The notes under the pieces were generated by a model, which was given only the letters and a program-made list of their open reading frames with translations, did no database searches and was not told where the DNA came from. Of a stretch of DNA of 64,000 bases, positions 1 through 64,000 are shown in pieces. Location of the stretch: assembly GCA_028534125.1 (NCBI GenBank), contig CM052816.1, forward strand, positions 24,554,001-24,618,000. Direction: 5' to 3'. The first letter of the stretch is position 1. The number at the start of each line of letters is the position of its first letter. The stretch is from Lama glama. Taxonomy: Eukaryota. A program made the translations under genes and the position numbers.

Positions 1-261
1 GAGAGAGGACAGATGGGTATTGGGAGACAATGGACAGCTTCCACAAAAGTATGTGTTCAAAATACTCCCCTCCACCCACTGTCTAGAATGTCCTCCTCAC
101 ATGTCATTTTACTTCTTGTGCTGTCTGACGATCAGCCAGATCAGCCAACTGAGAATTGGTTTCGATTCTGTTATCCTTTCCCAGGGCTATCTGTCATTCA
201 CCCCTTCTTGAAAAATAGAAGTAATCAGCTTTCAAAAGCAGCCAAACGGAAAATTTTTTTC

Positions 262-480
262 CTTTTTTAAATTTAAATTTAATTTTTTTTTTATTTAGAG
301 AAGTATTTTTTTTAAATTGAAGTATAGTTGAGTTACAATGTTGTGTTAATTTCTGATGTACAGCTTAGTGATTCAGTTATACATATATACACACATTTCT
401 TTTCATATTTTTCTGTTATAGGCCATTACAAGATATTGAATATAGTTCTCTGTGCTATACAGTAGGACCTTGTTGTTTTT
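262..480 (-). mobile_element. L1 3' end fragment (cetartiodactyl type)
   Basis: T-rich tail followed by aattgaagtatagttga...gatattgaatatagttc.ctgtgctatacagtaggaccttg, shared with other copies in the window. Confidence 0.8.
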
Positions 481-764
481 CAGGGAAACTATATGTTGTT
501 TAGGACAGAGCAGGAGGTGGGAGAGATAAGTTTGGACAAATGGGACAGTTGGAGATAGGGTTGGCAAAGATAGGAAATCCTTTCAGGAGCCAGCAGGCCA
601 AATGGGAAGAGTAGGTACCTGGAAAAGTCGGTGCTGCTGGAAGAGAATGAGAAAAGGGAAGGAGGCTGGGGACCAGATGTAAGTGTCCCTCAGCCTTGCC
701 CCTTAGCTCTATTTTCTACTTTGGCTCAGTGGATACTTAACCTCTCATACCCGGATCGTCAAAA

Positions 765-900
765 GAGCTGGGTTCGATTCCCAACTCTGGGCCATGTAAC
801 ACTGGGAAAACCACATCTCTCCTAAGGCCCCATGTCTTTCTCTGTAAAATGGGCATAACCTTCCTGCCATACTTCTCTTCCCAGCACTTTTGTAAAATAC
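765..900 (+). mobile_element. MIR SINE fragment
   Basis: ctgggttcgattccca...ctgtaaaatggg core. Confidence 0.6.
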
Positions 901-929
901 AGACGCAGTATCGGACAGGAGGACTTTCT

Positions 930-2875
930 GTGGTTGACCTTTACTGTTTGTTTGCCTTTACTAACGAGATTTTTCCTTTTGTAATTTTGATATTTCTAGT
1001 TGTGTTCTTTTCCACTTCGTGAAGTCCCTTTAACATTTCTTGTAAAGCTGATTTAGTGGTGCTGAACTCCTCTAGCTTTTGCTTGTCTGTAAAACTCTGT
1101 CTCTCCTTAAAATCTGAGTGAGAGCCTTGCCGGGAAGAATATTCTTGGTTGTGGGGTTTTTTCTCTCATCACTGTACATATATTGCACCACTCTCTTGTC
1201 GCCTGCAAAGTTTCTGTTGAAAAGTCACCTGGTAGGCTTATGGGAGTTTCTTTGTATATAACTAGTTGCTTTTCCCTTACTGCTTTTAAGATTCTTTATT
1301 TTTTGCAATTTTAATTGTTATTTGTCTTGGTGTAGATCTCTCTGAATTAGTCTTATTTGGGACTTTATGTGCTTCTTGGATCTGGAGGTCTGTTTCCTTT
1401 CCTAGGTCAGGGAAGTTTTCATTTATTATTTGTTCAAATAAGTGTTTTGACACTTTCTCTCTCTTTTCTTCTTCTGTGGCCCCTATAATGTGAATGTTAG
1501 TACCCTTCATGTTGTCCTAGAGGTCTCTTAAATTATCCTCATTTTATAAAATAATTTTTTTCTTTTTTCTGTTCAACTTGAGTGATTCTACAACTCTGTC
1601 TTCCAGTTTACTGATTTGTTCTTCTGAATCATCTGTTGTTGATTTCTTCTAGTGTATTTTTAATTTCATTTATTACGTTCGTAAGCTCTGTTTGGTTCTT
1701 CTTTATGTTTTCTGACTCCTTTTTGAGCTTTTCTCTGTGTTCATCCGTTTTTCACCCTCGTTAGGCATCTTTATGATTATTACCTTGAACTCTTCATTGG
1801 GTGGTTTGCTTATCTCATCTTTGCTTAGTTCTTCTGTATTTTTTTCCTCTTGTTACTTTGTTTGGAACATATTCCTCTGTTACTCATTTTGCCTAATTCT
1901 GTGTTTTTATTTCTATGTGTCAGGTAGGTCAGCCACATTTCCTGATCTTGGAGACGTACCCTTATGTAGGAGACATCTGTGGGGCTCAGCAGCATACTCC
2001 CCTCTGGTCACCAGATTGATATGCTCTAGGGGTGCCCCCTATGTGGGCTGTGTGGGCCCTTCTGTTGTGGTGTCATGCTGGTAGGCAAGGCTGGCCCCTA
2101 GCTGCATGACCCAGGGGGTCCTGGGCTGATGCTGGCCTGCTGGTGGGCAGGGCCAAATCCTGGGGCAGTTGGTTGTGCAGCCCAGGGTTCCCAGGACTGG
2201 TGCTGACTGGCTGGTGGGCAGGTACTCCTCAGCACCAACAGGCCAGAGAGAGGACTCCAAAATGGTGCTTGCCAGGACCAGTGTCCCTGGGGTAGAACAG
2301 GCTTATCAAATGGCTGTTGCCAGCATTTATGTCCCCAGGGGGAGTCCCACTTGCCTTCTGCCTCTCTGAGGGGCTCTCCAAGATCAGCAAGCAGGTCTGA
2401 CCAGGCTCCTGTCAGATTACTGCCTCTATGCTGGGTCTCTGAGTGTGAGATTTTGCAAGAGCCCTTTAAGAGTGGAGTTTGTTTCCTACAGCCCTCTGGC
2501 TCTCCCCAGAGTAAGCCCCCCCGGCCTTCAAAGCCACACATTCTGGAGGCTTTTCTTCCCCATGCAGGACCCTTGACTGGGGAACCTTGTGTGGGGCTCA
2601 GATACCGCACTCCTTAGGGAGAACCTCTGTAATTGTGATTATCTTCCTTTTTGTGGGTTGCCTACCTGGGGATGTGGATCTTGATACTGCGTCTTCACCC
2701 CTCTTACCCATCTAATTGTGGTTCCTTCTTTATATCTTTAGTTGTGGAAAATCTTTTCAGCTAGCCTTCAGGTTGTTTTCATCGGTAATTGCTCTGTAAA
2801 TCATTGTAATTTTGGTGTGCCCGTGATAGGAGGTGAGTGCAGGGTCTTCCTACTCTACCATCATCATCTGAATCT
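930..2875 (-). mobile_element. L1 5'UTR and ORF1 remnant
   Basis: ORF 1286..1510 (NIHIIG..EEEKREK..LFEQIINENFPDLGKETDLQIQEAHKVP..RSTPRQITIK) is L1 ORF1p; GC-rich L1 5'UTR extends to about 2875. Confidence 0.9.
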
Positions 2876-3580
2876 AGCAAATTTTAACCTTCATTTAGGC
2901 TCCATGTAAAAATGGAAGACTCTGGGTCTGACTGGAGCCAGTTACATTCTTTCCTCCCTTGACTAAGTCCTTCTGGTGACTACAGCTTGGCATAAAGTTT
3001 GGATTCCCACCCAATTTAATACTCTGTCCTTCAAAAGGAGAAATGAATCACTTGCTCAGGAAAGTTTACAGTTGCTTCATATGATTACCAAATTCATCTC
3101 ACTTTTAGATACCTGTTTTCATATCATTCGTTCTTTGAAATTAATGATTATTCCTAGCATTGAAAGTCTAAGGAAAAAGATCAAAAGCCTTGAGGAGGCT
3201 CAAGACCCTCAAAAAGCCCGCATATAGTGGGTTGTTTTTTTTTTAATAAAAACTTAACTTAAAAATCCATTTGGGCATTAGGATCATACAGTCACAAGCC
3301 TGCAAGATAGACCTGCCTCAAGTTGAATTTCATGTTGCAGCATTAGAGAAAATAGTGTTCAAGGAAAGCATCAATATCATATACAACTCATTGTTCAGAC
3401 AAAAGGATGTAAAACCCAATTGAAAATCTCTCTTAAGGTTTCCTAAGAGAACTTAAACAACAATGACAACAAAGGGTGTGTGTGGTAACCCAGAGCTTAT
3501 TTGCTTCTTTGACTAAGATCGCTAGTCAGATTCTGCTCATGGGGAGGCATTTGAGCCCAGATGGAGACTGATTTACTAGG

Positions 3581-4280
3581 TTTTTTTTCCCCTTCCCCCA
3601 TTTTTTTTACAACAAAATTAGTCACTTTTATTGAAAACAAACATCACAAATAAGTGTGCAAAATTAAATTTCATGATTAAATGCACAATAAGTAGCATGT
3701 ATACTTTACATTGAAATCCACATATAAAGTTACTTGATTACATGACAGTAAAAGAACTGGCAAAACAGAACGTGCTGCTGCAGATTTTAAATGTTTGCAG
3801 TCTGAAACCGAAACCATAAAATTAAGTTTAAAACGAATTTAAGAAAGTTAAATGTATAGCTGAAGTAGCACTACCAAGGTAAAGCCCATAACCTACTTTA
3901 GTTACCAAATGTTAAAAAATATTTTATGGGGAGTTGAGATGCAAGTAGAAATCACCCAGTATTTCATTTCTGGGGAATCCCTCTTGTTATTTAGTTTTCT
4001 TTACTCTAGGGTGGCATCTGGATTTACACAGCATTTTATTCTGTTCAGCAGCCTCTTGGCTTTGATTGTGCAGTCAGTACTCTGCCTTCATTTTTCTTCT
4101 GTCAGTAAACTACCTCTCTGGAACAACTGCCTGGCAAACAAATTGGGTCACACATGCTTGTCTGTAAAACCGACAGCACATCACATCCTCCACGCAACGT
4201 TGCGCAGATCAACCGTGTCAGAGGCCCAGCATTATCACGTGATTGTTGTCCTTAGTTCTGTGTTTAGCAAGAAATGACTT
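3581..4280 (-). pseudogene. Putative 5'-truncated processed pseudogene (3'UTR-type sequence) of an unidentified mRNA
   Basis: Minus-strand AATAAA (3632-3627) followed 18 nt later by a genomic A8 run and a second A8 run; upstream sequence is unique and U-rich like a 3'UTR, with no repeat family I recognise; 5' boundary uncertain. Confidence 0.5.
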
Positions 4281-4689
4281 AATTTCCAGTGGGTGAGTTT
4301 AACCCTTAAATGGAAATTTGCCACAGCCTTAAAAATGAGGGGCTATGCAGTGGAAGAGATGCAGATTGCTCACTCACTGCTGTTCTCTCCTGGAGTAGCC
4401 AGCAGAACTGATTAATGCTGAGAATCTAGGAGATTTCTTATACCCCCCACCCCCACCCCTCCAACAGCTTACTGGCTCGCACAGACTTCCTAAATGGGCA
4501 TTCACTAATAATAGCATTTTAACAAGTCCAGGGCTGATGGAGGCAGAGCAGAACCTGTGATTACCTATTTTTTTGAAAGGACAGCTGCAGGGGTTAGAGT
4601 CCTTGTTCTGCATTCAATCTAAAATAGCCCATTCACACTTCAATCTTTATGAAATTCATAAAGTTTTGTTCTGGGTTCAACACACAGTC

Positions 4690-5835
4690 TTCCTCTCATC
4701 CAAGGCCAACCCAGCTGAGTGCCCAACTTGGCAACAGCCTTTGACATAGCGTCCTTCCTCTGTGGGCCAACCAGCCATTTAGGGGCAAGACTCTTAACTT
4801 CCAGCATGAGGGGAAAGAGATTTGCCTTTGGAATAGATATGTGTTCTTGATATTGATCTGCCTGCCTTGTCCATAATGTTTCTGCCTTAGTCACTATCAT
4901 GGTGTCTTCATCTCATAATACTTCTGATCAAGGAGCTTGTGTCACAGCAAAAGAATTTCAGCAGAGGGCCAGTGCCAACAGAATCTACTGGTTTTTACCA
5001 CATAGTCCATCACTCAGAAGCTGCTGGCTTAATAAGACAATGGCATGGTCTACTGAAGGCCCTGTTCGACTACCTGTTAGGAGAGACACCCTGAAAGCAT
5101 GGGGTTCTATCTTACAGGATGCAGTAGATGCTATAAAGCAGAAACTGACATATGTGTGCCTCTGCTGTAGGCATGGGTCCAAGAGTCAAAGTTGGAGGTG
5201 AGAGTGGATCCTTTCACTATTACAACTAATAACCCACTTGTGGAATTCTTGCTTCCCATCCCTGCAGTTTTGAGCTCTGCTTGTTTAGAGGTTTTGGTTC
5301 CCAACATACATGTTTCCATTGAACTGGAAACTAAGACTGCCCGATACCTGTTCTGAACTATTAATGTACTTGAACTAACAGGCAACCAACAACTGCAACA
5401 ACAAAGGTGGGGGGAGGAAGAAGAAAGAAAAGAAAGGCCCTGAGAATTCAGATCCTGCAGGAATAAAGGTTTGGGTTACTTCACCATGTAAAGAATTGTG
5501 ACCAGTTCTTCTGGAGAGCAAAGATGAAATGGGTAGTAGAAGATGGAAGATGGAAGAAGATTATGAATACACCTTTCTGATTAGTTACAGAAATGAAGAC
5601 TAAAGCAGGTGTGCATATTTTCTTGCTTTGTGTGTGTGTGTTATTGTATGTGCGTGCATTTGTGTGGTATGTATATTGTAAATGTATGTACAGTAACAAT
5701 TTTCTTCTTTTCTCTTTATTCTCTTTAATACTCTATATCAGTTTTGTTGGAAGCTAACTTTACAATTTAGTCACTAGGGAATGGAATAGTCAGATGGCAC
5801 TGTGACCAAATTTGAGGAATAATTAACAATAATTA
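4690..5835 (+). mobile_element. ERVL internal remnant (integrase and 3' internal region)
   Basis: SDQGACVTAKEFQQRASANRIYW, EAAGLI and DTLKAWGSILQDAVDA resemble ERVL integrase (SDQGTHFTAKEVQQWA...EAAGLIERWNG...WGKVLQKAVYA). Confidence 0.85.
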
Positions 5836-5841
5836 GTTGCA

Positions 5842-6835
5842 TTTATTTTATTTTATTTTAATTCAAACTTTTAGAGGAGCTTTGAAATAATTATTTTTCC
5901 GTTCTTGGTCCAGTTACATAAAGAAATGGCCCCTCAAGTTACAAGACAAGAAGACAGGGCCAGGCACTAGGGAGAGGAGAAGGAGGTGGCTGAAAGGGCT
6001 GGAGGCCTGGGAGCCACGGTCCACTCCTGGGGGTGGGGGTTGGGACAGGATTGCTTCTGCCCGCTTCAGGTACTCTCTTCCTCAACCGTCCCTGTGGTCA
6101 GGGAATGGGTCACTGGGGTCTCCCTGAAGCAGGATGTGCAGCCATCCCAGTAGCCCTGCAGGGCTGGGTGCCTGCCTTCTCCCGCAGGGCCTGGGTGAGG
6201 AGCTCTGTGGCTCAGCTCAGATAGGCAGCGCAGGTCCTCGCTCCTCTTCCTCTTCCTGCCCTCCTGGCTCCCAAGGTTTCAGGTGTAGCCTTTCAAACTG
6301 CCTGCATGGCTGCCAGCTCACCTAGGCCGGTAGGACTGAGGCCAGCACCTTCTTCCTTGGAGAAGGGGTCCAAGAGGGCAAGCCCAGTCCGGTGAGTGGG
6401 CCTCGGCAGGGGCAACTGGATGCCTCCTCTGTGCCCCCACAGTTAAAGAGGAGCTCCAGGGTCTACTGGGCAGCCTCATAAGGCAGAGAATGAGCTCCTG
6501 TGGGGGCGATGTGGGGATCAGAGAGGGTGGCAGGATGTGCAGGTCCTTGGACACCTGGGAGGGCTGGGTCACCTCCCCGCCCACGATGAACTAGAGTTGC
6601 GGGCTGTTGCTGAGTGCCGGGATGTGCGCGGTGAAGGGAAGCAAATCCTCAGCCCCCTTTCGCGACTCCTTGATTGATTAAATGATCCGTAGTCCGGGAA
6701 CCACAGAACACCTGGGCGCGGGGCGTGGGGCGGAGGAAAGCAGGGGTCTCTGGAAGGAGGCGGAGGCGGAAGAGGTTGCGCTGGGTGTGGGCCGGCGTTG
6801 GCCCCGTATTCACACGGCTCGTGCAAGTTGCTGTG
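5842..6835 (-). pseudogene. SNX15: 5'-truncated processed pseudogene of sorting nexin 15
   Basis: Minus-strand frames give HTQRNLFR..PAF..PRAQVF, RKGAEDLLPFTAHIPALSNSPQL, GGEVTQPSQVSKDLHILPPSLIPT, LELLFNCGGTEEAS, DPFSKEEGAG, PWEPGGQEEEE, ATELLTQALR, ALQGYWDG and EYLKRAEAIL, collinear with recalled SNX15 (PX and MIT domains). No introns, several stops and frameshifts, SNX15-like 3'UTR (gtaactggaccaagaa) and a degenerate poly(A) (ATTTT)n at 5842-5862. Confidence 0.9.
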
Positions 6836-7075
6836 TCACAGAGATGGAGACGACGAACGGGACTTTGCATCTCACCATTTTCAGGTGAGGATGAGGGTAT
6901 CTTCCTTTGTATGAAGTGTAGTTGCGTTTCGTTAGAAACAGTGGTGTTTCTCTTCGCGTGAGAGCTCACGTTTATATTCAGAAGGGATGTGTATGGACGC
7001 TGCGTAGCCAACCCTGAGGCTGGTAGCCAGTATTGAAGGGATTCTGGCCCCGCTGGAAGCCGGCGCTTCTCGACT
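6578..7075. promoter_or_regulatory. CpG-island-like segment with GC boxes, candidate promoter
   Basis: About 35 CpGs in about 500 bp (manual count); GGGGCGTGGGGCGGAG at 6720-6735; GGCGGAGGCGGAAG at 6759-6772. Confidence 0.55.
6836..7020 (+). mobile_element. ERVL internal 3' terminus, resuming after the SNX15 retrocopy
   Basis: cagagatgga...gggactttg...tgtatgaag..tagttgc...gaaggg.tgtgtatgga.gctg.gtagccaa resembles the recalled pre-LTR end of ERVL internal consensus. Confidence 0.65.
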
Positions 7076-7590
7076 CTGCCTTGTGATGCTAATGTTAAGA
7101 CTTCAAACCATATTTCTGTTTTGCCAGTTGCTCCCTGTTAGATTCTGCTAACAGGAGGCCTTAGGGAGAGCCCATGAGGCTGGAAGGGAAAAAGGGATCG
7201 CTCGGTCCTGTTCGCTCCCTCAGAACTTCCTAACTTCTTGTTCCATTGAGTGTCCCCCTATCCTCACGTCTTCAGCCTGGCAATGGCAGTGCGTTTCTGG
7301 AGCAGCAGCTGGATCCAATTTGCAGTTTTCCTAGATTGCAGAACCAGCCTCTTTACACCCCGTCCGGGACGTTAGTGCCACCTGGTGTGCCCCTTCTGCA
7401 GGGTAGTGGGGACTGACTTTCAGCCCCGGGAGCCCCTCCTGAGCTTCTAAGCTTTGAAAGTTTCAGCCACTTCTCTCCTGTTCCCCCCACACTTGGGGTT
7501 GCTCCCTCCATGGTATCTTAGTGTTCTGTTTCCCCTTTCTGTCACCAAATTGACAGTTCTTTTTTTCAAGGACTGATTCAGAGTCCTTGA
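7021..7590 (+). mobile_element. ERVL LTR (LTR33-like), 3' LTR of the interrupted element
   Basis: Begins gtagccagtatt; contains tgtgatgct...aaacca.atttct..tttgccag.t.gctccctgttag.ttctgc.aa.agg, as in recalled LTR33-family consensus. Confidence 0.65.
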
Positions 7591-7599
7591 CTTTAAATT

Positions 7600-9345
7600 T
7601 TCTCTGGTGTGGGAATTTCCATCCAAGATGGAGTAACGGGACTAGATTTGACTTCAGGTGTGTCAGAAGTTGAACAACAGCCGAAGTAAAACCAATAAAT
7701 CACTGCAGTGATAGAATTTTATCATGCACACACCAAAAAGACAGTTCATGACCCAGGAGCGCTCAAACCAAACAAGGAATGAGGCTCTGCTTTGAGGCTC
7801 AGGTGTATATTGTTACAGAGCATCTTACACAGTGGGAAGGCAATGACTCTTTTTCATAGTGATTGGTTATAATATTTGAATTTTCTTAAATGATAGAACT
7901 GGTCAGTGTTGACCTCACATCATCGCTGAGAAACAGTTTAACTTTTGCTTATAATTTCCAGAGGCATAAACAAGAAATGACCCAGGGCAAGTGAGTCTTG
8001 TAGAATAAACTAAATTGAGCTTTGCTACTATGACTAAACTTTTTTTGCCTGCTCAAGGAATTTTCAAGGCAATCTACATTTGTTTTTAATACCTGAAACA
8101 AACAAACAAAAATCCAGACAAAATATATAAACAGTATTTTTCAAGACGCTCAAGATCAGGTTATGAAGGACAGTTAAAGCCTGAGAGAAGAGAAACAATG
8201 GAGGTGAGCCCTCCGATTGCCCCATCTGACTTCTTGGAGAGGGCGTTCAGGCTGTGGTGCAGGGAGGGAGCCCACGGAGAAGGCGGCTGCAGAGATGGAG
8301 GTGGGAGAAAGCCCAGGTGACTAGAGTTTGCAGAGCAGAGTATTCAGGAGGAGGGAAGCTCTCTTTGAAAGACACTGAGAGTGAAAGGACAGGCCACAGT
8401 CTGGGAGAAATTATTTGCAAATCCCATCTCTGATGAAAGACTTTTATCTAGAATATATAATAAACCCTCAAAGCTCAGTAATAAGGAAATAGTCCAATGA
8501 AACAATGGGCAAAAAATGTGAACAGACCCCTTGCCAAAGAAGGTATACAGATGCTGTCAAACAGCATGTGAAAAGATGATCAGCATCAGTAGTCGTTAGG
8601 GAAATGCAAACTAGAGCTACAGTGAGATACCACAGCACACCTAGGGTGGAAACTCTAAAATTTAAATGACTGATCATATCAAGTTGGTGAGGATGGAGAG
8701 GAACTGGCACCTCATACACTGCTGGTGGGAATGTTAGATGGTACACTTTGGAAAAATAGCTTGACAGTTTCTTAACAAGTTAAACATATACCTGCCCTAT
8801 GACCTAGCCATTCCTCTCATAGGTGTTTACCCAAGAGAAATGAAAGTGTATGTCCAGAAAGAGGCTTGTACTGAAGTGTTCATAGCAGCTTTATTTGTAA
8901 TAAACAAAAACTAGAAACAGCCTACATGTTCATCCACAGGCTGATGAGTAAACAATTTGCAGTGTATATATACAATGGAATACTGTTCAGAAATAAAAAA
9001 GAATAAATTATTGAAAGGGGCAAGAAGTAGATAAATCTGACAAGAATTATTCAGAATGAAAGAATCCAGACAAAAAAATAGATACTGTTTGGTTCCATTA
9101 ATATAAAATTCTAGAAAATGCAGATATATATAGACAGAAAGCAGATCTGGGGTTGCTTGAGGATGGGGGCTGTCAAGGGGGCACAAGAGAGAACTTGCAG
9201 AGGAATTGCTTTTCGGGGTGATGGGTGTGTTTTTAATCTTGAGTCTGGTGATGGTTTCACAAGAATATATTTATGTCAAAAACTGTACATTTTAAATGTG
9301 TGTACATTATTGTATATAAATTTTACCTAATAGAGGTGTTAAAGA
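7600..9345 (+). mobile_element. Old L1 (L1M-type): 5' end joined directly to ORF2 end and 3'UTR, with a nested LTR at about 7657-8090
   Basis: caagatggagtaac 5' motif; from about 8360 ORF2 C-terminus (ctgggagaaa.tatttgcaaatc) and 3'UTR to about 9345. Confidence 0.75.
7657..8090 (-). mobile_element. Probable ERV LTR nested in the L1 5' end
   Basis: Interrupts collinear L1 5' sequence; contains gattggtta (CCAAT on the minus strand) and LTR-like composition; family not assigned. Confidence 0.4.
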
Positions 9346-9969
9346 TTAGAGAAAAACAAATCGGAATGCTATTAGGACAATGTTTGTTAGACAAAACTGC
9401 AGATAACATTTCTTTTGGCAGCTAACAAACCTATCCCTCTCCTATTTCTACTGCTTTGGACTGCACTCTAACTAAAGTAGCTTTCATCCTAGGGCAAGCA
9501 GTCCCCAGCTCTGAGTCCTGGGGAAGATTTTTGTTACTTCCTACTGGCCCATGCCTGTGCAGACAAGAAGGAATAGGAGGCGCAGTCATAATCTTTGAAT
9601 GGAGAAGGGGCGAAGGGGTAAAGGCATCAGTGCCTGACCAGGGCCCAAGGATAAGGAAGGGCAAGAGCCTGCGCTGCGTAGGTCCAGAGATGATGACTTA
9701 TCTTAATTTCACCATTTTAACAAGCATTTTTGTTACTTTGTATTCCCTTCCAGGGATTTGTCCTTAAGGCTGAATATTTTTACCTAGAAGTTACCGTATA
9801 ATTTTGTGCTCAGCCATTTTACTATTATAACATCATATATATCTTTGCTGCTTTAAAAAATGTTGAGGAAATATTCTTCCCGAGAAGACAGAATTAGACC
9901 TAGAGCAGCCACTTAGAAGATTAAAAGCAAACACTGAGAATTTTTCCTTAGCAGGAGTAGCTAAAAGCA

Positions 9970-11796
9970 AATTTTTTTTTCTTTTCTTATTTAAAACTTG
10001 AGGTATAATTGACATATAACATCATATTAATTTCAGGTGTACAACATAATGATTTAATACTTGTGTATATGCTAAATGATGACCACAGTTAGTCTAGTTA
10101 ACATCACCATACAGTTACAATTTTTTTCCTTGTAATGAGAACTTTTTTAAGATCTGTTCTCTTAGCAACTTTCAAGTATGCAATACAGTATTATCAACTA
10201 TAGTCATCATGCTGTACATTACATAACCATGACTTATTTATTTTATAACTGAATGTTTGTACCTTTTTAACCTCTTCACCCATTCCCACCCCTGCCACCT
10301 CCACTCCCTGCCTTTTGCAACCACCAAACTATTCTCTGTATCTGTATTGTTGTTGCTTTTTTAAGATTCTATATATATATGAGATCATAGGATATTTCTT
10401 TCTCTGTCTGATTTATTCCACTAAGCATAGTGCCCTCAAGGTCTATCCATATTGTCACAAATGGCAAATTTTCATTCTTTTTTATGGCTGAATAATATTC
10501 CATTGTGTATATTTTGTGTGTGTGTATAAATTTATGTGTGTTTATACATACATATATTTATGTGTGTGTGTGTACGTGTGTGTGTGTATATATCTTTATT
10601 CATTCATCCATCTATAGACAATTAGGTTGTTTCCCTATCTTGGCTATTGTAAATAATGATGCAGTGAACATGGGGGTGTATATATCTTTTTGAGTTAGTG
10701 TTTTCATTTTCTTCAGATAAATACCCAGAAGTGATATTGCTGGGTTGTATGGTAGTTCTACTTTTAATTTTTTGAGAAAACTTCATAGTGATTTCCATAG
10801 TGGCTTACCAATTTATATTCCCACCAACAGTGCACAAGGGTTCTCTTTTCTCCATCCTCACCAACATTTGTTATTTCTTTTTCGTAACAGCCATTTTAAC
10901 AGTGTGAAATATGGTTTTGATTTGCATTTCCCTAATGATTAGTGATTTTGAGCATCTTTTCCTGTGCCTATTGGCCATCTGTATATCTTCCTTGGAAAAA
11001 TGTCTGTTCAGATACTCTGCCCATTTTTTCAACAGATTGTTTTTTGTTTTTCGTTTTGTTTTTTTGGCTATTGAATTGTATGAGTTCTTTATATATCATT
11101 TATATATATTAATTAGCCCCATCAGATACGTGGTTTGCAAATATTTTCTCCCATTCTGTAGGTTGCTTTTTCATTTTGTTTCCTTTGCTAAAAAGCAGAA
11201 GCTTTTTGTTTGATATAGTCCCACTTATTTTTGCTTTTAGTATCTTTGCTTGTGATGTCAGATCCAAAAAATCATTGCCAAGACTGATGTCAAGGAGTTT
11301 ACTGCTTATGTTTCTCTTTTAGGAGTTTTGTGGTTTCAGGTCTTAGCTTCAAGTCTTTAATCCATTTTGAGTTAATTTTTGTGTATGATGTAAGATCGAT
11401 GTCCAGTTTCATTCTTTTGCATGTGGCTTTCTAGTTTTCCCAACACCATTTATTGATGATGCTGTCCTTTCTCCATTGTATATTCTTGCTTGCTTTGTCA
11501 TAAATTGACCATATCTGTGTGGGTTTATTTCTGAGCTCTCTGTTCTGTTCCATTGACCTCTGTGTCTGTTTTTATGCCAGGATCATTACTGTTCTGATTC
11601 CTATGGCTTGGTGATAAAGTTTGAAATCAGGAAATGTGTTGCTGCCTCCTTTGTTCCTCTTTCTCAAGTTTGCTTTGTTTGGCTATTCGGGTCTTTTGTG
11701 ATTTCATACAAATTTTAGGAGTTTGCTCTATTTTTGTGAAAAATGGCATTGTAATTTTGATCAGGACGGCACTGAATCTGTAGATTGCTTTGGGTG
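9970..11796 (-). mobile_element. L1 3' portion (L1MA-like), ORF2 end and 3'UTR, with an internal (TG)n/(TA)n tract
   Basis: T tail, ttgaggtataattgacata, antisense ORF2 phrases ([16 protein letters not shown], gtagattgctttgggt). Confidence 0.9.
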
Positions 11797-13459
11797 AAGC
11801 TTAGCATCTGGAAAAAAATGAAAGTGCTATAAACTTAGTGGTCAAAGATGCTCCATTTAATGTCTCTCATTTTTTTTTTAAAGTCAAGAAGTGGTAGTTT
11901 CATCATTATTAGCAGGGATAGGTTTAAAAGAAGTGTATGAAAATAATATTATATCACTGAGCTCCTTTGTAGGAAGATCCCAAATGACAGAATTAACTGT
12001 TACTGATGAGTAGAATTTTGACTTTGAGAAAATGCTTGACAGCAAAAATCACCTGGTGCTCCTTAACATGTTAGTGTCCACGACCTTTAGATCACCAGAA
12101 ACAAATAAATAAGGAAAGTATCAACTGGATTTAACTGTTCAGGATGCATATAGCAAACCAGCATACAACACAGTTCACATCTAAGTGGGAAACTTTCAGT
12201 CTGACTCCAGTGAACTTATGAATTGAGAAGAGTTGTGGAAGGCAAGGAAAAGGCATTTTAAAAATGTGTCTGGGATGGTTTCAAAGAATTTCATAAATGA
12301 ATACCTAGGAAATGCCTTGGAGTGTTGGCGGCATATATTTTGGAAAGTATTTTAGAGGCTTGAGAGGGAGTAATAGTATTTCTCATTTATATTTGTAAGA
12401 CTTGTAATTTCTGTTTACTAAAATAGAATGTATTTAAAGTTTTGTTTGTTTTTCTGACTCTAGGAAGGTAACATTCAGTTTTAAAGGGCAAGGTGTATGG
12501 TAGGTATTTGCTATTGTTTTGGCCACTCGGCATCTGAAACTCCTTTCTGTGTTGGAATTTCCTGCTTTTGTGTCTAGAAGGTGGAGGGTGGAAAATCCTA
12601 GATGCTTGCTTTCTCCTTTGGAGTTCATATGCAGACATGTGACCTGCTGTCACCATTCAGATCTACCTGCACTCGATTTTGACTAGGAGCTAGTAACACA
12701 AAAATAAAATAGGCAGCAACATCCCCAAAGCAAAAATAATAACTAAATCTAGAAACGATGAAGTGTTTTCTCTCTTTTTTGGAAGAGTCAGCTGTAGCAG
12801 CTGTTGGAAAAAACCACTAAAAAAAAGTGCCTCTTGGTGCAGGACTAGCAGCAGTGTTGTTTATGGGGGGCAGGACAGGGGGAAGTACAGTTCTAAGATC
12901 TGATTCCACTTAATATTTTTAATCAATTTGATTAAAAAGTAGCAGCTGGTCATTATACAAAATTTAGGAACTATAGAAAGTCAATGTATACGTGCTTCCG
13001 TGTGTGTGTGTACGTGTACACACACATATGTAGGAGTTTCTTTACCGCATTGGATCATACCCTATAGTTTTATGTTTACTCTTTTAATGCTATTTTCTAT
13101 GCCATTTTTGGACAATTCTAAATAGCGACATACTTTAACTGTTCAGCTATTGAATAGAGTCTCTAATATTTTGCTGTTAAAGCTTCAAAGAATATTCTTA
13201 TATATAAATCTTTGACTAGATCTCTGCTTTTTCCTTTGGGATACATTCCTGGATAGCAGATTATGAATTCAGTAAAATTTGAAGCTTTTAAAGGCTCTTT
13301 GTACAGTTGTAAAATTTCTCTCCAGAGGTGGCTGATCCACTGTTGAATCTCTAATGGATTTTAACTATAAAGCACTGACAGAACTTTCATAAGACTGGAT
13401 TGTCAGACTGCAAACATTTAAAAGAATGAACATGGTTCCCGTTAGGAGTGTACTACTTG

Positions 13460-13660
13460 CCTCACATGGCAACGTGCTTTAGAGACATTATCACATTTAA
13501 TCCTCACAATGGCACTTTCATTGGTACTTTTATCTCATCAATAAAATGGGGGGAAATGACCAGATATTTTGCTTAAGATCACATAACTCATAAAATGACG
13601 ACTCAGGAATCAAGCATCGGTTTTCTGATTTCAAAGTTCATTTTCATTCCCTTATATCAT
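13460..13660 (-). mobile_element. MIR SINE
   Basis: catttaatcctcacaa...cttaagatcacataact...ctcagga.tcaa. Confidence 0.55.
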
Positions 13661-13819
13661 TGCAACCCAAGACCTTAAATCATTTTGTTTTAAATGAATA
13701 CTTGGGAGGAAAGATGTATGGGTCAATTGGAAGCAGGAAAAAGGAGGTGAGAAGCAGTTAAAAGGCATGTCGTCTTAGTTAAAGGGATTTACAAACTGAC
13801 AAAACACAGTGTTGGCTGG

Positions 13820-15016
13820 GCATTTTAGCCAATGAGCATTTATTAAAAGCCAGGGGTGCACCAGGCACAGTTCTTGTGCAGCAGGCTAGCAAATACAAAT
13901 GATGTAGCCAATTCACTTGTTAGTTTATCTGATTAAACAAAATACATTTCATAGAAATGATTATAAAATGCATTGTAGATAAACGGAATATCTTTTATAT
14001 TACAGATCTTAGGGTACCTAAATAATTATTAATAAAAACCAGCCAACCCACATGGTAAATAGAAGTTAGCAAACCACCAGTTACATATTTTAGTCAGCAA
14101 AAGAGAAAAACATGCTATCATCATGCTGCACTGGGTTTCAGCATTAATTACGGACATCCTGTTCCGAAATGAACATAGTCCACGTACATTCTTAAAAATT
14201 CAATGTTTTTCATCTGGTTTCAAATCAGTATTATACTTTTTGTTTTAAAGATTAGTTCTGGTTTCAAAGTAAGTTTAATTTAGTGCTTTAGTCTCATGTC
14301 TCACAGATTCGTGATCTGGGGAGAATCAGTCCTATTAAGTATTAGTTAGAGGAACAAAACATAAAACGGGATAGTTTAATCTGCTTTGCTTGATATTTTT
14401 GCCAATATTCAACTGACAAGATACAAGGTGACTTAAACCAGAACATAATAGCAGAAGGAAAAAGACCCCAAAACTAAAAATGTTATTTATTTGAATCAAA
14501 TCTATCCATTAGAGCTTTTTTTTTTTTCCTTCACTTTTTTGGCAAGTCATGGCAAACTCTTTCAAGGACCATATCAAGTTTGTTGGCACATGATATATCC
14601 TTTAGTTTGAAGGCTGGTTAAGCGGGCTATATGGGGAGAAGAGGAATGTGGGTAGGACTTAAAAGGCACGGAGTGGAGTGTGTTTGGTGACACAGTCACA
14701 ATAACCCACTGAACCACACTCATCCAAGAGTGACCACTGGGCCCTTCCTGAGACCTCCAGAGATGGGTCTGTTTTCTTCAGGCAGCAATACTGAAAACGT
14801 CCTCAGAGAGTCAAGGTCCACTTTTATTGCACAGGAACCAAAATTGTCCCCCTTTCCCCCTTTCCTGAGCCAGAGACCTCCAGGGGCAAGCATGGCTGGG
14901 GTTGCCCGTCCGCTCGCTCCTCTGGCCGACAGGGAGTGCTCCACCAGAACACCTCGGGGAGCACCTACTTGAAAGGGAAGTGCGAGGTATTCCATTAGCC
15001 CAAGCAGTCTGGCCGG
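13820..15016 (-). other. GRAMD2B: GRAMD2B 3'UTR (distal end uncertain)
   Basis: Non-repetitive, increasingly AT-rich sequence after the stop codon; minus-strand AATAAA at 14823-14828, 14486-14491 and 13839-13844, ATTAAA at 14274-14279. Confidence 0.6.
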
Positions 15017-15058
15017 TCAGTCCCCATTCTCAAGCAGCTTTTGTAAGTTGTTTTGTAT
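15017..15058 (-). CDS. GRAMD2B: GRAMD2B exon 14 coding part (42 bp): IQNNLQKLLENGD*
   Basis: Acceptor tattatttcaag; TGA stop at 15019-15017; matches recalled human C-terminus. Confidence 0.95.
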   Translation of the reverse strand: MQNNLQKLLENGD

Positions 15059-16279
15059 CTTGAAATAATAAGAGAAAAGCTCCTGTTATTAAATAGAATG
15101 GAGTATATTAAGGTCATATTTGCTATGGCCTATATAATGCTTCAGATTAATCTATTCTGCCTTGAATAAAAAGCTACACATGGGTTAAATTTAGACCAAG
15201 CAAATAAATGCATTGTCATGGAATAGAATTCTATTTGACAATCCATTTTAAAATGAAAAGAGACAAGGTGAAAAATGAAAGAGTGGAACAAAGATGAAAA
15301 TGTCAGGAGAGACGAAGAGAAACAGAACAAAAGCTCAGGCAACACCAGGTGTGACCCAGATGCATTCAGTGACAATGAGAAGCTGGTTTTGACAAAGTCC
15401 ATCTAATGGTCTGAATCAGACAAACACCACAAATAATGAACACCCGCGTCAGGTACAACATTTCCCAGAAGACAGAACTGCACAGGGACCATGCCTGTCT
15501 TTGGATCTCAAGACCACAGTACAGTGTTGGGGGCTGAAAATACGCTTGGTAAATGTTTGTTGGGTAAACGAACTAGGAATTCTCAAGAACCAATACTGCG
15601 ATGGGAGTAGGGAACCCCGTGGAACAAAAGGAAGAGAACATAGTCTTCTTTTGGGAGGACAGGCACACACAGGGTAAGTGGAGAGGAAGAGATCTAATCA
15701 GCACGTGCCGGGAACATGTGTGGCCACCGTAACCACACACCACCACCCAGAGGCAGGTTTTACACATGAATCAAAGGACCAGAGCATTTATGTAACAAGA
15801 CCAGTCACACAGTTCGTTAAGTGGCAGAGTAGGGAAAAGAACAGACATCTGACTCCAGAGTTTATGCTCTTTCCTCTGCACTGTTCCACCAGTAATGCCA
15901 TTTCCAGCGCTAAGAAAGTATTTACTTCTTACCTGTAGAATGCACTGCCTTTATCACCCACATTCCTACTTCATGTCTTCCCTACCCATCCCTCAGGACC
16001 AAAGATAAATGAAAAAGCAGGAAAGGAAAGGTAGAAAAAAAAATGAAATAAAAGACATACCCAAAATATTTAAAACACCTACAAAGACAACAACCCCAAA
16101 AGTAAAACAAAGGAGATAAATGGGCAATTTTTAGAAGAAAATCCATATGGCCAACAAATACATCAAAACATGCTCAAGTGCAGTAATAATCAGGAAAGTA
16201 AAAACAAAAACCATACTGAAATCTGATTTCACACTATCAGACTAGCAGGAGGGGCCGCAACGGAGAATTTGAGGAGACA

Positions 16280-16450
16280 CTGGTAGCTGGATTGTGCAGG
16301 ACTTGTCAACTAATTGGTCTATCAGTGACAAGTGAAAAAGCCCGGAGTTAAAAATTATTCTTAAATTTCCCACGAGGACTGAAAGGGCAGTGATGCCATG
16401 GACAGAAATTGAGATGTTACACACAGGGCAGGTCAAGGGGCTGAGACGTG
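16280..16450 (-). mobile_element. L2 fragment
   Basis: gcaggactt...taattgg...ggagttaaaaattattcttaaattt...gtgatgccatggacagaaat is typical of L2. Confidence 0.45.
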
Positions 16451-17574
16451 AGCAGTCCCTGCGGAGTAGGAGTGGCTGGTATTGCGTGGGCAGAGCTGAG
16501 ACTTGGCTCCAGTTTCCCACAGCTGCTGTCCGCCCACCGTGCCGGGCCCCTGGGGCACCGCCAGACCGCCTGTGGCGGGTGGGGGTGAGCAGGCCCAGCC
16601 ACGAGAACTCTGTGGCCTGTTTTTATGCCAAGATCCCTGTGAGCAATGTGTGCAACTAAGGACTTTTTACAACTTCAACAGGTGCAAATTTTGACCCTAA
16701 ATCCACTCTTCTGCTCCGGGACCAAGGTTTCTGTTGGTCCTACCCGCCTCCTAGCTGAGCAGCTGGGCTCCGTCTGAAGCCCTGCACAAGATGGAGCCAG
16801 CTGCCTGCCTGTAGTGGACAAGCTTTCCTGTTTTCCAGTCCCTCACTGTGGAATGTGGTGTCCCCACCAGGCCCAGCAGGAGAGTGGGAAGAAGTGCAAA
16901 AGAGAGCAGCAGGGTTCTGGGTGCTTCCAGTCCAAAGAACATCACTGCATGCCAGAGTGAGCGAACGAGAAAACTACCACCACCCTGTTCTCTAGGTCAG
17001 CATGGAAGCCAAACATTTCATCAAAGAATTTTTTTTTTATCCTCAATTCTTAGCAACTAACATTTCCCAAAGGGAAACAATTTTGGTTGCCACCCCATAC
17101 CTTCTCTAGGTTGATTCTGGATTTCAAAGAGAAAAAATTTCCAAGGTTATCCACCGATACAGTGATTCAGTGGGAATGATCTGTCATGCTTTGGTTTAGA
17201 ACAGAAGTTTGCCAACTCCTTTGCTCTACATACTTAACTGGTTACATGCTAGATACCATTCAGTATCGAAGGACAAGTATAACTTGACTCATTTGTATTT
17301 CATGTTCTCAAGTGAGCTTAACTGCACTATTAAGGAAAGCCACCAGATACTGGGCTTTGGTGCCAACGATGTGAACAATTCACTGTAAACCTTTTCTTCA
17401 GGGTTAAGGGTCAAGACAAAGCCTCAGATGGGAAGGGACAGACATGCTGAAAGGAGAAGTAAGCGATGTTAACTTGGTTTAGCTTTGGAATATTTCTGGC
17501 ATGCCTACCTTCTCCTGTTCACCCCCCCTGTTCAGTGGCCTTATTCTCAGAGCCGGAGGTTGGGTTCTGGGGAG

Positions 17575-17740
17575 CAGTAAAGCAGAGGGCTTCTAAGCAC
17601 AACGCTGGAGTCAGAGCCAGTTCAAATTTCCAGGTCTGCCAGCTTTTGAGGTGTGTCTCCTTGAGCAAGTTAACTTGAAACTTTGGTTCTTTTGTCAGAT
17701 GGAAATAATGACACGTATGGTATAGAGACTGCATGCAATA
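17575..17740 (+). mobile_element. MIR SINE
   Basis: ctggagtcaga...ttcaaat...cttgagcaagttaactt...tgtcagatggaaataat. Confidence 0.6.
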
Positions 17741-18071
17741 TTCTGTGTGTGGCACCGGTCAGCCTGGGTGGCGCTGGGGCTGTCCTCTCTGGTCGGGACA
17801 CTCCCTGCTGTGTCCCTCCCCTGAGCCTTGGGTCAGCTGTCACTTCCTGCTGGGCCCTGCGGTGCAGAGCATTATTTCTAACCGATGCGGAAAACCACAA
17901 GATCAACCAACACGGAAAATAATCTTGAAACCTATTTGTGGAAAATTCCCTGGCTGGGCTTGGTCATTTACCCTGCCTGCTTGCACACCAGTGAGTGTGT
18001 AACCCCTGACCTACGGCCACGGACAGGTACTACTGCGACTGTCCCCAGAAAGATGGAAAGAAAGCCGTCAC

Positions 18072-18165
18072 CTTTTCTAATCTCATTATGTTAGCTGTGA
18101 GCTCTTGGCAGAGGACCTCCACATTCAGCTGTACTTGTGACCCCAGGCCGGATGGTGCTGTCTGT
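18072..18165 (-). CDS. GRAMD2B: GRAMD2B exon 13 (94 bp): QTAPSGLGSQVQLNVEVLCQELTANIMRLEK
   Basis: Acceptor tttgttcttacag, donor AAG|gtgacg. Confidence 0.94.
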
Positions 18166-18814
18166 CTGTAAGAACAAAGAGAAGAACTATTGTGGGCAGG
18201 GATGGCAAAGAAAGAAGTGGGATGAACACAGTTTAAATTGATTCGAACAGAAACCTAGGTTAAAATAGAAGACAGTAAGCATTTAACATCTTAACATCCG
18301 AAAGGCTCTGCAGTAATCCACAAGTCTGGATGAGATGTTTAGGGGACTAATTCTTCAAAGCTCAGCTGGAAGTCCCTCAAGCTATTTTTGTTTAAGTGGC
18401 GGTGTTGTGCGATCAGACAATTATTCTCAAGCACGCGGTTTCTTAGATCCTATTTATTAACTCCTGGTATCCTCTCTCTGCCCACAACAGCACATTTTGC
18501 AAGGATTTTGATCTTCTCAGTCATATACACAGTGCTTATGGGGGAAGCAACCACTTACACTAGAACTTTCATAACATTTAAGAATGTCTTTATCTAATCA
18601 AATGTCTATTGACATGTGAGACATTTGTAGTTCCTTCTTTGAGACCTGCTGTACAAACAGAATCGCCCTTGTAATATAACTGATGTAGTCACTATTTGCC
18701 ATTTGACTTTTACTCTGGGGTCCACTGAAGTCCTATGCCTGCTAAAACTAGGAAATTTAGAGTTGTGTGTACTTTTTCCTGGAGAGTTGGTCTAAAACCC
18801 TGTATTAGATTTTC

Positions 18815-18973
18815 TTTTTCGGTGGGGAGGGTACTTAGGTTTATTTATTTACTTACTTATTTTATTTTATTTTATTTATTTTTAGAGGAGATACTGGAGA
18901 TTGAACCCAGGACCTTGTGCATGCTAAAAAAATAAGCACATGCTCTACCACTGAGCTAGACCCTGCTCCCCTT
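18815..18973 (-). mobile_element. tRNA-derived SINE (Vic-1-like, camelid)
   Basis: Pol III A box (tagctcagtggtagagc) and B box (ggttcaatc) on the minus strand, AT-rich tail, target-site duplication (TSD) tattagattttc at 18803-18814 and 18974-18985. Confidence 0.88.
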
Positions 18974-20169
18974 TATTAGATTTTCATTTTAAGGTTAAGA
19001 ACCATGGTCTGTATCTCCTCTGTATTTCTCAGTTGTAATTTAATTTTAGCTGTCAAATTTTTAGATGGCAATGACTGGTCTAATTTATTTTACATATGAT
19101 CCGTTTTTAAGATAAAGGCACTTGGCAACTTACTGATGATTACCTTAACTGTGAAGACAGTGGTCAGATGTGTTTCATTGTGTAGTACCAAGACAGTTTT
19201 TTCCTTTATCCTTGATCTATAGCATCAAAACCTTAGATTCCAAGAAGGAAACTGAATCTAAATTTTCTGGTGTCTAGATGAGGGATCTGAGACCCAGAGT
19301 ACTAATTTATCTACATGAAATTCTGACGGACTCTGACGGTCTGTAGGCTGTGAACATACTAACAAAGCTAGTACCCTGTATGTATTCAGACAGATGTCTC
19401 TGCCTCTGCAGTAACAAAACCACCAGATTACAAGTGTGGCTTCAGCTACCTGGGCAACATGAGTGGATGACCCTGGATGAAGTAAGATACTGAGGAAGCT
19501 CGAGTCCTGTTAAATTACTTTATTAACAGACCTTATCATCAATGTGCCCTGACCTCCTGTCATATGTGACATTTGTGATCTTTTTCTTTTCAATGCTGTT
19601 TTTCTTGTACCCGCTCCTGGGCTGATTATTTAAAGAGCAGAAGAAATATTCCATTTGCCTTCCATTAGTGGAATTTCCTCCTCCTCATCACCAAGTTAAT
19701 TAAATGATAACAGGACATGAGGTATGTTTTCCTAATAAAATCCATCCCTTAAATGATAGTGAACTAAAAGTCTGCAATAATGTAGTCACCTTCTAGATCT
19801 AAGTCTATTAACATTATGAACAAGATGGCAGAAAGTAAGAGCAGGGTATGGATTTATTCCAAACCATTCTTTAGAGTTGGGTATTACTGCCTCAGATACA
19901 TATTTGTGGTTCAAAAATAACCTGTGCACCAGCATACTCATAAGTCACAAAAGACTTTATGATAACTGTTAAAGAATGTAAAAAGGCCCTAGAATGGTAT
20001 AGTATAATAGTTATCAAAGTGTAGACCCCAGGACAGCACCAGAAACTGGGGACTGGCCCTGCTGTCTGTTTTAAAAAGCCGCTCAGATGTTTGCCACACA
20101 CACTGAAAAGATCCTGACCCACTTCTAGGCTGTTCCTCACAAGCAGGGAACCACTGGTAGACTAGGAAG

Positions 20170-20330
20170 CCCATGGTCTTCGTAGTCATAGAGACCTGCA
20201 TTTGAATCCTAATTCCATCACAAACGAATTCTTTCTCTGAGTCTGTTTCCTCATCTGTAAAATGGGAATAATTGCTATCTTATAACATTTTGATGAAGAT
20301 ATAATGAGAGAAAATTGTTTGTATTGGTGT
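20170..20330 (+). mobile_element. MIR SINE
   Basis: tttgaatcct...tctctgagtctgtttcctcatctgtaaaatgggaataat. Confidence 0.7.
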
Positions 20331-21033
20331 ATGAACGTGTCTTTTCTAATACAGTCTCTAAGTCATGGTATATACTCTGTAAAGAATTATATCTAATTTT
20401 GAAACTTGGGCTAAAAGTATGCTTTTAACATGAAATTATTTTACCTTTTAGGGAATGTGTCAAAATCCTAATGTAGATAGGTTTAAAAGAACGACCTTTG
20501 TCAATAGATTTAATTAGGTCAGGCATGTTAAAAATACTGTGGTAGAAAATCTTCACAGACACATTTACCTAATTACTAGTCACGTGGATATTTACGGTGA
20601 TCAAGAGTTTTGTAAATAAATGAGTTCATATAAAGAGCTATATAGGATGAAATGTGCTAAGTTGCATGAATTGTCTTTTTTCTATAACTGTCTTGACTCA
20701 CTGCCATTTTATGAAGATAAACTTGAATACTTTAATAAATGGGCCAAGGTCACAACCGAGTCTTAGGATAAAAGAACAAGATACTGTCAAATTAGGCTTG
20801 TTTCTTGCCTTATCACTGGCAACACTATAGCAACTCAAGAACATGGAGAGTCAGGTCACTCATTTATTTTTAGGACCCTCCTGCCTCTTAACTTCCCATA
20901 TACACAGTTAACAAAATGTCTCATGCAGAATATATCCTCAATTAATGTTTGCTAAGAAGGATGCTAAGCTTAGGTTGAATTTTATACTAATGTGAAGAGC
21001 ACGCAGATGACAGCAAGGAGAGAACTGTCTTAC

Positions 21034-21138
21034 TCAGTCTGATGAGTGTCCACAATGGAGGTGAGTGAGCCCAGCCGCTCCTCCAGAGTATTAATTCTGT
21101 ATCTCATGTAGAAGGTCGAGATGATTAGTGCACAGACA
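21034..21138 (-). CDS. GRAMD2B: GRAMD2B exon 12 (105 bp): VCALIISTFYMRYRINTLEERLGSLTSIVDTHQT(E)
   Basis: Acceptor atccttttccag, donor TGA|gtaaga; rest of the hydrophobic TM segment. Confidence 0.95.
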
Positions 21139-22032
21139 CTGGAAAAGGATAAAAGAGAAATTCTCCATAGGTTAATGGCCAGGACCTGATGGTCATAAAA
21201 CAATAAATTCAGAGGCAACATTATACATTTGAGGCAAGATATTTTTCCAAAATAAATTGGCTAAAGAGACTTTAAAAAGGTTTTTTTTTTTTCCAACAAA
21301 CAGAAGCTTGTCACAAAAGTTTAGAACTAGAGGGATATTACTGAAAATTCTCTAATTCCTCAGTTTACAAATAACGGCCATTCAGCAGCATCACTTGAGG
21401 CCAGGCAGGGTAGAGGACTGAGCTGGTACCCCTCCTCCCACCAGGTACTGTGGGAGGCCCTGGCCAGTGCGGGTCCAGCCTTGTGACTCCCCAGATCCCT
21501 GCTTTATCTGGAAACCAAACTGGTGCATCCTCCTTGGTTGTGAGGAACAGCCTAGAACTGGGTCAGGCTATTTTTAGAAGAACAATTGGTTATAGACTGG
21601 AAGCTGAGGAGGAAGTTAAAGTCTATGCCTAAGCTTTCAATAAAAGTGGGTGACATTTTAAAGTTGTTTTGGTCTCTACCCAGAGGACATGGGAGAGACG
21701 GAAAACAACAGGAACAAAGATGCTTCGTAATTCAGGACCCGATTTCCCACCTGAGAGTATCCACCCAGAACTTAGTCCTCTGCTGGGTCTGGCATAGTTT
21801 GCTTTTCCTTCCTCCCTTCTCACTATTTTAAATAAGAAGGGGACAAATATGAAAATGTGACCTAAGTTTTAGAAAAAAGATGTTGAAGCAGGACACAAAA
21901 GTTGCCCCCCAGAAGATTTGGGTCACACTAGAGACAACTGAGATTCACAGTGACTCTTGGTAACGTGAGATTATTCTGTAAGTGGAAAGAAATCATGTTC
22001 TTAAGGCACTCATAGTAAATTCATTTACTTAC

Positions 22033-22120
22033 ACAACTGCATAGAATATAAGAATATGGTGGAGAGTTGGACATTTCTGAGACTTAACTCTGTGTACGAT
22101 TCCAATGGTTTCTGGCTGAC
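22033..22120 (-). CDS. GRAMD2B: GRAMD2B exon 11 (88 bp): QPETIGIVHRVKSQKCPTLHHILIFYAV(V), start of TM helix
   Basis: Tandem acceptor ttttccacccagcag, donor TGT|gtaagt. Confidence 0.93.
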
Positions 22121-22720
22121 CTGCTGGGTGGAAAACAGAAAGTTTTCAACTGTTTAAAAATGTTAACACATTTCTTCATGCAGCAGCACTCCTATAGGGA
22201 AGAAGCACTGGAGAGACAGAATTAATTCCAGCTAATAGAAATCAGAGAAAATACTAACTGAAGCATGCCGGTTCTCATTTTAACTGGTTACAATTCCTTC
22301 CCACGTGTTTCATTCAATAGATGTTTGTTGGGAGCTTTCTGTGTCAGGCATTGCGATGGAGGGCTGGTGAACAATACAGACACCATCCTCGATTTCCTAC
22401 TGGTACAGCTGGTAACCAGTTATTAGACTAATCAGTAAATAATAATTAAATAATTTGAATTTTACTAGTAAGTTTTGAATCACAGTCTCAAAGTATTCCG
22501 AACAATGAAGGGTCCTCCATGAAGGCTCTTCACCTTTGTATCCCCCATAGTAAAGCAGAGAACTGGGTACTGTTTGCTGAGTGAATAAATGAATTAATAT
22601 GCCAAGACCTACAGCAGGAAGGGAGGGAATAGGAAAGGCAGTCATAAAGTGAAACCTGGGGACCCTTTCAGAGTTACAAGCAGATGCTCCTGCCACCCCC
22701 CAAAATAATCTATTCCTTAC

Positions 22721-22843
22721 CATGCGCAGGGAGGCTCTTGGCTTTTCCTTCAGGTACTCTGTTCACGAGGGCATCTGCCCGAGTTGGTTTTGCTTCTCCC
22801 TTGGAGACATTCAGAACTGTCTGGGATTCTGTCACATGGAAAT
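22721..22843 (-). CDS. GRAMD2B: GRAMD2B exon 10 (123 bp): FHVTESQTVLNVSKGEAKPTRADALVNRVPEGKAKSLPAH(G)
   Basis: Acceptor ctgttttgatag, donor ATG|gtaagg. Confidence 0.94.
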
Positions 22844-23360
22844 CTATCAAAACAGGGCGGGGTAAGTTTTCTCCCCAGTGTATTTAAACACATAGCATCA
22901 ACCACAAGGCAAATCAGTCCCTCAATGTGCACAATGGCCAAGAATATAAACAGATGCCCTCACCAGCTGGTTGAGTGTTTTGGGGTTGAAATCCAATTCT
23001 CAAGCAAATAAGGACTGAAAAGATACAAGGGCAATCTGTCCTTGCCCGCTGACTCATGGGGACGATTCAGCTACAGCAGTTCATAATATTACTAAAGAAG
23101 AGGTCAGAAAATAGTACATATTTCTCTCTTTCAACCACTCCAACAGTATGTCTATCCAAGAGATGTTTCTTAAATGTGTGTAAAGGGAAGTGAGTTTTTT
23201 CTTTTTTTAACCACAGAGGCAATCCCTTTTCCTTGAACTTTCAAACTAGCCTTTCTTGAGAGTCCCTTCTTAGTTGCTAGCTCGGAAGATGTTTTGTTTT
23301 GGGTTGGTTTTTTGTTTTTGTTTTTCAGGGGTGAGATAAGGACGTTTTGTGGAGAATTAA

Positions 23361-23446
23361 TTTTTGTAATGGAAGTACTGGGGATTCAACCCAGGACCTT
23401 GTGCATGCTAAGCATATGCTCTACCACTGAGCTATACCCTCCCCCC
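23361..23446 (-). mobile_element. tRNA-derived SINE (Vic-1-like), short-tailed
   Basis: ggggagggtatagctcagtggtagagcatatgcttagcatgcacaaggtcctgggttgaatcccc; flanking agaattaa repeat. Confidence 0.88.
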
Positions 23447-23486
23447 AAGAATTAAATTTCAGTAAAGATACACGAATCTCCCAGAC

Positions 23487-23598
23487 CTCGCGAATTCTCA
23501 GATTCAGGGGTCTGAGATCCAGAACTGCTGTATCCTTCCATGTCTTGCCTTCTTTGCCGAACCACTCCGTCCAGATCTGAGAATTCATCGTTGAAATC
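23487..23598 (-). CDS. GRAMD2B: GRAMD2B exon 9 (112 bp): DFNDEFSDLDGVVRQRRQDMEGYSSSGSQTPESENSR(D)
   Basis: Acceptor atttcccctcag, weak donor GAG|gtctgg; phase fits exon 10. Confidence 0.93.
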
Positions 23599-24709
23599 CT
23601 GAGGGGAAATAATGAAATGGTGAAAGGCCCGTTTTCCCTTATTCAACAGGCAGGCCTTTGTAACTCCTGGCCCTGTCTCTTAGGTCTGACTTGTAACATA
23701 CGGGCAAGAAAGAAGGATTACCCCACACTACTGGGTTTTCCCAGCACATCACAGAGTGTCTGGTTACTGCAACATATTTTTCTGGGCAATGAGAATTCTG
23801 TCAAGAAACAGTGGCCAACTTGTTTGAAACAACAAGTGTGTAGAAAAAACTTGGAACACTGATGATTGAAAAGCTTCCAGGGTAAAGCTGGAGAAGTCTC
23901 CTGAGCACTTTGTAAGGAGAAAACGTGACTGAAATAGACATATGCAAGAGAAAAAAGGAGCTAGAAAGCTCTAAATTCATGTTCTAAATGCAGAGAAAGG
24001 TATTCTCAAATAAGAGCTTAAAAAACGGTATTGGAAACAGAAAAGGGAAAATTAAAGATACTGGAAGGAAAGTTGTTGCTTTTTTCTTCCCACAACCAGA
24101 TCAAAATGGGGTCAGTGACATTGCTTCTAAGTGGCAAAAGGGTGACAGAGGAATGGGAGGTGGGGAAAAAGCAGTGGTGTTCTACTTTGTCACCCAGTGT
24201 TGCCCCAAAGTACTTAAGAACTGGGAGACACAAGAGGCAACATTAAAGTGTCCCAGTGAAGGTACAGTTAGGCTGAGCTTGTCACTGTTTAGTTAGCAGC
24301 CAAGTGAAGAAGAGTGGACTCATCTTGTAAGTAAGTTACCAGCCTTTCACCTTCAACTAGCTGTCACTTGACCATTTCAACAGTCTTTTCAATTTCATGC
24401 AAGAACTTATAGGGAGAGGCAAGTCAAAAAATACAGGTCTCTTCAATTAAATAATTATTCCTTGAATGCCTGTTACATAGCAGGCAGGAGGCAAAGCTGC
24501 ACACACGTGACTGCACCTGCTCTTCGCAGGCACGTCAAGAGGCTGGCATTTTACTGGATGAAGAAACTAAGTCAGAGCAGTTAGAGAGCTTGCCCGACGG
24601 CATGGCTCAGCTGGGTGGGACCCAGTTTCAAACCAGGTTTGTGGGATTCCAAACCATACGTGTCTCATTCTATTTTGTATCGCTTCCCACTATTTTTTTA
24701 AGATGGGTT

Positions 24710-25205
24710 TTTTTTTTAAATGAGATAAAATTTGCCATTTTAAGTATACAGTTTAGTGGTTTTTAGAATCATCACATGGTTGTACAACCATCACCACTGT
24801 CTTCAGAATATTTCCACTCCACCGCCCCTCACCAAAATGAAACGCTTTACCCATTAGCAGTCACTCAATTTCTCCCTCCTCCTGTCCCTTGGCAACCACT
24901 AATTCATTTTCTGACCCCATGAATTTGTTCAGGACATTTCATATAAATGGAGTCATACAATATGTGCCCTTTTATGTCTGGCTTCTTTCACTTAGCAGAA
25001 CATTTCCAAGGTTCATCCATGTTGTATTATTATCTGTCAGTAGTTCCTCCTTTTTATGGTCAAATAATGTTTCATTGTATGGATACATTACATTTTAGTT
25101 AGCCATTTATCAGTTGATGGATATGAGGGTTATTTCCACTTTTTGGTTATAATGAATAAAGCAGCTATGAACATTCTTGTATAAGTTTTGTGTGAACATG
25201 TTTTC
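24710..25205 (-). mobile_element. L1 3'UTR fragment (L1MB-like)
   Basis: ggacatttcatataaatggagtcatacaatatgtg...ttctttcacttagca...ggttcatccatgttgta. Confidence 0.8.
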
Positions 25206-25977
25206 ACCTTTCAATCCCTGTACTACCGCTCTCAAAAAAGATTTGTAGATGTTGAAACTGTGGGCTCATACTGCTTTACCAAAGGTATTAAAACACTGAA
25301 CAGTAGTCAGTTTGGGAACAACCATTTGAAAAATATGGCTAGGACTTTCTTGGGCCTACATTATACCATCATGGGTATAAATCTTGCACAAATAGGAAGA
25401 GCTACTTTCCATTAGAGATTTACTCTGTGCTCAACAAAGTCTAAAGGAATCAAAGAATCTCTACCTTTGACTTGGGCATTATAGCTTTCTTCTTTTACAG
25501 TTATCTCTGGGTATCCCTCATGTTCTCTACTAAGCTGTAAAGTCTTTGAAGGCAAGTAACTAGTTTTGTTTTCTCCTGGTATCCTAGGGGTACACCAGCA
25601 TGGTGCCTTGACCATCAAAGACATTTGACACCTTGTGGGATGAAAGATGCCCTACCCCAAAAAGATTGGTGAATCCCTCTAAAACAACACTGACAAAAAG
25701 ACCAAGATTTTATGAATACCTCCATGGACCAGTAACTCGCCAAGACAGCCTTCTATCATGTTTCTTTCCTTTTGCAGGATGACTCTTCTATTACTTGAAA
25801 AAGTTTATGGCCTCTTTGATCCCCTTTTCTTTAGGACAGAAATGTCCTGTTTCTTCAACTTTGCCTAATATCATGGTCCTAAGTTCCTCCCACACCCCAG
25901 TCGAGGTGTAAGAAGAAGTGTAATTATGAGACATTCTCACTTTCTCTTGCATTTAGATAGTTGTGTAGGCAACTCAC

Positions 25978-26058
25978 CAGAGGCAGAGATGAAGGGCGGT
26001 CTGCCCGGAAACTGTTTTCAAGAGGAGACGGATTGGGACTGTTGCCAATACTTGTGTT
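25978..26058 (-). CDS. GRAMD2B: GRAMD2B exon 8 (81 bp): NTSIGNSPNPSPLENSFRADRPSSLPL
   Basis: Acceptor cactaatttcag, donor CTG|gtgagt. Confidence 0.95.
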
Positions 26059-26157
26059 CTGAAATTAGTGAAACAAAATGAAAAAAATCAGATCAACTAT
26101 GAAACCGTAAGAATCACAGAAGAGACAGCAACTGAGGCTCAGGGATGTTGTACTCAC

Positions 26158-26229
26158 TTCTAAGTGTCCACAGACAGATTTTAGTAGTTTGTAAGTTGAA
26201 TCTCTGGAGAGCAAGGAGACAAATATGTA
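26158..26229 (-). CDS. GRAMD2B: GRAMD2B exon 7 (72 bp): YIFVSLLSRDSTYKLLKSVCGHLE
   Basis: Acceptor ttgtttttcag, donor GAA|gtgagt. Confidence 0.96.
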
Positions 26230-26346
26230 CTGAAAAACAAAATAACAATTATTAACAGATACTGCCTGATGAGAAGTGAGAGTCCAGAGTTCAAAAATTT
26301 ATCTGTATATGTATTTTTCATTTTCAAACAACATAGACTACATTCT

Positions 26347-26753
26347 TTTTAAAAATTTTATCTTTTACTGAAGTGTAGTTGATTTAGAATGTTTCACGTG
26401 TACAGCAAAGCGACTCAGTTATACATATACATACATATATATATTTTTCAGATTCTTTTCCTAGCTTATTATAAGAAATTGAATATAGCTCCCTGTGATA
26501 TACCGTAGATCCTTGTTGTTTATGTATTTTATGTATAGTAATGTGTATCTGTTCATCCCAAACTCCTAATTTATCCCTCCCTCCCTTTTCCCCTTTGGTA
26601 ACTATAGTTTGTTTTCTATGTCCGTGAGTCTATTTTTGGTTTGTAAATAAAATTTGTATCTTTTTTTTTTTTTGATTCCACATGTAAGTGATATATACTA
26701 TTTGTCTTTGTCTGTCTGACTTTACTTAATATGATAATCCCTAGGTCCATCTG
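26347..26753 (-). mobile_element. Young 5'-truncated L1 3' end with TSD
   Basis: actgaagtgtagttgattta...; TSD acatagacta(c/t)attct at 26331-26346 and 26754-26769. Confidence 0.88.
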
Positions 26754-27429
26754 ACATAGACTATATTCTATACAGAGTCTATATTCTTATTCTGCTTACC
26801 CACACCCACACCTTTTTATTCCATTCCCGGAATAAAGCAAATATATCCCATAATAGCAACAAAACCCTAAAATACAATTTAAATAATACAGAAGTGTAGG
26901 ACAGAATGAAGTCCCAATACCCTGACACTGGTGCCCTAAACAAGCATTGATAGAAAAAGACCTGGACATGAAAAAAAAAAAGGCTAGTGGTATCTGCCAT
27001 GTCCTCTTTAAAGTCCCTCTTCCTCCCTTCCTATGCCCACCCCTTTTAAAGGTGTTTAACAATTCCCGAGGTCAGCTTTGTCTGCTCTGACCTAGATTTC
27101 CATTGACAGTTTCCCAGCAGCTCTAATAGGCTCATTCTTTTTCAAGCCACTTCCAGATTCCTTCTTGTACAAATATGGAGACTTTCTCGTGGATGCTTCT
27201 AAGTAAGTTATGGGGAAAAAGTAAAATCAGAGCTAGACAAGTCATTTGGAGACAAATAACGTAAGGAAAAATGATTTTACCATGAACCATATGCTGAGAA
27301 AATATAAAAGCTCATTCTTTTCCTTCTATTTGAGCCACGGGATCTTTTCACACCCCTTTTCCAAAGTTTGTAATTACCCTCTCGCTCACCCATGACAGAA
27401 CTTGATACACTTTCCAAGCAAATACTGTA

Positions 27430-27670
27430 TTCCAAAGTAGTTAACATTATGGATTCTGGCATTAGGCAGACTGACTTGCAGCTTTTGGCTCTGATACTTA
27501 CCAAGTGGGTGACACTGGGCAAATGGCTTACTTAATCCCGCTTAGTTTCAGGTTTCTTAACAATTCCTATCCCCTTACAGCGTGGTAGTGTGGAAAGAAC
27601 GTGTAAATGTAAGAAGAGCATTTTGTGCATGCCTGGTGAGAAGGACCTGATGCCCGTTAGCCATTAGTAT
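27430..27670 (+). mobile_element. MIR SINE
   Basis: ggattctggcattaggcagactg...ggctctgatacttacca...gacactgggcaaatggctta. Confidence 0.6.
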
Positions 27671-28545
27671 TTAAAAAACTAAAAAATCTCAGAATAGATA
27701 TTAACATGTTTCTTAGCTCATCAGAATAGCCTCTTTTATCTTTCCTTCTCTCTCCTTCTTTAGTTATTCAGTGTGGTTAGCCATGAAATGTAGCTTTTAT
27801 GCTTTCATAGAAATAGGAGGTAAAATATTTAAAAAATCATTTCAAGTCAAAATGAGTAAGCAAACTATTTCACACCCTCTCTCTTGCCAAGCTAAAACAA
27901 ACACCACTCTCCAGGCAAATACTGCACATGTCTGGGGTAGCCCAACAGTCAACGACAACTCTCGAATTGCTGTATCGAAGAGTAGTTAAGACAACCTGGA
28001 AGCAAAGAGAGGCTGGGAACTGGTCCTGAAGCTGCACGTGAATAGCAAGCACAAGTTTGATGCCTTTGGGTTGGCTCTGGAGAGGCTCCAATGGAGGTGG
28101 TGGGGAGGATGGCCACCCGGCCCCAGGGACTCCTCAGCGTCACCCTGCCTCACCCTGAGAACAAGGTGGTGGTGGTGGTGTTTTAAATAATATGAAAGCA
28201 ATGAAATATATCCTGTTAGCCTGACCTGACCTAATAGATGTTAGGGAAAGGGAAGTTGGGAAAGAATTTTATTTTTTTGACCCTAGTCAAGCAAGTATAA
28301 TGAATTCAGCAGGAAATTCAAAACTGACAACAATTATATTAGAATAAATCACCTTGTTGGGGAAACAACACACACATCTCTAAGGGCTGTGATCTCATTA
28401 ATTAGTTTTCAAAGCATATCTCCTGATTCACCGTAGGAGATGATGGTATTTATGGTTCAGAGTTTCAGTCCTTGGCAAGGGGCCCCTAAGGTAGTGAAAC
28501 CCTGAGCAGGACAAAGGAAGGTGCCCTTGCCTGTTGTGTACTCAC

Positions 28546-28641
28546 CCTGTCTGTGACCGTCGCTATAATCAGAGCATTTGGCACCAGAAGGGCAGTTTTG
28601 GTTTTCTTTATAAGGGTTACTGAGAAAGCCGGAATAGAGAT
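28546..28641 (-). CDS. GRAMD2B: GRAMD2B exon 6 (96 bp): ISIPAFSVTLIKKTKTALLVPNALIIATVTDR
   Basis: Acceptor ttctgtttcag, donor AGG|gtgagt; GRAM KKTKTA..PNA motif. Confidence 0.97.
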
Positions 28642-29034
28642 CTGAAACAGAATCACTGAGTTAACACTGGTTTGGGCTTCACAGAGCAGCACTCCAAATC
28701 TTCACATAAAGGGAAAATAAAAAAAGATCAATCAAAACCAGGGGCAAGCTCTCCAGCCTCCATGAAGAAAAACGAATCTTAAAGAGTGGCACAGGTATAT
28801 CACTTGAGCTCCTCAACGTGGTGTTTACAAAGCTGGAGGATAAATCTGGATCAAGTCTACTGAAGGGCTTGATGGGAAACCTTTATCTGTAGACATGGGA
28901 AGAGAATGCAAAATGTACACTTATTTTAAAGGTAAGCCCAAGGCTCTGAAGAAGTTACATGCTTATGGTCATTCACTTTGAGCTAATCTCCACATACCTG
29001 ACTCCCCTCTGACCTTAGGGGAAAACAGTGCAAT

Positions 29035-29250
29035 GCCCTGGTGTAGTAGAACCGTTATTGGACAGGAAGTTGAAGACATGAATTCTTAGTTGTTTTACTT
29101 TCTACATGACCTACTAAAACTTAAGAGCTATCTTTCCTTGGCCTCAGTTTCCCAACTTGTAAAACACAGATAGTCTTACCTACGTCCCATAATTGGCTGT
29201 GGATTAAATGCGATAATATATGGAAAATGCCTAACACTCAGTAAAAATGT
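29035..29250 (+). mobile_element. MIR SINE
   Basis: gcctcagtttcccaacttgtaaaa...ggattaaatgcgataat. Confidence 0.6.
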
Positions 29251-31987
29251 CATTCACTTCCTCATTTGTCTCATAAAAAGAGGATCGGTGAAATGAAAGA
29301 AATAAAGATTAACAATGACAGTTATAGTAGCTACCACTGTCAGTACCTGTTTACCAGATGACGCATGTCCTTTAACTATGACATTCCTATAAAGTAGATA
29401 TTCTACGAGATAAAGGAGTTTCTTTGGCGAGGTATAGGATTTGTTCAAGGTCATAAATATAATAAGTTACAAAGACAGAATGTGAACTAATTTGATCCAA
29501 AATATGGGTTCTTTTTAATACAGTGTGCTCCATGCCACAAAGCATGGACCACACTGTATCAGATACGACAAAGAATAGCAGGTGTTCCTGATACTGTAAT
29601 GCTATGTCCCTTCAACCATGTTTAGTCTCAAAACTGGATCTCATCTCTTTGTCACACACCCCTCTCCTGGTGGCAGGAAAAGGACCTGAATCCCTCCGCA
29701 GGTGCACTCACTGACTTGAATGTATGGTTTGTAAAAAAGGGTTCACGTACTCTGAAAGAGCTCAGCAAGGTCAGTGGGGACGAGGAGGGCCTTGTATATG
29801 TACTGCCAGCTGGAAGGATGAAAACTGAGCTTTTAATTTTGAAAATTTTTAATTTTGAATATTTGCATTCCTATTTAGGTTTAGGAGATAGAGTTAGGCT
29901 ACTGCTCCTCAAAGTACCAGATGGAAGACCATGGGAGAATGTGGGGCTAATTTAAATTCGATGTTAAAGAGAAAAAAACTCTTTTGCCAAAGAATTCTAC
30001 CCACAAAACGTGTGAAGTGTGGGAGACAGTTCAGAAGTTATAAGTTGGGATCACTTTGGAAAGCTCTACCAAGATAGATGATAGTATAAAAATGAGTCTC
30101 ATTTTATTTCTGAGCAGCAACACAAACACAGTGACAAGGGGCTATAAATTTGGATTTTTGCATAATCTAAGGCATGGAACAAACACCCTTATGAAGTTCT
30201 CAATCAACTGCTTCATGAGTATAAAAATGACAACTAGATAACATTTGAGAAATAAAGCATGAATCACTTCTCAGTTTGAGCCTGGATGGAATGGGATGTG
30301 TGCATTTAATTTTACTTGCATCTAAAAATACACACAGGCTGACTGAAAGGTCCTGATTGAATTAAGGTTTCACCTTATTAATATTTTTCCTGGGTAGGGG
30401 GCTTAGAAAACTCCCTTTCCTAGAGTAAATTGTTGGGTTGCTTTTAGTTCATATTGGATCACACTGGACTAAGTCCTTTTGGCAGTGAGGAAATTTGGCT
30501 AGTGAGCTGAAGCCCAAGTCTCCCTGACACCATCCTCAGTGGGGAAGGAATGTGCAAGTCACCATCGTGGTTCACATTGTCCCGCTCACTTTGGTCTCTT
30601 AGATTAGATGCAGCACATGCAAGAGCAATTCCAGCGCATCAATGCCTTTAAAAAACCAGCTCGCTCCTTTAAGCTTTTTTTGGTATGTTCTCTCTAAGGT
30701 AGAGGTAGGATTTTGAAACCACTGCTGCAGTCATACTAGCTTGAAACTGCACTCACTGGCTTTGTGAATTCCTCATCCCTTAACAAAGACTAATTCTTTG
30801 TTCACTAATGTTTTCAACCCCTGCTGCTTTGGTTGGAGGTGTTGGCTCTCTGTATTCCTAAGAATTAATCTTAATCCCACTGGACTGGAGATGAGTACTA
30901 CTCAGTCCCCTTCCCCACTCCCTGAACAAGTGCTTATAATCCAGAAATCTAGAAATACAGTGCAACACTACTGAATACTGCTTTGCATTATACTGATTCA
31001 AATAATACTGTGAATCAAAATGATGTTTATCTGCACATAACCCTACACAATAAAAATCACACGTTTGATGTTAGTCTGCTGATTCAACACCAACCAAAGT
31101 AAGGAACTGCCATCATATTTGTTAAGTGGTCTTAATGCATAAGGCTGCCAGTGGCTTTACGGAGAATATTTAAATAAAACATCTCCCATTCAAAACAAAA
31201 AGAGTTTTTAAATCAGCTACTTCATGAGTAGAAAAGCTGCGTATTCAGAAGCATGAATCAAAATGATTAAAAACTCAGACGTCCCACAAACCCTGGGTGT
31301 TTCTCTGACTCCTTATTCTGGTTGCCTGAATGAACTGTGTGATATCACAGCTCAAAGGGAAGGAATGTCAGTGGGATGGAAGCAGCTTTTTCTTTCTGGT
31401 GCCAAAGTCCAAGGTCCTTATTTTAGAAGGTGGTGCCCTGGGAAAGCTGCCAATTCCTTCAGACTATTCTCCTTAATGCAGGTGTCACAGGCCTTTGCGC
31501 CTCCAGATGTGTGTTTAGTGAGGATGAGAAGATGTCAATCAACGACCACAGGGGATTGTGGGTATGTGACTCTTCCAGACTCGACCTAAAATGCCCCAAT
31601 TACTGCTCATTTTGTGCTGGTGTTTCTTTAAAAAATTGTTTTGGGTTTAATGTATGTCTTTGAAACAAAGTAGGGCACACCCTCCATATGAAGAACTTTG
31701 AGAGTTTGCTGGTGACAGCTGGTAAAAAGGATTTAAGGTAGGATTATGGGAGAGATGCCTGTATGTAAGGAAATGCATGAAAGAGTAGTGTTGAGGGAAA
31801 AAGGGAAGTTAGTGTCATCTGGAGGCATTTACAGCCTGTAGTATTTGGAACTACAGTAAAGGAAATTTGCTATAGAAGTATAATAATGACACAAATATTT
31901 AGAAACATTGCTATATTTAAAACAAGTCAGATACACAATATATTAAAAAATGTGGTTAGCTTTCTTTTAAAAAATAATTATACCAAC

Positions 31988-32091
31988 CTTAGTGTCTTTC
32001 CCAAAGACCTTGGAATGAAAACAAATCCAGTTTTCAGATACAAAGAGCTTCCCTTGGTATAATATTTCTTTCTGTAGAGCACAGGTAAAAC
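31988..32091 (-). CDS. GRAMD2B: GRAMD2B exon 5 (104 bp): FTCALQKEILYQGKLFVSENWICFHSKVFGKDTK, GRAM domain core
   Basis: Acceptor ttgttttctcag, donor AAG|gttggt; typical GRAM (PH-like) motif. Confidence 0.97.
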
Positions 32092-33008
32092 CTGAGAAAA
32101 CAAATACACGTATAGCATCATTCAGAATTCCCATTTCAAATGAAAATTGTGTATATATGTTGGTGACCCAGGGATGGGCAGAGAGAATACACACGCACAT
32201 CCACAAAAGATCTCTCACCTCTTGTTCAGTCCTCTAGTGGAACACAGCTACGGGGACGAGAGTTTGTTTCTAATTTAAAGTCTCACAAGCTTCAGTGTAA
32301 ACGTCAAAATGGAAAGGTAAGCCTGTCATTGTAAATGAGAGTTCAAGAATGATGTTTCAAAAGTCTCCTCTGTTTGGGAAGGTGTGTCACCCCTGTGCTA
32401 ATCTGAGCAATGCTGCCCCTCCTTCCCTGGGATGGCCACTAATGACTCCTTTTGAAAGAGGCGGTCTCACTGTGGGATGAGCACGTGACCCACAATTTCC
32501 TGTTTGGAGATGGTGGTGGGAATCCAGCGTGTCGCCTGAACATTTGTAGACCAAGGGAGGCTGGGATGGAACCATGGGCCCTGATGCACCTCAGCGGAGC
32601 GGAACAGGTGCTTATCTGGCCCACTGGCCAGACGTTTAGATGTGATCACTGAGCCCTGCAAAGCTCAAGGTTGACACATCTGTCCATCTAGGTCTATGTG
32701 GCCTTCTTCTGGTGGCCTCTCTTGCTCTTATTTTGTTGTCCTAAAACTCAGTACAATCCAATCACAACGCATTTCAGCAGTGAACATGGGAGGCGATGGA
32801 TGATTCCATATCACGGAGAGAAATTCAGTTTCCCATTCTACTCCCTTACCTTTCAAGGTGTTTGGTGAAAGTTGAATGAATGAAGTCGGCATTACTGTTA
32901 CACCATGACTTTCAGAAACCTATTCCCCTTCGTGATTAGGTCCCCAGGCTCTTCTCTCCCCAAATCAATGATCATCTTTTCAAATAGGTAGCTTAAAAAG
33001 TCAAAAAG

Positions 33009-33344
33009 GGGGAGGGTATAGCTCAGTAGTAGAGTGCATGCTTAGTATACATGGGGTCCTGGGTTCAACCCCCAGTATCTCTACTAAAAAAAAAAATTAA
33101 ATTAAAAATTAATTAAAAAATATATAAAGAAACCTAATTACACCCCCCCCAAAAAAACGCAAAACAAATTTGAGGGGGAGGGTGTAGCTCAATGGTAGAG
33201 CGTGTGCTTTAGCATGTGCAAGGTCCTGGGTTCAATCCCCAGTACCTCCGTTTAAATAAATAAATAAATAAACCTAATTAACTCCCCACTAAAAATAAAT
33301 AAAACAAACAAATCACCCTGTATTAACTCACACAGAAAATTTTT
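33009..33344 (+). mobile_element. Two tandem or nested tRNA-derived SINEs (Vic-1-like)
   Basis: Two heads (about 33008 and 33174), each with A/B boxes and an aaacctaatta tail motif; outer TSD ttaaaaagtcaaaaag at 32993-33008 and 33345-33360. Confidence 0.92.
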
Positions 33345-33372
33345 TTAAAAAGTCAAAAAGGTGAGAACTTAC

Positions 33373-33439
33373 TTTGCCTCAGGGGTTCCTCGGTGGGGAC
33401 ATCCAGAAACAACTTGTGGAAGTGCATGTTTGCCTTGTC
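33373..33439 (-). CDS. GRAMD2B: GRAMD2B exon 4 (67 bp): DKANMHFHKLFLDVPTEEPLRQ(S), start of GRAM domain
   Basis: Acceptor ccctcttgtag, donor AAA|gtaagt. Confidence 0.95.
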
Positions 33440-33819
33440 CTACAAGAGGGACAGAACACAGGTACCACTGCTCTCGCTTGTGGAAATATCACAGACTGTA
33501 ACTTCAATTTAAATTATGCAACAAATTGCCCCTCCCTGAATAAAGTATCTTTAAGAATTCCTTCTCTCTGATCTGATCTCCAACACAACCCTTCAGTGAA
33601 CAACAGTGGAAGGCAAGGCACAAAGGTGTCATTTTCCAGCAAGATTAGTGACTTGCTGGTTGGACAGTCATCTATAACCATGATGCAGCTGGTGGTCAGC
33701 CTTCTGCTGAAGTGTCTGGACAAGGACGTCCCTAACAAGGCGTGAGATGGAATTGTAAGAAATCTCACCAGGTAGTGGATCCCAGAACACTAAAGATACA
33801 AGAGAGTACTCTTAGAAGA

Positions 33820-34010
33820 GGGTAGTGATTAAAAGCTCTGTTCTCAGATAACCCTGAGTTTAAGTCTTGGCCGCATCTCTTCTGTGGTGTGTGATTGCGG
33901 CCTAGTTACTTAACCTCTCTGGGCCACAGTCCTCTCTTCTGTGCCAGAGGGTAAAACAGCACCTGCCTCAAAGGGATGCCGTAAGGCTTGAACAGGGTAA
34001 GACATCTAAA
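33820..34010 (+). mobile_element. MIR SINE
   Basis: gtagtgattaaaagc...cctgagtttaagtcttgg...agttacttaacctctctg. Confidence 0.65.
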
Positions 34011-34617
34011 GGACCTACTCCCTGGTTTTGTCATTTTCCCTAGTACTGCTGTGAAGGCATTTCCTTGGCCAGTGTTGGGGGAGATGACAAGTAGGATTTC
34101 ACACACAAGACTTAACGCCCTAGGGTGGTACAAGGCCCAACAGTCTGACATGCTGCACATCACTTCATTTTCGAGGCATCTGTTTCCACAGCTATGACAA
34201 CTGTGGATAGACAGCAATTATATAGCTTGTAAAATGCTTTCACAGACACCACCCCCACCCCTACAATGACCTGGGAACTGATGTCCCCATTGCATAGGTC
34301 AGGACACTGTGTCTCAGGCACCACACGGCTACCAGGAGGGAGAGCTGGGTCCTCCGTCCACAGGACCACTCTTCTTCAAAAGCATCCTATTGGGCAGAGT
34401 CTTATGAGCACAACAGAGAGAAAGCACAAGTAGGCCCTTGATGATAATTATCCAAACTAGAAGTGGTCTCAAGGGCATAAATGTCCCTAGGATTGCTGTA
34501 GAGAAGAGTTGCAGACAGGCCATGCAGATGATGGTTGGTCCCTGCAAGCCAGCTATTTCACAGATGAATGCCTCATATAAAGTAGGGGAGCTCATGCAGC
34601 TTTCCAGAAGTACCTCT

Positions 34618-34775
34618 TTTTAAAATAATTTTTTTGTTTGTTTTTTGGGGGGAGGTAATTAGGTTTATTTACTTATTATTATTATTATTATTAATTTGAT
34701 GTAGATACTGGGGATTGAACCCATGACCTTGTGCATGCTAGGCATGTGCTCTACCACTGAGCTATACGCTCCCTG
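34618..34775 (-). mobile_element. tRNA-derived SINE (Vic-1-like)
   Basis: A/B boxes and (TAT)n tail; degenerate TSD cagaagtacctct / caggagtacatct. Confidence 0.88.
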
Positions 34776-35743
34776 CAGGAGTACATCTTGCATCCAGAAA
34801 GTTTCCTTGATTAAAGCTAGGTCTCCTGTGAGGGCTTTACTGAGACTTTTTTTTTAATGGCTACAGTGAGCACTGGTTGCATGCTTGATTTAAAAATATC
34901 CTGGGCCATGGAGTCTTCAAAAATGTGAATTTAGTAAAAATAACATTTTTAAGCAGGTAGGAACTGATCTGAATTAAAGGTGACATGACAAATACATGCA
35001 ATGCATAGCTCTTTTTTTTTCTTACTGAAGTATAGTTGATTTACAGTGTTGTCAGTGCAGGGCTCATGGTGGGCTTTTAGAGACGGGGGACGTCCCTCCT
35101 GAGACAGTTGTGGAAATTCAAAAATGGATTTTATGTTAATATTTTTGTATACTTGCTATTTAGTTAAATTTCTTGGGTGTGCCAGTAGTTTCTTGGTCTA
35201 GTTCTTAGGAGACACATATTCAAGTATTTAGGGCTGAAGTGTCAAAAAGCCCCAAACTGTTGGCCGCAGGAAGTGTGCCACACTCTACGACACAGAACCG
35301 GCTTTGTGACCTACATCTGGGTGTATTTTGGAGCAGAACCAGAACTGCTTCTGGGGGAGAACCATGACCCTGTTCCCAGGTTTCCTCCTCCGTGCACCAG
35401 TGGGAGGCCTTGTATTCACACAGGTGCCCTATCAGACTCTTTAATTGTACTGCAAAGATGTCACACCTCACCTGGTCTTGGCTAATCATCAGACAAGCAC
35501 AGGCCTCTGGGCTGGTCCCTGCTCTCCGGCACTTGTCAGGTGAGAGGTCACAGCATGCAGTATGTGTTGAAAGGTCAGCTGTGACATGTCATACTGATGA
35601 AAGACGCCTGAAGGAACTGCCTGTCCTTTCCGATTCTCTAAAATCTAAGCCTCTGTTAGTCCCTGACCCTGCGTTCCTTCCTTCCATTAGCTTTAATGCT
35701 TCTGTCACCCTCTGGGACAAGACACATCTCGTTCCCAAATTAC

Positions 35744-35855
35744 CTGGCTGGAAGATGAGGACTTTTTCCTTTCAATCTTAGAGTCATTTTTGCTTTCAGA
35801 TTTACAGTCGTTCTTCTCACTTACTAAAGAGACACCGTCAAAACTGGATTTCGAC
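35744..35855 (-). CDS. GRAMD2B: GRAMD2B exon 3 (112 bp): SKSSFDGVSLVSEKNDCKSESKNDSKIERKKSSSSSQ
   Basis: Acceptor tttctttcttcag, donor CAG|gtaatt; phase continues from exon 2. Confidence 0.95.
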
Positions 35856-37482
35856 CTGAAGAAAGAAAATCCAAGGAGTCTATAAGATGAATTTTTTTAC
35901 ACTACTCATTAATTTTATTGTAATAAATCTTGATTATTATACCAGCTCACAAGAAGTCCTGACATTCATTTTTCTCTACTAGACATTAACAGTCACTCCT
36001 AATAGTCTAAGGGCAATGACACAGCACGGGATTTAGGAGACGGGGGTGATGTCAGCAGGCTGTAATCTCAAACTGCAGAAACTGTAATTTATGGATGGGA
36101 GAAGTTATCAATGGAGTTGTGAAAGTAACTCTATCATCTCAAAAGTATTTTAAGCAGTATGAAGAGGAGTACTAGAGGCTGATTATTAAAATGGCAGCTA
36201 TAGTTCAATCAAAGACTCTTTGTTTCAGAATTCTAATAATATTTAACAAGTGTTAATTGAGTGGGGCATTGGGTTAAATGCCTTGGGGGGCACAAGAAGC
36301 CTGTGTGCACATCAAAAACATCTTTTTAAAAAGGCAGGGCATGATGCAGCACCGAAATAATATGCATCGTAGGCGTCAGGAGGAGGTATAGAGACAGTAA
36401 GTCTAATAGGACAGAAGAAAAGAGACAAACAGGACGATGTAGGTTTAATACACGGGGCCTAACTGGGTGAGCAGGAATTAGATGTGAGGAAAAGAGAGAC
36501 AGCATCCCAGAGTGGGAAAACAGAAGTGAAATCAAGATGAAAAAGAAGGACATGTTTGGAAACCTTTCTGTTGTTCTCATAAGGGCAGAGGGCAGGGCTC
36601 CAGGATTTCTTTCTAAAGTGATTCCATTCCTGGCTCTGTCTGAGTACAGTCTGCACATATTTTCAACCCTACAGTGAAACAGCCATTTCAGAGTGGAACG
36701 CAAGCACCGTTTTCAGACGTATGTACATGAACAAGGTTTTGATACAATTATGTAGATTTTTTTTTGTTCATTGAGGGGAAAATGGCACATGAAACCCATG
36801 ATTCCATAGCAGGATTCTTTAGGACAAGGCTCAGTTAAAAACAATATTTGGTTCACAGTGAATATAAGAAAAATCGTATGCAATTTGGGTGGTCTGTGCG
36901 TGTGACAGAGGGACAGAAATCAAGTTAGGGAGACTTTAGGCTCTGGTTTTCTCTGCTCTGAAAAGATGGACTACGCGATGTTCTCGGCCCCTGCCAGCCC
37001 CATCAGTTTGAGTCCACGATGCTCAAACCACAGGTGGAATACCTCTCATCAATTCAAGGCACATGGATTTGGATACAGCTACTGGCCCTTGAACCAATTC
37101 ACAGATATAAAATTCCTTTAGAACCCCAGAAGTTACTTTTAAAAAGATTACGAGTAAACATTTGTACTCTACTTGAAATTAAAGTTGTTTTTACAAATGT
37201 CAAATTACCTATTATTTATACTACTGACTAATTTGAATTTATCACCTCTATTGACTCAAATTAATAAATGTTAATGGTACAGTCAAGGCAACAATCAGAC
37301 CTTTGGAGAACTATGGACTGTAAGCCAGTGTGACAGAAGGGCAGCTGTGCCTTTGATGATTCCGAGAAGCACAAGCAGAAGGGGCCTTTCTGCACAGCAC
37401 TGGGCTCTGAGGTGGGGCTGGGTGCTTATTTGCACACAATGATTTCTTTGTGTCTTCTCAATGGTGTTAATCTTACTTCCTA

Positions 37483-37630
37483 CAGGTGATGATGATCAGG
37501 CCCGCAAGCCCAGTGCAGAATTTTTATTAAAAACTTTCCAGACAGCGAGAGCTGAGCATTAAACCAAGCACAGGGCTCTTTGCAGCTACAGAGATCACAC
37601 GCCGTGAAGTATAACAAGCATGCCCTGGCC
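37483..37630 (-). mobile_element. MER91-like hAT DNA transposon relic
   Basis: gcccagtgca...attaaaaactttccagacagcga...gagcattaaaccaagc.cagggc matches recalled MER91 antisense. Confidence 0.55.
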
Positions 37631-38712
37631 ATGATATGTGTACTGTTCTCATCCGTAGCCTGGGGAAGGTGGAGTTAAACCAGCCATGTTTTCAGAGTGC
37701 CTGCGGTAGCCAGTCCACAGTGGTGAAAGATACAAGAAACAACATGCTTGGTGAGTGAGGCAGGATGCTCTGACAGGAAACAGCTATAGAAAGAAAGGTT
37801 AAAAGTGAGATGTGTTGAAACAGGCATGCAGAAAAGATAGAGAATTGGGAGTGACAGTCGGAAAAGAAAATGCTGGGGGCCGAGTGCAGACTTACGCTTG
37901 GTCTTGGGTGAGGTATAGGTTTGGAGAGAAGATATGGGCTGAGTAGCCAGGAAGGAAGGGAAAAGCAGGAGTTATTTACTCATCCTTTAGAAAGGCCAAA
38001 AGATGTAGAAGGCAGCAGTTCTGACAGTTCTAATAAGAGGAGGAGAGCTAGCACCTTTCCACTAGGTGTAGATAAACGGCCACAGTTACCTATAATTGAT
38101 CCTTGGCTTAACCATTCTCTTTTAAGGGCAAAAAAAGCAACCTGAAGTTCCTACTTCTTCCTTCCATGTGAAAGACAGCACCTAACTAGTGCCCCTGAGT
38201 GTGATGGGAACCAGAGCTCCCCATCTCAAAACCGCCTGTCCCCTGACAGCCCCGTGGCCAAACTGAGTCTGTCTTCCAGCACACCCAGGCAGGGTTCCCC
38301 TCTGCTCTTTTCCTGGCTGCCAGGAAAGTGAGACAGCAGGTGTTCACACCCACAGGCTGGGCAGATACTCCAGCCCGGGCGGGCCGCATCAGCAACCCTG
38401 CCAGCCTCTCCAAGTGCTTTATAACTGCATGCCAGAGAGGGGGCCACCCTGGATTTACCACTTAGCAAAATCAGTGTTTTCAGAAAGGGGCAGAAATTCT
38501 GCAGAAGGCTGGGGCAGGAAAGTGCAGAGAGGCTGCTAGGAAGAGGTGAGAGAGGAAGGCAAGCACCAGGGCCCACTTCTTTCTCGGGGGTCTTATCTGC
38601 CTACAGGAGATCTTCATTCAACCACCGCCATAAAACCAGACACATCAGCTCCTGCAGCAACCCCACCTCCCCAGAGGCCAAAAGAACGGAGAGAGTCAGT
38701 GCGAGGACTCAC

Positions 38713-38832
38713 CGCAGGGAAATGATTCTCTTCTGGTCTTGGGACTCGGCCTCACTGGTCGGAGCAGGGGACTGGGCTGTTGGCGACCTGCAGACCTTCT
38801 TTTTCTCCTCCACACCATTCTCAGCCTCTGAG
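38713..38832 (-). CDS. GRAMD2B: GRAMD2B exon 2 (120 bp): SEAENGVEEKKKVCRSPTAQSPAPTSEAESQDQKRIISL(R)
   Basis: Acceptor ttttctcttctccag, donor CG|gtgagt; overlaps ORF-track entry 38709..38930. Confidence 0.95.
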
Positions 38833-39309
38833 CTGGAGAAGAGAAAACACTTCACCTTAAACATCCAGAGGAGGGAGAATGCAGAAACGATGAAGTAACC
38901 TTGCTTTCTGGAGAGAGGAATGATCTTCAACCCCCACGAGAGGCTGAAGTCAACTTGGGCAGCTGTGTCCTTTCCAACTCTCCATTCTCCCCTCCTCAGC
39001 TACTGCCCCCAGGGTAGGAGCTCCAGGGCAGGCCTGCTTCAGGAACACGTGCAGGTTTCAGTGTAGGTAAACGTCTGACTTTGTGGGGACTTGCTGTTCC
39101 CGGTTTGGCAGCCCGTGGGTCCTGCGCTGCCCAGCTCTGCCCTGCCCAGCCACCTGGGAGGTGGCAGATCACCTGGAGGCTGGGAGGGCCCCTACGCAGG
39201 GCTCACATGTGGCCTCCTGCCAGGTGTGAGCCTTCCTGCTCTGTTTGCACTTACGTCACTATTCACCTTTTGTTGTAGTTTTCCGGTCCCGGTTTGGGTG
39301 GCTGTCAAT

Positions 39310-39500
39310 TTCACCAAGCAGTTCTCTAAGCAATTTACAGTCTCTAATCCGTGCCACCACTCAGGCTAGCTGGGAATTTTTACCCCCCATTTCATAGATA
39401 TTCACTATCTGAGAGCCTCAGATTCCCTATCTTGCCCAAGTTGGCAGAACTAGTGTCCATCTGAGATGGGATTCAAACTCAGGTCTGTCCATCTGGGAGG
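39310..39500 (-). mobile_element. MIR SINE
   Basis: cccatttcatagat...cttgcccaag...ctgagatgggattcaaactcaggtctgtc. Confidence 0.6.
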
Positions 39501-42500
39501 CCTTTGTGTACACATCCATTCTCCTTTCTCCGCTGCCATCCAGCCATCCCCCCAACACTTTTGTCTCCATCAAGCCCCCTTATTAACTTTTCAGTGTGGG
39601 AGGAGAACCTTACTGATTTTTATTCTGCCTACAAGGTCTAGGACAATGCTGGTAGATAATTGTGCTCAACAGGCTTTTGGAAAACGAGGTCTGACTTGGT
39701 CAAAGAAGGAGTAAAAGAGATAGTAAGTCGAGAAGGTCCGCATGCTGAACCACGAATGAATGGAGGGTGGCCAGTGCGGTGGGCATAGAGGTGAGCTTCC
39801 TGAGTTTCAGGATCAGGGGAAACCGTTTCCATTACGGGAAGAGAGGAAGGAATGTGGTAAGGGACAACACAAGGTGTTACGCACAGATCAGGCCATCTCT
39901 GATGTCAGCCTGCACAGCGGAGGACTCACAAGACATACTTCTAGAATGTGAGAACTCCACGGTGGCTAGGCACAAAGGAAGACGGCACTGCTGTGACACT
40001 GTAGCTAATTCTAATCCTAACTTACCACCCCTTTGGCGTTCTCACTTGCAAACGACTGCACAGGCAGGAAATGTTATTGGTCGCTTGAACCTTTGTGGTT
40101 GCTTGCTTACCACTTCTCACAGCACATGAAGATTCCAGCTCGCATAGGAGTCCTATTGTAATGTCAAAATCAAGACCAAGTGCATCTGACAAGGTATCTG
40201 AGTAATAATCTCTACAAATGGTTGATGCTCTCATTTTATAGTGAGCATTTCTCTTTTCCTAAGTAGGTAAACATCTGACGACATGGGCTCAACCTTCTAC
40301 TTCTTTAATTCTTTTAAAGCACTTATGTACAATAAAAGGGCTCAGTCCATAACTGAGTTGCATTATGTGACAGAAAGTACATGGGAAGCCTTGAAATATT
40401 GCTTGGGTTAAAATAGATGATTTCATTTTAATTTAGCATCAAGTTTAATAACTTATGGACTCGAAAAAATTTAGAACTGTTAGCGGCCCTTCAAGCCATC
40501 TCTGCCTTTTCTAACCTCCACCCCCACCACACACACACATTACTCCTATTCTTCAAAAGTGTAAGAAATCCACTTCAGAGTCCCTCTTTAAGTAGAGAGA
40601 TGAAGTGTGTGTGGAACTTCAGTAATCCACCTCTGCATTGACTCAAACATTTACTGAATTCCATGCAGGGCCAGATTAAGACTCGGAGGCAGGGAGGTAG
40701 CAGTCCTGTATGGCACTTCTGTGTACTCACAGAGCCACTCCTGCCTAGGACTCTTCAAAGGTGCTCTCTGCCTGGATGCAGCTCTGCTGATGCACAGCTT
40801 GGCAGAGAAACGGTGCCCCTAGCTCTGGGCAGAAAGAGCCCAGCACCAAGGTGCCAAGGAAGCGCAGCAGCTGAATTTCAGCCCGTCTGTGCCCTGCCCT
40901 CCCTGTGCAGGGCAGGGCACTGTGCCTTCAGCACGTGGTGGTCCTGATTCAGGGCCCCTAGCTTTGCATTGACTGGATTGCAGAGCTCGCCTCTATGCCA
41001 ACCCACCCAATCAGTGTCATTTAATGACAGAGTATCAGGTGTCCTCAGGTTAAAATGACTTCTTTTTAGAGAGTCTCCACCCCTCTTTTCCCTGAACAGG
41101 CTCCTCCTCTGAAGGCCTCCCCAGCGAGCACAAGCTCAAGCTCCACAGAGCCTTCCATCCCAGTCACCTGGGCCCTGCTGCTGCTGGCTTTACAACTCAC
41201 CCGCCCCCTCATCAATTAACACCTCGCACTGTTAACTTTTTTCTCCCAATTGCCTTATCAATACACCTACAAGACTGAGATCCTTAAAAGCAAGGAACTT
41301 TTTTTTTTTTGCTGCACTCAGCTTAGCATCTTGCTCATTGTCGTCATTTATAAGTGTTGACTGATGTGGCATTAATTCTGGAGCTTCTCAAAGCGGAAGC
41401 GAAATTCATCTATGAGTCAATTCAATTTCAGGTTTTTGTGTAAAGACACCATGGAAACTCAGGCAAGTTCATTCCTGACACAGGCATGATTCCTGGAGGC
41501 ACCCCTGACTGCGCAGGTCTTGTCAGCAGCAAACTGAAAGTATGCAGAATCCAAACAGCAGAGACTTTCGCCTGTGTTTGAGTGAGGAGAGCGTGGGAGG
41601 GGAAATGGGCCGCTTCCTCAAGGCCTCTCAGTAACTTTAAAGTTACCGTCAGTGAAGCTGAACTCCCACTGACAAGGCAGAGGAAATAACAGATCTCACT
41701 TAAGTCATGAAAATAAAAAATTCAGTTGCTATTTTTTTTAAAACAAGAGGATAAAGCCCTTTCAGGGACACCAACTCCAAGAGTCAACTAAACAAACCAA
41801 ACCAGTCCTCTTCTTTCAACAAATGTTTACTGAAGGGTCCCTGCTGGCCAGGAGGATGCTCAGAGCCAGGCGGGCAAGACAGATAAATGAGTGGCAGTTT
41901 TAAGTATCCACAGAAGCAGCAGCAGATGCTGGGAACACGGGATCAACCTTCACTTGGCTTTGGCGGGTTATTTCTTCTCCCATCTCCAGCTCAATTTAAG
42001 CCAGTTATGGGCCCTGAAAACTTCTCAGCAGGAGTTTCAGAGCAGTGAGACAGACAGAAACGCTTACACCAACCAAGCCTGACTTCACCTACCAGGGGAC
42101 ACTTTTATTACCAGCTAGGAAGCGCTGGCTTCACTGAGACACTGCCACACAATGTTACACAGCCTATAAATAAAAAACCAGGTTGGACAGGCCCTATCAA
42201 CAGTCCAATATTCGTCACCTCCTTAGACCTTATCAGACTGACGACGACTTGATTGAGATTTCATAGTTTTTCAGAATTAGAATTTTTACACGGTGTCAAC
42301 GATCATTCCTCCTGGAAAGAGTCACTCTGGGTTTTAAGTAAACGCTGCACTCCTTTCTCTTGTCATATCAATCTCCTAGGCCCTTTACCTCTCCTGCTGA
42401 GAATGTGTTGGATTCCGGAATCATCACATGTAAGTGATGATTAAGTTCTGTCTCAGGTGAGTGACTAAGCTGTTATCTCAGGTAAATGCAAACAAATGTC

Positions 42501-43194
42501 TCACTGTGGATCAGTCTAGGAAGCTGTGTTCCTTCCTAATTACAGAGATAAATCTATGTTTGTCTACCTTCAAGTTAAATTAGTCTAAGCTTAGGCAGAA
42601 AAAATGTCACTGACCTCCCTTATGATAGTACAGGTGAGATAATTTTATACCCACTATCATTTATAAAACTCCCTGATGATCAAAACCACAGTCTTGACCA
42701 ACAAAGGTTACAAAGTGACCTGTAGATAGGCTATGTTTCACCAGAGGATCTCCAGAAGATCAAATCCTGGAAACAGGATGGTCATGATTGAGATCAGGTC
42801 TGTGAGACTACAGTATTGCTGAAACCGTGTCCTGAAAACCAGGCTTCACCTGGACTCGCCAAGACCTGGGGCCTCACAGACTCTTGTTTTTGATGTGGGG
42901 CCTGCTCGATGGCTCACACACAGGGGTGGCTGGCAAAGAAGGGTGACAATACTTGGGAAGCAAAAAAATGGGCTACAGGGACAGAGGAGGGCCTTGGGGA
43001 CTGCTGGACAGCAGCCATAGTGCAAACAAACATCACAGAAGGTGCAGGAGTTGGTGACGGAGACCAGGACCTCTCCAAGGCCCCCCAGCCTCTCCAACAG
43101 CAAAGTAAATGCAATCTCCCAAACTAGACTTTAAGTCAGGAAGAAGTCTTTCATTTACAGTTCTGATATAAGTATATCTTTTTCTGGAAACTTT

Positions 43195-43869
43195 CTTTTT
43201 TAAATTGAAGTATAGTCAGTTTACAGTGTGTCCATTTCCGGTGTACAGCATAATGTTTTAGTCATACATATACATACATATATTCCTTTTCGCATTCTTT
43301 TTCATTATAGGTTACTAAAAGATATTGAATATCTGTGCTATACAGTATAAACTTATTTATCTATTATATACATATATTAGTTAGTGTCTACAAATCTCAA
43401 ACTCCCAATTTATCACTTTAGTTCCCGTTCCCCCCTCTGGTAACCATAAGTTTGTGTTCTATGTCGGTGAGTCTGTTTCTGTTTTGTATTTACAAAGTTC
43501 ATTTGTGTCTTTTTAAAAAAATTCCTCATATGAGTGATACATGGTATTTTGCTTTCTCTTTTGGCTTATTTCACTTCCAATGACAATCTCCAGGTCCATC
43601 CATGTTGCTGCAAATGGCATTACTTTATTCTTTTTTATGGCTGAGTAGTATTTCATTGTATAAATATACCACCTCTTCTTTATCCAGTCATCTGTTGATG
43701 GGCATTTAGGCTGCTTCCATGTCTTGGCTATTGTAAATAGTGCTGCTGTGAACATTGGGGTGCATGTATCTTTTCAAGTTAGAGTTCTCTCCATACATAT
43801 GCCCAGGAGTGGGATGATTGCTGGACCATATGGTAAGTCTATTTTTAGTTTTCTGAGGAATTTCCATAC
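43195..43869 (-). mobile_element. Young L1 3' end (cetartiodactyl type)
   Basis: ORF 43513..43755 MFTAALFTIAKTWKQPKCPSTDDWIKK is the L1 ORF2p C-terminus; T tail at about 43195. Confidence 0.92.
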
Positions 43870-43979
43870 TGGAAGTTCTAGAAGCTTTAAGTTATATTTA
43901 TTTCTGAATAGGTGCTAGAAGCACAGGAACGCAATTCAAAAACAAATCTCCCCTCTAACCCCGTTTTATGGTGGCCCTA

Positions 43980-44350
43980 TTTCTCTCCAGAGGCACCTTC
44001 ATAGCATGCTATTCCACACCCTGCTTTTTTCCCCTCACTTAACAGTATCTTGGTGCTCTTTCCTTATTAGTCCACACAGAGCTTACTCATTCTTTTTAAT
44101 GACTGCATAGAGTTCCACTGTAGTAGCTGAATTATAATTTAACCAGTTCCTTATTGATGGGCATTTAGGTGATTTCAGTCATATCACAAATAAAGACAAT
44201 ACCACAAAAAATGTCCTTGTATGTTTACTATGTGTGAATATATGCAGAGGATAATTTCCTGGAAGTGGAACTGCTGTGTTAAAATGTACACAATTTAAAA
44301 AACTTACAGTCATTGCCAAACTGCCCTCCATAGAGGTAGGCCACAGACTT
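43980..44350 (-). mobile_element. Old L1 (L1ME-like) 3' fragment
   Basis: ctcattctttttaatgactgcatag...tttaaccagttccttattgatgggcatttaggt. Confidence 0.65.
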
Positions 44351-47300
44351 ATAATACATAGCAGTGTTCACACATTCTAATCAAAGTTTTACACTTAAGA
44401 AAAAAATTCAAAGTGCCTAGCAGAGTACTAGCCTATGAAGAAAAATTATCAGAAGGGTTTTCAATTTAAAAACTGAGTAACTGAGCTGCAGAAAATCAAG
44501 GTACCTAGTATGGGGCATAGAACCCCAGGGTAAATCCCTTCTTTACCTTCTATTTTGAATAAAGTGGTCCCAAGCTAAGTACCTACTTCCTATCCATGTT
44601 CTTCCAAAGCTCCTCTAGTCCTTTAATTTTTTTCCCCAGTCCCGCATTCTTAAATGTCAAATGACAACAAAGGATTGGCAGACCCTTGAAGAAAATCTTT
44701 AAAGAAAAGACTAAGATAAACCAACAAGAAAATAAAACCCTTAGAAAACTGACTTCAGAGAACCGAAGAAAACTTGAAATAAACAAGCCAACAAGAAAAA
44801 ACAAAAAACAAAAAAAACCAAACCTTCTAGTTAATATCTTCAGAGAGAGAGGACAGAATTCATAAAATAGATCACAATATTATGGAAAAGGGAACCTTCC
44901 TGACTCCTCAGGGCTCTCAGAATCCAAGTTCTTACCAGCCTCAGAGGCACCTCATACCTGCCCTGTCCACCCTCCTGTTCTCTCCAGTCCCTTCTCCTCA
45001 CTCCCGACTGCCACAAGAAGATCTGGTCACTAGTTATTCCCTCTGCCTGGCGCCACGTGGCTTCCCCCTCTCTTTACTCAAGTGTCATCTTCTCAATGAG
45101 ACCTATTTATTTAACCAAAGTGCTGGAAAATAGCATCAAGATACAGAAATTCAAAAAGAAAAAAAAAAAGAAAAAGTAAGAGGAAGAAAGAAGACATGTT
45201 TAAGACAGGCACTTCCATATCCAATGAACAGGAATCCTAAACAGAAAAAAAGATGAAATAAGGGCAGAGGTTACTAATTTTTTATTCTAAAAAGTTGGGA
45301 GTCAAATTAATTTAAAAGAGCTTTAGGTGGATGTATTGTTTAAAGATGAAAATAGGAAGCAGAGAGAATGATGTGCCTATTTGAAACTGGGAGCAGGAAG
45401 AGGTGGAAGCAGAGAGGTAATATAAGTGAGTTGACTCTTATGTTCCATCAAAACAGGAAGTTGAGAGATAATATGTAGAATTAGCAAGAAAGAGCAAAAT
45501 ACATACATTTTGTAGATAATGAAGTAACCACCACCACTAAAATCAGGCATAGTTAAAACTACTGAAGGTGGCAAGGGGAGCTGATGAAAAACCTAGCAGT
45601 CTGGTTTTCCCTGGAGTAAGGCAGCAGAAAGAAACACATTAGGGTTGTTGTGAAGTTTGATTCCCAATGAGAAAGCGCTGCTTTTAGACTTCATCTGGTT
45701 GGCAGTAAGGATTCACTGAAGATTTTTAGACAGAAGGAATGAAACGACGAAGACGAGCTATTAAGTGGCCACCTTCTCCCCCTGCACACACCATGGGAGG
45801 CTGGATGAGACACGTAGACACGTGCTTCTGGAGGATTATACTGGCATTGGTGTACAAGAATGAGGATGGGCAGGGGTGGAGGCTGGAGATAGTGAGAACA
45901 TGGAAAGGCAGATGGGGGAGGAGTCTGAAGGCAAGAAACAGAGACCACAGTGGAGAGATAAAATTCAGAGGTAACACCAGAATGAGTTAGAGAGCAATCA
46001 GTGGAGAGGAACAGCCAAGATAACCCAAAGGTTATCTGGGGAAAGGAGACGACTAGCACCACCATGAGAAGTTACAGGGAACACACGAGGTAATGTAGTT
46101 TGGGGGGAGGGATTTTGCAAATCTCGTTTGAGATATAATAGACATACTGTTAGCAGGTTAGAAACTGTATCTAAAAAAGAGAAGAGCCCAAAAGAACAAC
46201 AAAAAGAGATACTGACTTCGCAGAGGAAGGGTTCTGCCAGTTGGAAGCGATTTCGGTTAAGTCCCGAGCACACTGCATGGCAGACAAGAGTACCTAGATC
46301 TCAGCTGCAGCACCAGGGCTGGAGCGATGGCTTAGCACAGGCCACCCACTGGCCCCAACGTGCCTCTTTAACCTGGTCTCATGAGCAGACATGTGATTCA
46401 CTCCCACCTTTATGTCGACTCCCAATTCTGTTTTCCTAAATTCTTGCTTTTCTTTCAAAGCCTAAGGCAACTCACAGAACTCCAAAAAGTGTTTAAAGTT
46501 CAGGAATTTTGATTCTGAAGGGATAGAACCCCAATTCAAACTAGCTTATGGTTAAAAAAAAAAAAAACACCCACAAGGGCTTCTGTCACTGCTTTAAGAT
46601 GAAGTCAACAGCGGAGAATAGCTGCAGCTGCAGATGTGTCCCCTCAACCTCGGGAACATGCAGTGGCGATCTCCAGGGTCCCCCTCTCCAAGTCTTCTGG
46701 GACATCAATGCCCGATTCATCCTCCTTAGACACCGCTCCCATTATGTCCTGCCCCTGCTCCAGATCCAACAATGGCTTTCTATTCAGCATCAGAATGAGG
46801 CATCTGGGTATGAGCCAAGACCCTCCAGAGTTCTGCAGTCTCCCTCTACTTTTCAAAAGTAATTCTCCATTCCAGCCATGTTGGTCTTCTCACCATTGCT
46901 CGGCTTGCGTCATGCTCCATCCTCCCTCTGGGCATGGCTCTTGGTTCTTCTAGCCTGGACTCTCCTCTCTGCTCTATCCTATTTACTCATAACTATCCAT
47001 TGTTCTAAGCCCAGGACATGTCCAGTTATACACCATCTTAATATTGGCCCCCATCTCTATTTCCAATATCTGGTTATAAGAAATCATGCAATTCATACTT
47101 CTTGATTGGGCAACTTTGAGTTACCTGCAGTTCAGAACAATAATCAGCATTTGAAAAAGGGCTTGGGCTTAAATTTTATCTCAAGACCTATGTCGTAAAC
47201 TCCTTCCCAAGTGTGACTGACAAGTTCTGTTGAAAGAGGGTCATGCTGAAGGTGGAAGGGGGGAAAAAGGCTATCTTTTCACTTTCCCTTTCACTGAGTC

Positions 47301-49809
47301 AGCACTGTGTGCAATCTTCTCAAACTGATCATTAGTTAGATGAAAAATAATTTGAAATTATATGGAAACTTGACTCGACTGTCTTCACTGTTGGAAGAAA
47401 CAACAATCGAAAGCAAAATCATAATCAAATTAAGTAACTTCTCAGCAGTGGTATTTTGAGGCCAAGCATGGTTGACAAACAACAAAGGAAAATGACAAGG
47501 AAATACATCAAGGAGACAGCAATTGACTTTTCCAATTTCCAGGAAAGGTAGACTGATGCTGCTGATAGTTCCTTTTTGTTATTTACACCCTTAGCACATA
47601 AAGAGGATTTTGTACAGTGCATTGCTCAGTGCTCACAAAGTTTCTAAAAACATATATTTAATATATCTCCTTCAAACTAGTCATCTTCTGGGGGAAACAA
47701 CTTTAAACATTTTTTGTATTTCTGTCTCTACTCTTTTTTGAAGTTGTTCTTCCACCAGCAACTGCTGAATGTCAGAATAAGCCACTTTTCATACATCTAA
47801 GATATGTTAGAGGGAATGTGTTTAATTAAGGCTTTTGCCAGAAGGAAGTGTTTGGGGGAAGAACTGTATTTTAAAAGTGTAATGAGAAACTTACCAAAAC
47901 AGACAGATAAGAATGCAAAAGGCTAGGGCATGAAATCCAGGAAAATTTTTTTAGAGAATGTACAACATGAACAAATCTTCAGCTATTACGGCAAATATTC
48001 AACATATCATAAACATTCAGTAAGACTGAAAACTACCTCAGGTACTTAAGACTAAGCACATACTGACCCCATTAAAACCCAGAATCAAACAATGTCAAGA
48101 CCTTCAGTTTGGATTTTTCAGAAGTAAGTGGAGTCCATTGCACAGAATATCCACTTGGAACCCCATTTTAAAGGACCAGAGGACCAAGAATAGAACAAAA
48201 TTGAGAATTTGAGGATTTCGGGCAAAAGTCGTAAAATTTTACTGTATTCAAATAAGGGGAAAGGAAAGAACAAGTAACCTGCATATTGGGTAATGCCAGT
48301 AAGAAGGTATCAGGAGCCTAAGAACCTGAGAGGTGAGTAGAATTACAAGGAGCCGAGTGCCTGAGGTGCAGTAGTTGCAGCTGCAAGGATGAGGGTGTAG
48401 CTGAGCAGAGGAGTTCTGGGTTTTTGCGAGATTCCCAGGACCCTGCCATGGTCTCCTGAGATGAGGCTCAGCTTTAGGAAAGTGATACCCCTGAAAAAAT
48501 TACTGTGTCTTTTCTGCTAGATGGGTACTGGAAGAGAGTCATGTCAGGGAGACCCAAATTAGGGGTACTCGTTTAGGAAAGAGAAGGAATGAGGACCAGG
48601 TGGTAAATGACAAAATGAAAAGGGAGGAGGGAGAGACACCCCAAAGGGAGTCAGTCCTGGTAAACTTCATGGGCAGAAGAGTTTTTCATGTTCACAGAAA
48701 TTCCTTTTGAGTTAGACTTCCTCTCTCTTGTTACCATACCTACGGGAATAACTTTTGTTTGGAGAGAGAGAGAGGATGTATCATACCAGAAATACATGTA
48801 CTTAGCCAGAAGGGAATATTTTACCTATTAATAGCACAGTAACATTTAAGGTTAAAAAAAGAATAAAAGAAACCCAGGGCCATTAGAAGCCGACTTGGGA
48901 AGAGAGAAACGTTTGCTTTTGTTTTGAGGAGCCCGGTCCCCGTGGAGACAAGCTGCTACTTTGGCCCTTTGCTGTTGCAGGAGGCGTTTGGACATGAAGC
49001 ATCGGAGATCTGAGCTGTCTCCCATCACCCTGGCTGTCATCTGTGATGACTAAAGTGCTTTCTTTCCTTATACCCTTCCCTTCCTGGAATTCTGTCTTTC
49101 TGTTCCATGTAGGGGGAAAAAAAGATCAAACGATAGAGAGCTGAAAGACAGAGGTACGTGGGCACTACAGCAGAGTTAAAGTTGCCACTAAGGTCCAAAA
49201 TAGCACCAGAGACCACTCCAGAAACGTGTCTCTCCTCTGCTGCCCCCCACTGAGACTCAGCAGTACCCCTTCCTCACCCTCCTGTATTCTGATCTCATGC
49301 CTCAGAATGGCCTGTGGATGAGGACAGCTCAGGGTGTGCCACATAGGAATTTCCCAGAAGTCAGCTTCCTATCTTGGCTACATCATCCCCAGTGATCAAA
49401 ATGCATGAGACGTTATGGATACCACTGGCTCACATGAAAATTCTCTTTGTTTAAATGCGATGTAGTGTTACTGAAACTCAGGTTCCCTTTCAAATGAAAC
49501 ATTAATGGGACTTAATTTCTAGAGAATAAAGATACTGTCACTTTCTAAAAATGGGATAACTCTACCTTAGAGAGAACAGTTTGCTATAAAAGGATCTCAT
49601 TTAACCAAAACACTTCCAAACGAAAGGTACTTAAGGAAAGAACAGTTCATACTGTCCTATGGCAGAAAATAAAGGAGTTTAGGTATTTCAAGTTGTAAGG
49701 TCCCAAAGTGTTAATGTACCCTAATTATGAAAGTAAACCTATTAATTGTCTCTTAGATATATTTGTTTTTCCCTGGAATTCATCACTGTGTTTTGTACAT
49801 ATTAGTGTC

Positions 49810-49960
49810 AATGATATGGAATTATTCTATAATTATATATCATATATGATATAAATTATATTTAATGCATCAGAATATTATTTATACCAAAATATCATGG
49901 ATATCATATATGAGCTATTATTATATATAGTTGGTATTACATGTGTCAAAATATGGAATA
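49810..49960. repeat. AT-rich low-complexity tract
   Basis: tatatcatatatgatata-type degenerate repeats. Confidence 0.6.
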
Positions 49961-50449
49961 ATTGTAGAACTAGTAACTCTGCATGGCTGTTGAAAAGAAA
50001 TGTTTACCCCAATATTTTAAAGACCTAATTTGCACAGGATAGAAGAATTAGAATCAATGAAATTTGACAATAAATACCTCTTTCAAGGAAATAAGCAGTA
50101 AGTCTAATAAATCTTACACCTGATGTCCCTATTTCCTGCCCTTAATTTCTCCCACCACAAATAGGCATTTTCTCTACCTGTGCTGAAAATATATTGGTTT
50201 GGAAAACATCTCTTCTTGGCCCCTTCCGTCTTCCTTGCCACGCCTTCTTACTGGCTTTTCCAGATGACTTGACACTTGCACTGCCGTTCCCAAAGAGCAT
50301 TCGTGCCCATACCACGATACCATACTAGCCCTTATGCCAGCCTATGAGGCAGGTCTGTAAGACAGGCGTTATCCTTACTTCACAAACAAGGAAACTAAGA
50401 TGGGAGCGCTGAGGGACCAAACAACAATCTGGGTGACTGGAAACTCCAT

Positions 50450-51150
50450 TACTCTCATACCTTGACTACCTGTCTCCTACTAAACCTAGTGAGACACCAA
50501 GACCTATGGATTTTACCTTCTTAATACTTTGCAGTTATGTCCCCTCCTGTTCTTTCCCAGTTCTGTTGGGTTAGCTAGGGTCCTCAGTGTCTCCTGCCCA
50601 GACCTCTAAACCTCCCCACCTCATCTGAGTTATATGCAACACTTCCTCCTTTCATCTATACAGACGATCACTTTGCCCTGTGATTTCTGAAAAGCCCAAA
50701 TATGATCTGATACATCATTTCCCTGACCCCATCCCATTTAAAGCCCTTTTGGTTCTCCATTGCCTACAGGATAAAGTGAAGGTGGAGTACAGGAGGCTCT
50801 CTGTAATCTGGAACCTCCCTCACTGGCTTTTAACCTCTTGCCATGTTTTGCCCATCCCTGCGCTTGGGCTGCACAAGCCCTTTCTCATGGCCCCATGAAG
50901 CCCTGCTCAGCTTCCAAGATTTAGCTCTGGCTGGGGCCTCCTCCTACAGGAAGCCTCCCCCAACCTTCTTTGTGCCCTGAAGACTGACCCTCCTTTATTT
51001 ATATGATCTTGTAAGGGTATGACAGCCATGGCAAGTGTATGCTTTAACATGGAGTGTGTTTAAAAATTATGAATGGGTACTATTTGCCTGTCTTTCCCCT
51101 CCTTAGACTGTAACCCCCAGAGGGCAGGGTCTTATCACGTCTCTGTATTG
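50450..51150 (+). mobile_element. L2 3' region
   Basis: tttaaagcccttttggttctccattgcctacaggataaagt...aggaagcctcccc...ttagactgtaaccccc.gagggcaggg. Confidence 0.65.
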
Positions 51151-52496
51151 AGGTGGGGGAAGGTGCTCCACTTATTCCCCTTAAGTACCTCATGTTCCCA
51201 CAGCAGCACCAGAGGCCAGGCATCCTGACTTCCAGCCCAGAGCCCTACACTAGACAGTATAAATAGAAACAGGAAGAATGTACTTTACTAGGAATTCCTG
51301 GACTTGGGGAGACTGGCATGGGAAAGGCCAGGGAAGTTTTCTGCTGAGGGTTGGGTCATGTTCTGCCAAACTCGGACTAAATATACTAGTCAGGGGCAGT
51401 TTCCGTGAGGCAGTGGCCCACCCTCCCAATCCTTTCAGACAAAGATCTGACAAATCCATCCTGCAAAGGTTGTGGGCAAAGAAGAAACATTTCCATTGAG
51501 GAAGTGTCGCCGTTTCTTCCCCCCTAAACTGGGTGAAAGGTAGCAGAGTCTGCCTGCAGAAGGCCGCATAAGCTGTCATCACTGCTGGGAGGGGCCATCA
51601 CACCTCAGCTGGCTTTACTGTAAGAGTTTAAAGGGCAATGCTTAGTTATTGCAGATTCCAAGAAACAGGAAGGAAACAGGTTGTCTTTTCTTCATGTTAC
51701 ACCTCTGAACTGGAAAAGCCTCCCTGCGAAGAATTGATTCCATGATCTGTGGCTTCCTAAGAGGAGGCCAATGCATGGTTTCTGGGAGTGGTGCCTTCTT
51801 AAGAGATGGTTATCATATTTCAGTGTCTTAATAAGAGCCCGGCTTTCTCGCCTCCACACCAGATCCTCCCTCCCACAGCATGTGTTACAGAGCTGCAGTG
51901 CCCAGAGCTGCTGCCTGTCACGTAAAACCTGAATTTAGAAAACACATGGGGTTTTTTTTTTCCCCACTTTAAAAAAAATTAGGGGTAAAGGAGCTTAGGG
52001 GAATATATTCATTTTGACCAGTGAAGTGAGGTGGTGCTGACAAGAGGAACAGGGACGATATTTGAAGATCAGTCCCAGGTTTCATTAAAGAAACTCAGAC
52101 TGGTCTAGTATGGGGGATTACTACTTAATTTACATCATAGCTGGCTGAGTAATTAAAGGTACCCACTTATTTTCATGAACGATCACGAAAATGTCCAGCC
52201 ACTTACTATGAAAATGTAATGACATACACAGAGTAGGCAGAAGAATGATGATCTACTTATGCTTCATCTGTATCTCTGCCCACTCCTCCCACCTCCTATT
52301 TAGTTTGAAGCAAATCACATTATCTTCACATCTGTAATTACTGCAGTATGTAGATCTAAAAGATAAGGATTTTTTTAAAAAAAAAGATAAACACAACACC
52401 AATAACAAACTCAAAAAGGCTTAGCAATCGTAATTGATTAAAAAAAAGTGAGGTCTAGCTCTTCTTCAGAGAAGGTTTAAGCATTGGTGTCATTAT

Positions 52497-53128
52497 TGAA
52501 GAGTAGCAGGACACGCCACCCCCAAAGATGCCAATTTGGTATATTCATTTTAAATTGTAGGCACTTGAAAAACAGCAAAGGCAGGGAGAAACTTTCTCTT
52601 GGACAGATCCTCCAAAAGGAACTGAATTGTCATAAATTCCCTCCCCAAGTTTCATCAACCAGGGAAGATTGATTCTTACCATGGAAAGAAGACTAGAAGC
52701 CCACACCACAGCCAAACTCCATCACAAACTAGCACACCTCCGCTTTATTCTATGGACCCGTCATCTTCCCTGAAAATCACTTACTGTCCCTGACAGGCCT
52801 AGATCCTCCCTCCTCTTTCTTTATTAAGATAGTATTTAATCCTAAATTCTGTAACCATCTGGGGAGTTACTCATTTTCCCTCCAGGGACTCTCCCACATA
52901 TACATGAGGTATATATGTTAATAAAATTCTTTTTTAAAATTATCTTTATTGAAGTATAGTTGATGTACAATATTATATAAGTTTTAGGTGCACCATATAG
53001 TGATTTACAAATTTTAAAGGTTATACTTCATTTATAGTTTGTTTTTCTCTTGTTAAACTATCTTGAATTACAGGGGTCTCAGCTAAGAACTCAGAAAGGT
53101 AGGGGGAAAATTATTTTTCTTCCTGTCC
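52497..53128 (+). mobile_element. MER34-like ERV1 solo LTR with a short L1 3' fragment inserted (about 52928-53040, minus strand)
   Basis: tgaagag...gccacccccaaagatgccaatttgg start; aataaa at about 52920; ctaagaactcagaaagg...ttatttttcttcc end; nested ttgaagtatagttgatgtacaa. Confidence 0.75.
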
Positions 53129-56100
53129 AGTATTTAGGACTGGAACAGATTAAATCACCTCTAGGCACAGAGCTGGATACTGAATATCCAGTATGGGATT
53201 TGCGAGAGGTCCCATTCCTTGTGTTGGTCCACATGGTTGTCTCCAGCTTGGCAACAGAAGGTACCCACCCTGGTATCTCCACTTGCTGGGCTGCCTTTTT
53301 CTCTTGGGAGCCTACTTGCTCTGACTACTCTGGGGAGAGGAAGAAACAGACATGACACTCCCTAATCTCAACACCTGGGCTAGGTCATGTTTTCTTGAGG
53401 GTAAAGAAAAAGAGATTCAAATTATATACACCAACATGAAGCTTGCTGCAGTTGTGAGCAGGATGTATCCAACTGGATGAGCTACCAGAAATCTAGGTGG
53501 GATGATGGAGCCACACCTGTATCCTCTGGCCCATCAACACTAGGTCTCAGTGAAGCCTCGGGCTGTGCTAGCCCTGGAGATTGTCTGGGCTTTCCCACAG
53601 ACATGCTTTGAGAATTTGCAGAGTTACGCCAGACATCCAGAACACAGAAAAGTGATTAATTCTACACTGGTGTAAAAAGCAAGCAGTATGTGGGTCTGAA
53701 ACAAAATACGGCGTTCCAGGTGCAAAAATCAGCACTCTCAACAGTATTAGATTCTCAGAATTTGTCAATCATAAATAAACGCCACAAATGGTACCTGCCC
53801 CTGTATTTCTGCAAGAATTCTGCCAATTTTTAGAACAAAAACCTACAGAATTCTGTTCAGGAAAAACAGCTCTTATGTAACAACGATTCCTACTCTCTCC
53901 TTGAAAGGCTTCAGCTACCGCACAGGCAGGTTATCTTCTAAAGGAAACAGAGGAAACATCTTTCCTAAGCTGGAAAGACAGTTTGTTTCAAAGGCAGCTA
54001 TCTGAGTAGTATGATTTGCTCAACAGTGTGAGATCCTGGGCAGGGCCTCACTTTTGTTGCATCCATGAATCTTGGTACCACAACCCCAGGTGTCCCCACC
54101 CAATGTGCTCCACCTATATTTCTTTAGAATAATCTTTGAAAAGGGAAGCTAGGATTGGGGAGGGGACAGGTGTTGGAAGGCATCTCTAGCTTTACTGTTA
54201 CGAATGTAATACCACCAATACATGAAGTAACTGACAGCATCCTTCCCTCCTTCCATCACAGCTGAGTTGAAGCTGGTGTTTCAGAAGGGAGACAGAAAAG
54301 TTACTGTGCAGGAAAGTTATCAACTGTGTCAACACCTCCACTGGGACAGCAGCAGGTGACTGGGTAAAGGGTGCCTCTGGAGACGGAGGGGGAAGGGAGA
54401 TGTGAAAGAGGATGCGGGAGGGCTCTGTGCCCTTGGGTTTTGCCTGGAGCCTGTTTTAACTAACTAATGGGACCTCCACTCAGGACACAGATACACAGAC
54501 TGAAACCACACATAACAAAACCAGGTCTGAGAATACAAATCAGGCTGAAGAACTCTTCTCTCCTTCAGGATGGGGATTTTGGGTGTTCTTGAGCCACAGG
54601 GTTTCTGGTGAGATCAGTCTGTGAATGCCACAAATGTGTGGTCCTCAAAGTGGGGCCTAAGGCCTTTCCATGTCAGAACCACTGGGGTTGGGGGGTGGGC
54701 TGTAAAAATGCACATTTTTAGCTCAACTTCAGAGCTTTTTAAGTCTTATACCCACTAAAACCTTGAAACTACTGAGCTGAGTGTCAGTCAAGTCAGCATT
54801 ATTGAAGCAAGTGGTTTAACTTTTGTTTCTTTCACCTAGGAGTCATATGATGAGGGCCGGAGAGTGGTAAATTTTTTAGCACAAACCAGTGCTTCTGGGA
54901 AAGTAACCCTGGTAATTTTGAATATGTAATGCTATGTTCAGGAATGAAGTGTCTGCATTAGTTAAATGCACTATCCAAAAAAAAAATACGAACCATGTTT
55001 GAGTTTCCTTTAGGAGTTACAATCACTGGTGGTTTTTGTTTTATTTTTTGCTTTGATCTGTGGTTGTCAAGGTTACTACAACAAGCTTCTTATAATCATA
55101 GATGTTAATCTGTTTAAAAGTTATTTTAAAAATAGAAGGAAAAAGGATGACAGTGGATTCTGAAACACCAGTTATGCACAGTATCTTAAATTAGAGCAGA
55201 TTTCAAGTAAAGGTTTGAGGGATTTTTTAAGCAGGAGGCTCACAAGGAAATCTAAAAGTATTATAGTGCATAAATTTGAACACACCTTGGAAAATGCATT
55301 TTAAATAAGGTTCTGAATGAGTTTTTTTCAAAATTATGACTGATGTAAATAAATATTCAGGTAAAGAAGGTTGTTGATGATGAGATTAGGAGTGAATGGG
55401 TTAATGTGCTAAATTTAAATCCTATAGCTTGAGAATACATCATGACAAGCCACAAATCTATCTTTTATCATTTAGATTTAAGCTGAATATTCTTACATGC
55501 TTATTTTTTTTAGAAGAAGTTTAGAATCATTCTGTAATTTTTTTAAGAGAGTTATTGAGGTTTTGTTCAGTTGCACTGAACTTATAAATTTAAGGAACAC
55601 CGCAGCTATCTTTATGATCTGCAGTTTTCCTTTTAAAGACGGTAGACCTCTCCATTTAAGTTGTTTCCTTTAGTAGGTGTATTGTTTCACTTTAAGTCCT
55701 ATAAAATCTGTTTCTGGGAATTTTAATTTTCTGTTGCTTGTCAGTCCCTTTTCCTCCAACTTACTTATTTTGAAAATTTGTGTTGTTAGTAAAAAAGGTA
55801 ATTGATTTTTAAAATTTGTCTGATAATCAGTTAACTTATTGAATCTTCTTGTTTCTAAGTTTGTTAGTTCACCTGAGTTTAAAAAATAAAATTAATCTTC
55901 ATCTAGACTCAGCACAGAGTCCAGCCTCCTGTGGGTTCCCCTGGCCAAGCTTCATTTCATGTCCCTTAGTGCCTTCATCCTTACACACACTGATCACACT
56001 CCCTTCTTGAGAACACTGACACCTGGATCCTTCAGTGTCCAGGTGGGTGGCATCCAACAACTTGGCATTAACTCCAGTGATCTTTATTTTCACTTCACAT

Positions 56101-56199
56101 AAATCACCGCCAATGCCTGGCTGTCATCGTTCCCAATGCTCCACTAACATTTCTCTGGCAAAGTTCATTGGTGATCTCTACATTGCTAAATGTGAAGGG

Positions 56200-56910
56200 T
56201 GTCTCAGGAACTCTGACCTTCTGGGATGTTTTCTGACATCAGCAACCAATTCTCTACACACCAAATGGATAGCCAACAATTCAAGTCAATTCTGACACTA
56301 ACTACCCAGAATTAGGGCAGACACCATAGGTTAAGGGCTCAGTCCCACAAGACTGCCCCTACATCTGATGCCAGCTGCAAGTTGCAGGCTAACTGGTTTT
56401 AAACCAGGGGTTCATCACGTTCGATAATTTGCTAAAATGGCTCACAGAATTCAGGGAAATGCTTAACTTACCTGCACCAGTTTATTATAAAAGATACAAC
56501 TCAAGAATAGCCAGATGGAAGAGAAGAATGGGCATGTTGAGCTTCCATGCTGGCTCTGGGTGCAGTGCCCCCCTAGAACCTTGATGGATTCACCAATGAG
56601 GAAGCTCATCAAATCCTGTTGTTCAAGAGTTTTCACACTGCTTAATCTCCTGGCCCTCCCAGGAGGTTAGGGATGGGGCCAAAAGCTCCCAACCTCTAAT
56701 CACTGGAACTTTTTGGTGACAAGCCCCACCCTGAGGCCATCTAGGGGCTGTACCCTATACCAGCTCATTAGCATAAACTCAGGTGTGATCCAAAGGGGTC
56801 ATTAGGAATAACAAGAGAAACTCCTTCCTATCACTCAGGAAATGCCAACTTTAGGAGCTCTGGGCCAGGAATTGGGTACAAAGACCAAGTATGTTTCTCA
56901 TTACAGCACA
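56200..56910 (-). mobile_element. MER21-like LTR
   Basis: caattctgacactaactaccca...ggttaagggctcagtcccacaagactgcccc...ctcattagcataaactcaggtgtg. Confidence 0.75.
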
Positions 56911-56949
56911 GACTTTCGTTCCAATGTCAACTTTTATAAAAGGGAAAAC

Positions 56950-57830
56950 ATTGTTTTAATACCCCAAATCTCCTTTTCCTTGTATGTTCCATGGCTTAAT
57001 TAAAGGCATCACAATCCATGCAGCCTTCCTGGGGAAAGAAACTAAGAGTTACTCTACCTTCCTCCCTCTGTCAATCCAACCCATCACCTGATTCTTCCAA
57101 TTTTATCCCCTTGACATTTCTCAGATCTATTCTCCCATTTTTCCTACTAAAACAATCTCATTTGGATTGCTTCACAGTCAGCTAATCCCTGCTTCCTTTT
57201 TTGTTCTTTATCAAGTCTATCTTAAACCTTGCTACTGGAGTCATTTCTAAAAAACTCAAACCTGACTTTAGCACATCCCTGGGTAAACCCCCCCTTCAGC
57301 GACTCCCTATGTCTTCTAGGTGAGTCTAAGCGCCTTCTCATGGCAAAAAAGGGCATCCTCTGTGACCTTCCTCCAATCTACTGCTCTTGACTCAGGTGAT
57401 GCCAATCAATATACATGTTACATTTTACATTCCAGGAATATTCTCCATAATCGCCAATCTGCTTCACATCACTGGGTCTTCATTTAGGCCATTATTTCTC
57501 TCTTTTTTTTTGAGGGGGGTTGTGCCTAACTCCCAAACCTCCTTCAAAATTTAGGTATCATCATTTCCTCTAAGAAGCCTTTTACTCAATCCCCACATGG
57601 GGCTGGTTTCTTCTCCACATTCTCTTAAAATGCTTGTACATATCCTTAATTTACCACAATAGATTGAAATTTGTATTTATTGCCATAGTGAGATACTGCT
57701 CAGGTTACTGTGAAATCTGCTATAATGTTCTTGAGGGCAGGGTCCACATCTAAAACCTCCTAATATCCTGTAACATACTGTAATGCCTAACAATAGTAGA
57801 TCTTCAAAAAATGTGTTAAATTCCAGCTAC
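56950..57830 (+). mobile_element. L2 3' region
   Basis: aaaggcatcacaatccat...ctaggtgagtctaag...cttgagggcagggtcc...aatgcctaacaatagtagat. Confidence 0.6.
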
Positions 57831-59419
57831 TGATATAAATAAAAGTACTTTATGAAATAGAAAGTGCTATAAAAATTCTACAGTCATTATTAAGTTGAAA
57901 TGGTAAACCAGTGTCCCTGACTTCATTTCTGAGGAAAATGGCTTTTTAATTTTAAATTGTATTCTGTAGTCAAGTGTAATCAAATTATATATGTTTTTCA
58001 TACCAGAGAAGTTTGCAATTCTACTGATAATGAATTTGCTCCCCATTTGTGTTTTAGGCTTTACCTTAAGTTGATTAGACCTTTCTACTCTGAGTTGTCC
58101 AGAAGGCATTGTGTTCCTGTCACCCGCAGCCTAAGGGCAAAGCAGGGTTGTCCCCATGCAACATGAATGCTGATATATATCTGTAAATGTGTAAGACGAC
58201 AGTTGTGGTATGTTTCAGAGACAGTCTTGCCACAACCAGGGATAAGTTTACCAAGGGGAAGAAATTAAAAAAATGAAAGAGGCCAAACTGAGTAAGAAAG
58301 CAAGGATTCTATTCATATTCAAAACACTTTCCTCAGTTTGCTCTGTCTGATAGAATTCTGTACACAAAGGCTACAGAAGAAAGCAAAGAAGTAGGGCAGT
58401 TTTTTCCAAGACTCATACTCTTAAGGTTGGAAGGGATCTAACAAATCAGGTCACTCAGCCTTCTCTCTTTACAGAGGATGAAACCAAAGACCAGAGAATG
58501 ACTTCTCTAAAGTTTCAAAGAATCAGTAGCAGAGCCAAACCCAGAAGTGATGCACAGAGAACCAAGCAGTGAGCATTCTCACTGGGAGCCCCAGGTTCTT
58601 CCATGTTCTACACTCCTACCCCAACCAGTCCGCCAGTCCAGCCACAGGAGACCCCCTAAGTATTCATCCAAAACACACATTTGAACTTCCTAGTATCCTA
58701 TTCTTGTTCTTCTCTTGCCTGGAATAACTTTTCCCTCCAGCTGAGGCCAAATTCTTTCTTACTCATCAACCTCACTTCTGATCGTATCTCAGCTCGCCTC
58801 AAGAAAAGCAAACCGCCTATGACTCTGTTCCTATGAGTACTTCATAATTATCGTGGAATTCTTATCATACGGTATTAGTTGTGTGTGTGTGTCCCACTTT
58901 CCTCTCCCCAGACTAGGGGTTCCTAAAGGTCATTGCCCACATCTCAAATTCAGCCGGTTATTCCCAGCACAGAGAAAATGGCAGGGAAGCGCTTGCTGAA
59001 TGACCCTGGATTAGAGAAGAGTGGAGATATGTCACAAAGAAGTTACCACACAATTGAGGATGAAAGTCAGATCTGAGATATGCTATGCTAATGAATCCAT
59101 TCTGACCAAAAGTCAAGAAAAGGGAACAGGAAAGTCTTTGTGTCCTTAAGCAGGCTCCAGGACTGACCAGACAGTAGACCAACCATCTCACAGATACTAA
59201 CTAGCAGGTGACACTTAGAATGGAAAAAAGTGTAAAGTTTCACTAACTTCATAGCTAACTGATTGCCATCGTATGGGACAGTCAGGAGTAATGCCCTGCA
59301 TACAGTGGGAAAGTCCATCAGGTATAAAACTAAGATATGGGGAGGGAACCTGGAGAAGTGTAATTTGCATGCAAATTCCCATAGTGTGTAATGAAGTAGA
59401 AGAGAAGGCAAGATGATTG

Positions 59420-60075
59420 TGAGAGCTGAACCTTACTTCACTGTCATGGGAATTTTTTCAAAAATTGTTTTTCATAACACATAGGGTATACTCTTCGGGA
59501 AAAGGTATCACATGTTACATCTGCATCCTCGAAGTATTTTTTGATGCTTATGATATGCCCAAAACCTTCTTGGATATATTATAAACACTGAAAAATGATT
59601 TTAGGACAGAATAATAACCGTTTAACATTTTACTGTTTTCCTAATGAGGTTACAAAGCAATACAATCTAAATTAGAAGTGTAGAAATTGGTTTGTAAGGA
59701 TCACCAGAAACTTAATCTTATTATTTTATATATTTTATTTTATCTTGTTTTGGGGTCAAAAACGACCATATCCATTGAATGGTTTAAAGGTATTTAGACT
59801 ATTCTTATCCACATTATTCACCAGATTTGGCTTTAGGCTGTTTTAAAAAAAATTGAATTCATTCTCAAAGAAAGAGGACTTGCCAGCCTTATGACTATTC
59901 AAAGAATGAGCTCCAGGCTTTCAAAGTAACTCGCAAGAAGAATTCCAAAAAAGATTTTGTGCAATTGCAGCATTTTTGGAAAAGTTCTTGGGTTCCTTCG
60001 GTGACTACTTTTTAAAAAAACAACATTCACATGTTTTTTAAACAAACTGGTCACATTGTTTATGGAAACACTGTG
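59420..60075 (+). mobile_element. Mariner-family (MARNA-like) DNA transposon relic
   Basis: tatccacattattcaccagatttggct at about 59806-59832 translates to YPHYSPDLA (mariner HPPYSPDLAP motif); ggtgactacttt (GDYF) near 60000; TIR-like end near 60070. Confidence 0.6.
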
Positions 60076-60499
60076 TCCTTGTGCAAAGAAGACCCCAACT
60101 ATGGTTTTTCAAAATTGGAATTATGAATGACTGCTGTGCAAATCACCATGTAAAGCTGCAACTGAAACAATACAGTTCCCTACGGCCAGGTCTGAGCACA
60201 GATAAAGACACAAGTATCCAGAGAGACACCTGTGTCTGACAGCACCCAGAGAAAGCAGCAGCGCCCGGTTAATAGCTGAAGGTGCTCTCTCTACTCTGTC
60301 CTCTATAGAACATTAGAAATCCTTTCACTGCTAGAACTGCAGAAAGGAAGTGAACCTTTCTGCAGAAAGGAAGTTTTATTGACGAAGCAGGCCTACAAAA
60401 GTTAAGAGATCTACGCAGGGATACACAGACACCTGATGGGGGCCACTCTGCCTTCTGCTATCTTTGTTCTTCTTAAATCTGGTGAGGTTATGCAATCAG

Positions 60500-60680
60500 T
60501 GATTTTAGGAGCCTGGTTCAGATTAGACTGCCTGCTTTGAATTGTGACTCCAAAACTTCAACAGCTGTTGTCACCTTGGGCAAGTCACTAGTCTCTGTTA
60601 AGCATAAAATGTGATGATAACCGTACCTACCTCATTACTTGCACATAAGTAAAAGCACCTGAACAATGTCTAGCATGTAA
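60500..60680 (+). mobile_element. MIR SINE
   Basis: agactgcctgctttgaat...accttgggcaagtcact...taaaatgtgatgataaccgtacctacctcat. Confidence 0.7.
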
Positions 60681-62607
60681 TGATGATATTATCTTATCTA
60701 AATAGATCAACTGATACATTTGGTACATTTTCTGGAGCTACCTAAATTCTTTTGTGAAAGAAGATCAAATCTCAGAACAAAACATTCCTTTGCTCTACTC
60801 TGTTTTCCTTATGGGCCAAGGCCTTCTTCATCGTGATCTCCGTGACACCCAGCGGGGTACCCAGCGCCAGAATTAGTTAGTAAATGTCAGTGGACAACAT
60901 GAACAAGTCTCTCTGGTCATTATCACCTGTTAAATACTGCCTTTCTCCTAGCTCATAAGCCTTTATCATGCTCTCATCTCAGGTTCTCATGAAAGGCGTG
61001 ACATTTTGTGATTTCAGAATTTGAGTTTAGAAAACATGTTGTGATTCTTTGTAAAATTTTCCGAAAATATTCTGATCAAACCAAGAACAGGTATAAGAAA
61101 TCTACCAACTTCACGCCAGAAAAGTCCAACTTTAGAAGAGAAGGACACGACGGAGGGAAAAAATATTCTTGACAATTCATATAGGCTCTCAGAGGACTGC
61201 ATTACATGTCATATGAAGCACCCAGGAAATACTTAAGTTGTTAGGATCAAGTGAGGAGTTATTTTCCAATGAATTATAGAAACAGTACAGTGATAAAGCT
61301 GTCATGATGAACTAGTTTTTCTTTACTGTTGACACAGAGCAGTTCAACTCACAGTATACCTTTTACAGCCCTACACACAAGGGATTTCAAAATAATCTGT
61401 ATGATCACAAGATAACCATTTTCAAATCACAATCCTTAATAGTAAAAGACATAAAAATTGGAATATTTCTGAGGTTCTTCCCAGTTGTTAACTTATTGCA
61501 CAGGATCAAAGACATAATTAGAAAAATCTGGGAGATAACAAACATAGATATAATTATAAACCTGATATATATGGACTTTAAGAAAATACCAACATTTATA
61601 TACAGATGAGTATCTCCATTAGGGAAGAAGAGGCCCATGAGCCACGCAGCTCAGTGCCTGTGATTTCACTGACAGGACCTGGAATAGCACAGGGGAAGAA
61701 GAGGAGGACCACCTGCCAGGATAGAAGGGAGCATCACACAGGTTAGCGGTAAAGTAGCATTTTTTTCTTCATCTTTCCAATATGACTCAGTATTTCCCCC
61801 TCTCTTTCTCTAAGTCTTCTCTTCCCTCCCCACCTCCTTACTCACTGTTTCCAATTTCACATTTCCATTTCACCACTTTGGTCTCTGCTCTTTTCAAAGA
61901 GGTGTTACTGCTGTGACCTCTACCTGGCTGTTCACAGGGTGGTCGCAGATTTCTTGTGACCTCATCTGACTAGGGGCCTGTCTCGGATCATCTAGTTAGG
62001 TAAGGAGGACAGAAGAGATTAGAAGATGAACTGGTAACTTGAGGATGACTCGGTCAGAAGTCAGCCCTTCCACCTAACACTCCAAGTCCACCTGACCAAG
62101 GGCACTTGAGCTGTGCTCTGATGGATTTATTTATCTATCAATATGGAAAGTGTGTAGGTCACTGGTAGATCACTATTGTGCAAAGAAGTCTGGGGAAAAA
62201 GTGGTTTATGAGAACAATGTCTGCCACTTATTGAGCTCTCCTCTGGTGTCCAGTACAAATGCTGTATAATCATACTTAATCCCATGCCTGTCTCACGAGG
62301 TGCTTCGTCTTGCCAAGTTCAACACACTTGGATGTGTACTGGAAGGTGGATATTCTAAGGAAAAACAAACCAATAAAAAACTCGTTTCTGGCCTTAAATG
62401 ACAATAGCATAAGGACAAAACCCAAACCCTTGGCAAGTGGTTACCTTTGAGACAAAGAACTATCAGGAAGGAGACAGAAGGTAGTCCCTCACTTTTCATT
62501 TTGTACCTATTTATACTGTTTTATTTTTCTAGCTGAACACATGTATTGCTTTAAAATACGGCATCATGGATGGGGGAAGATTATGATACTGTTTAAAAAT
62601 TTCTTCT

Positions 62608-63098
62608 TACACATGCATCTCTCAATGTTCACTGCAGCACTATTTACAGTAGCCAAGACATGGAAGCAACCTAAATACCCATTGACAGATGACTGGATAA
62701 AGAAGATGTGGTATATATACACAATGGAATACTACTCAGACATAAAAAGAGTGAAATAATGCCATTTGCAGCAACATGGATGGACCTAGAGATTATCGTA
62801 CTAAGTAAAGTCAGACAGATGACAAAGACAAATATTATACAATGTCGCTTACATGTGGAATCTAAAATATGACACAAATGAACTTATTTATGAAACATAA
62901 ACAGACTCACAGACATAGAAAACAAACATACATTTACCCAAGGGTAAAGGGGGTGGAGGAAGGATAAATTAGGAGTGTGGGATTAGCAGATACAAACTAC
63001 TATACACAGAGCAGATAAACAACAAGGTCCTATGGTATAACACAGGACACTATATTCAATATCCTATAATAAAACATAATGGAAAAGAATAAAAAAAA
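62608..63098 (+). mobile_element. Young 5'-truncated L1 3' end
   Basis: MFTAALFTVAKTWKQPK.PLTDDWIKKMWYIYTMEYYS; A tail at about 63090; approximate TSD aaaaatttctt. Confidence 0.9.
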
Positions 63099-63377
63099 TT
63101 TTCTTTGTATTATTCTGTCATTAAAAAAACAATAATAAATGTTACATGCAGAGAATTTAGAGGATTGTAAAAACAGTAACCAAGTATGACAGCCTGAGTT
63201 ATCCTTAACATTGAGATTTGGGGGAATTTTCAAAATCCTAAGTATGATTGTCACTCATTCAGCAATTTAACAGATATTTATTATATTATAAAGTGTAAGG
63301 AAATGACCTACGTTGAAGGTGCTTACGATCTTTTTTTCCTGCTATGTGAAAGCACTTTCTCTTAACTCTATACCATG

Positions 63378-64000
63378 GGCCTTCATACACTGCTGGTAGG
63401 CATGTAAAATGGTATAGCTGCTTTGGAAAACAGTTTGCCAGTTTCTCAAAAAGTTAAACATAGAATTATCATATGACCCAGCAATCCCACTTCTAGGTAT
63501 ATGCTCAAGAGAAGTGAAAACATATGTCCACATGAAGACCTGCACAGAAATATTCACAGCAGCAGTATTCATAGTAACCAAGTGGAGACAACTTAAATTT
63601 TCACCAACAGGTGGACAGACAAAATGTGGTTTATCCATATAATGGAATACTATTCAGCAATGAAAAGTAATGAACCACTGACATATACTACTTCACAGAT
63701 GAAACCTCAAAAACATGATGGTAAGTGAAAGAAGCCAGATACAAGAGACACCTATTATATATGATTCCATTTATATGAAATGCCCAGAAAAGGCAATATA
63801 CAGAGAGAAAGTAGAGCAGTGACCACATGGGGTTGGGGGTGGGAGCAGGGATTAGTACAAAGAACTCTTATGGTGTGGGGAGTGTTCTAAAACTGGGTAT
63901 GATGATGGTGTACCACTCAGTAAAGTTACTAAAAGTCACTGAATTGTACACATGAAATGGTAAATTTTATGATATGTAAAATACACCTCAATAAACCTGC
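63378..64000 (+). mobile_element. L1MB/MC-like 3' end
   Basis: catacactgctggtagg.atgtaaaatggta...gacccagcaatcccactt...cacctcaataaa. Confidence 0.85.

Follow-up and report, generated by a model that had tools for sequence, protein, structure and literature searches.

A CpG island spanning a dead SNX15 retrocopy and an old ERV: a candidate germ-line-open element of the camelid lineage

The origin of CpG islands and clustered GC boxes from nothing is usually studied statistically. A dead gene copy in which one third kept its CpGs and acquired motif-copying duplications, while the other two thirds decayed normally, serves as its own control. Such a copy of SNX15 lies in the 64,000-nucleotide stretch of DNA analysed here (the window), and we asked why its 5′ third became part of a CpG island, which the original prediction had read as a new promoter. 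The sequence features presented here suggest that the island is probably a TF-bound open element, unmethylated in the germ line and fed by mutation, which would act as a weak non-coding promoter or enhancer.

The island (6578..7075, assigned to neither strand) comprises the 5′ end of the retrocopy, a 3′ segment of an ERV and the start of a probable LTR. About 35 CpGs in some 500 bp, against about 11 in 680 bp of the same retrocopy, had been reported, and our recount agreed. The island contained 36 CpGs in 498 bp (GC 0.568) and the neighbouring part of the retrocopy 11 (5898-6577, 680 bp; o/e 0.17, GC 0.613). The o/e of the island, for which a value below 0.6 had been named as evidence against the prediction, was 0.936 by sequence count, compared to 0.227 for the whole 64-kb window; relative to this window value, the CpG count gave a Poisson p of about 5e-12. 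Among 128 tiles of 500 bp across the window, the island tile carried 32 CpGs, its neighbour 14 and the others at most 12, and the density reached its maximum at 6600-7000. Within the retrocopy, 22 CpGs fell inside the island and 11 outside (p=2e-6, binomial on the C x G expectation), while on the ERV side 14 CpGs were found in 6826-7075 (250 bp) versus 3 in 4850-5840 (991 bp; p=6e-6), both comparisons having small counts and island boundaries chosen after the CpGs were seen. Since the excess is present on the ERV side too, the island ignores the borders of the elements. The Takai-Jones thresholds are a length of at least 500 bp, a GC content of at least 55% and an o/e of at least 0.65. The span 6578-7077 (500 bp, GC 0.568, o/e 0.93) lies within them, its length only just attaining 500 bp, as does the wider span 6578-7430 (853 bp, GC 0.552, o/e 0.70). 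In a different part of the window, tile 2001-2500, inside an L1-like 5′ region, combined a GC content of 0.58 with zero CpGs and represents a fully decayed counterpart to the island.

The words of 5600-7700 were present at 0.94-1.00 in 14 of the 24 sequencing runs listed, from four organisms. Seven of these runs were a possible source of the sequence and another shared a sample with one of them; these were set aside and, given the near-complete presence of the words in the six further runs, the stretch is no assembly error. Four RNA-labelled runs (0.06-0.15 of the words) and two runs from a fifth organism (0.21-0.24) were counted neither for expression nor as an orthologue. No coding ORF or RNA family was found at the island: Pfam gave no match for four translations, including two island ORFs, and Rfam none in 6500-7700. 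Single-strand folding of 6670-6840 was ordinary (z=+0.65).

The retrocopy, located on the minus strand at 5841..6825 by protein matches, is intronless and 5′-truncated, covers about aa 58-349 plus the 3′ UTR and is interrupted by frameshifts and stops. Its identity was established by a match to PDB 6ECM (E=3e-8), three SNX15 proteins and frameshift alignments, in agreement with the earlier description of a dead SNX15 retrocopy. It runs unbroken over the SNX15 isoform splice points at aa 228/229 and 314/315, indicating that it lacks introns. A decayed poly(A) tail (TTTAT x3.8, minus strand) was present at 5841..5860, and candidate target-site duplications (AGTTGC, plus strand), only 6 bp long but at the expected junctions, were located at 5835..5840 on the left and 6826..6831 on the right. 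We also considered 6826-7030 as a hyper-diverged SNX15 N-terminus and rejected it, the alignment score being 16.1 and that of 58 control tiles 13.6 on average, with a maximum of 21.0. As the DNA beyond 6826 lacks the missing N-terminus, the copy is 5′-truncated; the SNX15 stretch in the island is no part of a first exon, since the isoform junction at aa 34 precedes it. The absence of introns, the poly(A) remnant, the short target-site duplication and the 5′ truncation are those of L1-made processed pseudogenes, so that the insertion itself was ordinary and only the later fate of the 5′ third is unusual. At 6452-6495, most of SNX15 aa 153-194 is missing (about 80 nt net), which could reflect an unannotated parental splice form and not a later deletion. 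Among metagenome contigs, none of 499 pattern matches contained SNX15 DNA.

To the left of the retrocopy, homology identified a decayed, CpG-poor ERV (4850..5834, plus strand; o/e 0.08) with an integrase remnant and 3′ internal sequence, which we take to be ERVL-type. The integrase remnant had 17 protein relatives; one of the ten scanned against rve matched it, below the cut-off (E=0.008). A young element in metagenome contigs (L001 and L003-L006) was 62% identical to the region 4897-5414 at the DNA level (560 bp aligned), and the matches continued collinearly to about 5690. Both features of ERVL-type membership, integrase homology and collinear 3′ internal sequence, are thus present, and the assignment of the left flank to an ERV appears solid. 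In all five contigs this element, which is ERVL-like and presumably similar to mouse MERVL, is host DNA, and its copies are 99.6-99.9% identical. The ERV motif scan returned no viral contig and six metagenome loci, five of them these near-identical copies and one unrelated; the copies are too distant to be of use for polarising the CpGs of the ERV tail. In addition, a 59-aa ORF (P0229) was 75% identical to the integrase remnant of the window and shared its odd residues; it could represent the orthologous ERV copy of a relative.

To the right, the 3′ internal segment of the ERV probably continues at 6832..7010 (plus strand), where the sequence is CpG-rich (10 CpGs in 6826-7010, o/e 1.05). This part was assigned from one weak match of 29 bp (19/29), located just ahead of the LTR of L003, with p about 0.01-0.02 (9 of 500 shuffles and 8 of 484 window tiles scored as high). 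It is followed by a probable 3′ LTR (7011..7560, plus strand), a CpG shoulder (13 CpGs, o/e 0.34) which did not match the LTR of L003 and which, we assume, resembles LTR33. The island does extend beyond the retrocopy, as predicted, with 14 CpGs on the far side, and the 29-bp match, which lies at the expected place, makes the sequence there a putative continuation of the ERV of the left flank. The shoulder raises an alternative in which germ-line promoter or enhancer activity would really belong to the LTR, with the island as a hypomethylated shore beside it and the retrocopy as no more than the supplier of CpG-capable sequence. The o/e of the LTR is indeed above the 0.08 of the left ERV part, ERVL-class LTRs reportedly drive germ-line transcription, and sloping shores are known for hypomethylated CGIs (PMC4509998, in excerpt). 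However, the CpG peak at 6600-7000 is not within the probable LTR, the insertions and GC boxes are in the retrocopy, at a distance of 250-350 bp, and on its left the island begins sharply at 6578. We consider this account, which fits less well than an open element centred on the retrocopy end, very unlikely.

The coding origin of the copy allowed the fate of individual CpGs to be followed, with the camel SNX15 protein (P0126) as a stand-in for the ancestor. It is usable as such because the PX domain hardly varies: 21 eutherian proteins agree at 77 of its 90 residues. At CpG-capable sites, with ambiguous codons left out, the ratio of CG to TG/CA was 9:4 in the island (28 sites) and 3:23 in the rest of the copy (86 sites; Fisher p=0.0005). 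Such retention argues for the germ-line hypomethylation that the original prediction had proposed. Among 19 classed island CpGs, 11 fitted the parent protein, 3 lay in insertions and 5 were forced to be new, of which only 6627 was free of alignment doubt; kept and gained CpGs are inseparable at most sites, because a parent protein carries no synonymous states. We propose that CpGs were retained over three pieces of different origin because methylation was absent. Could the same pattern have arisen in an inert remnant, that is, a chance cluster in methylated DNA formed by an Arg-rich, CpG-rich coding piece and slippage in GC-rich repeats? The PX part has many Arg codons, which hold four of its kept CpGs, the parental comparison was made at the protein level, without synonymous states, and retrocopy 5′ junctions can be scrambled on insertion. 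Nevertheless, the remaining copy, whose GC content is just as high (0.61), decayed (3:23) and shows losses of bases only, and 14 CpGs are found beyond the retrocopy; relative to the window o/e, the Poisson p of the island's CpG count is about 5e-12. An inert remnant, which also fits less well than hypomethylation, is thus highly improbable.

Insertions and deletions were distributed unevenly along the copy, with four insertions and one deletion in the island versus none and ten in the rest (p=0.004; 3/1 versus 0/9, p=0.014, when neither the junction insert nor the large deletion is counted). In the island part, 6 and 12 nt were inserted, a third site gained net 10 nt and the junction about 19 nt, while a single deletion removed 3 nt; aa 63-125 occupied 214 nt compared to 189 parental nt. 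In aa 126-338, by contrast, insertions were absent, small deletions numbered nine, and the one large loss covered aa 153-194, which may reflect a splice form; an indel at aa 341-344, which was a deletion in one alignment and an insertion in another, lies outside the counted range. The inserts, whose presence in parental SNX15 would have spoken against the prediction, were absent from all six aligned SNX15 proteins, camel and alpaca included, in this protein-level comparison. Regarding their description, the second insert was 12 nt long, not 11, and a further net +10 nt and a 10-nt repeat were present. Most inserts were tandem copies of adjacent letters (unit identity 6/6, 6/7, 4/4 and 8/10), in a region whose general tandem-repeat count was unremarkable (3 in 253 bp, at the 90th percentile among tiles of the window).

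Specifically, the 12-nt insertion (6724..6735, plus strand) can be read as a 7-nt (6/7 identity) and a 5-nt tandem duplication of parental sequence, the latter recognised by eye. It builds the paired GC/GT boxes at 6720-6735 and adds G-tracts to a loose G-quadruplex motif at 6714-6746, one of nine such matches in the window. The 6-nt insertion (6763..6768, plus strand) is an exact tandem duplication that creates GGCGGAG. The net +10-nt insertion (6678..6687, plus strand) lies in a scrambled stretch (6670-6706), and beside it a 4-nt tandem repeat yields TGATTGAT at 6671, which we take to be a PBX-like motif. Finally, the junction zone (6784..6823, plus strand; net about +19 nt) carries an imperfect 10-nt tandem repeat (8/10) at 6784-6803, in a segment whose alignment to the parent was not above controls.

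The tandem Sp1/KLF GC boxes reported at 6720-6735 and 6759-6772 were confirmed exactly at these positions, each motif being unique in the window. By consensus matching, the island contains both GGCGGAG of the window and its only GGGGCGTGG, all created by the duplications, and two of its eight GGGCGG/CCGCCC; a third GC box, GGGCGG (6573..6585, minus strand), lies at the island edge and may be partly parental. The claim that promoter motifs had been gained stood for the GC boxes, which arose by insertion, but not for the ETS-like core, which falls on codons L69-F70-R71 in accordance with the parent protein and was therefore inherited. A candidate splice donor, CAG|GTGAGG, was found by consensus at 6882..6890 on the plus strand, 40 nt past an ATG at 6844, and could mark the end of a short plus-strand first exon; the pattern MAGGTRAG had 11 matches over both strands of the 64 kb. 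If the site were used, the ATG, which has a fair Kozak context and is followed by 13 codons up to the donor-like site (6844-6884), would open a short first-exon ORF. Thus, GC boxes and a downstream splice donor, both features of CGI promoters, are present as consensus matches. The positive G-skew of the plus strand was set aside, because it is supplied by the C-rich coding strand of the parent. An enhancer-like or non-productive open site would match these features as well as a promoter would. We consider a germ-line-open element quite probable, whereas such an element together with real promoter activity is possible but rather doubtful.

Substitutions were also more frequent in the island. 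Fixed-letter codon positions of conserved residues had changed at 13 of 89 sites, compared to 11 of 172 in the rest (p=0.04), and at 19 of 99 (p=0.002) when ambiguous columns were added, the alignment being ambiguous at 6678-6706 and 6746-6758. Despite the small counts, the local substitution rate is raised as in germ-line HMR births. This increase could also have come from a PRDM9-independent (default) recombination hotspot, where gBGC and break repair would have built an island with no regulatory function. Default hotspots lie at hypomethylated regions in many placentals (PMC11161765, in part), and the sole ERV match has two TA/TG dinucleotides of L003 opposite CG in the window. A/T-to-G/C changes were found at 5/44 positions in the island and 3/69 outside (7/50 with ambiguous columns), an excess that points in the same direction but was not significant (p=0.26 and p=0.09, respectively). 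S-to-W changes were raised as well (4/45 versus 6/103, not significant), and the equilibrium GC of the island (0.53-0.56, versus 0.43 outside) is below the present 0.62. Since there is no significant A/T-to-G/C bias, gene conversion alone is unsupported. Moreover, a hotspot requires hypomethylation anyway, and it therefore supplements rather than replaces a hypomethylated open element; the main text of PMC11161765 does not mention camelids. Overall, we regard a hotspot without regulatory function as decidedly unlikely, while gBGC at a default hotspot may contribute.

Comparison with 16 SNX15 proteins indicated when the copy was inserted. G201 of the retrocopy is common to camel and alpaca only, and K254 to camel only, the alpaca isoform skipping that exon. 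At positions 134 and 138, the retrocopy has the general state, from which camel and alpaca both differ. M244 of the retrocopy is the non-artiodactyl state and conflicts with the others; one later change would explain it. Because G201 and K254 are shared while 134 and 138 are still general, insertion on the stem camelid branch is likely. If 2e-9 substitutions per site per year are assumed, the 3′ part, which has diverged by 6.4%, would be roughly 30 million years old.

These observations can be arranged in a possible sequence of events. An L1-type insertion placed a 5′-truncated SNX15 mRNA into the old ERV in opposite orientation, presumably in the stem lineage of camelids. Around the 5′ junction, some 500 bp would then have escaped germ-line methylation, which would have preserved the CpGs there while those in the remaining two-thirds of the copy decayed. 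The same stretch acquired 4-12-nt tandem duplications and 2-3 times more substitutions, possibly because bound open sites break in the germ line and are misrepaired. These duplications added GC-box sequences, and Sp/KLF binding to these might help to maintain the unmethylated state. As a last, candidate step, a plus-strand RNA would start near 6780-6830, be spliced at 6884 and run toward the 3′ end of a GRAM-domain gene.

The published accounts cited here, most of them consulted in excerpt, describe comparable footprints. Insertions of 5-20 bp, often motif-duplicating, are enriched at spermatogonial TF sites, and motif clusters may arise there neutrally (Kaiser et al. 2021, PMC8559717); hypermutation of all classes occurs at testis-active TSSs, lncRNAs included (Qiu et al., PMC13712754). 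In births of lineage-specific sperm HMRs, substitution rates are raised outside CpG too (Qu et al. [quoted passage not shown] The footprints at our locus fit such germ-line-bound regulatory sites and testis start sites, the links to chromatin being indirect. One observation counts against an open element: among 104 human-specific intronic CGIs with copies elsewhere, about 75% were fully methylated in monocytes (Rademacher et al., PMC4122923).

Each of these systems differs from the SNX15 copy in some respect. Sperm HMR births and orphan CGIs are likewise distal, lineage-restricted, CpG-enriched, raised in substitution rate and overlapping with retroposed DNA, according to the available part of PMC5793779; here, hypomethylation is deduced from sequence, and the known ancestral protein makes the island events readable singly. 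The spermatogonial sites resemble our locus in that GC-rich motifs are copied by short tandem duplications within a focused site. That study, as excerpted, used rare human variants at existing sites, where common insertions were depleted (PMC8559717), whereas several insertions here look fixed, the element began as coding sequence, one unit (4 nt) is below 5-20 bp, and the pattern is known from sequence alone. Retrocopy-derived CGI promoters such as PPP1R26P1/CpG85 in RB1 (PMC4122923, in part) are also CGIs on retrocopied coding sequence with a potential new start site, and such start sites on retrocopy CGIs are likewise found among new promoters of retrocopies located at orphan CGIs (Carelli et al. 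2016, PMC4772013, in part). Unlike both, our copy is intergenic, dead and 5′-truncated, spills into ERV DNA and can express no protein. PRDM9-independent hotspots with gBGC (Joseph et al. 2024, PMC11161765, in part) resemble it as CpG-rich sites of accelerated change, hypomethylated there and presumably here, and differ in that the W-to-S bias here is not significant. That retrocopies can bear CGIs and that new promoters can arise at orphan CGIs was thus known already from the accessible text of PMC4772013 and PMC4122923. Searches of the open-licence literature returned nothing on an SNX15 retrocopy or on the present locus, and the part of bioRxiv 10.64898/2026.06.26.734816 available to us does not treat CpGs.

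Altogether, the locus is a real and well-dated case of a process already known, in which an island that is lineage-specific and presumably hypomethylated is born; by itself it establishes neither a new gene nor a new mechanism. By analogy with the literature, the motifs made by local tandem duplication may be a neutral by-product of germ-line protein binding. If germ-line openness is true, the island would be a clean case, fixed in a lineage, of the neutral motif duplication proposed from rare human variants, and retrocopies would provide a general test set for insertion versus deletion bias inside and outside islands. A bolder and unlikely version is a promoter that built itself: a mid-gene stem-camelid retrocopy with no inherited promoter would have become an open site, where breakage duplicated and fixed Sp/KLF boxes, deletion switched to insertion and CpG retention spread into the ERV, finally giving a camelid-specific spliced non-coding RNA that converges on the GRAM-domain gene. 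As the ancestor is a near-invariant protein domain, each of these steps would be datable across camelid genomes.

The neighbouring gene lies on the minus strand, with an exon encoding a GRAM domain, the stop of its last exon near 15020 and an AATAAA at 13839. Its end is 6.8 kb from the island and points toward it, consistent with the predicted position of about 7 kb past the 3′ end of a gene which we take to be GRAMD2B. On the other side, 3 kb from the island, 3580-4500 contains T-runs at about 3580-3610, an AATAAA at 3627 on the minus strand and, past it, AU-rich sequence; the region resembles either a 3′-UTR-only retrocopy or a minus-strand transcript's 3′ end. An exact 16-bp inverted match between 7114-7129 and 3755-3770 (E=0.02) is probably due to chance.
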